Assembly (NCBI GenBank): GCA_046290225.1
Contig: JBKAGE010000042.1
Location: 1-64,000, forward strand
Direction: 5' to 3'
Length of the DNA stretch: 64,000 nucleotides
From: Bradymonadia bacterium
Lineage (GTDB): Bacteria; Myxococcota_A; Bradymonadia; UBA7976; UBA1532
Both the position numbers and the translations under genes were made by a program. The notes under the pieces were generated by a model. It ran no database searches. It had not been told where the DNA came from and saw only the letters and a list, made by a program, of their open reading frames with translations. Below, piece after piece: positions 1-64,000 of the stretch (position 1 is the first letter of the stretch; each line of letters begins with the position of its first letter).

Positions 1-97
1 CGCCACGCCCGCGAGCGCATATTTCGGCGACGGGTGGCAACTCCAGTTGTCACATAAGGATCGCTGATTTACTGTCCAACCAATGGGGTCCACCTCA
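1..97 (+). mobile_element. Right end of an IS3-family insertion sequence (transposase C-terminus plus terminal inverted repeat); the element runs off the window
   Basis: Frame 2..67 reads ATPASAYFGDGWQLQLSHKDR*, like the TPxxxY tail of IS3 OrfB integrases. 73-97 is TGTCCAACCAATGGGGTCCACCTCA (reverse complement TGAGGTGGACCCCATTGGTTGGACA), the typical IS3/IS150-type IR with TG...CA ends. Confidence 0.75.
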
Positions 98-1370
98 GTT
101 CTTTCGCTTGTTCAAGCTCACCTATAAACACTAATACTTCAATTAGGCTTAACCGAACCTGATCTGCAAGATTATACAGGCCTTTATCATCAAATAGTTC
201 AACTGAATTTATCAACAGCTCTGTAGCATGAATTACATTTCCAGGATCAGTGTTCAAGTTCATGACATCTTGACCAATCATCCATCCTTCAATATTGAAC
301 ATTACGGCCTGCATCATGTAACCTGCCCCAACATTCTCAAGTAACTTTTCACCTCTGATGCTTAAAGAATATGCTTTTTGATGAATAAGACTTAAATCAG
401 ATTCAGCTTTATCAAACTGGTTGAGAACAACCCAAGCACGTGCCCTGCTATATACAATTTGTGACCATAATGGCCAGTCTGCAACCTCTCTTGCGAGAAA
501 CTCTCCCTGTTCAAGCATCTCAACTGCCTGTCGGTAGAACCCATTATGCCGAGCAACATAAGCATTCACCAATATGAGTCTAGCTCGAAACCTATTGTCT
601 TCAAGAGGACATATGCGCTCTCCAAACTCTTGTGCACTCCGAACGCTCTCAACATCCCCACTATCATAATAGGCTCTGATCGCGGCTAAAGTCCGACTAC
701 ATGCGATCCTATCCAGGCCACGATCTTCCGCCCACAACGCACCAGCTTCCCAGACCTGGCCTGCGGCATCCGCTCCTTGAGACCACAATGCACGACCCCA
801 AAGACGCCAGGCCCAGTGACGTATCAAGTGACTCCGTTGCTCATCGGCAATGATGTGCTCAAAAAGCCCGTCAGACTCTTCAAACCTGCCCGCCTTGGCA
901 AGCTCGGAGGCGTACATCAAGTCTGAATCTGCATATTCTGGACGAGGCCACCATATAATCGACCACTCATCCACAAGACTTAGTGAGTCATCATGCTCTT
1001 CTCGAATAAAAAAAGACAGTGTGCCGCTGATGGGTGAAATCCGAGACAGGTGCACCCCACAACCGGGCTGCACTCTGACCACTTGCCATCCCTCAACCTC
1101 ATCAATGTAGGTGGGCAGCACAGACACCTGACCGTCTGCGTCTGTCAAATGGAGTTCAGCAATTTGATGAGCCGACACCTTGCCAAGGGCGCGCCATCTC
1201 ACTGCCGGCAGCTTCAGAGGTTCATAGAATATGAATTCCCCACCCGGCTCCTCATGAGCCGCGTTCTGCAGGCTGCTCTCAACAATGAGCGGAGAAGCTT
1301 CGTGGCTACACTGAGCTAGGCACACCCATAAGCTAAGCAACCACAAGATATAAACAGGTTTAAAGGTCAC
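69..1370 (-). pseudogene. Secreted TPR-like helical-repeat protein, apparently 3'-truncated by the IS3 element
   Basis: 433-aa ORF with a hydrophobic N-terminus and helical repeats, visibly lower GC than the rest of the window. Its last residues LRWTPLVGQ* are read from the IS inverted repeat. Confidence 0.6.
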
Positions 1371-1874
1371 GCCTTGCCGATCTCCACACTACTCTTAAGG
1401 GAAGATTACCCTTACAGAGGCATATGTGTATACGGCAGGACGCTTACTGAGTAAAAGATCCGAGCGACAGGACGGGCTAAGCCAAGTGACAAGGTCGCTG
1501 TTCCGACGAACTCAGCCTCGTATATGATCTTGTGTGCTGTCTCCAACTCATCTTCGGGCATTGATCATGCTGAGGAAGACACTGATGCGGCAGGCGAAGA
1601 ACATCGGCGATGAGGTCGAGGGAAGAAGGCGCAAACGGACTTGTCTAGACTCCGATCAGACGCTCCAGAGCCGACAGAGTTCAAGGGCCGAGGCGCTCTA
1701 AGGGCAAGCTCCTGAAAGACACTGTCCAAGTGCTCCTAAGCTTGAGATCTCGTCGGTAGGCGAGTCAGGTCTAACAGTTTATTCCTCATAACGCTCTAAA
1801 CAAAACAGTAGTACTCACAAGAGGAGCCACTCTGTCAGGACTTCGGAAAGAGCTTGACGGGATGGTAAGGCCAA

Positions 1875-2567
1875 TCAGTTGGGGGTGTAGCAGTCGGGGC
1901 AGGGATCGACAGGGCTCATGATGATGGAGAGACCACCACCGACATCAGTGAGCAGGTCTCCAGGGCCAACCCAATGGCCAGACTCGCAGAGCATGAAGTC
2001 CACAGCAGAGTCGCTGGCGTCACCCTTGTCCGTCCACTTTGGCAGGTCGAACCCGGCAGGCGTCACCGCGTTCATGGAGCTGTCGTAGGTGCCCCGGGAG
2101 TGACGCAGGGTGCCCACCAGCACCGAGTAGCTCCCTGCCGCCGCCGTGTCGTCCACTTCGTCGGCGAGTTCCGTCAGGTTGCCGGGATCGGTGAGGGACA
2201 GCGCCGCACCGGTCTTGCTGTTCTTGAAGGTCACCCAGGCGTCGAAATCCGCCTCACCGGTCACGTCGGCCACGGTGGCAGTGATCCCGTCTGCGTTCAG
2301 GGCGCTGGCGCAGGCGGTGTCGCCGGTGGGGCAGAACCAGTCTCCCTTGCCGGCGACGAGGCTGGTGACGTTGGTGTCGACGTCGTCGAGGAAGTCGCTG
2401 CGATCGGTGCTGGAGAGACCATCGGTGTCGATGACCACGTAGTCTCGATCAGGATCGACGGCGGCGTTGGCGTTGGCGCTCCACACAGCCCCGGCGAAGA
2501 GGGTGAGGGCGACGGTGAGCGTACGGGTACGACGGCCACTGATGTGGCTGGAAGCAACGAAAGACAT
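1875..2567 (-). CDS. Secreted hypothetical protein with C-terminal CxxC
   Basis: Signal peptide ending ANA-A, acidic mature region, ends PVDPCPDCYTPN; RBS AGGAGAG upstream; host-like codon usage. Confidence 0.75.
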   Translation of the reverse strand: MSFVASSHISGRRTRTLTVALTLFAGAVWSANANAAVDPDRDYVVIDTDGLSSTDRSDFLDDVDTNVTSLVAGKGDWFCPTGDTACASALNADGITATVADVTGEADFDAWVTFKNSKTGAALSLTDPGNLTELADEVDDTAAAGSYSVLVGTLRHSRGTYDSSMNAVTPAGFDLPKWTDKGDASDSAVDFMLCESGHWVGPGDLLTDVGGGLSIIMSPVDPCPDCYTPN

Positions 2568-2611
2568 CTTCTCTCTCCTGGCACTGTGGTTGTGTTGTGC
2601 TCAGGGAGATT

Positions 2612-2627
2612 CGCAAGGGGGATGCCA
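2612..2627 (-). promoter_or_regulatory. Putative sigma54 (-24/-12) promoter
   Basis: Minus strand TGGCAT-CCCCC-TTGCG (GG-N10-GC) about 45 bp upstream of the ATG at 2567. Confidence 0.65.
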
Positions 2628-2820
2628 AAAACTCAGAACAAGTCAAACGCCTTAATTATCAACATGATCACTAGACCATGACCCCATATTCACCATTTAC
2701 TCTGCACGTGTGCGCATACCCATGTGTGCGCACACGCACATGAGCGAACATACATGTATGGCTCAAATGGGTTATCTGGCGAATGCGGGCTGATGGGAGA
2801 GCGCTTGCTTGAGGCGATTC

Positions 2821-3059
2821 ATCGTGTGCTGCGTTCGGATTGAGTCGGGAGGGCGAAGGATTGAGGGCAGAGTTCGGGGGCGAAGAGCGCAGGTGAGGCT
2901 GTCTGGCCTGAAGCCAGGCGCTTCGGAGTCGACGGAGGCGAAGCCGTAGGAGCGTAGAAGCGCCCGAAGGGCAGCCTCTGAAGAAGCACCGAGCATCTTC
3001 AACCTCGAAATCTGCCCTCAAGACAAGCACTCACACTCAATCCGAACACAGCACACGAT
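2821..3059. repeat. Nested inverted-repeat element enclosing one copy of the multi-hairpin repeat (family B)
   Basis: Outer IR 2821-2845/3035-3059 (24 of 25 match), inner IR 2861-2879/3003-3021; core 2895-2989 is a reverse-complement homologue of 39799-39895. Confidence 0.8.
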
Positions 3060-3063
3060 TATC

Positions 3064-6000
3064 TCAGCGCTTTTTGTCTTTGCGGGGGGTCTTCTCGACA
3101 GGCTCACCGGAGGACTCCACCGGCGACTCGATCTCGGGGGCAGGCTCTGGCAACGCTTCGGCAGACTGCTCTTCGATGATCAAGCCACCGTCCTCTGGCA
3201 TCTGACCCAAAGGCGGCTGCATCGCAGAGCGCACGTTGATGTCGCGCTGCGGGTACGGGATCTCGATTTCGTGCTCTCGGAACAACGCGTCGACGCTCTG
3301 GCGCAGATCGCTGATCAAACCCGGCAACCCTCTGATGCGCCGAGTCCACACATGCAGCTTGAAGTCGAGGCTCGAGTCGCCGAAGCCGGTCATCTCGACC
3401 CAGGGCCGCGGGCTCTTGAGTACGCCGGGGTGAGCCCGAGCGGCCTGCAGCAACAACCGACGCACGAGGTGGACCTCGGTGCCATAGGCCACACCCACGA
3501 CGACCTGTGATCTCACGCGCTCGCCGCTGCCCAGAGTCCAGTTCACCACCCGGCCGCTCACGAACTCGGCATTGGGCACGATGACGGTGACGGCGTCACG
3601 GGTCTCGATGATGGTGGCCCGGGCAGAGATGTTCTTCACCTCGCCCACCATGTCGCCCACCTGCACGAAGTCACCCTTACGAATGGGGCGCTCGATGAGC
3701 AGGATGAACCCGCTGATGAAGTTGCTGGCGATGTTCTGCAACCCAAAGCCGATGCCGATGCCGATGACACCGAAGACCACGGCGAGGGCGCCGAGGCCGA
3801 TGCCCACGGCGGCGAGCCCCAGGGCGATGCCCAGAGCGACGACGATGTAGCGTGAGATGGTGCCGATGGCGTCCCGCAAGCCTCGATCGACGCGGAAGTG
3901 ATCGAGCAGGTGATCAGAGATGAAGACCTGCAACAAACGCCCGATATAGACAGCGGCGACGACCCAGACAGCGAGCTGGGCCAACGACCATAGCGAGACC
4001 TCGTTCTCACCCACCATGAAGAGGGGTGAGGTGGCCCACTCGAGCAGGCTCGCCAACTCGACGGGCAGCAACCACACGTACTCGGCGGTGAGCACACCAG
4101 CTGCGAGCCACAGGCCGCCGATGCCGGCGAGGTAGGTCAACAGCCCCAGCGTGTTCCGCAACCGCGGCCATTTGACCCGCACCCAGGCCTGGAACAGCGT
4201 CTCGTCGGCGGCGGGGCCGGCGTTGAGCGCCGCTTTGGTGTCAGGCGTCACGAGGGGGGACGCATCTTGCTGGTTACCATACCCGCTCAGCCCAGTAGCG
4301 TTCTTGGTGGGGGCGCCGTCGGTGAGATTGTGGGTGCCGGCGATCCAATGAGTGATGCGCATCACCCACCGCGTCAGATACACCGTGAGGGCCATCAGCA
4401 TGAGGGTGACGAGGGTGCGCCACGCGTACCACCAGAAGCCCCGTGCCTGCCACGCGAGGCGCTCGAAGTGATAGCGGGCGATGTCGCCGAGGCGCTCCTC
4501 GGTGCCCTGCACCCACTCCATGCGCATACAAACGTCGGCGAGGCTCTCGTAGGTCTCGATGAGCTGCTTCTTGTTCTTCTCGAGGGCCTCGGTCTCGGCC
4601 TTCTTCTTGCTGTCCGAGTTCTGAGCCCGTCGCCACCCGTCGCACCGCGCCTCGCGCTCTTTCTGACGCTGGGCCATGGCTTTGGGATCGAGGAAGATGT
4701 TGAACCGCTGGGTGAAGGGCTCGGGGATCTTCGACCCGCGCAGCACCTGACGGATCACCTTCACCATCTCGAGTCGGAAGGTGTCGCGGAGCAGCTTCTC
4801 TCGCTCGAAGTGGATGTGCTCGTCTACATCGGTGCGCTGAAGCTCAAGCAGCCGGGCCCTGGAGAAGTTGCTGTTGTCATCGAGCCCCCCGGAGACCTGA
4901 CTGCGGAGCATGTCGAGCTTCTCTTCGAGGACCGGGATGTTCTTTTCTCGCAACCCCATGGAGCGCTTGAAGATGTTCTCGGCGTATTCGACGGTGCTGG
5001 GGCCGAAGTCCATATGATCCATGGCCCAGGTGAGGTTCTTCTCCTGGTCGGCGAGGGCCCGCTCGGCGATGAGCAGCTCGAGCCGGGCCCGGCGTGCCCG
5101 GGCCTTGCGCAGGGGTTCGAGATACTCGGCGAGCTTGCCGGCGAGGCGAGCCTGCTCCTGACGCATGCGCTCGTTCCGGCTGCGGTAGCCACCGGCGCGC
5201 TTGTAGCTGTCGGTGAACGCATCGACTGGCTCGATCTCGGGCCCCTCGAGGCTGGCCATCTTGGGCAGGGCCTGCACGGTGGCGACGATGTCGTCTTGAT
5301 CGCCGTCACCTCCGCCAGCGCCTCGACGCAGCTTGGCTTTGGCCAGAGAGACCTCGATGCGGGCAAGGTGCACGTCGCGGGCGAGCAGCTCGACCTCTTT
5401 GAAGGCGAAGAGTGTGTCTTTGCCCTCATTGGTCTTGCCTTCGGCCTTCTGAGCGGCCTCCATCTGCTCGAGCAGTGTGTTCGCCTTGTTGATGCCCTCT
5501 TCGATCACTGCGTGCTGAGCGCTCAACACCCGGCGTACCTGGCTGTACATGCCCTCGAGGCGCCGGGTGGACGCCAACAGCCGATCGATCTCCTGCACCT
5601 CGGCGGGGTGTGTCTCCGGGGTGAGGTAGCCCTTGGCCTCAGGGGCCTGAATGACAGGCAGGACGACCACTTGAAGCGCAGCGTCCGGCGGCACGGCGTC
5701 GGGCACCATGGCGTCGGGCAGGCCAGAGTCGGGGATCAGCTCGGCGACGGTGCCCAGACCGCCGTCGAGATCGACACCACCATCCGCGCTGCCGGCGTCG
5801 GGTGACACACCCGCATCGAGAGCGGCATCTGCGCCCCCATCGACACCACCATCAACGCCTGCATCAGCGCCACCATCCACACCCCCATCGAGGTCGGCAT
5901 CTGGTACAGCCGCATCGGGCACCGCGGCATCGGGCACCGCAGCGTCGGGGGTGGGCAGCTCGTCGGGATCTTCGATGATGGTGGGCACCGTCCACAGACG

Positions 6001-6357
6001 CTCGTCTTCTGTGGGCGGCTTGGCGAGGATCAGCTTCTGGCGCTGAACCACCAGGGCCTTGCGGCTCTCTTCGAGGGCCTCGATGCGGGCCGTCCATCGC
6101 TGGACCTCGTCGCCCTGCTTGGCGCTCAGGGTCTGCAATGACTCTTTGAGCGCCTGCTTCTCGCGCTGCACTTGCTGGCGAGGGTCGTCGACGAGGCGTA
6201 CGTCCGGGGCGTCTTCTTTTTTGTCGCCCCCGGGCAAGGTCAGAGGCACCTGGGCCTGGGCTTCGGTGCACGTCACCGAGGTCGACACCACGGCAACACA
6301 GAGCACGTACGCCAACGCGCGGAGCAGGGACCTCGTGCCTGTGGACAACCCAGCCAT
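3064..6357 (-). CDS. Large mechanosensitive ion channel, MscS/MscK-like
   Basis: C-terminal MscS motifs GIGFGLQNIASNFISGFILLIERPIRKGDFV, VPNAEF, VGVAYG, IEIPYPQRD; long coiled-coil N-terminus with PDAAV/DGG low-complexity repeats. Start uncertain (ORF open to 6474). Confidence 0.9.
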   Translation of the reverse strand: MAGLSTGTRSLLRALAYVLCVAVVSTSVTCTEAQAQVPLTLPGGDKKEDAPDVRLVDDPRQQVQREKQALKESLQTLSAKQGDEVQRWTARIEALEESRKALVVQRQKLILAKPPTEDERLWTVPTIIEDPDELPTPDAAVPDAAVPDAAVPDADLDGGVDGGADAGVDGGVDGGADAALDAGVSPDAGSADGGVDLDGGLGTVAELIPDSGLPDAMVPDAVPPDAALQVVVLPVIQAPEAKGYLTPETHPAEVQEIDRLLASTRRLEGMYSQVRRVLSAQHAVIEEGINKANTLLEQMEAAQKAEGKTNEGKDTLFAFKEVELLARDVHLARIEVSLAKAKLRRGAGGGDGDQDDIVATVQALPKMASLEGPEIEPVDAFTDSYKRAGGYRSRNERMRQEQARLAGKLAEYLEPLRKARARRARLELLIAERALADQEKNLTWAMDHMDFGPSTVEYAENIFKRSMGLREKNIPVLEEKLDMLRSQVSGGLDDNSNFSRARLLELQRTDVDEHIHFEREKLLRDTFRLEMVKVIRQVLRGSKIPEPFTQRFNIFLDPKAMAQRQKEREARCDGWRRAQNSDSKKKAETEALEKNKKQLIETYESLADVCMRMEWVQGTEERLGDIARYHFERLAWQARGFWWYAWRTLVTLMLMALTVYLTRWVMRITHWIAGTHNLTDGAPTKNATGLSGYGNQQDASPLVTPDTKAALNAGPAADETLFQAWVRVKWPRLRNTLGLLTYLAGIGGLWLAAGVLTAEYVWLLPVELASLLEWATSPLFMVGENEVSLWSLAQLAVWVVAAVYIGRLLQVFISDHLLDHFRVDRGLRDAIGTISRYIVVALGIALGLAAVGIGLGALAVVFGVIGIGIGFGLQNIASNFISGFILLIERPIRKGDFVQVGDMVGEVKNISARATIIETRDAVTVIVPNAEFVSGRVVNWTLGSGERVRSQVVVGVAYGTEVHLVRRLLLQAARAHPGVLKSPRPWVEMTGFGDSSLDFKLHVWTRRIRGLPGLISDLRQSVDALFREHEIEIPYPQRDINVRSAMQPPLGQMPEDGGLIIEEQSAEALPEPAPEIESPVESSGEPVEKTPRKDKKR

Positions 6358-6464
6358 ACATGGGCGTGTAGCGGTTCGCGAGGGTGTGTTCAACCGTGAA
6401 GCGTGATCTCCATGAGTGAGGCGGCTATCCTGCTCGGCGATTTGCTTCATGTGGAGATCGTACA

Positions 6465-7451
6465 GTGGGCGCACCCCTTCGCTACCTTTCGGGCATTCAG
6501 CCTTCCGGGCACCAGCACCTGGGCAACTATTTCGGGGCGATCCGGAAGCACGTGGCCAACCAGGACAACGCCTTTTATTTCATCGCCGACTATCACGCGA
6601 TGAACAGCACGCAAGATGCGGCGGTGCTCAAGGAGAACGTCACCAGCCTCGCCGCCACGTACCTGGCCTTCGGCCTCGATCCCGAGCGCGCCACGCTGTG
6701 GAGGCAGTCCGACGTACCCGAGGTCACCGAGCTTGCCTGGATGCTGGGCACGGTGACCACCATGGGCCTGCTGGAGCGGGCGGTGTCGTACAAGGAGAAG
6801 GTGGAGCGCGGGCAAGAGGCGAAGGTGGGGCTGTTCACCTACCCCGTGCTTCAGGCTGCGGACATCCTGGCCTTCGACGCCGACGTGGTGCCTGTGGGTA
6901 AAGACCAGTCTCAGCACCTCGAGATGACCCGAGACATGGCGGGCTACTTCAACCGGGCCTTCTCACCGGTGTTCAAGTCGCCCAAGACCGCGTACGGCAC
7001 GCCTGAGCTGGTGCCGGGCCTCGACGGGGCCAAGATGTCGAAGAGCTACGACAATCACATCCCGATCTTTTTGAAGGGTAAGGCCCTCAAGAAGCGAGTG
7101 ATGGCCATCACCACCGACAGCACCCCCCTCGAAGATCCGAAAGACCCTGACACCTGCACGGTCTTCGCCCTCTACAGCCTGATGGGCACTGAAGAGGAGA
7201 ACGCTGCGCTGGCGGCGAAGTACCGGGGCGGCAACTTCGGGTACGGCCACGCCAAGCTGGCCCTGCTCGAGAAGATCAATGAGTACTTCGGCCCTGCCCG
7301 AGAGCGATACGACGCCCTCATGGCCAACCCCGAGGAGATCGAGGCCGCCCTACAAATCGGCGCCCGGCGCGCTCGCACTGTTGCTCAGGGTGTGCTGGCC
7401 CGGGCCCGTGAGGCCGTGGGCATGAACCCCCGACCCGCCCAGCTCGGTTGA
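6465..7451 (+). CDS. trpS: Tryptophan--tRNA ligase
   Basis: SGIQPSG, HLGN (HIGH), YPVLQAADIL, VPVGKDQ and KMSKS motifs. Confidence 0.97.
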   Translation: MGAPLRYLSGIQPSGHQHLGNYFGAIRKHVANQDNAFYFIADYHAMNSTQDAAVLKENVTSLAATYLAFGLDPERATLWRQSDVPEVTELAWMLGTVTTMGLLERAVSYKEKVERGQEAKVGLFTYPVLQAADILAFDADVVPVGKDQSQHLEMTRDMAGYFNRAFSPVFKSPKTAYGTPELVPGLDGAKMSKSYDNHIPIFLKGKALKKRVMAITTDSTPLEDPKDPDTCTVFALYSLMGTEEENAALAAKYRGGNFGYGHAKLALLEKINEYFGPARERYDALMANPEEIEAALQIGARRARTVAQGVLARAREAVGMNPRPAQLG

Positions 7452-8623
7452 TGATCGAGACGACCGGGGCGGTCATCGCCACCCTCTGCGCGATCTGTGC
7501 CTTCTACTTCTGGCTCGAGCGGGCCACGAAGCAGACGTTCCTGGGCACAGTGTTCCAGTATTTCCCGCCGCTCCTCTGGATCTACGCCACCCCCGTGCTG
7601 CTCAACAACACAGGGGTGCTGCCGCCGAAGTCCGAGGCCTACGATCTGCTGAAGTCGGCGGCGCTGCCCTCGTTTCTGGTGTTGATGCTGCTCTCGGTCG
7701 ACTTGCGAGCGGCCCTCAGAGTCATGGGCCGGGGCATCGCGGTGATGCTCGTGGGCAGCCTCGGCGTGGTCATCGGTGGGGCGCTGGCCTTCGCCCTGGT
7801 GCATCACGGCCTGAGCGATGACAGCTGGAAGGTTTTCGGTGGCCTCGCCGGCGCCTGGATCGGCGGTACGGGCAACATGGCAGCGGTGGCCGGTGGCCTC
7901 GAAGGGCCCGAGGTCGATCTGGGCCTGGCCATTCTCGCCGACAACGTAATTTACGTGGTGTGGCTGCCCTTGCTGCTCAGCTCTCGAGCCTTTGCTGGCC
8001 GCTTCAACCGCTGGGCCAAGGTGGATCCCGAGCGCATGGCCCGCATGACCGAAGCCTCTCTGGGCGACGAGGGGCAAAGTCAGCCCTTGCAGATGGTGCA
8101 CGTCATCTACCTCGCCGCGGTGGTGGCGGGGCTCTCGTGGGCTTCGTCTGCCCTCGCCGAGCTGATGCCAGAGCTGCCACCAGTGCTCTCGACGGGCACC
8201 TGGCGCACGCTGTGGCTCACCACCCTGGCCCTCGGGGCTTCATTCACCCCCCTGCGTCACATCCCGGGTTCGAGATCCATGGGTCTTGCTCTGGTGTACC
8301 TGTTCCTCGCAGGCATGGGGGCCCGGGCATCGATCAGCGGTTTGTCCGAAGCGCCATTGTTCCTCGCCGGGGCCTTCCTCTGGATCACCATCCACGGGCT
8401 GGCCTGTGTGGGGGCGGCGAAGCTGCTGCGGGTGGATCTGCACACCGCCGCCATCGCCAGCGCCGCGAACATCGGCGGGGCAGCCTCGGCCCCTGTGGTG
8501 GCCGCCCATCACCAACCAGCGCTCGTACCGGTGTCGATCTTGATGGCGCTGGTGGGCTATGCCGCCGGCAACTACCTCGCGGTGCTCACGGCGCAGCTCT
8601 GCTTCTGGATCTCTGGTTTGTGA
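7448..8623 (+). CDS. DUF819-family membrane protein
   Basis: Multi-TM protein with WIGGTGNMAAV and ASAANIGGAASAPVVA motifs. Confidence 0.8.
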   Translation: MMIETTGAVIATLCAICAFYFWLERATKQTFLGTVFQYFPPLLWIYATPVLLNNTGVLPPKSEAYDLLKSAALPSFLVLMLLSVDLRAALRVMGRGIAVMLVGSLGVVIGGALAFALVHHGLSDDSWKVFGGLAGAWIGGTGNMAAVAGGLEGPEVDLGLAILADNVIYVVWLPLLLSSRAFAGRFNRWAKVDPERMARMTEASLGDEGQSQPLQMVHVIYLAAVVAGLSWASSALAELMPELPPVLSTGTWRTLWLTTLALGASFTPLRHIPGSRSMGLALVYLFLAGMGARASISGLSEAPLFLAGAFLWITIHGLACVGAAKLLRVDLHTAAIASAANIGGAASAPVVAAHHQPALVPVSILMALVGYAAGNYLAVLTAQLCFWISGL

Positions 8624-8633
8624 GCCCACCGCT

Positions 8634-9305
8634 TTGAGCACCCTCGAGCCGCTCAAGTGGCTGGCCCTGATCACCATGGTGATCGACCACCTGGGCAAGA
8701 CCCTGTGGCCCGAGGCCATGGCCCCCATGCACGCCGCAGGGCGTCTGGCTTTCCCCCTCTTCGTCTACATCATGGGGATCCGCCTGGCGGTGAAGCCCCA
8801 CCTCGACATCGTCTATCTGCGCCGCCTGCCCCTCTGGGCGCTGCTGGCACAACCGGCCTACGTGCTCATCTCGGGCACGCACCAGGGCAACATCTTGTGT
8901 TTGCTGCTGTGTGGCGCCCTGATGCACTGGGGCATACGACACACCGGCCGCTGGCAGGGCATCGCAGCCCTCGTGGCGGGAACTGCGGGGGCGTGGTGGT
9001 GCGAGTATGGCCCCGGGGGCGCGTGGATTCCGACGATCATCGCCGCCACATACCGCCGTGACGCGGTCATGGCGGCGATGCTCTGCGGCCCTTTGGCCTT
9101 TGTGGCGCAGCTGCCCATGGCGTCGTCGATGCTGCCGTGGAACATGTGGGCATTGATGGCCTCGGGGGTGGTGCTGGCGAGCGCCCAGGTGCAGCTGACT
9201 CTGCCCAGGATCAACCGCTGGTTCTTCTACGCTTTCTACCCCGGCCACCTCTATCTGCTATATGGCCTGATGTGGTGGGAAGTTGAGTCGATGACCCGCC
9301 TGTGA
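8634..9305 (+). CDS. TraX-family membrane acyltransferase-like protein
   Basis: LKWLALITMVIDH, GRLAFPLF and FFYAFYPGHL signatures; TTG start inferred. Confidence 0.85.
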   Translation: MSTLEPLKWLALITMVIDHLGKTLWPEAMAPMHAAGRLAFPLFVYIMGIRLAVKPHLDIVYLRRLPLWALLAQPAYVLISGTHQGNILCLLLCGALMHWGIRHTGRWQGIAALVAGTAGAWWCEYGPGGAWIPTIIAATYRRDAVMAAMLCGPLAFVAQLPMASSMLPWNMWALMASGVVLASAQVQLTLPRINRWFFYAFYPGHLYLLYGLMWWEVESMTRL

Positions 9306-9862
9306 GCGACCAGGAGTCTGTTGTGATTCGAGCCTCTGCCTGGGCCCTGATGGCCCTCTGTATCTGTTTTGCCTGTGATGACGAAGATGATGGAGGCACC
9401 GGCGGCGCTGGGGCTGCCATGGCTGGAGGCGCGGGCGGATCCGCTGGCGGTGCTGGTGGCTCGGCCACACCTGATGTGGGCCTACCTGACGCAGCGTTGC
9501 CTGACGCCATGGCCCCGGCACCTGATTTGGGCCCTCCACCAGAGTCGTGTGAGGCCGGCGGGTACACCGAGTGCTTCTCCAACTATGACTGTGAGGCAGC
9601 TGATCGCTGCCTGGCCCTCGACGGCGACGGCTTCGTGGTGTGTTGTGTGCCCGGCGAGCGGGGTGATCTGCAGGCGGGTGAAGACTGCAGCATGGTGGAG
9701 GGGCAGCGGGCCTGCGCCAGCTCGCTGTGCTTCGAGACCAACCAGGGATCATGGTGCTCCGACCAGTGTCAGGGGCCCGGAGACTGCCCGGCCATGTTCC
9801 CCCGCTGTGAGCCCATCGCCTTCGCTGGCGACGGCAACTGGTGTCAGCCTGCTCTGGAGTGA
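9302..9862 (+). CDS. Cys-rich lipoprotein
   Basis: Lipobox-like CFAC, Gly/PDA linker, many cysteines. Confidence 0.7.
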   Translation: MSDQESVVIRASAWALMALCICFACDDEDDGGTGGAGAAMAGGAGGSAGGAGGSATPDVGLPDAALPDAMAPAPDLGPPPESCEAGGYTECFSNYDCEAADRCLALDGDGFVVCCVPGERGDLQAGEDCSMVEGQRACASSLCFETNQGSWCSDQCQGPGDCPAMFPRCEPIAFAGDGNWCQPALE

Positions 9863-9867
9863 TCGTC

Positions 9868-10692
9868 ATGGGCGCACGCGCTCGCATTCACCAAATCATC
9901 GAGCCCAGCCGGGGGCGCCACGACACGCTGAGTCGAGCCTTCGACATCACGATCCTGGGCCTCATCGTGCTCAACATCGTGGCGTTGATCTTTCAGACTG
10001 AGGCCTCGATCTACGCCGCAGCACCCACCCTCTTCGACATGGTGGAGTGGATCTCGGTGGCGGTGTTCTCGGTGGAATATCTGCTGCGCATCTGGGTGTG
10101 CGTCGAAGACGCACGCTACGCCCGACCTGTGCTGGGCCGCCTGCGCTACGCCCTGACCCCGATGATGCTCGTCGATCTCATGGCAGTGGCCCCGTTCTTC
10201 ATGGTCTGGCTGTCCATGGACATGCGCTTCGTCCGGGCCTTCAGGTTGATGCGCCTGTTTCGTCTGGCCAAGCTCGGCCGCTATGTGGGGGCCCTCGAGC
10301 TGATGGGCCGTGCGCTCCGCGGGCGTCTCGCCGAGTTGCTGATCACGGTGTCGTTGATCTTGATGCTGCTCGTGGTGGCGGCGGGGCTGATGTACTACGC
10401 CGAGCGCGAGGCACAGCCTGAGGCCTTCGCCTCGATCCCCCGGGCGATGTGGTGGGCCGTGGCCACGCTCACCACGGTGGGCTACGGTGACGTCTACCCC
10501 ATCACCATGGTGGGCCGGGTGCTCGGCGCCGTCATCGCGATTTTGGGGGTAGGCCTCTTCGCCCTGCCTGCGGGCATCATCAGTGGCTGCTTCATGGAAG
10601 AACTGCAGGAGAGCAAGGCCCGCAAACGTCACACCGACGGTCAATGCCCGACATGTGGCCAGCACATGCCCGAGGAGCACATTCATGAGTGA
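9868..10692 (+). CDS. Voltage-gated potassium channel (ion transporter)
   Basis: S4-like RAFRLMRLFRLAKL and selectivity filter TTVGYGD. Confidence 0.93.
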   Translation: MGARARIHQIIEPSRGRHDTLSRAFDITILGLIVLNIVALIFQTEASIYAAAPTLFDMVEWISVAVFSVEYLLRIWVCVEDARYARPVLGRLRYALTPMMLVDLMAVAPFFMVWLSMDMRFVRAFRLMRLFRLAKLGRYVGALELMGRALRGRLAELLITVSLILMLLVVAAGLMYYAEREAQPEAFASIPRAMWWAVATLTTVGYGDVYPITMVGRVLGAVIAILGVGLFALPAGIISGCFMEELQESKARKRHTDGQCPTCGQHMPEEHIHE

Positions 10693-11698
10693 TCCCAGCA
10701 CGCCCGAGCGCCTCGTCTTCCAAGGTGCCGTCGACGGCTCGGCGGCGGTGATCCTGCCCGACGGTCGCATCATCACCGCCGGTGACGAATACAACCGCCT
10801 CCACATCTACGCCCCTGACGCTGAGCGGCCCCACGCCACGGTGCAGCTCGATGCCGCCCTCGACGCCCGAAAGAACAAGGAGGGCGAGTACCGGGAAGCC
10901 GACATCGAAGACGCCACCCTCGTGGGCCACCGTGCGTTCTGGATCGGCTCTCACGGCCGCAACCGCAAAGGCAAACGCCGGCCGACCCGATCACGCCTCT
11001 TCGCCACTGATCACCCACCCCAGGGTCCGCCGCGTTTCGTGGGCTACACTGATCAATTGCTCGATGACATGCTCGTAGCCGATCACTGGTCGCCAGCAGC
11101 TCGAAACCACGTGTTCTTCGACAGAGTCATCAAGTGGCTGATCCGCGCCGCAGCCCCCGGGGTGAAGAAAGCCCCCGCCCTGGCTCCGAAGGCAGAGGGC
11201 ATCAGCATCGAAGCCCTCGGCGCCACGCCAGAGGGCCAGCTGCTCGTGGGTTTGCGCAACCCCACGTTCGACGGCAAGGCGCTCATTGTCACTCTGAGCA
11301 ACCCGGAGGAGGCGCTCTTCGGGCAGCCTTGCCGCTTCGAGGATCTACACCTCGTACCACTCGGCGGCCGGGGCCTGCGCTCGATGGACTGGGACGCACA
11401 CACACGCCACCACTTGCTGCTGGCCGGGCCTCCAGGCCGCACGGAAGACTTCAAGGCAGCCGACGGCATATCACCCTTCGCGCTCTATCGCTGGCAGCCA
11501 GGATCAGCGCCGACAGTGCTCGGCCCGGTGCCCGCCCGAACAGATTGCAAGCCTGAGGCAGTGGCCGTCGACCCCCGACAGCGCCGCGCCCTGATCCTCG
11601 AAGACCAGGGCACACTCCGAGAGCGGCTTGCGAGCACATCTGCTGATGGCGGCGCCTCGAAGCGCATGTTCGAGGGCTGGTGGTACCCGCTGGGGTAA
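10685..11698 (+). CDS. DUF3616-like beta-propeller protein
   Basis: EADIED, FWIGSHGRNRKGK, IEAL..GLRNP, KPEAV motifs. Confidence 0.7.
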   Translation: MSDPSTPERLVFQGAVDGSAAVILPDGRIITAGDEYNRLHIYAPDAERPHATVQLDAALDARKNKEGEYREADIEDATLVGHRAFWIGSHGRNRKGKRRPTRSRLFATDHPPQGPPRFVGYTDQLLDDMLVADHWSPAARNHVFFDRVIKWLIRAAAPGVKKAPALAPKAEGISIEALGATPEGQLLVGLRNPTFDGKALIVTLSNPEEALFGQPCRFEDLHLVPLGGRGLRSMDWDAHTRHHLLLAGPPGRTEDFKAADGISPFALYRWQPGSAPTVLGPVPARTDCKPEAVAVDPRQRRALILEDQGTLRERLASTSADGGASKRMFEGWWYPLG

Positions 11699-11706
11699 CT
11701 CACCAG

Positions 11707-12306
11707 TCAACCGTCATCACCCACGAACGCCATGTGCTCTCGCGCCGCTGCGGCGAGGCCACCCTTCACCAGCACCTGCCCTTCCATGAACACCGCCCAC
11801 GCCCTGCGCATCTGAAGTGCGCAGCGCTCGAAGGGCATGAACCCACAGCCGGTCCCCAGACCTGGGCAGAGCACCCTGGTGATGGGTGGCTGATCGCCAT
11901 GGTTGTGTTGTTTGATTGCCTTGAGCACCGCCTTGAATGCCAGGAAGGCGTTGGCTGTACGAGAGACATCCATGGGCACCCGCATGGTGGGGGCGCTGAT
12001 CAGCCAAGGGTGCTCAGGGTGATCTGTGGCCACGATCTCGGCACACCCTACCGGCAGCTCTCCATCGTGTAGTTCGAAGAGCCGCTCACGTACGCGACGC
12101 TCCACATGCCAGCCAAGATGCTCGCTGAGACGCAAATCCAGGCTGCCATCCATAAAGCCAAAGCTGTTGGCCGGGCTCACCAGTGCGCCTGCCCCCTGCT
12201 CGAAGATGGATCCTTGCACCACCGTCACCGCGTCTACATCAGCAAAAGCCTCACGCCATGCCTGATAGAGCCCCCACTCCAAATCGACCAGTACCCACTC
12301 GACCAT
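11707..12306 (-). CDS. Macro domain (ADP-ribose processing) protein
   Basis: VSPANSFGFMDGSLD, APTMRVP, PGLGTGCG motifs. Confidence 0.9.
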   Translation of the reverse strand: MVEWVLVDLEWGLYQAWREAFADVDAVTVVQGSIFEQGAGALVSPANSFGFMDGSLDLRLSEHLGWHVERRVRERLFELHDGELPVGCAEIVATDHPEHPWLISAPTMRVPMDVSRTANAFLAFKAVLKAIKQHNHGDQPPITRVLCPGLGTGCGFMPFERCALQMRRAWAVFMEGQVLVKGGLAAAAREHMAFVGDDG

Positions 12307-12415
12307 CGTGTAACCTCAACACAAACACTGCGCAGGCTACCCGATCAAAAAAGAGGGAATCAAGTGAGGCCTTCTGGGGTGATGAACAACAAGCACACTT
12401 CGAAAGATCTATGTT

Positions 12416-13273
12416 GTGGCGACTTCTCAATTCCACGAGTCCATCGTCGATCTGTTTCGCGATCACATACGCCTCGCCCCAACCCTCCTGAACACCATCG
12501 CGCCAGGCACAATGCCCGATTTCGACGCGTTGGAAACCGCCGAAACCACATTCAGCGACACACAGCCCCCCGAGCTGCGGGCCGATTTGGTCATCAAGCT
12601 GACGCGTGAAAACCGTCTCGTTTCGGTGATCATCGTGGAGGTACAGCGTGGCCGAGATGTTGCCAAGAAGCGCACCTGGCCCAGCTATCATGCCTATTGT
12701 TGGCGACAGTATGGTGTGCCTTCTTGTGTACTGGTGTTCACCCAAAGTCGAGCCGTTGCTCGATGGGCATCAGCCCCCATAGACATGGGCCATGGGTTTG
12801 TCCATCGACCCATCGTCATCGGCCCCTCGAATGTTCCGCGCATCGACGACCCCCATGTTGCAGTTCAAACACCCTCTCTTTCTCTGTTGTCAGCACTGGT
12901 ACATGGCAACACACGGGGCGGGCTCGCGATCATTGAAGCGTTTCTCGATGCTCTGGCGGTGGTCGACGAAGGCGAGGCCGAAAGCTACTATGACTTGTTG
13001 ATGGCGTCGCTCAACGACACCGTAAAAGAAGGGCTCCAACACATGCTCAAAAAGCGAAAGCGCGAATATCATTCCGACTTCGCCCGCAAGTACTTCGGTG
13101 ATGGCAAAACTGAAGGCAAGAAGGAGCTGCTCAAGAAACAGCTCTGCCTGAAGTTTGGCGCCCTCAATGAAGATCAAGAAGTACGGATAGACTCCGCGAC
13201 CTCAGAGCAACTCGACGATTACACCGCACGCATCCTCACCGCAGAGACCCCAGAGGCGGTCTTCAACGGTTGA
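12416..13273 (+). CDS. Rpn/YhgA-like PD-(D/E)XK putative nuclease/transposase
   Basis: ELRADLV...IVEVQ core and C-terminal EGKKELLKKQLCLKFG..RI tail; lower GC than neighbours. Confidence 0.75.
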   Translation: MATSQFHESIVDLFRDHIRLAPTLLNTIAPGTMPDFDALETAETTFSDTQPPELRADLVIKLTRENRLVSVIIVEVQRGRDVAKKRTWPSYHAYCWRQYGVPSCVLVFTQSRAVARWASAPIDMGHGFVHRPIVIGPSNVPRIDDPHVAVQTPSLSLLSALVHGNTRGGLAIIEAFLDALAVVDEGEAESYYDLLMASLNDTVKEGLQHMLKKRKREYHSDFARKYFGDGKTEGKKELLKKQLCLKFGALNEDQEVRIDSATSEQLDDYTARILTAETPEAVFNG

Positions 13274-13316
13274 CGTGTGAGGACATGTCAGTCGATACAG
13301 CTCGCCGTCATTCGGC

Positions 13317-13952
13317 TCAGGCGGGGACGTCGGGGTTGAGCGAGTAGGTGCCCATGATTGACCCCTTGGCCAGCACGTGGCCTTCGATGGCGGCGAGGGC
13401 CTCAGCGCCGTCGAAGGTGCCCGCCAAACCCACCGACGCCACATCGAGGGCATACACCGTGAAGTGATAGTGATGCACGATGCTGTCGTTCCAGGGCGGG
13501 CAGGGACCATCATAACCCCCATAGTCCCCGGCCATGTCGGGATCACCAGCGAACCAGCCTGTGTAGCTGTTCTTGCCACGCACGCCATGGGCCACGGACC
13601 CCGTGTCCTTGCCCTTGGGGGTCACCCCGTCGCCTTCTTCTCCCTCGGCGAAAGAGGTCTTGTCGGCGGGGATGTCCACGAGCACCCAGTGGTAGAAATC
13701 AACCCGGGGCAGATCGGCAGGCACCGTCTTGCCCTCCTGGTTGACGTCGTCGCCCACTGAGGGCACATCGGGATCATGACAGATGATGGCGTACGACAGT
13801 GTACCTTCGGGTCCCGCAGACCAGCTGATCGCCGGGCTCTTGTTCGGCGCCAGGGTCACGTGACCCTCGTCAGCGGGTACGCAAAACGCGAAGCGGGCCG
13901 GAATCGGCTTGCCGTCTTCGATGCCTTCGATGTGTACGGTGAGTGCAGACAT
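13317..13952 (-). CDS. YbhB/YbcL (PEBP, Raf kinase inhibitor-like) protein
   Basis: DPDVP, FYHWVLVDIP, YDGPCPP, HHYHFTVYALD. Confidence 0.92.
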   Translation of the reverse strand: MSALTVHIEGIEDGKPIPARFAFCVPADEGHVTLAPNKSPAISWSAGPEGTLSYAIICHDPDVPSVGDDVNQEGKTVPADLPRVDFYHWVLVDIPADKTSFAEGEEGDGVTPKGKDTGSVAHGVRGKNSYTGWFAGDPDMAGDYGGYDGPCPPWNDSIVHHYHFTVYALDVASVGLAGTFDGAEALAAIEGHVLAKGSIMGTYSLNPDVPA

Positions 13953-14031
13953 GGTGATCCCCTCGTGTGTAGTCGACGTTGTTGAACGCAGCACGACTTT
14001 TTAATCACAGCCCACTCAGGGAATCCAGACC

Positions 14032-14751
14032 ATGCGTGACCTGTGCCTGAAGAGCTTGATGATGGTGTTGCTCATATGCGGTACGTGCAGCCCGCTGCTC
14101 GTGCTCTGGCACGTCTGGCCTCGGACTGTGGCGCCAGAGCCCATCATCGCCCTGGGCACCTCGCCGATGCTCGTCGATGTAGCGCTGGCTCTGGTGTTGC
14201 CGCTCCAACACAGCCTCTGGACCCAACGACCGGTAAAACGCCTGATGTTGAGGCTCTTTAGCGCCCATTTCGAACGGCCCATGTACGTCATCGGCTCTGC
14301 AGCGGCACTGGTGACTACGGGCCTGCTCTGGCAGCCAGTCGATCATGCCCTGTGGCAACCTGGCACCCTCGGGCTTTGGGTGATGCGGGGCCTCCTGATC
14401 GTGAGCCTTCTGCTTCAGGCATGGTCTGCAGAGCTGGTCGGCGGCGCGCATCTGAACGGCACCGCCCACGTGAGGGCTGCCCTCGCCGAGGCCCCTGTGC
14501 CCGAGCCGGTCTTTCAGGCACGCGGACTCTATCGGGTCATGCGACACCCCATCGCTTCTTCTCAGGTGCTGATGGTGTGGTCCGTGGGTACGGTGCGGCT
14601 CGACCTTGCCATGCTCGCCGGTATCTGGACCGTGTGGATCGTCCTGGCCACAGCCCTGGAGGAACGCCGGCTGCTCGCCGATCTGGGCGAGGTCTATGCA
14701 AAGTACCGTGAGACCACGGGGTTCTTGCTGCCCCGTTTTGGCCGGTCCTGA
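14032..14751 (+). CDS. Nurim/MddA-like (isoprenylcysteine methyltransferase family) membrane protein
   Basis: LQHS...ERPMYV, GLYRVMRHP, EERRL..LGEVYAKYR motifs. Confidence 0.75.
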   Translation: MRDLCLKSLMMVLLICGTCSPLLVLWHVWPRTVAPEPIIALGTSPMLVDVALALVLPLQHSLWTQRPVKRLMLRLFSAHFERPMYVIGSAAALVTTGLLWQPVDHALWQPGTLGLWVMRGLLIVSLLLQAWSAELVGGAHLNGTAHVRAALAEAPVPEPVFQARGLYRVMRHPIASSQVLMVWSVGTVRLDLAMLAGIWTVWIVLATALEERRLLADLGEVYAKYRETTGFLLPRFGRS

Positions 14752-14832
14752 CTCAAGTGCGCCAAAGAGCCCTGGACATCGTCGCCACGAACCCCCATTA
14801 CGCAGGAGCGCACGTCGGGCTCAGGAGGATCC

Positions 14833-15873
14833 ATGCTCACCGGCCACTGCCTCGTCGCCCTTGCTCTGCTCTCGCCTCTCGCGGCGTGCAGCGATCGCTC
14901 TCCGGCACCCGCGGCCCCCACAACCAACAGCGTGCCTGTTCAGGCCACCCCCGAAACGCCGACGCCTCCTGGTGACGATGTACCACCCCTGGAGGCCTTT
15001 ACGTTGGCGGAGCGGGCGTACGCATTCACGCTCTTCATCGACGCCCCCACGACACTGAGCACGGTCAAAGCGGGCCTCGCCCTGCCAGAGGGTTGGACGA
15101 CCCTCGAGCGCCTGCCTGCTGATCCGCCCCGCCCTGCGGTTCTGGTGGAAATACAGTCCGGGGAGCAGGTGAGCCCACCGAGCGCGGAGATCTTGAAGGC
15201 CCATGGTCGCGGCCTCTCCGAAGCACAACAAAACGCCACCCATGCCGCCACCCATGCAGTGGTGGTGTCGTGGCTCACGGGGCCTGATCCGCAGGGCAAG
15301 GCCTTCGAGCAATCACAACACTCCATGCTGACGCTCGCCGAGGCTCTGAAGGCCCCCGCACTCTGGGACGAGACCACTCGGGAGGCCTTCTCGGTGGAGT
15401 CGTGGCAGGGGCTGCGCCTCGGGGACCAACACCCTGGCCTCGAAGGGCGCCGCTTCGTCACGGTGCGTATGGTGGCTGATCCGACAAAAGACGCTCCAGG
15501 GCACCTCGTGACCTCGGGCATGATCCGTTTCGGTCTACCTGATGTGGTGCTCGTGGATGTCTCTCCAGCACAGGCCCGTGATCTGGCACCTGTGCTGGAT
15601 CTGGTGAGTCAGGCCCTCATCGAGGGTCAACGACCGACGCCTCAGGGTGACCTGCACCTGAAAGCCATCGCACACCCCGGTGTGCGCGCACGCCTGGGCG
15701 CCGGCCGAACACCACCCGCCTCGGCTCCACCGGTGGCGCTGCGCATCACCCCCAAGTCGCCTGGCGATCCGGAGAACCGTCTTTTGAAGATCGATGTGCC
15801 CCATCAGGCAGGGACCGACCTGCACGCTGACCGTCTGCGCTGGCTCGCCGCCGCCCTGGGAGAACCGAAATGA
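14833..15873 (+). CDS. Hypothetical lipoprotein
   Basis: Lipobox LAAC; GMIRFGLPDV segment; RBS AGGAGG. Confidence 0.7.
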   Translation: MLTGHCLVALALLSPLAACSDRSPAPAAPTTNSVPVQATPETPTPPGDDVPPLEAFTLAERAYAFTLFIDAPTTLSTVKAGLALPEGWTTLERLPADPPRPAVLVEIQSGEQVSPPSAEILKAHGRGLSEAQQNATHAATHAVVVSWLTGPDPQGKAFEQSQHSMLTLAEALKAPALWDETTREAFSVESWQGLRLGDQHPGLEGRRFVTVRMVADPTKDAPGHLVTSGMIRFGLPDVVLVDVSPAQARDLAPVLDLVSQALIEGQRPTPQGDLHLKAIAHPGVRARLGAGRTPPASAPPVALRITPKSPGDPENRLLKIDVPHQAGTDLHADRLRWLAAALGEPK

Positions 15874-16409
15874 GTGATGTTCTGCCTCAGGTGGAGACGC
15901 CGCTGTTCATCCTGGCGATGATCTTGTCGATCATCCTGCTGGTGACGGTGGGGGTCCCCTATGTGATGAAGCTCCCACTGCGTCGCCATGTACGCCTGCA
16001 CTTCACGCCAGGCACTGACCTGTCATCTGCCATGGACGAGCTCACCGACTATCTGCGCGGGTTCCTGAGCCAGCGCGGGTTCGAGGCCATGGCCCACGAC
16101 GAGATCCTGGTCATGCGCAAAGGCGCTGACATGTTTCGGATGTACCTCCGGCCCGCGGCGGATCACCTTCAGCTGAGCTATGAGATGGAGGGCATGGACT
16201 CGGCAGAGATCGAGTCGGGGAAGCTGTCGTGTGTTCTGGGCTCGGGGGTGTCGTTCTTCGGCTTACAGCTCAACGAAGCATTTCAAGGCCTCGAGCTGGC
16301 CCAACCACCTCGATGGGTCGTCCGCGAGGATGACGATGCGGCCACCAGCACCCCGGTCCCCCTACCTGCACGGCACGCCCGTGTGGTGAAGGTGAGCCCC
16401 TGGCGCTGA
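15870..16409 (+). CDS. Hypothetical membrane-anchored protein
   Basis: N-terminal TM helix; ATGA overlap with the upstream gene. Confidence 0.6.
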   Translation: MSDVLPQVETPLFILAMILSIILLVTVGVPYVMKLPLRRHVRLHFTPGTDLSSAMDELTDYLRGFLSQRGFEAMAHDEILVMRKGADMFRMYLRPAADHLQLSYEMEGMDSAEIESGKLSCVLGSGVSFFGLQLNEAFQGLELAQPPRWVVREDDDAATSTPVPLPARHARVVKVSPWR

Positions 16410-16419
16410 GGGTAATACC

Positions 16420-16944
16420 TCAAACCCGGGGCAAGAGCTGGACGAAGTTGCACGGCCGATGGCGGGCGTCGAGCTGCTCCACCAGGATCTGATCCATGGC
16501 CAGCGTCACCGCCCCGCTGGAGCCTGGCAGCGCGAAGATGAGCGTACCCTGAGCCAGCCACGCCCCGGCACGGGACTGTACTGTCGAGCTGCCGATGTCC
16601 TTGAAGCTCAACCAGCGAAACAGCTCGCCAAACCCGGGGATGTGCTTGCCCCCTGGATCGCGGGCGCTCAGGGCCATACAGGCGTCGGGGGTGACATCGC
16701 GGCGGGTGATGCCGGTGCCACCCGTGGCGATGATCACCCGGATGTCCTCTCGGGCACACCAGCCAGAGAACGTCTCTTCGATGAGTCGGCGATCGTCGGG
16801 GATGATCTGTCGATCGACGATGGGGTGGCCCATCGTCTCGAGGCGATCCACGATGATGGCGCCGGACTTGTCGGTCTCGAAGGTTCGGGTGTCGGAGACC
16901 GTGAGCACGGCACAGCCCACGGGCACGAAAGGTCGATCAGTCAT
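16420..16944 (-). CDS. moaB: Molybdenum cofactor biosynthesis protein B
   Basis: VLTVSDTR, DKSG, TGGTGITRRDVTPD, QSRA, LPGS, LDARHRPCNF. Confidence 0.92.
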   Translation of the reverse strand: MTDRPFVPVGCAVLTVSDTRTFETDKSGAIIVDRLETMGHPIVDRQIIPDDRRLIEETFSGWCAREDIRVIIATGGTGITRRDVTPDACMALSARDPGGKHIPGFGELFRWLSFKDIGSSTVQSRAGAWLAQGTLIFALPGSSGAVTLAMDQILVEQLDARHRPCNFVQLLPRV

Positions 16945-17050
16945 GTGGCGCTCCTGGAGCCAGCGAACAGCGTTTGAGCGAATCGCGTTTGAGCGCACAG
17001 GGTGCTGAGCAGTGCGTTTTGCTGCAAGCCCTTCAACACAGAGCCACTGG

Positions 17051-18370
17051 ATGTCTGGCCGTTCACCATGGGGGCTCACCGCATGGTGCTGGTGGGCCCG
17101 GGCCTTCGCCATCGCCTCGCTGGTGCACATCACCTTGCCGGACTTCGACCAGGCAGGCTGGGGCTGGCCCGCCCTGGTCGAGGGGGTTGGCGCCCTGTGG
17201 CTGCTGGTCCGCCCTCACCCGATGGCCTTCGCGCTGTGTGCCGCAGGCACCGCCTGGACCCTGATCGGGCTCAACGACGTCCTGACTCAGTCGATGTACC
17301 TCACCTGGGTGGCGCTGGTGGCCCTGGTGGGCGCTTTGTGGGGCCGTGAGCGCAACGCCCTCACTGCGATCAGAGGCCTCACCGCGGCGACCTATCTGCT
17401 GGCGGCCCTGCACAAAATCAACCACGACTATCTGAACCCCGAGATCAGCTGCGCGGTGCACGCCTGGGACGTCACCGTGGAGTACTTCCGACTGCCAGAG
17501 GTGAGCCGGACGCTCGATCCGATCATGCCCGTGCTCTCCATCGCCCTTGAGCTGGCTCTGGCCTGGCTCATCTGGCGCGGGCACCCGCTGCGTTGGGTGA
17601 TCGGCGCTGTGTTCCACGCCCCCCTCACGGTGACCCTGGCCCCGGCCTTTGCTGCAGTGACAATGTCGGGCTACGTCGCTGGGGCGAGCCCGAGAGAGGC
17701 GGTGATGTGGCGCCGACTGCTCAGCAGGCCCACGTTGCTGATCGTCGCCGGCATCATCACCGCCACGGCCACCGCTCTGGGTCATGGTGAGATCAGATGG
17801 GATCACGCGCCCAAAATGGCCACCCTCGGCGCCCTCGCCGCCGGCGGGCTGGTCATCGCCTTCGAGGGCCGCCCGCGGTGGCCTCGGCGCCTTTCTCCTG
17901 CAGCGTGGGTGATCACAGGGCTATGGCTGGCCCACGGGCTCACCCCCTACTTCGGACTGCAGTACCAGCACACCGCGGCGATGCTGAGCAACATGCGCAT
18001 CGACACAGCATGTCACAACAGCCTGATCTTCCCAGCAGGCCTCGTGGAGCCCGATCCGTACCTCCGCATCGACGCTGCGGATTTCGGCGGGGGACAACGG
18101 CCCAAACGCTCGGCAAAGTTGAGGGCGGGGCTGTGGAGTCCCACGGCCCTGCACACCATGGCGCGGAACTGGTGTGTGCCCCATCTTCGGCCCATCACCC
18201 TCGAGGGCACGTGGCGCGGGCAGCCCTTCTCGATCCCCGATCTGTGTGATCCGAGCTGGCCCCTCCATGTGCCCACGGCGGGCCTCTGGCCCTCGGCCGA
18301 CACTCTGCCCCGCTACATCACCTTGCAGAAGAACCTGACCCGGCGATGCCAAACCGCGTGTATTCACTGA
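17051..18370 (+). CDS. HTTM-like polytopic membrane protein
   Basis: Many TM helices; YLLAALHKIN..YLNPEISCA and PYFGL..MLSNMR motifs. Confidence 0.6.
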   Translation: MSGRSPWGLTAWCWWARAFAIASLVHITLPDFDQAGWGWPALVEGVGALWLLVRPHPMAFALCAAGTAWTLIGLNDVLTQSMYLTWVALVALVGALWGRERNALTAIRGLTAATYLLAALHKINHDYLNPEISCAVHAWDVTVEYFRLPEVSRTLDPIMPVLSIALELALAWLIWRGHPLRWVIGAVFHAPLTVTLAPAFAAVTMSGYVAGASPREAVMWRRLLSRPTLLIVAGIITATATALGHGEIRWDHAPKMATLGALAAGGLVIAFEGRPRWPRRLSPAAWVITGLWLAHGLTPYFGLQYQHTAAMLSNMRIDTACHNSLIFPAGLVEPDPYLRIDAADFGGGQRPKRSAKLRAGLWSPTALHTMARNWCVPHLRPITLEGTWRGQPFSIPDLCDPSWPLHVPTAGLWPSADTLPRYITLQKNLTRRCQTACIH

Positions 18371-18520
18371 AGCCTTCGGTGAGCGCCCCATGAAGATCGG
18401 TCTATTGCCGTAAACCCGATTGGGCTCTAGAATCCGCCACAGGCCGCGAGGCGTCCATCCCATCGTGGGCCATTTCATCAATACCTGGGCGCAGATCACC
18501 CAGGGGGAGTCTGTTCCGAC

Positions 18521-21235
18521 ATGTCAGCCGCGGCCCTCAAAGAGGGCGCCCAGTTCGGACAATATCAGCTGATCAAGCGCATCGCCGTCGGCGGCATGGC
18601 AGAGATCCACCTCGCCAGGACCGTGAGCATGGGGGCGGTGGAGAAGCTGCTGGCCCTCAAGGTGATCAACCCGAAGCACAGCGCTGATCAAGAGTTCATC
18701 GACATGCTCATCGACGAGGCGAAGATCTCGGTGCAGCTGTCCCACGTGAACATCTGCCAGACCTTCGATCTCGGCTGTCTGGAACTGATCTACTACATCG
18801 CCATGGAGTTCATCGACGGCAAGGACCTCTACCAGGTCCTCGTGAAGTGCGCTGATCTCGATGTGCCGATCCCCTTCGAGCTCATCGCCTTCATCGGCAT
18901 GGAGCTCAGCGCCGGGCTGCACTACGCCCACACCAAGATGGACAACTATGGCCGCCCGCTGGAGATCATCCACCGCGACGTGAGCCCCCAGAACGTGCTG
19001 GTGAGCTACGACGGCGAGGTGAAGATCGTCGACTTCGGCATCGCCAAGGCCAGCCAGCGCAGCCGCGAGACCGAGAACGGGGTCATCAAGGGCAAGTTCT
19101 TCTACATGTCGCCGGAGCAGGCCTGGGGTGATCCCGTCGACGCCCGGACCGACGTCTTCAGCGCGGGCATCTGCCTCTACGAGATGATCTGCGGGGAGAT
19201 GCTCTACCAGGAAGAGAAGGCCCTGCAGCTGCTCGACAAGGTGCGCAAGGCGGAGATCCCCAGCATGCGGGCCCGCCGCCCGGATCTGCCCCAGGAGCTC
19301 GAAGCCATCGTGCTCAAGGCCCTGGCCCAGAAGAAAGAGGAGCGCTACGCCAACGCTGCAGAGCTGCAGGCTGCGCTCTCGGGCTTCTTGTACCGCAACT
19401 ACCCGGGCTTCAACCGCACCCAGGTCTCGTCGTTCATGTCGCAGATCTTCGGCAACCAGCGCTTTGTGCTGCCGATGCCCGGGCAAGACGGCCGCTCGAT
19501 GCCAGTGGAGCCCATGCGGGAGGCCAACGACTTCTCGGCGATCTCTCACAGCGTGATCCACGAGATGTCGCCTGAAGAGCGTCAGGGCCGCGCTTCGATC
19601 AACACTTCGTCGATCCCCCAACCTCAGGCGCGACCCTTCCCGGGCTCGCCGACGAACCCTCTCGCCGCTCAACCCGTGCAACAACGGGTCGGTGTCCCCG
19701 CTCAACAGGACTTCGACCCTTCGGAAGATGACGAGCACACCATCGCGGAGACGTTCTGGGACAGCACCAACAGCACCCTCGAGCCCACGGGCGCGCTACA
19801 GGTCGACCCCGACATGCTCAGCTCGGTGACGAGCGGTGCTGGCGCCCCCATCGGCCAACAAGAAGAGACGCCCACGCGCCTCTTCACCCGACCCGACATC
19901 GCTGATCTCGAGCGCCCACAACCCAAGAGCGCTCAGGCTGTCGCTGTGCCCGCGCCGGTGGTGCCTGATCCCGACCCGCCGATGGCGGCCACTGTGGGCC
20001 TCTCGATCCCCGAAGCGGAGATCGCAGCCCTGGGCCTGGGTGATCCAGAAGACGGCCCCGGACCCACACGCACTCTGCCCTCCGTAGAATCCACGGGGGC
20101 GTTGGGGGCGCTGCCACCCACGAGCAGCATCCCCATGGCGACGCCTATCCCCCAACCAGCGGTGCCGCAACCGGTGGCGCCACAGCCCACACCGGTGCCC
20201 TCTGGCCGCACAGGCAAAAGCGGCAAGCCCCTGCCACCCAAGAAGCGCTCCGGTGGCAGCGGCGGTGGTAAGAAGCCGATCCCGCCCAAGCGCGAGCGCC
20301 CTGAAGGCCGCCCGTCGAGCGACGGCCTGCCTCAAGCCGATCAGCCTGCGGCACGAGACGATGCCGCCAAGAAGCCGCGCAAGAAGCGCCCCACGAGTGA
20401 TGGCGGGCCGCCCTCCAAGAACCGCAAGCCCAGGAACCGGGCAGAAGAGTCCGGGCGTCCCACGATCACAGGCGAGGGGCCGCCGAAGAGCAAGCGGCGC
20501 AAGAAGCCTTCGGGCGATCAACCGCCGGCAGAGGCTGCTGATACGCGCAAGCAGGCCGACAGCCAGGCAGCAGACAAGAAAGCTGCCGACAAGAAGGGCA
20601 AAGGCGAAAAGCCAAAGCGCAACACGGTCAACAAGAAGGGCCGTCGGCGCAAGAAGTCGGTCTGGCAACTGATCTTCGGCCCCGTGGGGATCACCACGGT
20701 CATGGTGCTGGCCCTCACGGGTTACGTTGTCTGGAAGGTGGTGGCACCGGAGATCGGCGGCGGCAGCGAGGTGGTCAAGAGCGCCACCCTGGTGATCAAC
20801 TCCACGCCGCCTGGAGCAGAGATCTTCTTCAACGGCACCGCCACGGGGAAGAACACGCCCGCAAGCCTCACCGACGTGGAGACCGGCGCCACTCATATGG
20901 TGATCTTGAAGCGAGAAGGCTACGAAGATCACCAGGAGCAGGTGAAGATCAGAGCCGACGCGCTCACCGACGGCAAACACCGCATGTCGGCCTTCTTGAA
21001 GCGCTCTGGGGGCACGTTGATCCTGAACACGATCCCACCCGGGGCTCAGGTCTTCATCGACGGGCGCTTCATCGGCGACACCCCGCTGAAGAAGACGGGC
21101 CTCAACCGCGAGAAAGAAGAGTTCCGGGTGCTCCTCACCAAAGAGGGCTACGAGCAACGTCAAGACGTGCTGCGCTGGAACGAAGACACCACCATCGAGC
21201 TGAAAGATCTGAAACTCGAGCCATCAGGGCGCTGA
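18521..21235 (+). CDS. Membrane Ser/Thr protein kinase with PEGA domains
   Basis: GGMAEI, HRDVSPQN, DFGIAK, YMSPEQ; Pro/Lys-rich linker, one TM helix, two PEGA-like repeats (STPPGAEIFFNG, TIPPGAQVFIDG). Confidence 0.95.
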   Translation: MSAAALKEGAQFGQYQLIKRIAVGGMAEIHLARTVSMGAVEKLLALKVINPKHSADQEFIDMLIDEAKISVQLSHVNICQTFDLGCLELIYYIAMEFIDGKDLYQVLVKCADLDVPIPFELIAFIGMELSAGLHYAHTKMDNYGRPLEIIHRDVSPQNVLVSYDGEVKIVDFGIAKASQRSRETENGVIKGKFFYMSPEQAWGDPVDARTDVFSAGICLYEMICGEMLYQEEKALQLLDKVRKAEIPSMRARRPDLPQELEAIVLKALAQKKEERYANAAELQAALSGFLYRNYPGFNRTQVSSFMSQIFGNQRFVLPMPGQDGRSMPVEPMREANDFSAISHSVIHEMSPEERQGRASINTSSIPQPQARPFPGSPTNPLAAQPVQQRVGVPAQQDFDPSEDDEHTIAETFWDSTNSTLEPTGALQVDPDMLSSVTSGAGAPIGQQEETPTRLFTRPDIADLERPQPKSAQAVAVPAPVVPDPDPPMAATVGLSIPEAEIAALGLGDPEDGPGPTRTLPSVESTGALGALPPTSSIPMATPIPQPAVPQPVAPQPTPVPSGRTGKSGKPLPPKKRSGGSGGGKKPIPPKRERPEGRPSSDGLPQADQPAARDDAAKKPRKKRPTSDGGPPSKNRKPRNRAEESGRPTITGEGPPKSKRRKKPSGDQPPAEAADTRKQADSQAADKKAADKKGKGEKPKRNTVNKKGRRRKKSVWQLIFGPVGITTVMVLALTGYVVWKVVAPEIGGGSEVVKSATLVINSTPPGAEIFFNGTATGKNTPASLTDVETGATHMVILKREGYEDHQEQVKIRADALTDGKHRMSAFLKRSGGTLILNTIPPGAQVFIDGRFIGDTPLKKTGLNREKEEFRVLLTKEGYEQRQDVLRWNEDTTIELKDLKLEPSGR

Positions 21236-21236
21236 C

Positions 21237-22601
21237 ATGTCGACCGCCGTCGAGATCCCCTCGCTGCCTTCCAGCGGTCTCCTGGGCCACTCTTCACGGA
21301 TGGCCTCTGATCCGTTGGGGCTCTTCATGGACGTGGTGCACAACTGCGGCGACATCGCCCAGCTGCGCTTTGGCCCCGTGAAGGCCTGGTGCCTGTCGAA
21401 CCCGGAGTACATCGAGCATGTGCTCGTCTCTCAGCATGCCCGCTACCGCAAGGACACCCGCGGTTATCGCAAGCTGCGGCTGACCATGGGCCAGGGGCTG
21501 GTGACGAGCGAGGGTGACTTCTGGCTGCGGCAACGGCGCATCGCCCAGCCCGCCTTCGCCCGCAAGACCCTGAAGGGCTTCGCGGAGACGATGACCGCCT
21601 GCACCGACGAGGCGGTGAGCCGCTGGTCTGAGGCGGCCCGGGCAGGGCAGAGCCTCGACATGGCGCGAGAGCTCTTCACCCTCACGCTGAAGATCGCCGG
21701 CCTCACCCTGTGCAACCTCGACATGACCGACGAGGCGAGCCGCTTCGGCAAAGCGGTCGACGTGGTGCTCGAACGCTTCTTGTTCCTCTTCACCGCCCCG
21801 GTACCCTGGCCAGAGTACGTGCCCACACCGGCCACTCTGGCTTTCTGGCGGGCGAACAAAGTGCTCAAGGGCACCGTGGAGGACATCATCACCCAGCGCC
21901 GGGCTTCAGGGGCAGAGCACCACGACTTGTTGGGCATGTTCATGGCGGCCACCGACGAAGAGACCGGTGAGGGCATGAGCGATCGCCAGCTGCGCGACGA
22001 GGCCCTCACCATGTTGCTCGCGGGCCACGAGACCACGGCGAACGCCCTCGCCTGGACCCTGCACCTGCTCACCCAGCATCCCGAAGTCGCCCGCCGGATC
22101 GAAGCCGAGCTCGACACGGTCCTCGGCGCGGACAGGCGCCTGCCCACCCTCGACGATCTCAAGGCACTGCAATACACCACCCAGGTGTTCAAAGAATCGG
22201 TCCGTCTGTTCCCACCGGTGTGGGTGCTGGCCCGCCGCTGCATCGAGCGAGATGAGATCGGGGGCTTCACCATCGAGCCAGGGCACTATGTGTTCTTCTC
22301 TCAGTGGTCGATGCATCGCCACCCGCGGCTCTGGCAGAACCCCGAGCGCTTCGATCCCGACCGCTTCGCCCCCGAGGCCCCGAACCCTGGCCGGTTCTTG
22401 TATTTCCCCTTCAGCCGAGGCCGTCGACAGTGCATCGGCGATCGCTTCGCGGAGATGGAGGGGGTGCTGTTGCTGGCGGTGATGATGAGCCGCTTGCGCT
22501 TCGACGGCCTCTCTGATGACCCGGTGATCCCAGAGCCCACGGTGACCCTTCGCCCCAAGGGCGGGCTGCCCATGCGCCTCACCGAGCGGGCCGGCGATTG
22601 A
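21237..22601 (+). CDS. Cytochrome P450
   Basis: AGHETT, ExxR (ESVR), PDRF, heme motif FSRGRRQCIG. Confidence 0.96.
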   Translation: MSTAVEIPSLPSSGLLGHSSRMASDPLGLFMDVVHNCGDIAQLRFGPVKAWCLSNPEYIEHVLVSQHARYRKDTRGYRKLRLTMGQGLVTSEGDFWLRQRRIAQPAFARKTLKGFAETMTACTDEAVSRWSEAARAGQSLDMARELFTLTLKIAGLTLCNLDMTDEASRFGKAVDVVLERFLFLFTAPVPWPEYVPTPATLAFWRANKVLKGTVEDIITQRRASGAEHHDLLGMFMAATDEETGEGMSDRQLRDEALTMLLAGHETTANALAWTLHLLTQHPEVARRIEAELDTVLGADRRLPTLDDLKALQYTTQVFKESVRLFPPVWVLARRCIERDEIGGFTIEPGHYVFFSQWSMHRHPRLWQNPERFDPDRFAPEAPNPGRFLYFPFSRGRRQCIGDRFAEMEGVLLLAVMMSRLRFDGLSDDPVIPEPTVTLRPKGGLPMRLTERAGD

Positions 22602-22660
22602 CTCTCCCACCCCCGTGGCGCTAGCTTTGGCCGTTTCCAAAGCCTGCTTATGGGGAAAAT

Positions 22661-25600
22661 ATGATGTCTGGCTGGCACAAGATCTGGCGAGGCGCCTTTC
22701 TGTTGATGACATTCGCAGCATGTGGTCGCGGTGGCGGCTGCGGCGGGTGTGACTCAGAAGGCAATTTCGACGACAAGGACCGAGTGCACTCGGCCATCCA
22801 GGTGCGCATCAGCGAGCCGGGCATTCAGTTCCTCGAAGAGAACCTCGAGCCCATCCTCGCGGAGACCTTGCCCGAGGGCCTCGACATCTGCCTGCCCGGC
22901 GATGGCGGCACCATCGAAGATCCGCTCTTCGGCATCGACCTCTTCGACTGGGGTTACTGCCAGGCGGTGTGCGACGACGGGAGCAACGGCTGCCAGATCG
23001 GCATCGACATCCAGGGTGTCGACTTGCAGCTCATCGATCCCAGCACCGTGCGGGCGAGCATCACCTTCAGCGAGCTCTCGGTGATGCTCGACGTCTTCGC
23101 CGATGGCATCGCCGAATGCACGCTGTCGGTGAACGGTCCCGGATTCCCCGTGGCGGTCGATCTCGATTTGTCCACGCCTGATCCACGGCGCGATCTGACC
23201 TTCAGCATCGGCAACCCTCAGTACAACCTCGCTGATCTCGAGATCCGCCTCCGGAGCGGCAACGGTGGGTTCCTGAGCGAGGCCTGCGACCTGATCGACG
23301 GGGTGATCAACTTCCCCTTCATCGGCGACTTCATCCTCGGGGTGCTGCAGGGCTTCCTCGACGGCCCCCTCGAAGATCTGCTCAACGGCTTCGTGGAAGA
23401 CTTCACCTGCGCCACGTGTGAGATCGACGCCGACTGCCCCTTGGAAGGTGGTGGTCGCTGTGTCGACGGCACCTGTGAGCTCAACGGGGCCTGCATCCCC
23501 GCGCCGCTCGGCGTCGAGGGTGTGCTCGACACCGGCAGCCTGGTGTCCTCGGTCTCTCCAGGGGTCGAGGCAGAGCTGACCTACATCGCCACCCCGGGCT
23601 CTTATGTCGAGGTGGAGAACAACGGGCTGTCCCTCGGTGTGATCTCCGGCGCCATCGCCGAGCCTGCTCGCTGCGTGCCCTTGCGGGCCCAGCCCCCCAC
23701 CGACGAGCTGCCCCGGGCAGAATCGCTCCGCGGCAACGCTGATCCCAACGGCAACCCCTACGAGGTGGGCATCGCCGTCAGCCAGAACATCGTCGACCAC
23801 TTCATGTGGGCGGGCTACATGAGCGGCACGCTGTGCCTCACGCTGGGCACCGACACCATCGAGCAGCTCAACAGCACCCTGCTCGGCGCCCTGGTGCCGG
23901 GCCTGCGCGAGCTCACCCGCCGCCAGCCGGCTCCTGTGGCCCTTACGGTGGCCCCTCAAGCGGTGCCTGCCGTCACCTTCGGCCAGAACATCCTGTCCGC
24001 AGAGCCCAACGAAGACGGCCAGCGCGAGATCGTCGATCCGCTGCTCACCCTCGACATCCCCGACTTCTGGCTCGACTTCCACGTCTTCGCCGAGGGTCGC
24101 TGGATCCGTATCTTTAGCCTGAGTATGGACATCTCCGTGCCCATCGCCGTGGACTTCACCCCGGAGAACGGCATCATCCCGGTCCTCGGCGACATCGCCG
24201 GTGGCATCACCAACCTCGAAGCCAACAACGCCGAGATCCTGGCCCCGGGGGCCACAGAGCGTCTGGTGACGCTGCTGCCCACGCTGCTCAACGGCTTGCT
24301 GCCCAGCCTCACCGAGTCTCTCGCCGAGCCCATCGAGCTGCCCGATCTGCTGGGCTACCGCCTCGACCTGCAAGAAGGCTCGCTGCGGGGCATCGAGAAC
24401 AACACGTTCCTCGGGGTGTTCACCGCCCTCGACCGCGCCGACGCCAATGAGCCCCCTCCGGGCATGGGCGCTCGCTTCGCCGTGGAGACCGATGTAGAGC
24501 TGCTCGAGGTCTTCTCCCCGAACCCCGCAGACTTGGAGCCTGGGGTGCCCGAGGGCTGGCGCAAGCCCTTCGTGCGGGTGGCCCTCGACGCCTGGGACGG
24601 CACCGCCGACGAGGCCGAGATGGAGTACTCCTGGCGCATCGATGGCGGTAGCTGGAGCCTCTTCAGCGCCACCGACGAGATGGTGATCCGCGATCCTGCG
24701 CTGCTGATGCAGGGCCGCCACACCCTGGCGGTCCGCGCCCGCCGCGCCGACGACTATCACACCCTCGATCCTGATCCCGCGGAGCTGTCGTTCATCATCG
24801 ACAGCCGGGCCCCGATCATCGACGTCGACGTGCAGCCCGAGACGGTGCACGTGTCGGCCACCGACTGGGTCTCGGGTGATGATCTCGAGGTCCGCTGGCG
24901 CGCTGATGACGGCGAGTGGCAGCCCATCGAGGCCGAGGCGATCATCGAGGCCGGGGGCCTCAGTGAAATCGTCATCGAAGCCACCGATGAAGCGGGCCAC
25001 ACCGCCGAAGCCCGGGTGCGCACCTCCGAGCAGGGCCTCATCGGCCGCCCCTCGTACGACGCCCGCAACAGCGACAACCCCGACAGCGGGGGCTGTGACT
25101 GCGCAGTGACCCGAGATCGCAGCCCCACGGGCACCCTGGGTTGGATGGCGCTGCTCCTCGCCGCAGGCCTGCTGATCCGCCGACGCCGCATGCCCCGCAG
25201 CGGCGCTTCTCTCAAGGGCCTCATGACCGCACTGGTGGCCCTGCTGGCCATCGGCTGCTCCGACTCGAACCGCAGCGGTGACGGCGAGGGTGAGTCCGAC
25301 GCCCGGGCGCCGATCAAGCCCGACATGGGCGCACCCATCGGCGAGATCGACTGTGTCGACGACAACGACTGTGACGATCCCAACCAGTTCTGCCGCAATG
25401 TGGGTGGCCGCGATGTTTGCGCGGTGGTGCCCTGCGACGGCAACCCCAGCGCCTGCGACATGCTGGCCTGCCCCGAGGGCGAGAACGCCCTGTGCAACCC
25501 CGCGGGCATCTGTGAGTGCGAGGCCTTCTGCGCTGGCGGCTGCGGCGATGGTGAGTACTGCTGTCTGGCCTCGAACAGCTGTGAGCCCACGCCGGCAGCC

Positions 25601-26929
25601 TGCGCCGACGTGACGTGTGATCCGGGCTTCGAGCTGATGGTGACCGACAACGGCACGGTGAACCCGATGTCGTGCGCCCTCGACGGGACGGTCTGTGCCT
25701 GCGTGGAGCAGAGCCCCCTCGATCCGGGTCGGGTGGGCCGTCACAGCGACATGGTGGTGGCTGGTGAGGTGGCCTACGTCTCGGCCTACGCTGAAGATTA
25801 CGGCGATCTGGTGGTGGGCCGCCTCAACCCTGAGGGCGACACGACCTGGTGGTGGGTGGACGGCGTGCCCGAGGGCGACGTGGTGGCGGGCCCCAACGGC
25901 CCCCGCGGTGGCGTAGAGGACGAAGGCCCTGACGTCGGCATCTACACTGCCATCGCTCGGGCCGACGACGGCACCCTGCACGTGGCCTACCACGATCTGG
26001 ACGAGGGTACTCTGAAGTACGCCCACGGCGCTCCTGAAGGCGACGCCTTCACCTGGACCACCCTCACCCTCGACGAGGCGGAAGGCTCTGGCGCGTACGC
26101 CAGCATCAGCCTCGACAACCGCGGCGTGCCCGGCGTGGCCTACCGCGTGGCGGAGATCGCCGACGGCGATGCCACGGTGAGCGAGCTGCGCTACCGCCTG
26201 GCCCGAAACCCCAACCCCGCCACGGCGAACGACTGGAACCCTGCCTTTGTGGTGGCCACGAGCCCGGTCGAGGGTGAAGGCGACGGCACGTACCCCGAGG
26301 GCACGGGCCTCTTCACCACCCAGGCCCGCACCCCTGACGGCCTGCCGGTCCTGGCCTGGTACGATCGCACTTATGGCCAGCTCTGGTGGTCCCGTCTGAC
26401 CCCCGAGGGTTTCGACGTGCCCGAGCTGCTCGCGGGCTGGGGCCACCCGGAGCGCGATGGCGACATGGGCACCAACGTCGACATCGCCGTCGACGCTGGG
26501 GGCAACATCCACCTCTGCTACCAGGACGGCACCACCGACTCGCTGCGCTACCTCGCCCCGGCCCTGGGCCTGGACGAGTGGGTAGACGACGGCGTGCGTA
26601 CGAACTATGGCGGCCGGGAGCACGCGATCCACGTCGTGGGCGAAGACTGCAACATCGACTTCGACAGCGAGAACAACCCGGTCATCGTCTACCAGGACGC
26701 CACGGGCCACGATGTGGTGATGGCCCGCCGGGTCTTCAACCTCGACGGCGAGCCGTCCTGGAACTGGGAGATCCTCGCAGGGAACGAGCCCACCTATCAG
26801 GGCAGCATGGGCTTCTACACCCGAGCAGCCATCGAGGCGGGCGTGCTCTGGGTGAGTCACTACTTCTATAACACCCAGGCCGAGCCTGCTCAGGAGGGCC
26901 TGGGCCTGCTGCGCTTCCGCGTGGAGTAA
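22661..26929 (+). CDS. Large Cys-rich surface protein with internal MYXO-CTERM-like motif and a second lipobox
   Basis: N-terminal FAAC lipobox; internal GGCDCAV...WMALLLAAGLLIRRRR then hydrophobic LVALLAIGC; C-terminal repeats HVAYHD..LKYA and HLCYQD..LRY. Confidence 0.85.
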   Translation: MMSGWHKIWRGAFLLMTFAACGRGGGCGGCDSEGNFDDKDRVHSAIQVRISEPGIQFLEENLEPILAETLPEGLDICLPGDGGTIEDPLFGIDLFDWGYCQAVCDDGSNGCQIGIDIQGVDLQLIDPSTVRASITFSELSVMLDVFADGIAECTLSVNGPGFPVAVDLDLSTPDPRRDLTFSIGNPQYNLADLEIRLRSGNGGFLSEACDLIDGVINFPFIGDFILGVLQGFLDGPLEDLLNGFVEDFTCATCEIDADCPLEGGGRCVDGTCELNGACIPAPLGVEGVLDTGSLVSSVSPGVEAELTYIATPGSYVEVENNGLSLGVISGAIAEPARCVPLRAQPPTDELPRAESLRGNADPNGNPYEVGIAVSQNIVDHFMWAGYMSGTLCLTLGTDTIEQLNSTLLGALVPGLRELTRRQPAPVALTVAPQAVPAVTFGQNILSAEPNEDGQREIVDPLLTLDIPDFWLDFHVFAEGRWIRIFSLSMDISVPIAVDFTPENGIIPVLGDIAGGITNLEANNAEILAPGATERLVTLLPTLLNGLLPSLTESLAEPIELPDLLGYRLDLQEGSLRGIENNTFLGVFTALDRADANEPPPGMGARFAVETDVELLEVFSPNPADLEPGVPEGWRKPFVRVALDAWDGTADEAEMEYSWRIDGGSWSLFSATDEMVIRDPALLMQGRHTLAVRARRADDYHTLDPDPAELSFIIDSRAPIIDVDVQPETVHVSATDWVSGDDLEVRWRADDGEWQPIEAEAIIEAGGLSEIVIEATDEAGHTAEARVRTSEQGLIGRPSYDARNSDNPDSGGCDCAVTRDRSPTGTLGWMALLLAAGLLIRRRRMPRSGASLKGLMTALVALLAIGCSDSNRSGDGEGESDARAPIKPDMGAPIGEIDCVDDNDCDDPNQFCRNVGGRDVCAVVPCDGNPSACDMLACPEGENALCNPAGICECEAFCAGGCGDGEYCCLASNSCEPTPAACADVTCDPGFELMVTDNGTVNPMSCALDGTVCACVEQSPLDPGRVGRHSDMVVAGEVAYVSAYAEDYGDLVVGRLNPEGDTTWWWVDGVPEGDVVAGPNGPRGGVEDEGPDVGIYTAIARADDGTLHVAYHDLDEGTLKYAHGAPEGDAFTWTTLTLDEAEGSGAYASISLDNRGVPGVAYRVAEIADGDATVSELRYRLARNPNPATANDWNPAFVVATSPVEGEGDGTYPEGTGLFTTQARTPDGLPVLAWYDRTYGQLWWSRLTPEGFDVPELLAGWGHPERDGDMGTNVDIAVDAGGNIHLCYQDGTTDSLRYLAPALGLDEWVDDGVRTNYGGREHAIHVVGEDCNIDFDSENNPVIVYQDATGHDVVMARRVFNLDGEPSWNWEILAGNEPTYQGSMGFYTRAAIEAGVLWVSHYFYNTQAEPAQEGLGLLRFRVE

Positions 26930-27041
26930 GCCCTCTTCCTCGCGCCCTCCCCATATCCGGCGAGCAATCCACGCGATAGATAAGTTCCGCTACACTTCCG
27001 GGCCATCTGATCACTCAGACCCGTGAGGTCGGAACACCACC

Positions 27042-27905
27042 ATGCACATCCCTGATCTGGACACCCGCTGGGACCCGGACGCCGCCGCGCAGCTGCTCAG
27101 CCGCAGGCAGCTCGTCGAGCTCGACCAGGAGCACCCCGGATTCCGAGACGCCGACTACCGTGCCCGGCGCGATCGCATCGCCCGAGTGGCCTTCGATTAT
27201 CGCGAGGGCCCCGTGCCCGAGGTGGAGTACACCGAAGAAGAGCACGCCGTCTGGCGGGTCATCTGGGCCGAGCTCGAGGCGCGCCACACCGCGAGGGCCA
27301 GCTCTGCATTTCTCGACACCTGCGGTGATCTCGACCTGCCCAAGGATCGGATCCCACAGCTCGAGTGGGTGAGCGCTCGCCTTCAAGCGCACTCCGGATT
27401 TCGGCTCGCCCCCGTAGCGGGCCTCGTGCACCCGCGGGTCTTCATGGGGCACCTCGGCGAGGGCGTGTTCCTGTCGACCCAGTACATTCGCCATCACAGC
27501 GCCCCGCTCTACACCCCCGAGCCTGACGTCGTGCACGAGCTCATCGGCCACGGCGCCACGCTGATCCACCCTGGCATCGCCCAGGTGAGCAAACGCTTCG
27601 GCCAGGTGGCCCAGATGGCCGACGCCGAGCTGCTCACCGCCCTGACTCGGGTGTACTGGTACACCCTGGAGTTCGGCCTCGTGGAGGAAGGCGGCGAGGT
27701 GAAGGCCTTCGGCGCTGGAGTGCTGTCTTCAGTGGGCGAGATGGATCGCGCCCCCAGGGCCCCGCATCGGGCCTGGGACATCGACGAGATGGCCCGCACC
27801 GACTTCGACCCCACGATGTATCAGCCCTTCTACTATGTGGGCCCTGGCGTCGATCAGATGCTCTCTGATCTGAACGAGTGGCTCGACTCTCAAGCAGCCA
27901 CCTGA
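27042..27905 (+). CDS. phhA: Phenylalanine 4-monooxygenase
   Basis: STQYIRH, YTPEPDVVHELIGH, YWYTLEFGL, GAGVLSS. Confidence 0.93.
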   Translation: MHIPDLDTRWDPDAAAQLLSRRQLVELDQEHPGFRDADYRARRDRIARVAFDYREGPVPEVEYTEEEHAVWRVIWAELEARHTARASSAFLDTCGDLDLPKDRIPQLEWVSARLQAHSGFRLAPVAGLVHPRVFMGHLGEGVFLSTQYIRHHSAPLYTPEPDVVHELIGHGATLIHPGIAQVSKRFGQVAQMADAELLTALTRVYWYTLEFGLVEEGGEVKAFGAGVLSSVGEMDRAPRAPHRAWDIDEMARTDFDPTMYQPFYYVGPGVDQMLSDLNEWLDSQAAT

Positions 27906-27925
27906 TCAGACTGCATCGAGCGCAC

Positions 27926-30640
27926 ATGTCGAGTGAAGCCGATATCGCTCGGGGCATCCACGCCCGACAACGAGACTTCAAGAGATTCGACGCCGGCACG
28001 CCACAACGTCGCCGCTGGCTGCTCGAACATCGGGAAGACATCGTCGAGGACACCTCAGCCTGGTGTACCGACGAAGACGGCGGGTGGATGCGCCTGCGTA
28101 CGCAGCACGACGTCTTGCTGTACACCATGGATCACTTGGGGGCCCTTGCTCAGACCGGTGATGCCCCAGAGGCCGTCGACCTGCTCGGTCAGATCGCCGC
28201 AAAGCTCCCGCTCTTCGAAGGCAGGGCGCCCAGCAAAGACGTGGGTCGGGTGCTGTTCCAGACCATCAAGGGCATCGCTCACCCGTTCAACCCAGAGCAG
28301 CAGAAGCTGTTCCTCGAAGCGAGCGCCCGGGAAGCCATCTATGGATGGGGCAACCACCTGTGGCTCACCCTCGCGGCGCTGCCCTTGTCCCACGCGCAGT
28401 GGGCCACCCGCATCCAGAACACCACCTTCGACGACTTCGACAGCGCCGTGCCCTACCAGCGGTGGTTGCTCCAACACATCGTCGGCCCGGACGGGCTGGC
28501 CTTCGAAGAGGCGCTGGTGCCGCTGTACGCCAGCGTACGCAACAGCCAGCGTCAAGCCATGACCGAAGCCTGGGCGCAGCTCGACCGCGCGGGCACCCTC
28601 GCCCCCACTGGGGCTTTGCTCGCCCCTGCAGTGCGGCTGATCAGAGCTCTGCCTTTTGGCGCTCAAGGCACCCTCGCCGCCGGCCTCGCCGAGCACACTG
28701 CACCCGAGCAAATCGCGCCCGTTCTGGAGTGGCTGCTCAGAGAAGGTCACCCCAAGGCGTTGCCCGCTGTCATCGACGCCATCGCCCAGGTGGGCACCGC
28801 CGAGTGCGCGCCTGCGCTGAGCCAGATCGCCGACGCCGACTTCCGCACGGAGCTTCGGGCATCAGCCGCCAAAGCGCTGGATGCAGTAGCGGTCCGGGCA
28901 CCTCTACAGCTCGCCCCCGACATCAGCGCCTTGCTCGAAGGCCGAGGTGATCCGGGTGGACTGAGCTTCGAGGTGCGGCAGCGGGCAGAGTCGACGTGGC
29001 TCGCGCTGACCGAGGCCTCACCTGTCGACGCCGAGACGAGATCCCAGGTCGCCACCGATTTGATGCAGATCGTGGAGCGCTGGCAGCAACAGGGGGCGCC
29101 CTACCCGCCCCTCACCTATGTCTACACCCTCAACGCGGTGCTCGGGCACGAGGCCTTCGAGCCCTCTGAGCACACCCTCAGAGCCCAGCTCACCATCATC
29201 ACCTCGGATCTACCTGCAGAGGCACGGATCGACGCGCTGATCGGGCTGCGCACCCGAGCACTTCATGGTCAGGCGCGCCTCGACTCAGACCAGCGTGAGA
29301 TGCTCCTGAGAGAGCTCTCTGACCCAGATCGCCAGTGGACGACCCACCGCCGACATCAGCTGGCCACCCTCGCGTTGCCGGAGAGCCTCGAGCAGTGGCG
29401 CGCGTTGCACACGGAGCGCGCTCGGGATGACGCTCTGGCCCACTTCGAGCACAGCCACCTGTTGAGCCTGACCCCCACAGCGGAGCTGAGATCGGCCCTC
29501 GCCTTTGTCTACCAGCAGTGCACGCCCACCCAACGGCGGGGCTTGCTCAAGACCCTGACGCCCGAGCACGCCATCGCAGAGGCTCCTGGGTGGCTGCCGG
29601 TGTGGCTCGGCATTCTCGACGGTGGTGCCCCAGCCACTCGACAGGTTGTCGGGGACGCATTGATCCAAGTGCAGCAGCCTGGCACCGATGGCGCCATGCA
29701 AACCCTGATCGACGGCGAGACGGAGTTAGACAGCAAGGCCATCGCAGTGAGGGTGCTCGGCGCTGTGTTCGATCGCACCCAACTCCCATGGCTCTACGCC
29801 CTCGTCGATCGACAACCCCAGCTCAGGAAACCTGCTCAAGCGGCCATCGAACATGTTCAGGCACGACACCCTGTAGAGGGCGATCATGCTGGCCAGCTCG
29901 CGGTGGCCGAGCATCAGGCAGAGGCGGGCGCTCTTTCCGAAGCAGAGGCTCACCCCACCGCCTCGACGCAGACAACCGCTCATGGCCCCCAACGAGAGCG
30001 CTACACCCTGAGCCGGCCCGAGCTGCCTCCGATAGAGCGCCTGCCCGTGGCGCCTCGTAAGCTCCCACTGGGCCTCTGGCTCGCCTACCTCACCCTCGGC
30101 AACAACTGGTGGGGCATCCTCTGGGTGACCTTCCCGGGGATCTTTGCATGGGGCTTCGCCGCCGACGGCGCCATCAAGAAGAGCCAGCTCAACAGCGTAC
30201 TGTGGGGGGCCGCCTTCTTTCTGGCTGGCTGGCTTGTCATGCATGCCATGGGGCGTACATGGCACAGCCTCATTCACCTGAAGAACGGCACACCTGCCAC
30301 TGGCCGGCTCAAGTCGAAGAACACCAGGCGCACGGGTCGAGGCCAGAACGCATCGACCACGTGGTACTACACCCTCGAATACCTCACCGAAGCGGGCAAG
30401 GTGCACACCTTCACGTTGAGCTTTGGCGCCCCACGTCCTCAACTCGAGAGCCAGGGCGAGCCGATACTCTATACATCGACAGCGGACGGTACCCCTCGGG
30501 ATCAGCTGGCAGTCGACGCGCTGCGACTGATTGTGCTCACCCCCGACGGGCACCTGCGTACCCGCAAGCTGGCACTCTTCTGGACCGCTTCGGCCCTCCT
30601 GCCATGGGGGCTGATGATGGTGGAAATCCTCGGCCACTGA
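27926..30640 (+). CDS. Hypothetical HEAT-repeat-like protein with C-terminal TM helices
   Basis: Long ORF, helical repeats (AIAQVGTAECAPAL, AVRVLGAV), TM segments near the C-terminus. Confidence 0.65.
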   Translation: MSSEADIARGIHARQRDFKRFDAGTPQRRRWLLEHREDIVEDTSAWCTDEDGGWMRLRTQHDVLLYTMDHLGALAQTGDAPEAVDLLGQIAAKLPLFEGRAPSKDVGRVLFQTIKGIAHPFNPEQQKLFLEASAREAIYGWGNHLWLTLAALPLSHAQWATRIQNTTFDDFDSAVPYQRWLLQHIVGPDGLAFEEALVPLYASVRNSQRQAMTEAWAQLDRAGTLAPTGALLAPAVRLIRALPFGAQGTLAAGLAEHTAPEQIAPVLEWLLREGHPKALPAVIDAIAQVGTAECAPALSQIADADFRTELRASAAKALDAVAVRAPLQLAPDISALLEGRGDPGGLSFEVRQRAESTWLALTEASPVDAETRSQVATDLMQIVERWQQQGAPYPPLTYVYTLNAVLGHEAFEPSEHTLRAQLTIITSDLPAEARIDALIGLRTRALHGQARLDSDQREMLLRELSDPDRQWTTHRRHQLATLALPESLEQWRALHTERARDDALAHFEHSHLLSLTPTAELRSALAFVYQQCTPTQRRGLLKTLTPEHAIAEAPGWLPVWLGILDGGAPATRQVVGDALIQVQQPGTDGAMQTLIDGETELDSKAIAVRVLGAVFDRTQLPWLYALVDRQPQLRKPAQAAIEHVQARHPVEGDHAGQLAVAEHQAEAGALSEAEAHPTASTQTTAHGPQRERYTLSRPELPPIERLPVAPRKLPLGLWLAYLTLGNNWWGILWVTFPGIFAWGFAADGAIKKSQLNSVLWGAAFFLAGWLVMHAMGRTWHSLIHLKNGTPATGRLKSKNTRRTGRGQNASTTWYYTLEYLTEAGKVHTFTLSFGAPRPQLESQGEPILYTSTADGTPRDQLAVDALRLIVLTPDGHLRTRKLALFWTASALLPWGLMMVEILGH

Positions 30641-30845
30641 GACCCCAAAACAGGGCATTTAGAACGTCGAGGCCAATGAAGCGCTTTCATTGAACACCGG
30701 ATTCGATGATAAGCTTGCGACGAATGACCGCGAACGGTCATGAGGCCACACCTGTCTGGCCGCACCGTGCTGCCTGATCTCGCGCCGCATATACACAGCG
30801 GAGATCACAGCCCGAGATGCTGCTCAGGGAAAGGGGGTCAGACCC

Positions 30846-31232
30846 ATGCAGACGCTGCTCAATCAGCTTGCCCGCCGCCCCTCGCTGAAGGCGATCCTCA
30901 AAGCCCTCAGCACACACTGCGGCCACGAAGCCCGCCTGGTTGCCCACTGGCAACAGGGGCACCTGCACCACGACATGGTGTTTCACGTCACCCCCCCTCA
31001 CCCGGGGCTCCCCAGCGACATCCTCGTGGTGAGCACGGATGATCGCGGCATGGTGAAGGAGATGATGTCGCTGGCGAGCATGCCCAAGCGGCAGGCCCTC
31101 TGGCACGCCCGCTGCCCCAACGATCCCGACTTCGACGGCGATTTGCCCCAGGTGCTCGACGAGGTGAAGACGATGCACTGGGTCGACCCGAAGCGGATCA
31201 TCGACGCTACGCCGATCCCCCGAAAGGCGTGA
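30846..31232 (+). CDS. Hypothetical protein
   Basis: 128-aa ORF with host-like codon usage (HWQQGHLHHD.V, LVVSTD..G). Confidence 0.65.
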   Translation: MQTLLNQLARRPSLKAILKALSTHCGHEARLVAHWQQGHLHHDMVFHVTPPHPGLPSDILVVSTDDRGMVKEMMSLASMPKRQALWHARCPNDPDFDGDLPQVLDEVKTMHWVDPKRIIDATPIPRKA

Positions 31233-31332
31233 GCGTATCTGGAAGCGGACGACCGTTTTCTTGACCTACATGTAAACCAGGGTAACCATCCTCCTGACCA
31301 AGGCATACAACCAGCCCTTGCAGGAGGTGTTT

Positions 31333-32331
31333 ATGTGGATCGTGACCCATCGGCTCAAGAGCCCTGGCGAGTTCATGGATCGCTACCTGCCCGACGGCCC
31401 CGCCGGCGGGCTGTTCCTGCCGCAGAAGTTCGGGATGCGCGAGGGCCACGCAGTTTGCCTGGAGCTGCATTTGTCCTGGCTCGGCGAAGTGCACTTCGTT
31501 CAAGGCACCGTCGAGCAAGCCAACATGATCTTCGAAAACTGTGGGGAGAAGCGCAGCGGCGCCGTGGTGCGGTTCCAGCCCGAAGAGGCCGAGCACCGTG
31601 ATGCCCTCGTCGCTCAGGTGAAGGGATCCACTGGCGGCCTCAACGTCCGCGGTGACGATCGAGTGAGCTGTGATCTCGACGCCCACTTCTTCGGCGCCGA
31701 CGACACCCCCATGAGCGCTCGGGCCGTCGACCTGTCACCCACCGGTGTGCGTTTGATCACCCCCAAGCCTCTGTCCGTGGGCACGAGCGTGCACGTGCGC
31801 CTCGAGCATCGGGGCTTCAAGGCCATGATCCACCTGCGGGGTCGGGTGGCCCGGCTCGACTTCAGCGGCACCCAGGCCGCCATGGGCATCGAGTTCGAAC
31901 TCGCCAGCCGCGGTGAGCGTCAGCGCGCAGCCCGCTTCTTCGACCACCTCGAGGCCGCCTTCAACGTCGCCGAGCAGCAGGAGACCGTGGTGCGCCCCGC
32001 GGTGGTGCAGACCCGGGGCAGCGATCGGGCGCCGGTGGCCATGGGCGTGCGCTTCTCCACCGCCCAGACCCCCGAGCGGGGTGGCCAGGCCGTCGACCTT
32101 TCCATCACCGGCATGTTCATCCAGTCCGACCAGCTGCTCCCCGTGGGCAGTGAGTTGAAGGTGCTGCTCGAGTCGGCTCAGCCCGGTCGGTTCAGCCAGA
32201 TCACCGGCAAGGTGATTCGGTGGGCCAGCAAGGGGGATCGCGCCGGGGGCATGGCGGTGCAGTTCACCCCCATCACGCGGCAAGAGCGCAAGGTCATCCG
32301 TCAGGCCTGGGCCCGCCTCGCCCCCGCTTGA
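31333..32331 (+). CDS. Multi-PilZ domain protein
   Basis: RxxxR...DLSxTG motifs twice (RGDDR..DLSPTG, RGSDR..DLSITG); RBS AGGAGG. Confidence 0.88.
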   Translation: MWIVTHRLKSPGEFMDRYLPDGPAGGLFLPQKFGMREGHAVCLELHLSWLGEVHFVQGTVEQANMIFENCGEKRSGAVVRFQPEEAEHRDALVAQVKGSTGGLNVRGDDRVSCDLDAHFFGADDTPMSARAVDLSPTGVRLITPKPLSVGTSVHVRLEHRGFKAMIHLRGRVARLDFSGTQAAMGIEFELASRGERQRAARFFDHLEAAFNVAEQQETVVRPAVVQTRGSDRAPVAMGVRFSTAQTPERGGQAVDLSITGMFIQSDQLLPVGSELKVLLESAQPGRFSQITGKVIRWASKGDRAGGMAVQFTPITRQERKVIRQAWARLAPA

Positions 32332-33215
32332 GTGGTCGAGGACTGTGCGCTCACGCGGATCAGCCAGGCGCTCGACACCAGGATCAACACCCCACCGATG
32401 ATCGCCGTCCACGGCAACACCCTGTCGAAGGCGAAGAGATCGATGAGCACGGCCCACACTGGAGCCATGTAACCCGCCGCAGAGATCACCGCCGCCCGCT
32501 CCAACTTGTACGCCTGGGTCATGAGCAGCTGCCCGCCAGCGGCGGCGACTCCGGCGCCGATGAGCGGCCACCACGCGTGGCTGGGTGGCATCACCTCGAG
32601 GCCCGAGCCCACAGTGAGGGCCAGAGCGAGGACCGCCACCATCACCTGAAACCAGAAGACCACCGCCGGGGCGCGATCAGTGGCGCCGAGGGCTCGCAAG
32701 CACACGTGGGCCCCGGCGCCGAGAACACAACCCACGAGGGCCCACAACCCCGCCTGCAGCTGCAAGCCCCCGATCTCCACCTGAGGGCCGAGCAGGATGC
32801 CGCAGCCCACGAGGCCCACGGCCAAAGCCCCGTACAAAGCCGGGCCGAGGCGCTCTCCCGCCCCGAGGACCAGCGGGGCGAGGCCGGCGACGAAGATCGG
32901 CTGAAGACGCCAGATGAGAGACAGATCGGCCACGGCGATGCCCTTCGCCGCCGTGAACACACAGAACATGGCCCCAAAGCCCAGCAGCACCCGAAGCCCG
33001 AACACTCTCCGGTTGTGGAGCGCCAGGCCCCCTCTCCATGCCACAGCGCCGGCGATGGGCGCCGTGATCAACGCCCGCCACAGAATGACCTGAGAGGCCT
33101 CCATGTCGGCCCGCGCCACCTTGACGCAGGCCACCATCACCGTGAAGCCCAGTGCGGCGAAGATCATGTAGATCACCCCCAACCGGGGGGCGCTGAGGGC
33201 AGGGCGCGAGGTCAA
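32301..33215 (-). CDS. DMT/EamA-family transporter
   Basis: About ten TM helices in two repeats; GQLLMTQAY. Confidence 0.88.
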
Positions 33216-34087
33216 ACGGTGGCGCCTTCCAATGTGGCCCAGTGCTCCCCTGCGGCGAACCGGCCCCGGTCGTCGCGGGTGATGGTGGACATCGCCGCTT
33301 CGGGATCATGGGTGAAGAACAACCGCCCGCCCCGTTCGATCAGATCGGAGAGCACGGTGCGCTTCTCGTCGATGAGCATCTCGGGGAACCGGTCGTAGCC
33401 CATGGTGATGGGCAAGTGCACCCACGGGCGCCCGGGGATGAGATCACCACAGAACAACACCGGGCCGTCCTCTCCGGGGATCTCGGTGAGCATCTGCCCT
33501 GGGGTGTGACCGTGAGACCGGTGCAGACGATAGTCGTCGCCGAGCACCTGCGAGGTCTCACCGTCGACGATCTCCAGACGCCCAGTGGCTTCGAGCAACC
33601 CTGGTAGATCGGGGATGAACGACGCCCGATCTCGAGGGTGCGGGCGCTGTGCGCGATCCCAGGCCTCACGGCCCACCACGAAGCGCGCCTTGGGGAACAG
33701 CAGTCGGTGTGGGGTGTCGGGCGCCCACGCCTCGAGCAGCCCACCGGCGTGATCGAAGTGCAAGTGGCTGAGCACCACCACGTCGATGTCCGTGTGAGAG
33801 AAGCCAGCGGCCTCGAGGCTCTCGAGGAGCACATGGTGGGCCTCTTGCACCCCGAAGCGCTCACGATACTTGGGCTCGAAGAAGGCCCCGATGCCGGTCT
33901 CGAACAAGATCAGGCGTCCGTCGTCACCCTGCTCCTCGATCAACATCGCCCGGCACGCCAGAGGCACCCGATTCAACTCATCAGGGGGCAGCCACCGGGA
34001 CCACAGCGCCCTGGGGGCGTTGCCGAACATGGCGCCTCCATCAAGTTTCTGGCTGTTTCCGGCGATGGACCATATGCGACGCTTCAT
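33212..34087 (-). CDS. MBL-fold metallo-hydrolase
   Basis: [31 protein letters not shown]. Confidence 0.93.
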
Positions 34088-34175
34088 GGGCAGACGACCT
34101 CCTTGGTGTACGGTGCACTCGACGCCGCCAGTGGATATCATGCACCGGGCCAAAGCGACGAGCGGATGGGTGACG

Positions 34176-36413
34176 ATGACCGCACCAGCACACCGGATAT
34201 CTTCAAAGATGATGCTCATGGCACTGTGGATGCCCATGCTGTACTTCGGCTGCAGCGAATCCACGCCCAAGAGCACATCGAAGACACCGCCCTCATCAGC
34301 CAGTTCGAAGACGCTCGCGCAGGCTGACGCGACCACATCTCAGCGCACCACCGTGCCCACCCTCGGCGCCTCGTCGGCGGACCAAGCCAGGGCCAAAGGC
34401 CCTGCAGAGCAGGCCTTCGTACAGCCACCTGGGGTCGAGGATTGCGAGGACTGCCATCCCGAGATCGTGGAGTCGTATCTCACCACGGGCATGGGCCGAT
34501 CGATGTACGCCCCTTCCAAGGCGAAGATCATCGAAGACTTCAGCCCCAAGGCCGCCACCATTCGACACGAGCACACAGGGCTCGAGTACCAGGCCTACGT
34601 CGACGATGCTGGGCGGTGGTGGCAAACCGAGCGCCTGCCGGGCACGGACTACAGCCGCACCCTGGAGGTGGCCTATGTCGTGGGATCAGGCAACCACACC
34701 CGAAGCTATCTCGGCTGGGCCGGTGGCCAGATGGTCGAGCTGCCTCTCACCTGGTACGCCAAACGCCGCATCTGGGACATGAGCCCGGGTTATGAGAAGC
34801 CCAACACGCTGCGTTTCACTCGGTGGGTTCGACCCGAATGCCTGTTCTGTCACAACGACGCCGCCCCGGCGAAGCGGGGCGCCCCTGCGGACTATCTGGG
34901 CAAAATCCCCGAAGGCATCACCTGCACACGATGCCATGGCGACGGCACCCGGCACATCGCCGCCCGAGAAGCGGGCGAGGTGCCTCCAGAGGGCAAACCC
35001 GATCCGCACATCGTCAACCCCAAGCACCTGAGCGAATCTCATCAGCTGCAGATCTGCCAGCAGTGCCACCTGCAGGGGGCTGCCCGCGTCCTCACCAGCA
35101 AGAAGGCCCTGCACGAGTACACCCCGGAGACCCCTCTCGAAGACTTCATGTCGATCTTCGAGGAAGCCCAGGCCGGCGGCAGCGCCTTCAGCATCGCCAG
35201 CCACGGTCACCGCCTGTCGTTGAGCGCCTGCGCTCAAGGGAGCGCTCAGGGTGACAAGCGCCTGGTCTGCACCACCTGCCATGATCCGCACCGCCCCTCG
35301 AACACCGCCAGCCACCGGGCGGCGTGCTTGAGCTGCCATACACCCAAAGACTGTGGCGAAGCGCACACCGCGGCTGATCCCGAAGCGAGCTGTGCGGGCT
35401 GTCACATGCGCAAGGGCGGCACCAGCGACATCCCTCACGTGAACTTCACCGATCACTTCATCCGCAAGAAGCCCTCTGCCGACGAGGCGCCGCCACAGTC
35501 CGACGGCACCCTCGCCGACGTCACCTCGGCCGACAAACGCGGCGAGAAGAACCCCCTCATCCTGGGGCTGGCCTACAGCCAACGCTGGCGACTGTTCGGT
35601 GAGCGCGACAAACGCCATCGGGCCCGCATGCTGTTGCTCGAAGCCGACAAAAAAGGGGAGGTCAACTTCGAGGGCCTGCACATGCTCGCCCTCACCAACT
35701 TCCCCAGCACCCCCTACTTCGAGCGGATGGATGCTCTTGAGGCCCAAGCGCGCTCTCCACATCCGTTCTGGCGCCTCGACTGGGCCGATCGACTCTTCAA
35801 GAGCGGAGACACGGAGCGCGCTCTGAAGGTGATGCAGCCCGGGCTGCAATACCCAAGCGTCACCGCCTTCGCCTGGCGCCGCTATGGCGACATGCTCAGC
35901 CGGCTTCAACGCTTCGACGAGGCTGATCAAGCCTACGAGAAAGCAGAGCAGATCGACCCCTACGAGAAGCTGCTCGCTCAGAACAGGGCCACCAACGCCA
36001 TGTCAGCGGGTCGAGTAGAAGAGGCGGAGAAGTGGCTCCGGCGCGCTGCAGAGCGCGACGGCCTGAACATCGACGTCAGGAGCTACCTCGGCGAGTTGCT
36101 GATCCAAAAAGAAGACCCGCAGCAACTGCTGAAACTCGCGCAGGAGATCAAGGCCGCACAAGCACAGGATCCACGCTGGCAGATTTTGCAGGCAGAGGGG
36201 CTGCGCCAGAAGGGAGACACCCAGGGCGCAATCAAGACCCTGGACAACATGCATCCGCAGCTGCGCAACGGGCGCTACTGGCTGGCCCGAGGTCGCACCC
36301 TCCGCGATGCCGGCGACATCAAGGCCGCCCGCGAGGCCGCCCAGCTGGGCATGCGTTTCGAGCCCGGCAACCCGGCGCTCATGCAACTGCAACAGAGCCT
36401 CTCGGGTCGCTGA
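34176..36413 (+). CDS. Multiheme c-type cytochrome with C-terminal TPR repeats (probable lipoprotein)
   Basis: Seven CxxCH motifs (CEDCH, CLFCH, CTRCH, CQQCH, CTTCH, CLSCH, CAGCH), FTDHFI, TPR-like helices; lipobox-like YFGC. Start uncertain. Confidence 0.88.
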
Positions 36414-36423
36414 TCACATCGCT

Positions 36424-37014
36424 CTACTCTGCAGCGAAAGGCTCAGCGAGGACCTCTTCGAATGAGGAGCACTCGTATTGATCAGTGGGGGGGTTGTCGA
36501 CGAAATCGAGGCACTCATCGCTGTCAGCCACCTCGGGGAAAGCCTGCTCGATGCGTCGGGTGACCCGCATGCCAGTCTCCGTGGCCTCTAGAATGGACTC
36601 AGTCTGAGTCACAGTGCACGAGGTGCCAGAGCCGCCCGCAGCCGTGGCCACGGTCACCCAAGCATCACCACGCTTCTCGAAGAAGGTCTCCGAGAAGCCG
36701 AATTCGTCCTCGCCTCTCTCGATCGGGCACGGATCACTTGCGTCACACGCCTCGAGCGTCTTGACGCTCTGGCCGAAGAACGACTCGCTCTTCAGAGAAA
36801 AGAACGGCCCTTCGACGACATAAGGGTGGCCGAATGAATCGTACGCCTCTACAGCCTGGGGGGTGTCGCACCCATTGAGGCTCAACGTGTGGTTGGTCAC
36901 CTCGAACACACCGTTGAAGGCGTCCGGGCCGCTCTCTTCATCATCGCAGCCCGTCGTCATCAACATGGCCATCGCCGCGATGGCGGTGGGGATCAAGGTG
37001 TCACGCAGCTTCAT
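36424..37014 (-). CDS. Hypothetical lipoprotein (paralogue of the neighbouring gene)
   Basis: Lipobox TTGC; shares GVFEV..HTL...GCD and EEV.AEP with 37135-37755. Confidence 0.78.
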   Translation of the reverse strand: MKLRDTLIPTAIAAMAMLMTTGCDDEESGPDAFNGVFEVTNHTLSLNGCDTPQAVEAYDSFGHPYVVEGPFFSLKSESFFGQSVKTLEACDASDPCPIERGEDEFGFSETFFEKRGDAWVTVATAAGGSGTSCTVTQTESILEATETGMRVTRRIEQAFPEVADSDECLDFVDNPPTDQYECSSFEEVLAEPFAAE

Positions 37015-37134
37015 GTCATCTCCTCTGGGGTTGGATCCAGCGTCGTTTCGTGGCGCTGACGACGCACGACCACTGGTTTTATTCCCCAAAAACCGCGACA
37101 CCGATAGCCCATTCTGCTCCATGGAGCCCACGAC

Positions 37135-37755
37135 TCACTCTGTGGCGACAGGCTCAGCGAACACTTCCTCGGCAGCAATGCAGTTGAGCTGATCCACAGG
37201 CGGATTGTCCGCGATGGTGTAGCATGCATCGGCGTCTTCGACGTCTGGGAACATCTCCCCTACACGCTGGCTGATGCGAATGCCCGTGTCGGTGGGTTCG
37301 ATGATCGTCTCCGTATGCTGCACTTCACAGTCGAAAGCTGAGACAGCCTCTTCTCCAGCCTCGAGCCGGCTGCGCCTGTATCCAGAGCGTACAATGGTAG
37401 ACACCCACCCGTTTCCACGACGTTCGGTGAACACTCGTGAGTTGCTGAAATCATCATCACGGTTGTTCGATGAGCACGCATCGGCCGAGGGACAGTCCAT
37501 GAGAGCCTTTACGGTCACGCCAAACTCAGTCCTGGTGCTCAATGAAAAAAAGTCGGAGTACGTGATGTAATCGTACTCGCTCCGATCGAGCTCATATTCA
37601 TTGAAGGGCTGCAGCGCATCGCACCCGCTCGTGTCCAGGGTGTGGCTACTGACTTCGAAAACGCCACTCAACCCATCAGGTGATGCATCGTCGTCACCAC
37701 ACGCAGTGGCCATCAAGAGCACCAGGGAGGGCATCAATGCACGGTAGAAATTCAT
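37135..37755 (-). CDS. Hypothetical lipoprotein (paralogue of the neighbouring gene)
   Basis: Lipobox ATAC; same cysteine pattern as 36424-37014. Confidence 0.78.
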   Translation of the reverse strand: MNFYRALMPSLVLLMATACGDDDASPDGLSGVFEVSSHTLDTSGCDALQPFNEYELDRSEYDYITYSDFFSLSTRTEFGVTVKALMDCPSADACSSNNRDDDFSNSRVFTERRGNGWVSTIVRSGYRRSRLEAGEEAVSAFDCEVQHTETIIEPTDTGIRISQRVGEMFPDVEDADACYTIADNPPVDQLNCIAAEEVFAEPVATE

Positions 37756-37778
37756 GTCTTCGCCTCTTCTCGGCAGCG

Positions 37779-37794
37779 TGCGACCACGATGCCA
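37779..37794 (-). promoter_or_regulatory. Putative sigma54 promoter
   Basis: Minus strand TGGCAT-CGTGG-TCGCA (GG-N10-GC) about 25 bp upstream of the ATG at 37755. Confidence 0.5.
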
Positions 37795-37882
37795 GTCTTC
37801 ATGGTCAAGTGATCGGTGATTCGAGTCGTGCACCCGATTTCTGACATGACCCCTCTCCAAATGTGCACATGCCTGGCATTGA

Positions 37883-37945
37883 GAGGTCCTCACAAAACAG
37901 CTCCCCTCACCTTCCTGACTTGGTCCGCCGTTGTGTTGGGGCCTC
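37883..37945. mobile_element. Internally deleted 63-bp copy of MITE family A
   Basis: Ends GAGGTCCTCACAAAACAGCTCCC and GGTCCGCCGTTGTGTTGGGGCCTC match the 159-bp copies; flanked by TGA on both sides. Confidence 0.75.
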
Positions 37946-38537
37946 TGACGGCGACCTTTGTTTGGTAGCCCTCAACCTGCCCCCAAAGTTTTCTGTGAGA
38001 AAAAAACCAATAGAATTCAACGCTGTCATCAAAAAACGCTCACCATAGCTTGCATCAATACATACTCACTGTTAACGTTCGCACGTCCAGAGAGACACAC
38101 CTCACCTATAAGGTTGGTTTACCGTGCAGTTCGTCGCCCACCATATGTGCATACCTCACCCCGTGATGCCTGGATGTCCAGGCCATCACCCACAGGTGAA
38201 TTGTATGTTGGCCCGGCCTATGCCGGGGCAGCGCTGACGACACCGGTTGCGCCTTGCGCCCCGGGGTACCACCGGGGTTAAACCTTGAAAAAACAAACAC
38301 ATTCAAGGTCTACACATATCCCCCTAGAGATCCCGAAGACGCATGCCCGGTTTCACCGCGCTCCCCGATCTCGGACGCTGTTCGAGCGCAGGCCCGGTCA
38401 ACTCGACTGACCACCTGATCTCGAACCTGTCGTGAGGTGCGATGGGTGACGGCAGTCATCCATCGCATCAAGTGTATCGTTTCTGCCCATGGCAGAGGCA
38501 AGACACCGCAACTATAACCAATAGACACAACTATTTT

Positions 38538-38608
38538 GATGCGTTCCATCCGGCGATGGCGTGAGATTGCAACCCTCACTGTGCTGGGTTCGACCCCCAG
38601 ACGCATCT
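38538..38608 (+). tRNA. Non-canonical tRNA-Cys(GCA)-like gene
   Basis: Acceptor GATGCGT/ACGCATC, discriminator T, D-arm CCATC-CGGC-GATGG, anticodon loop TTGCAAC, T-arm CTGGG-TTCGACC-CCCAG; no encoded CCA. Confidence 0.72.
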
Positions 38609-38650
38609 CAATGCACAGCGCACACTGAAGCATGTGTGCTGAGGAGAGAC

Positions 38651-39568
38651 ATGAAACCGTTCGTATTCGACATGGAGACGGGGGATCCCGACGACTTCCT
38701 GACGTTGGCGCTGCTGGCGGGCCACCCCGAGGTGGATTTACGCGGCGTGACCATCACACCGGGTACACCTCACCAGGTGGGGCTCGTTCGCTGGTTTTTG
38801 GATCATGTGGATCTGGGCCACCTGCCTGTAGGCGCTTTCGACATCGACCACATGTCGAGGCGCTCAGGGCAGTACGAGAAGTGCGTGTCCGCCTGGCACT
38901 ATCGCACCTTCGGTGAGATCTCCCCGAGCCATGATGCCGAGACTGGATCTGCGGTGCTGGAGAGCGTCGGTCCCAATGTGGATCTCGTCACGGGGGCTGC
39001 GCTCAAGAACCTGGGCCGCTTTTACAGGCTGAATGACACCTCCTGGCCGGGCCCCCTGACGATTCAGGGCGGCTTTGCTGGAGACAATGTGGTGCCTCCA
39101 GAGCTGCGGCTGGAAAAGTTCGACGGCCGGCTGACCTGCCCGACGTTCAACCTCAATGGCGACGTGGCATCGGCCAGGCTGGTTTTCGAACGGGCAGGGG
39201 CTCATCCGACCCGCATGGTCTCGAAGAATGTGTGCCATGGCGTGATCTACGACCAGCACATGCACGATGAGCTTCGTGCCATGGCCGAGGCATCGGGCGG
39301 CCCTCACCTGGGCATGCAGTGGGTGTTCCGAGGCATGGAGTCGTATCTCTCGCGCCGCCCGGAGGGGAAGAAGTTCCACGATCCGCTGGCGGCCATGTGC
39401 GCCCTGCGGCCGGAGATCGGCACCTGGGTGCGGGGGATGCCCTACCGGGTCGAAGGGGGCCACTGGTCTGGTGAATGGGGGTTCGAGCCAGATCCTGAAG
39501 GCCCGGTGGAGATCATCATCGATTACGACCGTGAGCTGTTCCTCGAAACCATGTTGGGGATCGGCTGA
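38651..39568 (+). CDS. Nucleoside hydrolase (IUNH-like), divergent
   Basis: N-terminal FDMETGDPDD (cf. DxDxGxDD), TFNL.GD, C-terminal FHDPLAA; RBS AGGAG. Confidence 0.82.
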   Translation: MKPFVFDMETGDPDDFLTLALLAGHPEVDLRGVTITPGTPHQVGLVRWFLDHVDLGHLPVGAFDIDHMSRRSGQYEKCVSAWHYRTFGEISPSHDAETGSAVLESVGPNVDLVTGAALKNLGRFYRLNDTSWPGPLTIQGGFAGDNVVPPELRLEKFDGRLTCPTFNLNGDVASARLVFERAGAHPTRMVSKNVCHGVIYDQHMHDELRAMAEASGGPHLGMQWVFRGMESYLSRRPEGKKFHDPLAAMCALRPEIGTWVRGMPYRVEGGHWSGEWGFEPDPEGPVEIIIDYDRELFLETMLGIG

Positions 39569-39586
39569 CGCTCAGCAGCGTCATAT

Positions 39587-39655
39587 CGCAACGCGCACAG
39601 GGGGCCGGTGAGTTTCATACGCTCAGCCGAGCAGGTTCGAGTCCTGCCGTTGCGA
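39587..39655 (+). tRNA. Non-canonical tRNA-like gene with CAT anticodon (Met/Ile2-like)
   Basis: Acceptor CGCAACG/CGTTGCG plus A, anticodon arm TGAGT-TTCATAC-GCTCA, T-arm GCAGG-TTCGAGT-CCTGC, shrunken D-arm GCAC-AGG-GGGC. Confidence 0.7.
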
Positions 39656-39722
39656 CCTCGGGCCCAGGCAGAAGGGCGGGTGCAGAGGATGGCCCGCCCC
39701 AACTTCGCCATGGGTCCATCAA

Positions 39723-39796
39723 CGGAGTGTAGCTCAGTCTGGTAGAGCAGCACGCTGGGGGCGTGAAGGTCGCAGGTTCAAATCCTGCCACTCCGA
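39723..39796 (+). tRNA. tRNA-Pro(GGG)
   Basis: CGGAGTG/CACTCCG acceptor, GCTC-AGTCTGGTA-GAGC D-arm, loop CTGGGGG, GCAGG-TTCAAAT-CCTGC T-arm; no encoded CCA. Confidence 0.92.
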
Positions 39797-39798
39797 CA

Positions 39799-40030
39799 GT
39801 GTTTTTTCAGAGCCTGCCCTTCGGGCGCTTCTGCGCTCCTACGCCCTACGGGCTCCGTCGGCTCCGAAGCGTCCGGCCTTAGGCCGGACAGGCTCGCGGG
39901 CTTACGCCCGCTGTTCTCTCTTGGGGTTTCTGTGGAGTTTGCCTTTGGGCGCTCCTATGGCCCTGTCGACTCTGAAGTGTTCGGCCTTAGGCCGGACAGG
40001 CTCGCGGGCTGGCGCCCGCCGTTCTTTCTC
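39799..40030. repeat. Two tandem copies (one intact, one degenerate) of multi-hairpin repeat family B
   Basis: 39799-39920 and about 39931-40030 share CGGCCTTAGGCCGGACAGGCTCGCGGGCT; homologous to the reverse complement of 2895-2989. Confidence 0.82.
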
Positions 40031-40049
40031 GACTCAATGCACGCATCTG

Positions 40050-40610
40050 TCAACGCGACAGCTTTCCAGCCCAGTTGGCGAAGCCGGCCATGTACTTCAC
40101 GAGCCGATCGTGCACCTGCTCGTCAGTGAGCACGCCGTCCGTGAACTTCGACCCTGCATTGCCCACCATGAACTCCGGCCAGGGGAACACCGCCGCCGCC
40201 ATCCCCAGCAGAATCGTCTTCATATGTTGTTGACCGCGGGCCCCACCCACTGGGCTGCCTGTCACCGAGAGCACGCCCACCGGCGTGTCGCGAAAGGGCG
40301 AGTGGTAGGCTGGGCGGCTCGCCCAGTCGACCGCGTTCTTGAGCACCCCCGGCACGCTGTAGTTGTACTCCGGCACCGCCAGCAACACCCCATCCGCTTC
40401 TGTGATCGCGCGCTTCAAACGCAACACGCTCTCTGGCACCTCGGGCAGGTCATCGTCGTAGAGCGGTATGTCGCGGTAATTGTAGATCTCCACCTTCACC
40501 CCCTCGGGGGCCACAGTCTGCGCGGCGCGCAGCAGAGCAGTGTTGAGGCTGGCGGCGCGAAAAGAGCCCGACAAGGCCAGGATCTTCAGGTCGGATTTGG
40601 GGGCAGACAT
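40050..40610 (-). CDS. NADPH-dependent FMN reductase
   Basis: GSFRAASLN, PEYNYSVPGVLKNAVDWASR, GGARGQ. Confidence 0.93.
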   Translation of the reverse strand: MSAPKSDLKILALSGSFRAASLNTALLRAAQTVAPEGVKVEIYNYRDIPLYDDDLPEVPESVLRLKRAITEADGVLLAVPEYNYSVPGVLKNAVDWASRPAYHSPFRDTPVGVLSVTGSPVGGARGQQHMKTILLGMAAAVFPWPEFMVGNAGSKFTDGVLTDEQVHDRLVKYMAGFANWAGKLSR

Positions 40611-40630
40611 GAGAGGGTGCTCCTTTTCTT

Positions 40631-41317
40631 TCAGGCCATGTCGAAGACGAGCACCTCAGCGCCGCCTTGAGTGGTGAGGTCGAGGGCCTCGGTCTCGGTG
40701 ATGGCCGCGCCGTCACCGATGCGCAACAGCTCGCCGTTCACCGTCACGCTGCCTTTGACCACCTGGACCCAAGCGCGGTTGCGTCGGATGTCGAGGTGCG
40801 CTGAGCCGTCTGCCTCCAGCAGACCGCGGTAGAGATCGACGTCCTGACCGATGGTGAGACTGCCTTCTCGTCCTTCAGGGCTCACCAGCAAGGTGAGGCC
40901 CTCTGCCTGGCCGAAGTCGTGATCCGCATACCCTGGTTTGGTCCCGATCTTCTCGGGCTGAATCCAGATCTGCATGAAGTGCACAGGCTCTTTCTGGCTG
41001 CCGTTCATCTCGCTGTGGCGAATGCCCCGACCTGCAGACATGACCTGGACCTCACCAGGGCGAATCACCCCACCAGAGCCAGTGCTGTCCTTGTGTGCCA
41101 GAGCCCCCTCGACCACATAGGAGATGATCTCCATGTCCCGATGGCCATGGGGGGGAAACCCGGCCCCGGGGGTGACCCGATCTTCGTTGATGACCCTCAG
41201 TGGGCCAAAGCCCATGAATCGCGGGTCGTAGTAGCTCCCGAAGCTGAAGGTGTGGCGGCTGTCGAGCCAGCCCATGTTCACCTGGCCCCGCTCTGCGCTG
41301 CGACGAATGCTGATCAT
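40631..41317 (-). CDS. Pirin-family protein (YhhW-like)
   Basis: SRHTFSFG.YYDP, LRVINED, HGHRDMEI, MSAGRGIRHSE, QIWI. Confidence 0.93.
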   Translation of the reverse strand: MISIRRSAERGQVNMGWLDSRHTFSFGSYYDPRFMGFGPLRVINEDRVTPGAGFPPHGHRDMEIISYVVEGALAHKDSTGSGGVIRPGEVQVMSAGRGIRHSEMNGSQKEPVHFMQIWIQPEKIGTKPGYADHDFGQAEGLTLLVSPEGREGSLTIGQDVDLYRGLLEADGSAHLDIRRNRAWVQVVKGSVTVNGELLRIGDGAAITETEALDLTTQGGAEVLVFDMA

Positions 41318-41340
41318 GGTGTCCTCCTCATACTGCTTTA

Positions 41341-41499
41341 GAGGTCCTAACAGAACAGCGGACCGAGCCAGGGGCGTGAGGTGCGAGTGAGACATCCAGA
41401 ACACCCGCAGGCGATGCTAAAGCATCGTCGAGGACGGTTTTGGATGTCTCGCGAAGTGCATCGCGGCTCTGGCGACGGGAGCTGTTTTGTTAGGACCTC
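41341..41499. mobile_element. MITE family A, 159 bp
   Basis: Perfect 12-bp TIR GAGGTCCTAACA/TGTTAGGACCTC flanked by TTA on both sides; inverted homologue at 63597-63755. Confidence 0.88.
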
Positions 41500-41565
41500 T
41501 TAGTGCTGTTGTCTTGCGATGAGATGAAGATAATCTTGCAACCTTGACCCAACAAGGCCCCGAAA

Positions 41566-41591
41566 TGCACGATGGGCTTGCATTTGTGCAA
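41566..41591. promoter_or_regulatory. Putative LysR operator (TGCA dyads)
   Basis: TGCAC-GATGGGC-TTGCATTTGTGCAA just upstream of the LysR gene in a divergent promoter region. Confidence 0.4.
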
Positions 41592-41610
41592 GACATGGAG
41601 CGAGTCACCA

Positions 41611-42471
41611 ATGGATGCGCTGAAGTGGGATGATCTGAGGGTATTTCTGGCCGTCGCGCGAGGAGGCACCCTCGCCTCGGCGGCAGAGGTCCTCGGGGTG
41701 AACCCGTCGACAGTCCATCGACGGATCGCCACGCTCGAAGCAGATCTTGAAGCCCAGCTCTTCGAGCGGGATCCACGAGGATACGCCCTCACAGGGGTGG
41801 GTGAAGCCCTGCTGCCCAAAGCTCACGAGGTGGAAGAGGCGATCCTGGCGGTTCGCCGTACGGCCACCGGACACGACCGCACAGCTCAAGGGCCAGTGAG
41901 CCTGACCCTGCCCGAGACCCTATTGCCCATCGTGGCGCCACAGCTCGCGGCGGTCCGAGAAGCCTGCCCCGGGCTCCGGCCGGTGCTCGTGGTCCGCGAC
42001 GCCATCCTCACCCTCGGGGCAGAGGCTGACGTGGCGCTCCGGCCGAGCAGCACACCACCCCCCTCGGCGGTGGGCCGCAAGCTCGGACGCATCGGATGGG
42101 CTGTCTATGGGCCTGCTCACGACGAGAACGAGCAGGAGTGGGTGACATACACCGATGATGCCGGGCCAGTGGCCACGATTCACTGGCGCCGCAAACACCA
42201 CGCCCATGTACCAGTGCTCATGGAGGTCTCCTCGGTTGGGGCGATGCACCGTGTGCTGTGCTGCACTCGAGCGCGAGGGCTGCTCCCCTGCTACCTCGGA
42301 GATCCCGAGCCCAAGCTCAGCCGCCGCTCCGAGGTGATCCCTGAAGCGAGCGTGGATCTGTGGTTGCTGATTCATGCTGACCTGCGTCGCTCCGCCCGCG
42401 TCAGGGCGCTGGTCGATCTGCTCACCCCCCGCCTGCAGGCCGCCGCGCCGCTTTTCTCGGGTGAGGTATGA
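41611..42471 (+). CDS. LysR-family transcriptional regulator
   Basis: WDDLRVFLAVARGGTLASAAEVLGVNPSTVHRRI..LE HTH; ADVALR. Confidence 0.95.
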   Translation: MDALKWDDLRVFLAVARGGTLASAAEVLGVNPSTVHRRIATLEADLEAQLFERDPRGYALTGVGEALLPKAHEVEEAILAVRRTATGHDRTAQGPVSLTLPETLLPIVAPQLAAVREACPGLRPVLVVRDAILTLGAEADVALRPSSTPPPSAVGRKLGRIGWAVYGPAHDENEQEWVTYTDDAGPVATIHWRRKHHAHVPVLMEVSSVGAMHRVLCCTRARGLLPCYLGDPEPKLSRRSEVIPEASVDLWLLIHADLRRSARVRALVDLLTPRLQAAAPLFSGEV

Positions 42472-43316
42472 CGCTCCACAAGCGCTTGCAACAGCCACTG
42501 GTTTCAGGGGAGCTGCCCTCAGAGGTGTTGAGCGCCCTGGGCCGGTGGCTCCTCCACCACACCCACCTTGAGCTCGCGGGCGAGCGCCTCGAGCTCGTGG
42601 AGATCGAGCTGTATGGATATGGCCCCGGGCACGCGGACCCATTCGCCCACCGACACCCGAGCCAGTCCACCGCCGGGCGCTGGTATCTGCACCGCACAGG
42701 CTCTGGTTTTCGCAGCGGGAGCTTCAAAGGCCTCGATCTGACCTTTGGCCCTTCAGACACATGGGGCGGCGTCCTGATTCGCGCCCTCCGGCTGCCCTCG
42801 GGGATGCTGGTGTCGGGGCCCTCTCTGTGTGTCGATCTCATCCTCGATCGGCTGGGGGTCGCTCACCCTCGAGATTTGCACGACATGATCTGGCCCCACC
42901 CCGTGGATGCTGCGGCTCAGCCGCTGCGTCTGGCCATACACGAGCCCACGACATGCCCAATCTGGTGGACGGCGAGGGTCGGGCTGACGCTGAAGCGTGC
43001 CGCCGATCATCCCACGATGCCCCACTGGCTGCTGAAGCCCTACCGCGCGCTCACCGCCCCTCGGGAGATCAAAAAGGGTCGGGTCTACCTCGTGGCAGCG
43101 CTGCTCCAAGCAGGTCAGGACGCAGCATCGATCTCTGCCCTGACAGGCAGCTCGAAGTCATCGATCCGAAAAGCAGAAGCGCTGCTCACCGCCGGCGTCG
43201 CCCTGGGCGGTGAAGTAAAGGCCTTCGAGAAGTTCATCGGGCAAGGATTGAGTGCAGTTGACCTGTACCAGATGCATGGTCTGTGGAAGGCGCTCTCAGT
43301 AAGGCGCTCTCAGTAA
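42468..43316 (+). CDS. 3-methyladenine DNA glycosylase (AAG/Mpg)-like protein
   Basis: LVEIELY..HADPFAH, GVLIRAL, GPS.CV, TARVGL motifs; overlaps the LysR stop. Confidence 0.55.
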   Translation: MTLHKRLQQPLVSGELPSEVLSALGRWLLHHTHLELAGERLELVEIELYGYGPGHADPFAHRHPSQSTAGRWYLHRTGSGFRSGSFKGLDLTFGPSDTWGGVLIRALRLPSGMLVSGPSLCVDLILDRLGVAHPRDLHDMIWPHPVDAAAQPLRLAIHEPTTCPIWWTARVGLTLKRAADHPTMPHWLLKPYRALTAPREIKKGRVYLVAALLQAGQDAASISALTGSSKSSIRKAEALLTAGVALGGEVKAFEKFIGQGLSAVDLYQMHGLWKALSVRRSQ

Positions 43317-44227
43317 GGGCTAGGGGCAAAGCGCTGAGCGGGGAACGGTGAGGGCTGGCCGGAGTAGTGCGGGTAGACCTGGATCCCCCGGCTGGAGAGG
43401 CCCTCGGCGTCATCATAGTAGATGCCGAGGATCTTGGCGGGGCGGCTCTTCCGGGCCCGCTTGAACTCCACCTCTACGACAGGGCTGTACTGGCTCTCGC
43501 CGTAGCGGGTGCCGATGTTGTTCCGGCTGGCGCCACCGTAGCCGCTGGCGGCACCGCTCCGGCGACTCTTCCGACGGGGCGTAGCCGTGGCGACGTCACC
43601 CATGGTGGCGTCCATGGCAGGTGCAGGCGCAGCCTCGGCAGCAGGGGCATCGTTATCCGCGAGGCCACCGACAGGGGCCTTCTGCTCTTCGCCCCGGAAG
43701 CCCCACCACGGGCGAGGAGAGGGCGGAGGCGCCACCTTGCCCAGGGGCATCCGGCGGGGACGCCTCTTCTTCTCGGGGAACACGGCGACGCCGATGACGC
43801 CCACGTGCTGAGGGGTGCCTCGCCGGCCGGAGTAGCTGTCGCCGGGGGAGGTGAACCGGAAGGCGGCCACATCGCTCAGGCTGCGCCGGAAGCCCTCGAT
43901 GACGATGCTGTCGTGGGGATCGATGAGGTAGCCCCGCTGGCGCTTGAAGTCACCGAGGTCGCCGCTGATGGCGTCACGGCCATCGACGGTGACCACGGCC
44001 TCGATCCGCCGACCCGTGTGGTTGGTCACCCGCACATTGTACCGATCACCGTGGGCGCCGAGCACATAGGTCGAGCCGTTGTGATAGTAGGTCGGCAGCG
44101 CACCACCATAAGGCCGCTCCAAGGTCACGCTGTAACCGTTGGCAGAGGCAGGCAGGCTGTTGGCGGAAGCGGTGGAGGCCATCAAGGCCGCCGCGGCGAA
44201 CATCAGCAGAGCGAGGGTGGGACGCAT
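43310..44227 (-). CDS. Secreted hypothetical protein
   Basis: Signal peptide; RIEAVVTVDGRDAISG, GFRRSL..VAAFRFT, VGVIGVAVF, GTRYGE. Confidence 0.85.
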   Translation of the reverse strand: MRPTLALLMFAAAALMASTASANSLPASANGYSVTLERPYGGALPTYYHNGSTYVLGAHGDRYNVRVTNHTGRRIEAVVTVDGRDAISGDLGDFKRQRGYLIDPHDSIVIEGFRRSLSDVAAFRFTSPGDSYSGRRGTPQHVGVIGVAVFPEKKRRPRRMPLGKVAPPPSPRPWWGFRGEEQKAPVGGLADNDAPAAEAAPAPAMDATMGDVATATPRRKSRRSGAASGYGGASRNNIGTRYGESQYSPVVEVEFKRARKSRPAKILGIYYDDAEGLSSRGIQVYPHYSGQPSPFPAQRFAPSPY

Positions 44228-44321
44228 GGGGCTTCTCCGTGTGGGCGACAGAGCGTGTTACGACCCCTATTCACGATGGATCTAAAAAAAGTGGATTTCT
44301 GATCCAATCAACAGCCTGGCC

Positions 44322-45851
44322 TCAGCCCAGAGTGAATTTGATCCCCTGAGCCAGCGGCAGATCGGTGCTGTAGTTGATGGTGTTGGTCTGGCGCCGCATG
44401 TACGCTTTCCAGGCGTCCGAGCCCGCCTCACGGCCTCCGCCTGTCTCTTTCTCACCACCAAAAGCGCCGCCGATCTCCGCCCCTGAGGTGCCGATGTTCA
44501 CGTTGGCGATGCCGCAGTCGCTGCCCTGAGCAGAGAGGAACCGCTCTGCGCGACGGAGATCAGTGGTGAAGAGCGCCGACGACAAGCCCTGGGGCACGTT
44601 GTTCTGAATGGCGATGGCCTCTTCGGGGGTGTCGAAGGCCATGATGTAGAGGATCGGCGCAAAGGTCTCCTGCTGCACCACGTCCCACTGAGGCTCGGCT
44701 TTGATCAGGGTGGGCTGCACGAAATGCCCCGGCCCGTCGATGACATCGCCGCCATAAAGCACCTCTCCGCCGAGCGCCCTGGCACGGGCCACAGCATCGC
44801 TGAACCGCGCCACAGCGGCGTCGTCGATGAGCGGACCCATCAGCGTGCCCGCCTCCAGCGGATCACCAATGCGCACCTGAGCGTATGCCTTCACCAGCAC
44901 ATCGCAGACCTCGTCGAGCCGGCTGCGATGTACGAGCAGGCGCCGAGTGGTGGTGCACCGCTGCCCCGCAGTACCCACAGCGCCAAAGACAGTGGCAGGG
45001 ATGGCGAGCGACAGATCAGCGGTCTCGTCGATGATGAGGGCGTTGTTGCCCCCGAGCTCGAGCAGGCTGCGGCCGAGTCGGCCCGCCACCTGAGCGGCGA
45101 CGGTCTTCCCCACGGCGGTGGATCCCGTGAACGACAGCAGCTTCACCCGCTCGTCGTGCACCAACCTCTGGCCCATGCTGGCGTCGCTGTCGGTGAGCAG
45201 GAAAAACGCCGGTGGAAATCCACCCTCGGCGAGGGCGTCCTCGACCAGCCGCTGCACGGCGATGGCGGTGAGCGGGGTCTTGGGCGAGGGCTTCCAGATG
45301 GTCACGTTCCCGCAGATGGCGGCGATGCAGGCGTTCCATGCCCAGACGGCCACGGGGAAGTTGAAGGCGGTGATCACGCCCACGATGCCGAGGGGGTGCC
45401 ACTGCTCGTACATGCGGTGCCCCGGGCGCTCGCTGTGCATGGTCTTGCCGTAGAGCATGCGGCTCTGACCCACGGCAAAGTCGGCGATGTCGATCATCTC
45501 CTGCACCTCGCCGAGGCCCTCCTGCTCGATCTTGCCGTTCTCGAGGGCCACGAGACGCCCGAGAGCCAGCTTGTTCTGTCGCAGTGCCTCTCCGATGAGC
45601 CGCACAGCCTCGCCACGCCGTGGGGCGGGCAACGCAGCCCAGGCGACGGCAGCCTCAGAGGCCCGGTCGATGACCTGGTCGTAGTGCCCTGCGGCGCTGG
45701 TCTGCACCTCGGCGATGACCTCACCGGTGGTGGGGCTGGTGCTGGCGAGGCAGGCGCCGCCCTCGGGCTCAGGGCTGCCGAGCCACTCGCCGCCGAGTGC
45801 GGTGCCGGGGTTGAGCGCAGAAAGGTTCAAAGCGGAGAGGACATTGTGCAT
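44322..45851 (-). CDS. Aldehyde dehydrogenase family 7 (piperideine-6-carboxylate dehydrogenase-like)
   Basis: [53 protein letters not shown]. Confidence 0.93.
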
Positions 45852-45939
45852 GGGTGGCTCCCAGTGGGGTGATGCATGGGTCTTACCCACTGAGCCCTCT
45901 TGCTGCCAAGGGCAGATCGCTGCAGAGCCCACGAGGGCA

Positions 45940-46587
45940 TCACTCGCCTGGGGGGAGCCCTTTGATGAAGCCGAGCATCTGCTCGACGGTCTCGCGCCAG
46001 TTCTGCGCCCCGGTGCGCCCAGAAGATTTGCGGGGGACCAGGCTGTGATCTCCGTCTGTGATCCAGGCGATTTTCACCCGCTCGGCGAGGCCATAGCCGG
46101 CGATCTCTTCGGGCTTGCCGAAGGGGTCTCGGGTGCCCTGGCAAATGAAGATGGGTGGGCCGCTGCCACGCTGCAGGCCAACGATGCGATCGCCTGGGGG
46201 CTTGCCTGGGGCGTGGAACGGGAAGCCCAGGGCCATGACCCCGGCGCAGTCCCAGCCGATGTCGGCGATGTGCTGCGCCACCCTCGATCCCATCGACTTA
46301 CCCGCGAGCACGAGCCGATCTCTGGGCCCATCACCCACCACCTCGTCGATGACCGACTCGAAGTGCTTGACCAGCTTGGAAAAGCCGTTGGGCGGCCGCT
46401 TTTTGCCGTCGACGCGCCGCTGAGCCATGTACGGGAACTCGAAGCGCACCACCCGCACCCCACCGGCGGCGAGGCCTTCGGCCATGAACTGCATGAAGGG
46501 GGTGTCCATGGGGGCGCCGGCACCATGGGCCAGGATCACCGTCCACACATCAGGGCCTGCTGGTGGCCCATCGTAGATCAACGACAT
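45940..46587 (-). CDS. Alpha/beta hydrolase
   Basis: [36 protein letters not shown] overlap with spoVR. Confidence 0.9.
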
Positions 46588-49319
46588 CAGATCTTGTCGA
46601 AGGGGCGCTCCGAGGGCTTCTCGCCGTCGAAGCTGAGCAGCACGCCCTTGTCGTTGCGCTGGCTGGCGATGTGCACCGGGCGCTTCCAGACCTTGTAGAT
46701 GTTGGCCAGTGTGTCCCGGGCATAGTTCTCGTCGAGGTCGACCCCCTCGAACCGGTGACGCAGCAGCAGCTCCGATCGGTTCTCGAAGTTGGCGTCGTAC
46801 ACCTCGATGAAGGGGTTGCCCATGTTGGTGAGCTGGGTGAGCAGCTTCTGCTTCACCTGCTGGAACTCCCGAGAGGCGATCTGCCACTCGTCGGCTTTGC
46901 GGTTGAAGGCGAAGGTGAACATCTTCTGCTCGGCGCAGAACTCCGGGGTGAGGAACTCGTCGAGGAAGGTGATGTCGTTGTGATGACGGCGCACCTCGAA
47001 GATCTTCTCGAGCCCCTTGCCGGTCTTGCGATCCCAGTTGGCCCGCTCGGCCATGTCATCGCAGTTGTCGTAGTCCCAGCCATACTGGCCCTTGTCCCAC
47101 CGCTCCTCGATGTGACGGAACAGCTCGATGCCCACCTTATAGGGGTTGATGCCCCCGGGCCGCATGGCCATGGTGCCGGCGTGACGATCGGCGAAGTCGA
47201 TGACCTCGGAGTCGTCCATGATGTGCTGGGTCATCATCTTGGAGTGCCAGTACGAGTTGTGATTGATGAGGCCCCCAGCGGCATACCGGTGGGTGTCAGT
47301 GACCGAGATGTCATACACATCCTCGCGCCCCTCGGTGAGCGCCACCACCTCATCGAACCAGCGCTCAGCCTTGAACCACTTGCGATCGGAGACATAGGCC
47401 TCAAGGGCTGTCTGCTTGCGCTCCAGGCCGAATCCGATGCGCTCGGCGAAGGTCTTCGCTGAGGCCCCGGTCACGTGCACGTGCCAGCAACCATCTTTCT
47501 GACGGCGGCGGCGATTCAGGATGCCGTAGTTGAGCAGCAGCAGTTGCACCTGCTCGGCCATCTTGTCGCTGACCGTGCTCAAGATGACGCCCTGCTTGCC
47601 AGCGTAGCCGTCACAATCGAAGAGGGCCCGCAAGAACGCCCGCACCACTGGCTCAGGGGAGCGCAGCACGGCGTCGGGCACCTTCTTCTCGTGGGCGCTG
47701 GGGCCTTCGGTCATGCCCAGGCCCTGTGTGAGGAAGTCGGAGACCGTCTCTGCGTGCAACAGCACCCGCCACCGGTTGCCGTCGAGGCGCTGCGTGGGGG
47801 TCACCCCGAAGAGCGACTCGGCGAGTTCAAAGAAGCGCCGCGCTTGGGGCTCGTCCCCTGTCGTCAGGCCCAGGTGGCGCTTGCGGCGGCTGATGTGGCC
47901 GTCGCCGGCGAGGTAGCCCAAGAAGGCCCCGAGAGCCTCGTCGAGTACCCCAGGGATGTACACGCCCCCACGGCGGTTGAGGCTCTTCGCCGAGGCAAAG
48001 GTTTGGGCGGTGTCGTAGGCCTGCAGGGCCGCTTCGATGGAGTGTGCCTTGCGAGTGCTCTTGCCAGCGCGATGACGTAGGACAGTCCAGACCGAGACCC
48101 CAGCCTCGTCTGCCACGTCGTGCAGTGTCACCGACTCTGGGGGCAGCCAGTCGATCTGCACCGGCTCGGTGGCCCACATATCACCACCACCAGAGATGGC
48201 AATGCGGTCGCCCACCTTCAGCTCGTCGAGGCGCTTCCACGTCTCGTTGTCGTCGAGCAACACACGGTGGTTGTTCGAGCCGCACAGCTCCAGGCCACGG
48301 CGGGTGGTCACGGTGACCGTGTCGTGATCGGGGATGATGTTGCGATCGTAGACCTGCTGACGCTTCTCGCCGTCAAAGACCTCACCGGCACCGCGCTCGA
48401 CGAGGTGGGCCATCTCCACCATGCCCTGATCAGTGAAGACATAGGTGCCCGCGCGCACGCAGGCCCAGCCTTCGTTCATGATCTTGGTCATGCCCTGAGG
48501 CGCGAAGTAGTAGGCCTCTTCCCGAATCATGCCCAGCACGTTGCGCTGCCAGCGGGTGAGGGGGGCGTGCTCCATGAGGAACATCATGATGTCCCGTTGG
48601 GGCTCTTTGGGGAACCGTGGGGGCTGCTCCGCCTCTTTCTTGGCCTTCTCGCGCTGGGCCTTCACATAGTCTTCGGGGTTGATGAAGTCATCCATGTACT
48701 CCTTGGCTTTCAGCCGGGGCACATCGGGATCACCCACCAGCTCGTCGGGCAGATCAGTGGGGCGCTCCTCTTCGGTTCGGCTCGCCTTACGCTTGATGTA
48801 GGGGGCGTGCAGATCGATGAGGTTCTCGAGGGAGAGGGCCACGTCGATGAACTCTTCGACGTTGGTCTGGCCGAAGTGATCCTGATACCGCCGGATGCGG
48901 GTGGCGTGGTTGGCCATCACGTCGAGCATTTTGCGGTTCGTCTGGCTGAACCAGTAGTTGTTCTTGAAGAAGTCGCCGTGGCCGAAGACGTGGGCCATGA
49001 CCATCTTCTGATCGACGAGCTCGTTGCCTTCGAGCAGGTAGGCGTAGGTCGGATCAGTGTTGATGACCAGCTCGTAGATCTTCGACAGGCCGTACGCATA
49101 CGACTTCGACATGCGCTCGTATTCCATGCCGAAGCGCCAGTGGGGGTACCGCACAGGGAACCCGCCATAGGCAGCGATCTCGTTCATCTTGTCATAGGTG
49201 ATCACCTCGAAGATGGTCTCGAAGAAGTCGAGGTTCATCTCTCGGGCGAGGGCTTCGATCTTGCGGTTCCAGACCCGCAGCTCGTCGTCGAGGGGTCGCA
49301 CCTTCATGTACTGAATCAT
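46587..49319 (-). CDS. spoVR: SpoVR-family protein containing an intein
   Basis: [35 protein letters not shown]|intein|SYWH, NPYKVG. Confidence 0.93.
47256..48461 (-). mobile_element. Intein (402 aa) with LAGLIDADG homing endonuclease
   Basis: Starts CVRAGT, block [16 protein letters not shown] and [10 protein letters not shown], block F VYDISV, ends INHN before Ser; excision restores NEGWA-SYWH. Confidence 0.95.
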
Positions 49320-50434
49320 CGGCCCGCTCCCAGGAACTCTTTGATCGACCCCACGATGGCGTCTTTGTCTTTGATTTCAGAGACCACGACGTTCTCGTTG
49401 GCGTCGCTGCCCTTGAGGAAGTGCTCGCGGATGTCCTTGATGAACTGGCCCGACCCGTATGGGCTCTCGACCTGGCCATAACTGAACTGATTGGCCACAG
49501 GGATGATCTCGTCTCGCAGCAGCCGGATGCACAGGCCGGTGTCATCCACGGACCAGTTGTCACCGTCGCTGAAGTGGAACGGGTAGATGTTCCAGTCGGC
49601 GGCGGGGTAGTCGTCTTTGATGATCTGCGCCGCGAGCTTGTAGGCGCTGCTGATCATGGTGCCGCCGGACTCGCGGGTGTGGAAGAACGTATGCTCGTCG
49701 ACCTCGCGGGCGGTGGCGTCGTGGATGATGTACCGGGTCTCGAGGCCCTTGTACTGGCTCTGCAGCCACGCGTTGATCCAGAAAGACTCGATGCGCACGA
49801 TCTCTTTCTGCTCGTCGCCCATCGAGCCGGAAACATCCATCATGTAGATGATGACCGCGTTGGCCTCGGGGCTGCTCACCGTGCTCCACGAGCGGTAGCG
49901 CATGTCTTCCTTGATGGGGATGATCATGGGCCGTTTGGGGTCGTAGCGCCCCATGGCGATGGTGCGCTTGAGGGCCGCCTTGTAGGTACGCTTGAAATGC
50001 CGCAGCGAGTCGGGCCCCACAGGGCGGATGCCGGTGTAGCGATCGCGCTCGGTGACCACCTGTTTGGCGCCCCGGGGCTCGATCTTCGGGAGCTGCAGCT
50101 CTTCACCGAGCAGCTCGGCGAGCTCGTCGAGGGTGACGTCGACCTCGAGGGCCTTGTCGCCTTCGCCCTCGCCGGCCTCGCCCTGCCCCGGCTGCTCCTC
50201 GCCGTCGCCAAGGCTCTGGCCCACTTCGCCATCGCCCTGGCCAACGCCGCCGCCGCCCTGACCCTTGCTCCCGAACTTGAAGCGGGGGGTGTCGATCTGA
50301 GGCACGGGGATCGACACCTTGTCTTTGCCCTGCTTCCCGATCAGCTCTCCCCGGGAGATGTACTTCTTCAGATTCGACCGGATCTTGCCCCGGACGATCT
50401 GCCTGAACCGGCTGTGATCTGTCTTGATCGACAT
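49316..50434 (-). CDS. YeaH/YhbH (DUF444) family protein
   Basis: [39 protein letters not shown]. Confidence 0.93.
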
Positions 50435-50505
50435 GAGAATTCCTCAGGTCAGGCCCAGGCGGGCGAGGGGCCCCCTGAGCGGTGGGGAGAGGTGATCGGG
50501 GCAGA

Positions 50506-52554
<2,049 letters not shown>

Positions 52555-52889
52555 CTTTGCTCCTAAGACTTGGGTTTTTCAGCGCCCGTCAAGGTGTTGA
52601 CGACAGCCCATGAAGGCACCTTATCCACACGTTGAGACCAACACAATGTCTCGCCGCTTTCATTCTGCCTTCGGAAGGAGAGTCCGAAGGGCTTGACCTT
52701 ATCTATGGATGCCGGCCCCCCCAGCTCAGGGCTCAACAGTCCACTTCGAAGGTCGTGATCTGACCTCTTGCACGGCCTGCGACGGTTCCCTATAGTGCGC
52801 CGGCTTATTTCCCGGCCTGACGTGTGGTTCAGGCGCACTGGCTGACAGCATTTCTGACCAGCTCAGCCTCCTGACAAGCGGTAGCGATC

Positions 52890-54566
52890 ATGAGCGAGCG
52901 CCCTGAGTCGAACTCTGCCCCCGAAGACAACCAGACCCCCCAGACTGCCGAGCAGCCTGTAGACGGTCAGTCTTCTGATGTGAACCCCACCGTCGAGGTG
53001 TCCGAGGCTGCCCCCGCAGCGGAGGCGCCTGCTGCAGAAGCACCTGCAGCAGAAGCGCCCGCTGAGGAAGCACCTGCCGCCGCCGCACCCCAGGTGCGTG
53101 CAGCGACAGAGGCCGAAGCCCCCGCCGCTGAAGCAGCCCCCGCCCCGGCACACCACCGGGTCACCGAGGCCAGCCTCAACGCCCGCACCCCCAAGGTGGG
53201 CGATTCGGTCCAGGGCCGCATCGTCAAGATCACCGGGAACGTGGCCTTCGTGGACTACGGCGGCAAGAGCGAGGGCTACATCGAGCTCTCCGAGCTGCGC
53301 GACGAAGAGAACAACCTCACCCTGAACGAGGGCGACAACGTCGAGGCCGAGGTCGTCGACGTGCGCGGCGCCGTGCGGCTGAGCCGCAAGCGCATCATGG
53401 CCAACGCCGGCCGTCACCTCGTGGAAGAGGCCTTCAAGAGCGGCAGCACCGTCACCGGCACCGTCACCGGCACCAACAAGGGCGGTTACGAGGTGCGCGT
53501 GCACGGCATGCGGGCTTTCTGCCCCGCCAGCCAGATCGCCGAGCACTTCGTCAAAGATCAGCTCTCGATGGTCAACAAGGACTTCGAGTTCCTGATCACC
53601 GACTTCGGCAACGGCGGCCGCAACCTCGTGGTGTCGCGCCGCAAGCTGCTCGAGGCCAGCAAGGCCGCCCGCAAAGAGAAGATCAAGGCCGAGCTGGAGC
53701 ACCGCATCAAGGTCGGTGATCACCTGCAGGGCCGCGTCACCGAGATCAAGGATTACGGCGCCTTCGTCGACCTCGGCGGTGGCATCGAGGGCATGATCCA
53801 CGTCTCGGAGATCTCCCACGAGCGCGTGGGCCACCCCCGCGAGAAGCTCAACAAGGGCGACGCCGTCGAGGTGAAGGTCATCCGCGTCGAGCCCGCCAAG
53901 GGCCGCGTGGCCCTGAGCATCAAGGCGCTCCAGGGTGACCCTTGGACCACCTTCGCCAAGAGCCTCGAGCTCGGCCAGGCCCTCACCGGCGAGGTCGTGC
54001 GCATGCAGCCCTTCGGCGCTTTCGTGCGCCTCGCCCCCGGCGTCGACGGCCTGCTCCACGTGTCGGCCATCAAGGCCACCGAGCGCGTGGGCCACCCCAA
54101 CGAGGTCCTCAAAGAGGGTACGAGCATCGACGTGCAGGTCGAGAAGATCGAGCTCGACAAGAAGCGCATCGGCCTGTGCACCCCCGAGGTGTACGCCGCC
54201 CGTCACACCCCCATCGAGGGGGTCGAGGTCGGCGCCAACATCAAGGGCAAGGTGGTCAAGATCGAGAAGTTCGGTGTGTTCCTCGAGATCAAAGAGGGCG
54301 TCACCGGCCTCATCCCCAACGTGGAGATGGGCACCGATCGCGGCACTGATCACAGCAAGCGCTTCCCCGTGGGCACCGAGATCGAGGTGAAGATCCTCGA
54401 GGTCGACAAATCCCGCAAGCGCATCCGCCTGTCTCGCAAGGCCCTCACCGACGACTCGGAGCGCGGCGCCTACGTCGAGTACAAGAAGGCCCAGAAGAAC
54501 GAGCCCCCCAAGAGCCTCGGCACCTTCGGCGACCTGCTCAAGGCCCACCTTGAGGGCCAGAAGTAA
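52890..54566 (+). CDS. Ribosomal protein S1-like protein (five S1 repeats)
   Basis: Five S1 motifs (e.g. DYGAFVDLG..GMIHVSEIS, PFGAFV..DGLLHVS); AAEAP low-complexity N-terminus; ends LGTFGDLL. Confidence 0.9.
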   Translation: MSERPESNSAPEDNQTPQTAEQPVDGQSSDVNPTVEVSEAAPAAEAPAAEAPAAEAPAEEAPAAAAPQVRAATEAEAPAAEAAPAPAHHRVTEASLNARTPKVGDSVQGRIVKITGNVAFVDYGGKSEGYIELSELRDEENNLTLNEGDNVEAEVVDVRGAVRLSRKRIMANAGRHLVEEAFKSGSTVTGTVTGTNKGGYEVRVHGMRAFCPASQIAEHFVKDQLSMVNKDFEFLITDFGNGGRNLVVSRRKLLEASKAARKEKIKAELEHRIKVGDHLQGRVTEIKDYGAFVDLGGGIEGMIHVSEISHERVGHPREKLNKGDAVEVKVIRVEPAKGRVALSIKALQGDPWTTFAKSLELGQALTGEVVRMQPFGAFVRLAPGVDGLLHVSAIKATERVGHPNEVLKEGTSIDVQVEKIELDKKRIGLCTPEVYAARHTPIEGVEVGANIKGKVVKIEKFGVFLEIKEGVTGLIPNVEMGTDRGTDHSKRFPVGTEIEVKILEVDKSRKRIRLSRKALTDDSERGAYVEYKKAQKNEPPKSLGTFGDLLKAHLEGQK

Positions 54567-54645
54567 GGCGGCCAGTCAGGCTGGCCATCAGGCCACCCCC
54601 TCCCCCACTGGTACCCGGGCCCCGCGCCCGGTACCGTAGCTCTCC

Positions 54646-55653
54646 ATGTACGCTCACCTGCTCACGTTGTGTTGTCTGCTCCTCTGGGGCACCGCCTCGG
54701 GCGCCCCTTCTGATCACATTCAGCGGCGTGAGGCGGTCCTCATGGGCACCCCCTTCCGCATCTCGGTCTCGGGGGCATCCGCCGAGCAGGTCGACGCCGC
54801 GGCCCACGCCGCCTTCAGCGAGATCGCCCGCATCGAACTGTTGATGAGCGAGTGGCGCCCGGACTCGGAGCTCAGCGCCGTCAACGACAGCGCCGGTGAT
54901 CACCCCGTGAAGGTGAGCGCCGAGACCTTCGCCGTGGTGCACGAGGCCGTAAAGCTCGCCGAGATGAGCGGTGGCGCCTTCGATCCCACCTGGGCGGCGC
55001 TGCGCGGGCTCTGGGACTTCCAGACGAAGCCCCCGAAGCTGCCCACGGCCGAGGCCATCGCTGGCCGCTTGAAGCGGGTGGGCTGGCAGAAGGTGAAGCT
55101 CGACGCCAAGGCCTCGACGGTGTTCCTTGCCGAGCCGGGTATGGCCCTGGGCCTCGGTGGCATCGCCAAGGGGTACGCCATCGACCGCGCCGCTGACATC
55201 ATGAAGCGCCACGGGCTCGAGCGGTTCATCGTCGACGGTGGGGGCGATCTGTACGTCTCGGGGGTGAAGCTCTCCGGCCAGCCCTGGACGCTGGGTGTGC
55301 AGAGCCCACGTACTCCGGGCAAGCTCATCGCCACCCTGCCCCTCACCGACGCCGCCATGGTGACCAGCGGGGATTACGAGCGCTTCTTCGTGCTCGACGG
55401 GGTGCGATATCACCACATCATCGATTTGCGTACGGGACACCCGGCGCAGCTGAGCCAGTCGGTCACGGTGCGGGCGAGCAAGGCCATGATGGCCGACGCC
55501 TTGTCCACGGCCATCTTCGTGCTCGGGCCCGAGGCAGGCATCGCCCTGGCAAAGAAGCTGCCTGGTGTCGAAGCGGCGGTGGTGGGCGCCAATGGTGCCA
55601 TCTCCACCACGCCGGCCCTCGCCGAGGCGTTCGATCCGCGGAAACGCCGTTGA
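54646..55653 (+). CDS. apbE: FAD:protein FMN transferase
   Basis: MGT, AFDPT, LGGIAKGYAID, GGD, TSGDYER, HHIID.RTG.P, ADALST. Confidence 0.93.
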   Translation: MYAHLLTLCCLLLWGTASGAPSDHIQRREAVLMGTPFRISVSGASAEQVDAAAHAAFSEIARIELLMSEWRPDSELSAVNDSAGDHPVKVSAETFAVVHEAVKLAEMSGGAFDPTWAALRGLWDFQTKPPKLPTAEAIAGRLKRVGWQKVKLDAKASTVFLAEPGMALGLGGIAKGYAIDRAADIMKRHGLERFIVDGGGDLYVSGVKLSGQPWTLGVQSPRTPGKLIATLPLTDAAMVTSGDYERFFVLDGVRYHHIIDLRTGHPAQLSQSVTVRASKAMMADALSTAIFVLGPEAGIALAKKLPGVEAAVVGANGAISTTPALAEAFDPRKRR

Positions 55654-57563
55654 AGCGTTGGGGGCTGCTGGCCTTCGCCGCTCTGCTGATCGGCGCTCTG
55701 CCCTGGCTGCCCGTGGACGAGTCCACAGTCCGACATCACACCGTCAGTCGTGAGGTGAGAGGGGCCCTGGCCCAGATGTCTCTCCTCATGGAGGCGCACA
55801 CGCCACTCACGCTGAATGCCTCTCCCAAAGACGCCGAGTCTGCTCGTAAGGTGGTCGACGCCCGCAGAGTCGATGACACCGAGGTGGGTGATCCTGTGGA
55901 GATCACCATCACCGACGTCGGTGACGATCGGGTCAAGGTGAAGGTGTCCCGAGGCGACAAGACCCAGACCACCACCCCCCGACTCGGTGACTGGCGTGGT
56001 GTGATCCCTCCGCTGGTTGCGCTGCTCCTGGCGGTGATCTTCCGACGGGTGATCCCCGCGCTCTTCATCGCGATCTGGGCGGGGGTCTGGGCAGGCCGTG
56101 GGGGCGATCCGTTCACGGCGCTGTGGGCGGTCTTCAGCGAGACCATCGCCCCAGTGCTCCAGCAATCGTTCAGCCTCTACATTCTGGGCTTCACCCTGGC
56201 GTTGGTGGGCATGATCTCGGTGGTGAGCCGGATAGGCGGCACCCGGGGCCTCGTCGACGCGCTGTCTGGTCTCGCCAAGGGGCCCCGCAGCACCCAGGCG
56301 GTGACGGGCCTCATGGGGCTGACTCTGTTCTTCGACGATTACGCCAACACAGTGGTGGTGGGCACCACTGCCCGCGGCCTCACGGACAGCCGCCGCATCA
56401 GCCGCGAGAAGCTGGCCTACATCGTCGACTCCACGAGCGCCCCGGTGGCCGGGGTGGCCATCGTGAGCACCTGGATCGGATACGAGGTGGGCCTCTTCGA
56501 CAGCATGGGTCCGGAGCTGCTCGGGGTGCCGGGCCTGCCCCAGGGCGGATATGCCATCTTCTTCGAGATCCTGGCGATGCGGTTCTACTGCCTCTTCGCC
56601 CTGGCGCTGGTCTTTTGCACCGCCTTCACCGGGCGAGATCTCGGCGCGATGTACCACGCCGAGCGCCGGGCGCGTCGCGGTGATGGGGTCCGCCCGGCCA
56701 CCCAGGAGCCCGTAGCGGAGATGCCCACAGAACTCAAGGCCGGGGTGAAGCCCAAGGCCCGCAACGCGGTGATCCCCCTGGGGGTGGTGCTGGTGCTCAT
56801 CGGCGTGGGGCTGGCCCAGGCCGGGGGCGGAGCCATCGAGGGTGACTTCGAGTTCGGCAGCCTGGATCACTGGCGGAAGCTGTTCTCCGCGGCGAGCTTC
56901 GAAATGCCCGGGGTGCTGCTGCGCTCAGCTCTGGTGGGCAGCGTCGTGGCCCTGGTGCTGGCCATGGGTCAACGCATTCTGGGCCCCCTCGAAGCCCTCA
57001 AAGCCTATGGTCAGGGGGTACGCACTCTGGCCCCTGCGGCGGCGGTGTTGATCCTGGCATGGTCCATCAAGGCGGTCTGCGATGATTTGAGCACGGGGCT
57101 AACCCTGGTGGCCCTCGTAGAGGCCTACCTGCCGGTGGTGATCCTGCCTCTGGCGGTGTTCCTGCTCTCGGGGCTGGTGGCCTTCGCCACCGGGACCTCG
57201 TGGGGTACCATGGCCCTGATGCTCCCCGTGGCGGTGCCATTGTCCATCGCCCTCTCTGGAGAAGGTCCCGTCGTGCTCGCCTGCCTCGCCGCAGTGCTCG
57301 ATGGTGCCATCTGGGGAGATCACTGCTCTCCGATCTCCGACACCACCGTGCTCTCCTCCACAGCCTCTGGCTGCCCTCACCTCGCCCACGTGCGCACGCA
57401 GATCCCGTACGCCACCCTGGCGATGATGGTGGCCGGTGGCGTGGGCTATCTGGGGACCGGCGCTGGTCTACCTGTGTTGTGGGCGCTGCCCCTCGGGGTG
57501 ATGTTGATGGTGGCCGGGCTCTACATCTTCGGACGCTCTGCAGATCAACCGGTGCGCGAATGA
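55650..57563 (+). CDS. Na+/H+ antiporter NhaC-family protein
   Basis: FFDDYAN, SREKLAYIVDSTSAP, ATGTSWGT, GDHCSPISDTT, HVRTQIPY. Confidence 0.92.
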   Translation: MKRWGLLAFAALLIGALPWLPVDESTVRHHTVSREVRGALAQMSLLMEAHTPLTLNASPKDAESARKVVDARRVDDTEVGDPVEITITDVGDDRVKVKVSRGDKTQTTTPRLGDWRGVIPPLVALLLAVIFRRVIPALFIAIWAGVWAGRGGDPFTALWAVFSETIAPVLQQSFSLYILGFTLALVGMISVVSRIGGTRGLVDALSGLAKGPRSTQAVTGLMGLTLFFDDYANTVVVGTTARGLTDSRRISREKLAYIVDSTSAPVAGVAIVSTWIGYEVGLFDSMGPELLGVPGLPQGGYAIFFEILAMRFYCLFALALVFCTAFTGRDLGAMYHAERRARRGDGVRPATQEPVAEMPTELKAGVKPKARNAVIPLGVVLVLIGVGLAQAGGGAIEGDFEFGSLDHWRKLFSAASFEMPGVLLRSALVGSVVALVLAMGQRILGPLEALKAYGQGVRTLAPAAAVLILAWSIKAVCDDLSTGLTLVALVEAYLPVVILPLAVFLLSGLVAFATGTSWGTMALMLPVAVPLSIALSGEGPVVLACLAAVLDGAIWGDHCSPISDTTVLSSTASGCPHLAHVRTQIPYATLAMMVAGGVGYLGTGAGLPVLWALPLGVMLMVAGLYIFGRSADQPVRE

Positions 57564-57643
57564 CCCTGCTGCTGGCCGGATTTTCAACTTCTCATGCGAC
57601 CAAGCCGTAAGGAGGGGTTGGATTCTCAGCAGGAGCATGCCGG

Positions 57644-60115
57644 TTGGCTTACGTGCCACCACAGAGTCAGGTACAGGGGAGAAGGGTCCCCTTCGCGATG
57701 AGGCTCACCCTCTTCGCCACGTGCCTGATCGGCATCGCCGTGATTGTGCCCTCAGTGCTGCTGTATCAGCACAGCCAGACCGCCCTGAAAGACGAAACAG
57801 CAGCCCGACTCAAGGCTGTGGTCACCTCAGCGGCCACCTTCTTCAATGACGCACACCATCACATCTCTCAAGCTGACGACGGCGAGCTTTCGGACGAAGA
57901 GGTCGCCGAAGCGCTGAGAAGCCTGTTGCAAGAGGTTCAAACCGAGAACCAGCTCGAAACCCCGCTCTATACGCTGAGGCCTGCCGAAGATTACGCCGAG
58001 CGCAGCACCCTGGAGTGGGTGCTGATGAGCGAGCCCGACGAGACCGGGCGCTACTACGTCGGGCATACAGCCCGCGCCCGGCCTCATCAGCGCGCCGCTC
58101 TCGACGGGCACCCCACCGTCAGCGAGATCTACACCTCGAATGATCGACAATGGCTCTCTGCAGCTGCTCCCATCTTCGACAGCGAGGGCCATGTGGTGGG
58201 CATTCTACAGGCCGACACCACCGCTGACGCGATACAGGCCCAAGGCCTCGCTCAGGCGGGCCGGATGGTCTCGGCGGGACTGATGGCGATCTTGCTGGCA
58301 GCGCTGCTCGCCTCGCTCCTGGCCCGTACCGTGGTTCGACCCATCGAGCGCCTCGTGGAAGCTACCCGCATGATCGGTAAGGGCCGGCTGGATCACCGGC
58401 TGCCCATCGAGCGCAACGACGAGCTCGGCGATCTCGCTGACGGCTTCAACACCATGGCCGCCAAGCTGCAGATCCGCGATCGACAGCTGGCCCGCGCCCG
58501 AGACGAGGCCCTCGCGGCGAGCCGCTCGAAAGAAGCGTTCCTGGCCAACATGAGCCATGAGATCAGAACGCCGATGAACGGCATCATCGGCATGGCCGAG
58601 CTTCTGGCCAGCGGCCCTCTACAGGCAGAGCAGAGAGATCAAGCGAACACCGTGATCAGGTGCGCAGAGTCCCTGCTGGCGATCCTCAACGACGTGCTCG
58701 ATTTCTCCAAGCTCGAGGCGGGCAAGGTGGGGCTGACCCCTGAAGTCTTTGATCCGCTCCTGCTGGTGGAAGACGTCGCCGATCTGCTGGCGCCGGAGGC
58801 CTGGAAGCAGGGCCTGATGCTCTTCGTACACGTGGAGGCCGACGTGCCCCGATGGGTGCACGGGGATCCGACGCGTATTCGGCAGGTGTTGACCAACATC
58901 GTGGCCAACGCGCTCAAGTTCACCTCTGAGGGGCATGTTCACCTTCGAGTGTCGCGCATCGACGACGAGTGGTTGCGCTTCGAGGTGCAAGACACCGGCA
59001 TCGGGATCCCACCAGAGAAGATCGCCAGCATCTTCGAGCGCTTCGAGCAAGCTGATCAGGAGACGAGCCGCCGCTTTGGTGGCACAGGCCTCGGCCTGGC
59101 GATTTGCCGCCGCCTCATCTGGCTGATGCACGGTGAGATCTCGGTGAGCAGTCAGGAAGGAGAAGGCTCTCGCTTCTGGTTCGAGCTGCCCCTCCCACCG
59201 GCGCCGACGCCTGATGAATTGACCCTCCCGACGACGGAGGAGCGCTGGATCATGGTGGTCCATCCTGATCCCAACCCCCGAGCTGCGCTGGCGGCTCACT
59301 GCCAGCGCATCGGCTTCACACCGATTCAAGCAGAGAGCGCCGAGGTGGCGGCCCAGGTGCGCGCTCGAGGCACCCAATTGCACGGCCCACCCCACGCGAC
59401 CCTGATGTCCACGAGTCTGCTCTCCGACGCCCAGGACGACTGGCCAGAGCGCATCGTGGCGCTCTCTGACGAGGGCCCGAAATCTGGTGTACTCGGCGTC
59501 GAGGGGGGACTCTGGCTGCATTTCCCCATTCGACTGGAGCGCCTGCGTCGGGTTCTGGGCTCGAGCGAGGCCGGCCTGGTGGAGCAGCTCACGATGCCCG
59601 AGCAGTCCACCCTGCCCGTCGTGGAGGCGTTGTCGGCCATGCACGTGCCCGATGACAGCACCCCCCACATGCTCACGATGCTCGTGGTGGACGACAACCC
59701 GGTAAACCGCCGGGTGGTGACCCGCATGCTGAATCGGATGGGCTGTGATGTGCTCGAGGCGTCCAACGGTCAAGAGGCCATCGATCGGGTGCTCGAAGAT
59801 CCAGAGGCCCTCGATCTGGTCTTGATGGATTGCCAGATGCCCGAAATGGACGGCTTCGAGGCCACCCGTCAGATCCGGGCAGCCCTCGCCCGCCTCAACG
59901 TGCAGCTGCCCATCCTCGCCCTCACGGCGAACGCCATGGCCTCCGACCGCAGCCGCTGCCTCGAGGCAGGGATGGACGACCACCTGGCCAAGCCCGTGCG
60001 CAAGACGCAAATTGCCGACGCCATTCAACGCTGGTGCCTCTCGCCTGAAAACAGAGAGCCCCCCATGGCTGAGCCAGAGCCTCTCATGGGTCAAGCCACA
60101 CCCGGTCTCCACTGA
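57644..60115 (+). CDS. Hybrid sensor histidine kinase/response regulator
   Basis: Two TM helices, HAMP, FLANMSHEIRTPMNG, NALKFT, DTGIGI, GGTGLGL, REC (VDDN, LMDCQMP, KP). Start may be 57698. Confidence 0.95.
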   Translation: MAYVPPQSQVQGRRVPFAMRLTLFATCLIGIAVIVPSVLLYQHSQTALKDETAARLKAVVTSAATFFNDAHHHISQADDGELSDEEVAEALRSLLQEVQTENQLETPLYTLRPAEDYAERSTLEWVLMSEPDETGRYYVGHTARARPHQRAALDGHPTVSEIYTSNDRQWLSAAAPIFDSEGHVVGILQADTTADAIQAQGLAQAGRMVSAGLMAILLAALLASLLARTVVRPIERLVEATRMIGKGRLDHRLPIERNDELGDLADGFNTMAAKLQIRDRQLARARDEALAASRSKEAFLANMSHEIRTPMNGIIGMAELLASGPLQAEQRDQANTVIRCAESLLAILNDVLDFSKLEAGKVGLTPEVFDPLLLVEDVADLLAPEAWKQGLMLFVHVEADVPRWVHGDPTRIRQVLTNIVANALKFTSEGHVHLRVSRIDDEWLRFEVQDTGIGIPPEKIASIFERFEQADQETSRRFGGTGLGLAICRRLIWLMHGEISVSSQEGEGSRFWFELPLPPAPTPDELTLPTTEERWIMVVHPDPNPRAALAAHCQRIGFTPIQAESAEVAAQVRARGTQLHGPPHATLMSTSLLSDAQDDWPERIVALSDEGPKSGVLGVEGGLWLHFPIRLERLRRVLGSSEAGLVEQLTMPEQSTLPVVEALSAMHVPDDSTPHMLTMLVVDDNPVNRRVVTRMLNRMGCDVLEASNGQEAIDRVLEDPEALDLVLMDCQMPEMDGFEATRQIRAALARLNVQLPILALTANAMASDRSRCLEAGMDDHLAKPVRKTQIADAIQRWCLSPENREPPMAEPEPLMGQATPGLH

Positions 60116-60208
60116 TCTCAGGCTCTGCTGAGCGCCGCTCGCAGTCCTCTTCGTCTCATCTACGATTTTCGGGCATCATGGCGTCGACGAACGACTCACT
60201 GGCGCGCC

Positions 60209-61909
60209 ATGAAACCACCAGAACATTCGCTCAATGTCGCCCTCGAGGTGCCCCGGACAGAGGCTGAAGGTCCAGGGCTACGCTATGCCCTCTGGGTGCA
60301 GGGCTGCCCCATGCGCTGCCCTGGCTGCTGCAACCCCGAGATGCTCTCCTTCGAAGCCAGAACGCGGCGTCTGGTGCACGACATCGTCCGTGATGTGCGC
60401 GCCGCCGATGTCGAGGGCATCAGCGTGCTTGGTGGGGAGCCCTTCGCTCAGGCCGGGGCCCTCGCCGTGCTTGCCGAAGCCGTGCGTGCTCATGGCCTGA
60501 CCGTCATGATCTACACCGGCTTCACCCTGGCAGAGCTGCACGCACAGGGTCGAACCGACCCTGCCGTCACACGGCTGCTCGACGCCACTGACTTGCTCGT
60601 GGACGGCCGCTATGAGGCCGCTCAACGTACACTCGATCGACGGTGGATCGGCTCGACCAACCAGCAAATGCACTTTTTGTCGGCAGCGTACGCCGAGGGC
60701 GATCCGCGCATGCGCCAGGGCAACACCCTGGAGCTTCGGCTGGTGAACGGCGAAGTGCAGCTCAATGGCTGGCCTGCCCTCGGCGCCCGCACACGTCTGG
60801 GCAGGGGCAGGGGCAAGGCCCCACAACACGTGGCAGCGCACCGCCTCGACGAAGCAGAGGGCCACGCCCTCGCCGTGGCCCGAGGCATGATGGGCGGCCG
60901 ATGGCAACTGCCCGAGACCTCAGTCACCATCAAAACCCCACGGGTGGCGCTGGCCACCGCCGCCAGCGAGCTCATCGGGCGCAAGGCCCTGCAATACATG
61001 ACCGAGCAGGGGGGCCACCGCGAGCGGGCGGTACTTCGACGCGGCCGGCGTATGCGTGGGCGCATCTGGGATGCTGAGCTCAACGCTGACTTCAACCTGC
61101 GCTACACCATCGCCACCGAGCGCCTCTGGCGTCTGGGGGTGCGGGTGTTGCCCATGATCGTGGGCACTCAGAACGACAGCACCGGGTTCAAGCGCAGCAT
61201 CAAGGGCTGGCTCAGGGTGGACGGCACCGACTCGGGCGACTGGCTGGTGTATCTGATCGCCCTCGAGAACATTCGACGGCTCAATCTCAATCACTGGAGA
61301 CAGATCGAGATCGAGAGCCGGCTCGCCCACGGCTCCCCCCTCGTGGCACTGGCCACGCTGAGGACCAGCAACCCGGAGCAGGTTCAGACCTTGATCCGCA
61401 GACCCTCGGTCCGGCTGGTGGAATGCCTCGAAGACCCCCTCGTCGAGCACTGGCTGCACACTCTGCAGCGCCAACCCGAGACCAACGCTCAGGCTCAAGT
61501 CTGGCAGTATCGGGCCCAGGTGCTCACTCAATGGCTCGACACCCTCTACGACGCCCAACGCCTCGACCTCGCTCGAGGTGTCATGCGATTGCTCCGACGT
61601 TGGATCGACGCCTTGAGCACACGTGAGGTGGGTGATCCAGAGCGGGCGGGCTTGGCGGCGCAGCGCATACGGGCACAGCTGAGCGCCAGCACGGCGAGAG
61701 AGACCCAGCAACTGGGGCAGAGTGTGGGGCGCATCTTTGCCCTCGGCGATCGGCTCGACGCCTTGAGACGTGAGATGGCCGCAGCCCACTATGGCGACGA
61801 CCGGTACGAAGAGGCTCAGCTGTACCTTGCTGACTACGAATCCTGGTATGCCGACGACGCCCTCACCGCCCCCGAGGTGTCACGACAACTGAGCGGCGTG
61901 GTGCGATAG
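60209..61909 (+). CDS. NrdG-like radical SAM protein fused to a large helical C-terminal domain
   Basis: EGPGLRYALWVQGCPMRCPGCCNP (CxxxCxxC), LGGEPF, YTGF, DLLVDGRY, GSTNQ in the first ~195 aa, then ~370 extra residues in frame. Confidence 0.85.
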   Translation: MKPPEHSLNVALEVPRTEAEGPGLRYALWVQGCPMRCPGCCNPEMLSFEARTRRLVHDIVRDVRAADVEGISVLGGEPFAQAGALAVLAEAVRAHGLTVMIYTGFTLAELHAQGRTDPAVTRLLDATDLLVDGRYEAAQRTLDRRWIGSTNQQMHFLSAAYAEGDPRMRQGNTLELRLVNGEVQLNGWPALGARTRLGRGRGKAPQHVAAHRLDEAEGHALAVARGMMGGRWQLPETSVTIKTPRVALATAASELIGRKALQYMTEQGGHRERAVLRRGRRMRGRIWDAELNADFNLRYTIATERLWRLGVRVLPMIVGTQNDSTGFKRSIKGWLRVDGTDSGDWLVYLIALENIRRLNLNHWRQIEIESRLAHGSPLVALATLRTSNPEQVQTLIRRPSVRLVECLEDPLVEHWLHTLQRQPETNAQAQVWQYRAQVLTQWLDTLYDAQRLDLARGVMRLLRRWIDALSTREVGDPERAGLAAQRIRAQLSASTARETQQLGQSVGRIFALGDRLDALRREMAAAHYGDDRYEEAQLYLADYESWYADDALTAPEVSRQLSGVVR

Positions 61910-62056
61910 CAAGAGCCCACTTCACAGGGTGCGACATGGGCTTACTGCAGGCTCTGCAGATCGGCCTGCAGGTTTCGCCGGCGAGATCTGCCCCCCCACA
62001 GCCACCCCCCACCTAAAACACTGAAAACATTCACCTCCCCATCTGTATTCCCAAGC

Positions 62057-62072
62057 TGGCATGCGTCGTGCT
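62057..62072 (+). promoter_or_regulatory. Putative sigma54 promoter
   Basis: TGGCAT-GCGTC-GTGCT (GG-N10-GC) about 45 bp upstream of the ATG at 62118. Confidence 0.55.
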
Positions 62073-62117
62073 CAAGGGATCATGCAGACGCAGCGCACAG
62101 CTTTCACGGGAGAACTC

Positions 62118-63590
62118 ATGAACCGCTCTTCACTCTACTCATCTCTACTTCTGGCCCTGTTGGCCTTCGGGTGTGACAACACCGAGCTGACCGACACGGA
62201 GACGGCTGAAGACGAAATCAACGCCAACGTCTCCGAAGACGAAGCGGCCGCACGACCTCGCCGTGGCGCTCCGCCGCCCCCCCCTCCTCGCGGCGAGAAC
62301 CCTCCTCCTCCGGGTGGTGATGCTCCCCCACCGCCGCCTCCGGGCGACGATGTCCCCCCGGGGGAGGAGGATCCTATCGACGACGAGCCGCCCATGGACG
62401 ACCCCGTCGATGATGATCCGATCGACGATGAGCCCCCGGCAGACGATCCGATCGACGATGACCCCATCGATGATGACCCCATCGATGACGAGCCCCCGGC
62501 AGATGATGATCCTGTGGGTGAAGTGCTCGACTTGCCCGCGCAGCCGTTCAACTACGCCAACCCCAACTACCCCGCCCACTACCGTCAGGGGCCCGGCGGT
62601 GGGGCCCTGGCCACCGACAGCGCGCCACCGAACAACCCGGTGACCGACGCTGGGGCCACCTTGGGCCGTGTGTTGTTCTACGACACCAACCTGAGCCGCA
62701 ACCGCACCACGTCGTGTGCCTCGTGCCACGTGCCGGAGATCGGCTTCTCAGACAACGCTGTATTCAGCGAGGGCTTCGACGGTGGCCTCACCGGTCGCCA
62801 CTCCATGGGCTTGACCAACGCTCGGTTCAACCCCGGAGGCCGCTACTTCTGGGACGAGCGCGCCGCCACCCTGGAAGATCAGGTGCTCGGGCCGATTCAG
62901 GACGAGGTCGAGATGGGCATGACCCTCGACGAGATGGAGCAGCGCCTGCGGACCCTGGACTACTACCCGGCCCTCTTCGAGGCGGCCTTCGGCGACGACG
63001 ACATCGACTCGGAGCGGGTGAGCCTGGCCCTGGCCCAGTTCGTCCGCAGCATGGTGAGCTTCGAGAGCCGCTACGACGAAGGCCGGGCTCAGGTGAACAA
63101 CCCTGGCCAGCCCTTCCCGAACTTCACCGCCGAGGAGAACCGCGGAAAGCAAATCTACCTCGGCCCCGCCGGCAACGGCGGCGGTGGCTGCGCGGCGTGC
63201 CACGGTGTGGAGTCGTTCTCTGCGCCCCGGCCCACCAACAACGGCCTCGACATCGCAAGCGAGGACGACGGCATCGGCGGTGTCACCGGCAACGCCAACC
63301 AGATCGCCGTGTTCCGCACGCCTTCGCTCCGGAACATTGGGGTCCGGCCGCCCTACATGCACGACGGTCGCTTCCGCAACCTGCAGCAGGTGGTGGCCTT
63401 CTACAACAACGGGGTGCAGCCCCACCGCAACCTGAGCCCCCCGCTCCGGGCCCCTGGCCCTGGTCCGGTCCGGGCGGTGCGCCTCGGCCTCTCTCCTGCT
63501 GACCAGGCTGCGCTGGTGGCCTTCATGCACACCCTCACCGACGAGGCCATGATAGAAGACGAGAAGTTCAGCGACCCCTTCATCGACTGA
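62118..63590 (+). CDS. Di-heme cytochrome c peroxidase/MauG-family lipoprotein
   Basis: Lipobox AFGC, Pro and DDPID repeats, LGRVLFYD, CASCH, FWDERA, CAACH, FRTPSLRN, PYMHDG. Confidence 0.93.
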   Translation: MNRSSLYSSLLLALLAFGCDNTELTDTETAEDEINANVSEDEAAARPRRGAPPPPPPRGENPPPPGGDAPPPPPPGDDVPPGEEDPIDDEPPMDDPVDDDPIDDEPPADDPIDDDPIDDDPIDDEPPADDDPVGEVLDLPAQPFNYANPNYPAHYRQGPGGGALATDSAPPNNPVTDAGATLGRVLFYDTNLSRNRTTSCASCHVPEIGFSDNAVFSEGFDGGLTGRHSMGLTNARFNPGGRYFWDERAATLEDQVLGPIQDEVEMGMTLDEMEQRLRTLDYYPALFEAAFGDDDIDSERVSLALAQFVRSMVSFESRYDEGRAQVNNPGQPFPNFTAEENRGKQIYLGPAGNGGGGCAACHGVESFSAPRPTNNGLDIASEDDGIGGVTGNANQIAVFRTPSLRNIGVRPPYMHDGRFRNLQQVVAFYNNGVQPHRNLSPPLRAPGPGPVRAVRLGLSPADQAALVAFMHTLTDEAMIEDEKFSDPFID

Positions 63591-63596
63591 GCTTTA

Positions 63597-63755
63597 GAGG
63601 CCCTAACAAAACGGCTCCCGTCGCCAGTGCTGCGATGCACTTCGCGAGGCGGCAAAAACCGTCCTCGACGATGCAACAGCATCGCCTGCGGGTATTTCTG
63701 ACGCCTCACTCGCGCCTCACAACCCTGGCTCGGTCCGTCGTTGTGTTAGGACCTC
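63597..63755. mobile_element. MITE family A, 159 bp (inverted relative to the 41341 copy)
   Basis: GAGGCCCTAACA...TGTTAGGACCTC, flanked by TTA on both sides. Confidence 0.88.
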
Positions 63756-63790
63756 TTAGACTGGCCGCTGTGTCCGCAGAGTGAAGGATC

Positions 63791-63830
63791 AAAAAAGCCC
63801 GGGCTGCACAGCCCGGGCTTCTCTTTGTTT
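63791..63830. terminator. Bidirectional rho-independent terminator
   Basis: AAAAAA-GCCCGGGCTG-CA-CAGCCCGGGC-TTCTCTTTGTTT between convergent genes. Confidence 0.8.
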
Positions 63831-63891
63831 AGAACATGTATCTAAACATATATGACCAGTAAAAAATGAATCTGGTTTGAACTGAAAATAG

Positions 63892-64000
63892 TTAGCTATC
63901 GAAGACGAATAGCTGCTCGAAGTTGGCGATGCGGAGCACCCTGACCGCCTCATCGTCAAGGTTGATGAGGGGTAAACGTGTGTACGTGTTCAAGCCCAGA
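63892..64000 (-). CDS. 3' end of a probable STAS (anti-anti-sigma) domain protein, partial
   Basis: Minus frame reads LGLNTYTRLPLINLDDEAVRVLRIANFEQLFVFDS*, resembling STAS C-termini. Confidence 0.45.
   Translation of the reverse strand, partial: LGLNTYTRLPLINLDDEAVRVLRIANFEQLFVFDS

Follow-up and report, generated by a model that had tools for sequence, protein, structure and literature searches.

A cysteine/methionine/proline module of a second tRNA set in a Bradymonadia genome, preceded by a leader ORF suggestive of ribosome-mediated attenuation

The window analyzed here is a 64,000-nucleotide stretch of DNA from a Bradymonadia bacterium, in which a leader ORF, three tRNA or tRNA-like genes, a nucleoside hydrolase gene and a series of hairpins share one strand in the following order.

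38050..38078, plus strand: possible sigma-70-type promoter found by eye (hexamers TTGCAT and TAACGT 17 nt apart, with TG one base ahead of TAACGT)
38124..38237, plus strand: leader ORF with a GTG start, 37 codons
38212..38229, plus strand: 3' part of the leader with hairpin 38212-38227, a predicted antiterminator (predicted folds)
38258..38278, plus strand: GC-rich hairpin located where the sister units have their terminator, -14.1 kcal/mol, without U-tract
38283..38308, plus strand: second, weak hairpin followed by C-rich sequence (predicted fold)
38436..38469, plus strand: spacer hairpin of 15 pairs with a GNRA loop (GGCA), z -8.1, 0/200 shuffles
38538..38608, plus strand: tRNA-Cys(GCA) of a conserved non-canonical type (ARAGORN and fold)
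38616..38641, plus strand: hairpin directly before the ribosome-binding site of the hydrolase, z -1.5, not significant
38651..39568, plus strand: divergent gene of the inosine-uridine nucleoside hydrolase family, 305 aa (Pfam PF01156)
39566..39583, plus strand: short hairpin over the hydrolase stop, z -1.6, not significant
39587..39655, plus strand: tRNA(CAT)-like gene, with stems assigned by eye and an ARAGORN call at lowered threshold only
39660..39717, plus strand: long spacer hairpin, z -3.5
39723..39796, plus strand: canonical tRNA-Pro(GGG) (ARAGORN; Rfam, 64.5 bits)
39798..40019, plus strand: genome-wide repeat (22 BLAST hits) with two terminator-like hairpins that close the unit

The first-pass annotation of this DNA had described the segment from the spacer hairpin to the tRNA-Pro gene, and inspection of the sequence, ARAGORN, folding and Pfam confirmed that every element it named is in place. 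The leader ORF (38124-38237) and the hairpin at 38258-38278 sit upstream of the start coordinate chosen there and were missed. Among the three hairpins on its list, those at 38436-38469 and 39660-39717 are significant against shuffled sequences and the one over the hydrolase stop is not. The former is present as a single copy in the genome, and long spacer hairpins also separate tRNAs within the sister clusters described below. The promoter-like site at 38050-38078 is weak, falling below the threshold of the promoter scanner (0 sites); TTGAC-type hexamers are found at the matching place in five sister leaders. The three DNA sequencing runs gave short pieces, none of which covers 38196-38532.

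ARAGORN called a tRNA-Cys(GCA) at 38538 and a tRNA-Pro(GGG) at 39723, and the Rfam search recognized the Pro gene alone, with no match for the GCA gene, the CAT gene or the hairpins of the unit. The minimum-energy structure of the GCA gene is a full cloverleaf with a 5-pair D stem, a 4-nt D loop, an A31-C39 mismatch and a discriminator U; it thus carries the GCA anticodon and U73, which we take to be the identity elements of tRNA-Cys. A copy of the same gene is present in a genome from another family (G417). All 22 pairs can be compared between the two: 14 are the same, 7 differ by compensatory changes, one by a one-sided change and none is broken, and 25 of the 27 unpaired bases are identical. 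Since pairs and unpaired bases are both kept across families, this is a conserved type of tRNA.

The CAT gene is less regular. By eye it has a 7-pair acceptor, a 5-pair anticodon and a 5-pair T stem; a good D stem is absent, its fold is no better than that of shuffled sequences (z -0.67), and ARAGORN recovers it only with the threshold lowered to a level that yields 34 calls in the window, mostly spurious. It contains the bases that presumably identify an elongator tRNA-Met (CAU, A73, G2-C71, C3-G70) and lacks C4-G69, presumably the mark of the Ile2 type; the leader holds one ATA codon, which leaves an Ile2 identity possible. The gene is most likely an accessory elongator tRNA-Met, functional or decaying, and it may be a pseudogene. 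The closest relatives of the tRNA-Pro gene are two Pro genes of the accessory set on contig C34 (88% and 84%, versus 78% for the housekeeping Pro gene).

The unit is one part of a much larger set. The genome contains 86 Rfam tRNA matches, versus 20-63 in 40 relatives (with at most 91 candidates scored per genome). According to our own assignment, which is based on clustering and sequence, 42 of the tRNA genes are accessory; they are clustered by amino acid and span 19 amino acids. The only one absent is Met, which the CAT gene of the window would supply. The clusters, with 1-10 genes each, lie in at least eight places: Arg/Lys/Val/Ile on contig C20 (with two further Arg genes at the start of C24), Leu/Ser/Tyr on C37, Asp/Glu/Gln/Phe on C42 outside the window, Ala/Gly/Thr on C79, Trp on C77, Asn/His on C44, Pro on C34 and Cys/CAT/Pro in the window. 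Nearly every anticodon is duplicated. Of the roles that had been suggested for these RNAs, that of replacement tRNAs within a translation-stress system is the best reading; their anticodons complete an ordinary second set. The earlier remark that none of the three genes encodes CCA is correct and uninformative, since CCA is encoded by only 10 of the 42 accessory and 9 of the 48 other tRNA genes (six doubtful ARAGORN calls having been removed beforehand).

Six of these clusters, that of the window among them, share one layout at their start: a promoter-like site is followed by a leader ORF 26-59 codons long and then, 20-30 nt past the leader stop (20 nt in the window), by a GC-rich hairpin. The window leader contains 7 Pro, 4 internal Met, 3 Cys and 5 His codons, including all four Pro codons, both Cys codons and one ATA. 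Its ribosome-binding score of -7.0 is the best (tied) among the upstream short ORFs, and translation is predicted. To assess composition, every short ORF in each 700-nt upstream region was scored versus the six amino-acid sets and compared with 3000 GC-matched windows (C24 was left out, its upstream sequence being too short). The enrichment for the cluster's own set had p=0.0037 in the window and 0.003, 0.0017, 0.001, 0.024 and 0.35 in the other units, so that five of the six units are individually below 0.025; the exception, the Trp unit, has a leader with two adjacent Trp codons. The true assignment of leaders to clusters was the best of all 720 pairings, and 1 of 30 upstream regions of housekeeping controls reached p<0.05. 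On repeat, the Cys/Met/Pro enrichment in the window had p=0.005, or 0.026 with Met left uncounted. The leaders also sample synonymous codons: in the five multi-codon leaders pooled, the variety of cognate codons was 46 versus 38.7 expected from genome codon usage (p=0.002), the window leader alone being not significant (p=0.21).

The match in the window is not perfect. His equals Met in prominence in this leader, yet the unit has no tRNA-His. Cys/Met/Pro takes 7th place among 1140 three-residue sets and 2nd place among 969 once His is excluded, the top set being His/Met/Pro. Met and His codons pair with each other in a palindrome within the leader, which may have partly forced this content. 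No homologous Cys/Met/Pro unit was found. The Asn/His and Pro clusters, which have no enriched leader (p 0.125 and 0.68), are preceded by a sigma-54-type motif and, judging by their sequence, appear to use that route instead. No such motif was found before the window unit by a strict motif scan, one that missed a variant on C35 seen by eye.

The leader and the hairpin that follows it have the potential to form a switch. The 3' arm (38223-38229) of hairpin 38212-38227 has the 5' arm of the following hairpin as an alternative pairing partner. The duplex of that hairpin arm in the window with its own leader has -16.8 kcal/mol, versus -4.5 to -10.1 for nine other leaders. When the last 33 nt of the leaders were matched to the hairpin arms across the six units with hand-set stems, every leader had its own arm as best partner and 2 of 720 pairings were as good as the true one; with automatically picked hairpins, which were wrong in two units, the figure was 64 of 720, and a per-unit shuffle test of the antiterminator pairing was significant in 1 of 10. 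In a simple model of a ribosome with a 13-nt footprint on a transcript ending mid-loop, predicted sequestration of the arm falls as the ribosome approaches the leader end in all six units. For the window, the model frees the arm only at the last two codons, just past the final Met-Pro, in part because a local hairpin after the stop would also hold it.

The terminator itself is where the window departs from its sisters. The 8 bases after its hairpin contain 3 T, versus 6-7 in the five sisters, which have a U-tract, and the terminator scan made no call at 38258-38278. Because the hairpin is without a U-tract, a defining feature of classical attenuators fails at this locus, and we describe the unit as working like a leader attenuator rather than as a classical member. 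The genome encodes Rho, and the sequence past the window hairpins is C-rich; the weak hairpin at 38283-38308 together with this sequence is a possible Rho loading region, and Rho-dependent release in the window is possible.

Similar arrangements are found in other genomes. In G417, the odd tRNA-Cys is located beside a tRNA-Ser gene, and the two are preceded by a full terminator and a leader whose core reads SSCSS. When 21 stretches of this genome were examined with a rule blind to composition (a short ORF before a terminator), an upstream terminator was flagged at six clusters. Three of these have leaders that appear to match their own tRNAs (Cys/Ser, Lys/Gln/Met and His/Asp). At the other three, which are single Trp, Pro and Met genes, the tRNA gene lies behind an ordinary gene or no match is seen, and the rule found no leader at the larger housekeeping clusters. 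A short ORF with a hairpin was also observed directly before whole tRNA arrays in Myxococcus eversor, M. llanfair, L116, a Chryseobacterium, G337 and G265. The M. eversor leader includes 20 out of 20 amino acids in 51 codons (p=0.0015), and amino-acid variety had p=0.019 in M. llanfair and was borderline or ordinary in the other four (p 0.047-0.18); the three Myxococcus-type leaders are related, not independent. Before the tRNA genes of six viral loci encoding hydrolase homologues, no cognate match of leader plus terminator was found.

The second tRNA set is split by amino acid, leaders precede six of its clusters, their composition fits their own clusters, they can pair with their own hairpins, and the tRNA-Cys is conserved. 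With a probability that we would put at roughly two thirds, the unit is the Cys/Met/Pro module of this set and is controlled by ribosome-mediated attenuation at the 37-codon leader. The Cys, Met and Pro codons of the leader would report a shortage of the charged cognate tRNAs. With these tRNAs plentiful, the ribosome would reach the leader stop, the hairpin would be freed and transcription would end. As the U-tract is missing, termination in the window is probably not plain intrinsic, Rho being a candidate. If instead these tRNAs are depleted, lack their amino acid or have been cleaved by a nuclease, the ribosome would stall, the upstream RNA would hold the hairpin arm, and read-through would place tRNA-Cys, the hydrolase, tRNA-Met and tRNA-Pro on one transcript.

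A more far-reaching extension, which we would back at even money, sees the full back-up set as a panel of amino-acid modules, each with its own codon checklist, that would replace just those tRNAs that are lost to starvation or to an anticodon nuclease. The Cys/Met/Pro module would add to this an N-glycosidase of a clade shared with phages, acting on damaged RNA or on phosphorylated breakdown products.

The hydrolase was evaluated separately. The ORF at 38651-39568 matches Pfam IU_nuc_hydro with an E value of 5.5e-14; its structure is predicted with a pLDDT of 95.6, and the top structural matches of the model are all nucleoside hydrolases (Z 26) at 14-20% identity, in agreement with its earlier description as a divergent member of the family. 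NCBIfam and PHROGs gave it no name. Residues D7, E9, D14, D15, N167, H243 and D244 are conserved, motif positions to which we assume calcium- and ribose-binding roles. Its 40 homologues share three lysines without exception and, with little or no variation, the acidic motif at the N-terminus, an Asn and the HDP motif. It resembles RihA, RihB and the IU-NH enzymes of Crithidia and Leishmania in its fold (Z up to 26), in an N-terminal acidic motif ending in DD and in the HDP motif. In contrast to these enzymes, the second Asp of the motif has become Glu and one residue is inserted, Thr stands opposite both the Glu of EFN and the Asn of VGN, lysines 119, 192 and 240 are invariant, and the clade is frequent in huge phages. 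From its sequence, a phosphorylated or larger substrate may be envisaged.

The neighbour scan of its homologues comprised 217 ORFs, from 258 cluster representatives plus recurring ones. A tRNA array lies within 5 kb at 6 of 80 genome loci (2 in Myxococcus, 4 in Chryseobacterium), a cluster of Rnl2, RLIG1, a phosphoesterase and an exonuclease is common to 10 Chryseobacterium loci, TROVE is near the gene at three loci and Hen1 at one, and the other neighbours are mostly unrelated. The link to tRNA-like and RNA-repair neighbours that the first-pass annotation had anticipated is thus real at a minority of loci. Contigs over 300 kb carry 13 of the 29 viral loci, and the raw counts within 6 kb are 6 loci with tRNAs, 6 with an RNA ligase and 11 with either of them. 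At both Myxococcus loci the hydrolase is accompanied by a ThiF gene and a small unnamed protein, which are also found near it at three and four viral loci, respectively. Jumbo phages are described as carrying tRNAs and RNA ligases in the available text of PMC7824862, where a mention of nucleosides concerns the Ter system. We found no paper on this hydrolase clade in a full-text literature search that covered a minority of subscription papers.

The main alternative for this gene is that it encodes an ordinary nucleoside-salvage enzyme with its own promoter that landed in the cluster, a serious contender to which we give somewhat less than an even chance; it concerns the hydrolase only and is therefore compatible with attenuation of the tRNA genes. 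It fits the fact that the gene is the sole PF01156 match in the genome, and that at 74 of the 80 genome loci the surrounding 5 kb are free of tRNA arrays and the neighbours are for the most part unrelated. It does not explain why, in Myxococcus, Chryseobacterium and phages, the gene is repeatedly linked to tRNA arrays and RNA ligases, nor does it account for the share of viral loci on very large contigs, the fusion to a translation-initiation-factor domain in 4 of the 120 homologues listed, or the altered active-site motifs. The most likely role, at about even odds against plain salvage, would be to remove the base from ribonucleosides or nucleotides that arise through RNA damage. The hydrolase is a mobile passenger of tRNA and RNA-repair loci rather than the fixed partner of these particular RNAs.

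For the unit as a whole, the missing U-tract raises the question of whether the attenuator design is real genome-wide while this module has decayed, with constant read-through or silence and with erosion of the CAT gene and the hydrolase. The poor D-arm of the CAT gene would agree with such decay, as would the scarcity of the hydrolase, found in no more than 4 of 41 related genomes and in one of them as a split copy, and a low-depth contig of sequencing run X2 that joins across 118 missing hydrolase bases. However, the leader frame, its ribosome-binding site and the antiterminator complementarity are intact, all 22 pairs of the tRNA-Cys are kept, the hydrolase retains the residues that are invariant in its 40 homologues, and U-tracts are also weak in the leaders before the G265, L116 and M. 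eversor arrays. We consider decay of the module unlikely.

The original proposal of a dedicated module for RNA repair, taken here with tRNA mimics or decoys acting alongside the hydrolase and with RtcR-type induction by damaged tRNA, now appears highly improbable. RtcR/sigma-54 RNA repair operons carry Ro60 (TROVE) and YrlA-type RNAs. The unit is reminiscent of them in its tRNA-shaped RNAs and in a context of translation damage, some bacteria and huge phages have homologues of its hydrolase next to tRNAs, TROVE, Hen1 and RNA ligases, and the genome has three RtcB, two TROVE and one RtcR matches. In line with the first-pass annotation, all RtcB and TROVE matches are on other contigs. Unlike such operons, the unit has no TROVE or RtcB and, by the strict scan, no sigma-54-type motif, whereas the Asn/His cluster and both TROVE loci are behind one. 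Reading its RNAs as decoys or YrlA-like RNAs is not supported, given their normal 7-nt anticodon loops and the Ro60/TROVE loci elsewhere in the genome, which have a different tRNA-like RNA, and we rejected the YrlA/Ro60 assignment. Nor is there support for the hydrolase between tRNA-like genes as a conserved module: tRNA genes on both sides of it were found at none of the 80 genome loci, and no hydrolase was found in G417, which has the same tRNA-Cys. The anticodons of the unit, moreover, complete an ordinary second set.

Least probable of all is that the leader encodes a metal- or redox-sensing peptide, or owes its composition to RNA hairpins, with a coincidental match to the tRNAs: His, Met and Cys are typical metal ligands, and the top-ranking His/Met/Pro set and the palindrome would fit, but seven Pro codons of all four kinds, and the cognate matches in four sister and three G417 clusters, would remain unexplained.

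Attenuation of the Cys/Met/Pro module would have several precedents. Leader-peptide attenuators that act on transcription of amino-acid operons include trpL, hisL, thrL, ilvL and pheM-pheST. As in the scheme of pheL-pheA, set out in the available text of PMC3082878, a short leader ORF with cognate codons has a 3' end that can alternatively pair with a hairpin 20-30 nt past its stop. In contrast to pheL-type attenuators, the controlled products are the tRNAs themselves, each leader samples several amino acids and synonymous codons, and the window hairpin lacks a U-tract. A full-text literature search, in which subscription papers were mostly outside coverage, found no paper on leader-peptide attenuation of tRNA genes.

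The second set as a whole is similar to the tRNA L-arrays, which have been proposed as a back-up under translational stress (PMC8421152; PMC10272220, as far as available), in being supernumerary, largely redundant and patchy among relatives and in its association with RtcB and HNH genes. Unlike an L-array, which is one long contiguous array, it is split by amino acid into at least eight clusters. In the trn operon of Anabaena sp. PCC 7120, the array tRNAs are inducible, and the repressor TrcR acts at promoter repeats (PMC8421152). Silent arrays are widespread, and TrcR is the sole regulator that we met in the available L-array literature; the main text of PMC8421152 and PMC10272220 has no mention of a leader or of attenuation.

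The proposed tie between read-through and tRNA charging would be analogous to the T-box. In Firmicutes, the T-box binds uncharged tRNA directly and controls tRNA or synthetase operons. No T-box match was found in the window by Rfam, and unlike a T-box, a sensor that is translated could in addition signal that a tRNA is missing or cut. Through a translated leader, tRNA genes would be subject to direct negative feedback from the supply of their own products, and loss of a tRNA by cleavage could be sensed as well as amino-acid starvation. The genome offers an unusually good test case, since its six modules act as an internal cross-matched control, and regulation of a back-up tRNA set becomes directly testable with simple reporters. 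It also draws attention to an uncharacterised hydrolase clade common to RNA-repair loci and huge phages.

Pattern searches illustrate how the two less usual tRNA genes of the unit are distributed. The corrected tRNA-Cys pattern matched 2 of 401 genomes of the phylum and one locus of the viral collection, and short-D-loop Cys genes of a related type are present in Myxococcus arrays. A metagenome scan with a pattern one base short, which missed the tRNA-Cys of the window, gave one match, an array-type Cys gene (L115). For the CAT gene, a CAT-loop pattern matched 116 of the 401 genomes, mostly with ordinary CAT tRNAs and with no close copy among the matches listed; the same search also brought up two more tRNA arrays.

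Two loci of the source genome (G000) look like YrlA-type loci, with a sigma-54-type motif followed by several tRNA-shaped RNAs and a TROVE gene:

G000:C34:374570-377766, sigma-54-type motif, several tRNA-shaped RNAs, TROVE gene
G000:C35:239913-242413, sigma-54-type motif, several tRNA-shaped RNAs, TROVE gene

The tRNA-shaped RNAs of both loci have an anticodon arm with a long insert and a TACTTC motif in common, and two tRNA-Pro genes also lie inside the C34 locus. A sigma-54-type motif, in place of the leader, is likewise the upstream element of the accessory tRNA-Asn and tRNA-His cluster (G000:C44:41111-41498), whose acceptor stems are unusual.

In another genome, the long tRNA array of locus L171 (G337:C114) is preceded, in this order, by an RtcB-like ORF (recognized by eye) immediately upstream of a promoter, a 70-codon leader and a terminator. 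The end of this leader and an arm of the terminator form a 9-pair match.

Among individual tRNA genes of G000, a CTA-anticodon tRNA called Pyl by ARAGORN (G000:C14:27995-28067, minus strand) follows a pair of short ORFs; it may function in amber suppression or as a rescue tRNA. An accessory tRNA-Arg (G000:C20:480-555, minus strand) carries the anticodon GCG, which is absent from the housekeeping set and also present in the viral locus L086. An accessory tRNA-Tyr copy with a differing anticodon loop, called Thr(TGT) by ARAGORN (G000:C37:77832-77917, minus strand), is perhaps a decaying duplicate.

Around hydrolase homologues and tRNA genes of Myxococcus and huge phages, a ThiF/E1-like gene and a small protein without a Pfam match are recurrent neighbours:

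L010:4101-4938, L013, L089, L107, L110, L111, small protein and ThiF/E1-like gene near hydrolase/tRNAs

The homologues P0101, P0114, P0115 and P0117 carry the N-terminal domain of translation initiation factor IF-3 (as an insertion in P0115), and P0087 has an N-terminal extension of 100 residues.

Within the window, 118 bases of the hydrolase gene, at 39422-39541, are missing from one depth-2 contig of the DNA sequencing run X2. A repeat of ~100-120 nt (39798-39920) has 22 BLAST hits in the G000 genome, its copies often lying directly 3' of tRNA genes. The 910-aa ORF at 46587-49319 looks by eye like a SpoVR-type protein interrupted by an intein in its middle part.

Follow-up and report, generated by a model that had tools for sequence, protein, structure and literature searches.

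A compact tRNA-like gene with the anticodon CAT (the CAT gene) is located at 39587-39655 of the window, the whole 64,000-nt stretch of Bradymonadia DNA that was analysed. The tRNA-like structure of this segment is confirmed, and its cloverleaf elements are intact to a degree far beyond chance. Judged from sequence comparison, the gene is held, with moderate confidence, to encode a functional accessory tRNA that has a compact core and a CAU anticodon and is probably a Met tRNA. The main rival to this interpretation is that the CAT gene is a decaying or dead tRNA gene, the remnant of an acquired accessory tRNA whose stems have been kept by recency and not by selection. Decay of this kind is rather unlikely, and several of the observations described below bear on it.

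Structure and detection of the CAT gene

The elements of the gene are given here by their positions in the window.

39587..39655, + strand: compact-core tRNA-like gene, anticodon CAT, 69 nt
39587-39593/39648-39654, + strand: acceptor stem, 7 of 7 Watson-Crick pairs, with C1-G72 paired
C39594, + strand: connector of one base; position 8 is C
39595-39598/39602-39605, + strand: D hairpin, 4 pairs including one A-G mismatch
39599-39601, + strand: D loop, 3 nt, AGG, with the GG kept
39606-39608/39627-39629, + strand: extension of the anticodon stem, possible if G39626 bulges
39609-39613/39621-39625, + strand: anticodon stem, pairs T-A, G-C, A-T, G-C and T-G
39614-39620, + strand: anticodon loop TTCATAC, with CAT at 39616-39618, T33 and A37
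39630, + strand: variable region, 1 base if the extension forms
39631-39647, + strand: T arm, stem 39631-39635/39643-39647 with 5 of 5 pairs, loop 39636-39642 (TTCGAGT)
A39655, + strand: discriminator, with CCT next in the DNA

Exactly 15 nt (39594-39608) separate the acceptor stem from the anticodon stem. The initial annotation had described perfect acceptor and T stems, a TTCATAC loop, a 15-nt gap and a single mismatch in the D stem, and all of these details were correct. The canonical elements present in the gene are the 7-bp acceptor stem, the 5-bp T stem, the 7-nt T loop of the TTCRA type, and T33 with a purine at position 37 in a 7-nt anticodon loop. The canonical elements that it lacks are the two connector bases (U8, N9) and a D loop of 7-11 nt. 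Two features of a compact-core layout, the single connector base and the small D loop, are present.

The predicted folding energy of the CAT gene is -26.6 kcal/mol, with a z score of -1.0, and 36 of 200 shuffled sequences fold equally well. In the minimum free energy (MFE) structure the D hairpin is not formed, and the anticodon stem consists of 5 + 3 pairs interrupted by a bulged G, leaving a variable region of 1 nt. Without the extension, the gene has a 5-bp anticodon stem and a 5-nt variable region. The earlier proposal that the anticodon stem can be extended past a bulge agrees with the MFE structure, which adopts the extension with G39626 bulged. As judged from predicted folds, a bulged extension of the anticodon stem is likely in the CAT gene. 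The modest z score and the A-G mismatch in the short D stem are in favor of decay. Against it, none of the 17 pairs in the acceptor, anticodon and T stems is disrupted, and the gene still has U33, A37, the motif of the T loop and the GG of the D loop.

The level of chance matches was assessed with a strict cloverleaf scan, which accepted a candidate only if it combined an anticodon hairpin with 7 acceptor pairs, 5 T-stem pairs and a T loop of the TTCRA type. Three matches were obtained in the window, corresponding to the CAT gene and the two genes reported there by ARAGORN; 100 dinucleotide shuffles of the window gave three matches summed. When the scan was applied to the 8.58-Mb genome, 94 matches were found, of which 84 overlap 84 of the 96 ARAGORN genes. 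The CAT gene is among the other 10 matches, which fall at 8 places where ARAGORN reports no tRNA. The D region measures 18-24 nt in 86 of the 94 genome matches, as compared to 15 nt in the CAT gene.

Standard tRNA finders overlook the CAT gene, a result that would also be expected from a decaying gene. ARAGORN at its default settings reported only a Cys-like gene and a Pro gene (39723-39797) in the window and did not call the CAT gene; with -ps80 or in mitochondrial mode, it called the gene tRNA-Met(cat). Only the Pro gene was reported by Rfam at the gathering score, and RF00005 did not match the CAT gene even at E up to 10. Its sole match in the Rfam clan was to tRNA-Sec, at 16.3 bits versus a gathering score of 47. 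An assignment to tRNA-Sec was rejected on this score and on the lack of a long variable arm and of a 6-bp D stem; an eighth acceptor pair, T39586-A39655, is possible.

Host tRNAs, relatives and compact tRNAs in other genomes

The 96 tRNA genes found by ARAGORN in the genome represent most anticodons twice or more, and many of the extra copies cluster on contigs C20, C37, C42 (92-93 kb) and C79. Three genes with the anticodon CAT are called, all of them canonical: an initiator and an elongator Met gene on contig C78 and a gene of the Ile2 type on contig C41. Because ARAGORN finds about two genes for most anticodons but only three canonical CAT genes, the CAT gene would be the sole CAT member of the extra set. 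Since the host has canonical fMet, Met and Ile2 tRNAs, nothing depends on the CAT gene, and this is a further point in favor of decay. Elsewhere in the host genome (contig C14:27995-28067, - strand) there is a well-formed 73-nt tRNA with the amber-reading anticodon CTA, which ARAGORN labels tRNA-Pyl.

The comparison with the host tRNAs started at the anticodon stem and ended at the discriminator, giving 48 aligned positions. The CAT gene is identical to fMet at 30 of these, to Met at 26 and to Ile2 at 25 (52-62%), and its acceptor and anticodon stems differ from those of the host CAT tRNAs at many places. With identity at only 25-30 of 48 positions and many stem differences, the CAT gene has not arisen recently by deletion from a tRNA of the host. 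A simple D-arm deletion of host tRNA-Met, Ile2 or fMet, an origin considered in the initial annotation, is thus at odds with the comparison. Three genes in the genome scan combine a D region of at most 17 nt with a tRNA-like anticodon loop and further tRNA features: the CAT gene (15 nt), the Cys-like gene (17 nt) and a Trp(CCA) gene on contig C77 (14 nt). The Trp(CCA) gene has G73 and an encoded CCA.

The initial annotation had raised the question of conservation in relatives, and no counterpart of the CAT gene was found in the 112 other genomes of the class, either by BLAST or with a covariance model (R2) built from the CAT gene sequence alone. A BLAST search with 83 nt around the gene against 113 class genomes returned only matches of 17-35 nt that start at or after query base 24, none of which touches the 5’ strand of the acceptor stem. 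The R2 model scored 104.5 bits on the CAT gene; its other scores within the class did not exceed 33.6 bits, with host fMet at 32.9 bits. Matches of 69 nt to R2 in genomes G035 and G029 were rejected as homologs when they proved to be ordinary initiator tRNAs. A 1,341-nt query spanning the locus matched only the Pro gene in 40 relatives, together with two weak matches to a nucleoside hydrolase ORF located between the Cys-like gene and the CAT gene. The status of the CAT gene as a singleton, with nothing alike in the 112 class genomes, supports decay.

Strain variation was assessed from contigs of two marine DNA metagenome runs (X1 and X2) that span parts of the locus; no RNA run matching 38300-40000 was found. 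The copies of the CAT gene and the Cys-like gene from the two runs carry no changes. The X1 contigs comprise four pieces totalling 812 nt, with 24 changed letters and 2 gaps, none inside either tRNA-like gene; the changes closest to the CAT gene are at 39577 (X1) and 39664 (X2). The absence of changes in the 141 nt of the two genes, against about 3.6% elsewhere, is suggestive of constraint on their sequences. Taken alone, the 69-nt CAT gene gives a weak result, since the contig piece spanning it carries just 2 changes over 293 nt. The lack of changes in the two metagenome variants argues against decay. An X2 contig with a depth of 2 joins 39422 to 39541, skipping 118 nt in the 3’ part of the hydrolase ORF.

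Compact tRNAs were searched for more widely with covariance models and pattern scans, for which 263 genomes and 240 viral loci were sampled. A model (R1) built from compact Cys and Met genes other than the CAT gene gave the latter a score of 32.0 bits (E 8.8e-8 for a 20-kb search), although in a search of the whole genome with R1 the gene did not pass the first-look filter. A model of the Trp type (R3) did not reach it at E 0.001. Over 150 other sampled genomes of the phylum, the top non-self match to R2 was a 70-nt Met(CAT) gene in genome G235 (47.8 bits, E 1.3e-7); canonical tRNAs in the same sample all scored at most 41.2 bits. The G235 gene, at C80:33117-33186, is part of a 27-gene tRNA array (L259, G235:C80:27000-39000) that includes compact Arg(ACG), Trp, Met and Val(CAC) genes. 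The next ARAGORN gene past Met in this array is Pro(GGG), the same order as in the window. Between Met and Pro(GGG) the array also contains tRNA-like stretches with long inserts.

The two Met-type genes can be aligned over their full lengths, the G235 gene having a single additional base in the D loop (70 versus 69 nt). They share a single connector base, a D stem of 3-4 pairs, a D loop with GG, A73, and a 5-bp anticodon stem with 3-4 additional pairs predicted past a single 3’ bulge, which would leave a variable region of 0-1 nt. Their identity is about 62% over 48 aligned 3’ positions. The G235 gene has a mismatch at 1:72, an anticodon loop with AA at its end and a fully paired D stem, and it lies inside a long array. 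The CAT gene, in contrast, has C-G at 1:72, a loop ending in AC and an A-G mismatch in the D stem, and it adjoins a protein gene. Decay would not reproduce the predicted bulged extension, the 1-nt connector and the tiny GG loop that the CAT gene has in common with G235 Met. The initial annotation had assigned the CAT gene the same design as the Cys-like RNA. The shrunken D arm is indeed common to both; the Cys-like gene, however, has a 5-bp D stem and a 4-nt loop, and it is G235 Met that the CAT gene matches.

The MFE structures of the CAT gene, G235 Met and a viral tRNA (L372) all extend the anticodon stem by 2-4 pairs past one bulged 3’ base, and the folding z score is -2.7 for G235 Met and likewise for the viral tRNA. 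The middle pair of the extension is G-C in the CAT gene and C-G in G235 Met, which amounts to one compensatory change between two sequences. When five compact CAT tRNAs were aligned, 89.6% of cells pair and 13 of 20 pairs have changed on both sides; none of 500 shuffles reached this level, and slid controls were 30-48% paired. The extension of the anticodon stem is full in two of the five, partial in one and absent in two. In the other compact tRNAs, unlike the CAT gene, no mismatch interrupts the D stem.

Compact tRNAs were also found in a Myxococcus eversor array (L022), where the D region is no longer than 17 nt in 3 of 16 parsed genes: Cys (16 nt), Trp (14 nt) and Met-CAT (17 nt). Cys, Trp and Met are thus compact in both this array and the host genome. 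Pattern scans of viral contigs covered at least 120 loci each. Among the matches listed for the TTCATAC loop, 4 of 55 parsed CAT tRNAs have a D region of at most 17 nt, one of which (with a 7-nt D region) is probably mis-parsed. The corresponding number for the CTCATAA loop, again among the matches listed, is 13 of 89, including two identical sequences and several that are initiator-like. Compact CAT tRNAs therefore recur in phages, as both viral contig scans contain them. The existence of a recurring class of tRNAs with shrunken D arms, proposed when the sequence was first annotated, is supported by the compact Cys and Trp genes in the genome, by the compact genes of the Myxococcus and G235 arrays and by the compact CAT tRNAs on viral contigs. 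A BLAST search of the 69-nt CAT gene itself against 50,697 phage records gave no record with at least 80% coverage.

Gene neighbourhood and the nucleoside hydrolase

The CAT gene is flanked on the same strand by the following features.

38538..38608, + strand (38609 is the end given by ARAGORN at default): compact tRNA-Cys(GCA)-like gene, discriminator T
38651..39568, + strand: ORF of 305 aa, divergent member of the inosine-uridine nucleoside hydrolase family (PF01156; E 5.5e-14, 52.9 bits, cut-off 34.2)
39723..39797, + strand: tRNA-Pro(GGG), canonical-looking, Rfam 64.5 bits, 67 nt past the CAT gene
39851-39921 and 39959-40029, + strand: two copies of a 71-nt repeat, ending in terminator-like hairpins at 39896-39911 and 40004-40019

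The Cys-like gene has one connector base, a 5-bp D stem, a 4-nt D loop with GG and a D region of 17 nt, and its MFE structure is a cloverleaf with an ensemble frequency of 0.58. The hydrolase ORF, which is single-copy in the genome, starts 42 nt past the Cys-like gene and ends 18 nt ahead of the CAT gene. With spacers of 42, 18 and 67 nt, and with terminator-like hairpins only after Pro and none between the Cys-like gene and Pro(GGG), the Cys-like gene, the hydrolase ORF, the CAT gene and Pro(GGG) would be transcribed as one + strand unit. The two 71-nt repeats with their hairpins are the likely end of this unit. No sigma-70-like promoter was detected in 37800-40200, nor was a sigma-54-like site facing the operon; sigma-54-like matches with at most 2 mismatches number 19 in the window versus 35 expected.

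Pro(GGG) and its 3’ flank are paralogous to two Pro genes on host contig C34, with 86-88% identity over about 100 nt. On that contig (C34:374560-375760), three tRNA-like genes with long inserts are preceded by a sigma-54-like motif (TGGCAC, five bases, CTGCT). They are followed by the genes Pro(TGG) and Pro(CGG), and the 3’ flanks of these two Pro genes repeat the structured element found at 39798-40030 of the window.

The GC content is 0.59-0.60 at 36-40 kb, as compared to 0.63-0.68 in the neighbouring 2-kb bins. Other genes nearby are ordinary chromosomal ones, encoding a PilZ protein, a protein with a metallo-beta-lactamase fold, a cytochrome/TPR protein, pirin, LysR and PrkA/DUF444/SpoVR. 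In PHROGs, neither the hydrolase nor 7 of 8 neighbouring ORFs could be assigned to a family, and there was one weak match to an acetyltransferase; NCBIfam gave nothing above its cut-offs. A phage or defence context for the locus was rejected, as nothing phage-like was found nearby. The end of a mobile element, or an attachment site, was also rejected, since the 30-nt inverted repeat at 37882/41471 is part of a small repeat family spread across the genome and is not specific to this locus. Members of this family are about 160 bp long with inverted ends starting AGAGGTCCT and occur at 41340-41500 and 63596-63756, with a solo end at 37882-37911. The end motif has 93 matches in the genome with at most 4 mismatches, mostly as facing pairs about 140-270 bp apart, and the repeat looks like a MITE-type family. 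The SpoVR-like protein (46587-49319, - strand, 910 aa) has intein splicing and LAGLIDADG endonuclease domains in its middle and would, on this domain content, hold an intein.

Homologs of the hydrolase were examined at 80 genome loci and 80 metagenome loci. An ARAGORN tRNA is present within 2-2.5 kb of the hydrolase at 8 of these 160 loci (3 genome, 5 metagenome), and with so few the link between tRNAs and the hydrolase is not a general one. We judge this frequency to be little above the background expected for any gene. At 7 of the 8 loci the tRNAs are on the strand of the hydrolase. In M. eversor (L022) and a second Myxococcus species (L025), a tRNA array follows about 330 nt past the hydrolase, with 18 and 7 ARAGORN genes, respectively. 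The hydrolase has no conserved neighbour, the largest cluster of neighbouring genes being present at 10 of 160 loci; the 12 closest hydrolase loci searched contain no R2 match, and G235, the genome with the closest tRNA, has no hydrolase homolog. The hydrolase is tentatively treated here as cargo of accessory tRNA loci. The homolog in genome G006, of the same family, is found as two separate fragments (query residues 4-146 and 233-302), and decay of the hydrolase neighbourhood, of which G006 keeps only these fragments, is one more point in favor of a decaying CAT gene.

Unusual tRNAs were noted on three unrelated low-GC contigs, in each case on the strand of the hydrolase. On a metagenome contig (L153) the hydrolase is framed by two CAT tRNAs (1068-1147 and 2430-2504), one of which is initiator-like. 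At L125, a Leu(CAA) tRNA (252-336) ends 3 nt ahead of the hydrolase start codon. L192 has a 73-nt Ser(TGA) tRNA without a long variable arm and an Ile(TAT) tRNA (3538-3610 and 4242-4313).

The arrangement of the locus bears on a different explanation, in which the CAT gene is a tRNA-shaped element outside translation, serving either as RNase P/Z punctuation at the 3’ end of the hydrolase mRNA or as a decoy for proteins that bind or cut tRNA. The close placement of tRNA-like genes on both sides of the hydrolase ORF fits such a role, as do the paired CAT tRNAs of L153 and the Leu tRNA of L125. We regard it as improbable, given that so few hydrolase loci have an ARAGORN tRNA nearby and that the anticodon loop and discriminator of the CAT gene have been kept in a chargeable state. 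Y-RNA-like tRNA mimics (YrlA and relatives) were considered and rejected, as the CAT gene has no such Rfam match and no Ro60-type domain was found in 20 ORFs at 22.6-52.6 kb; the scan of these neighbouring ORFs also revealed no RNA-repair gene. The decoy role put forward in the initial annotation likewise found nothing in its support. A function of this kind would in any case be compatible with a role in translation.

Identity and proposed function of the encoded tRNA

The features of an initiator, a 1:72 mismatch and three consecutive G-C pairs, are both present in host fMet on C78 and absent in the CAT gene. The claim that the gene does not encode an initiator therefore stands, with C1-G72 paired and no three G-C pairs beside the anticodon loop. 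A CAU anticodon together with A73 fits MetRS by E. coli identity rules. The determinants for TilS in E. coli are C4:G69 and C5:G68; the pairs at 4:69 and 5:68 are A-T in the CAT gene and C-G in host Ile2. From these sequence features, Met is favoured over Ile2 as the identity of the CAT gene.

An alternative with only a slim chance of being correct is that the CAT gene encodes a functional compact tRNA-Ile2, in which C34 would be converted to lysidine by TilS for the reading of AUA. Its anticodon loop ends in AC like that of host Ile2 on C41, unlike those of host Met and fMet, which end in AA, and the discriminator A73 fits Ile2 and Met alike. The A-T pairs at the TilS positions argue against this identity, as does the ranking by model score, in which Met-type array genes come closest.

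Precedents for a compact core are found in two known tRNAs. Mammalian mt-tRNA-Ser(UCN) of type I retains G18-G19 and the T-loop motifs, which support its L shape, and resembles the CAT gene in its single base between the acceptor and D stems, small D loop and, if the predicted extension forms in the CAT gene, elongated anticodon stem and very short variable region (PMC7609411). It differs in being organellar and specific for serine, with an uninterrupted 6-bp anticodon stem and a 3-nt variable region (PMC7609411), whereas the CAT gene is bacterial and chromosomal and has CAU and, if the extension forms, a bulged extended stem and a 1-nt variable region. The same source describes in tRNA-Pyl a compact core with a small D loop and short variable region, as in the CAT gene, and in that of Methanomethylophilus alvus an anticodon stem that is broken by one unpaired base on the 3’ side (PMC7609411), as predicted for the CAT gene. 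However, tRNA-Pyl is without G18-G19 and the T-loop motifs and has a CUA anticodon and its own synthetase (PMC7609411); the CAT gene retains both motifs and, with its sense anticodon, would be served by a standard synthetase.

A precedent for the genomic setting is the tRNA operon of Anabaena, which, like the CAT gene locus, represents an extra tRNA set beside the housekeeping set (PMC8421152). Under translational stress, 23 of its 26 extra tRNAs were detected and charged in vivo (PMC8421152). The other three behaved as pseudogenes (PMC8421152), a proportion that lends some support to decay of the CAT gene. The available text of that paper does not mention the D arm or D loop. The locus studied here, in contrast, is not an array, with only three tRNA-like genes and one ORF in 1.3 kb, and it was rejected as a tRNA array unit, or L-array, a term applied to at least 20 tRNA genes at a density of at least 2 per kb (PMC4758250). 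No description of tRNAs with shrunken D arms in bacterial tRNA arrays or phages was found in open-access literature text.

If the CAT gene is a functional accessory tRNA, its RNA would be excised from the + strand transcript by RNase P and 3’ nucleases. CCA would then be added, an addition that is needed because the DNA encodes ACCT after the acceptor stem. The GG of the D loop, together with the canonical T loop, would give the RNA its L shape, in the manner of type I mt-tRNA-Ser(UCN). MetRS would recognise it through CAU and A73, and it would read AUG as an elongator. It could then be the Met member of a second set of tRNAs, maybe for use when translation is stressed or tRNAs are damaged, as in the Anabaena operon.

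A broader proposal, which we put forward as speculative and think quite unlikely to hold in full, is that bacteria and phages possess a parallel, unannotated class of compact-core elongator tRNAs that are charged by ordinary synthetases and active on the ribosome but are poor substrates for enzymes that recognise the core; at this locus the hydrolase, framed by two such tRNAs, would be a working partner and not a passenger. If this were true, the core-recognising enzymes that use such tRNAs poorly would include tRNA-cutting nucleases of defence or stress responses.

Textbook exceptions to the tRNA shape are tRNA-Sec, tRNA-Pyl and allo-tRNAs. If the CAT tRNA of this free-living bacterium were charged by a standard synthetase, bacterial RNase P, the CCA enzyme, MetRS, EF-Tu and the ribosome would prove to accept a broader set of tRNA shapes than is known today. 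Compact tRNAs of this type would then be natural scaffolds for the engineering of orthogonal tRNAs, and the tRNA counts obtained with standard finders would be overlooking members of accessory tRNA sets.
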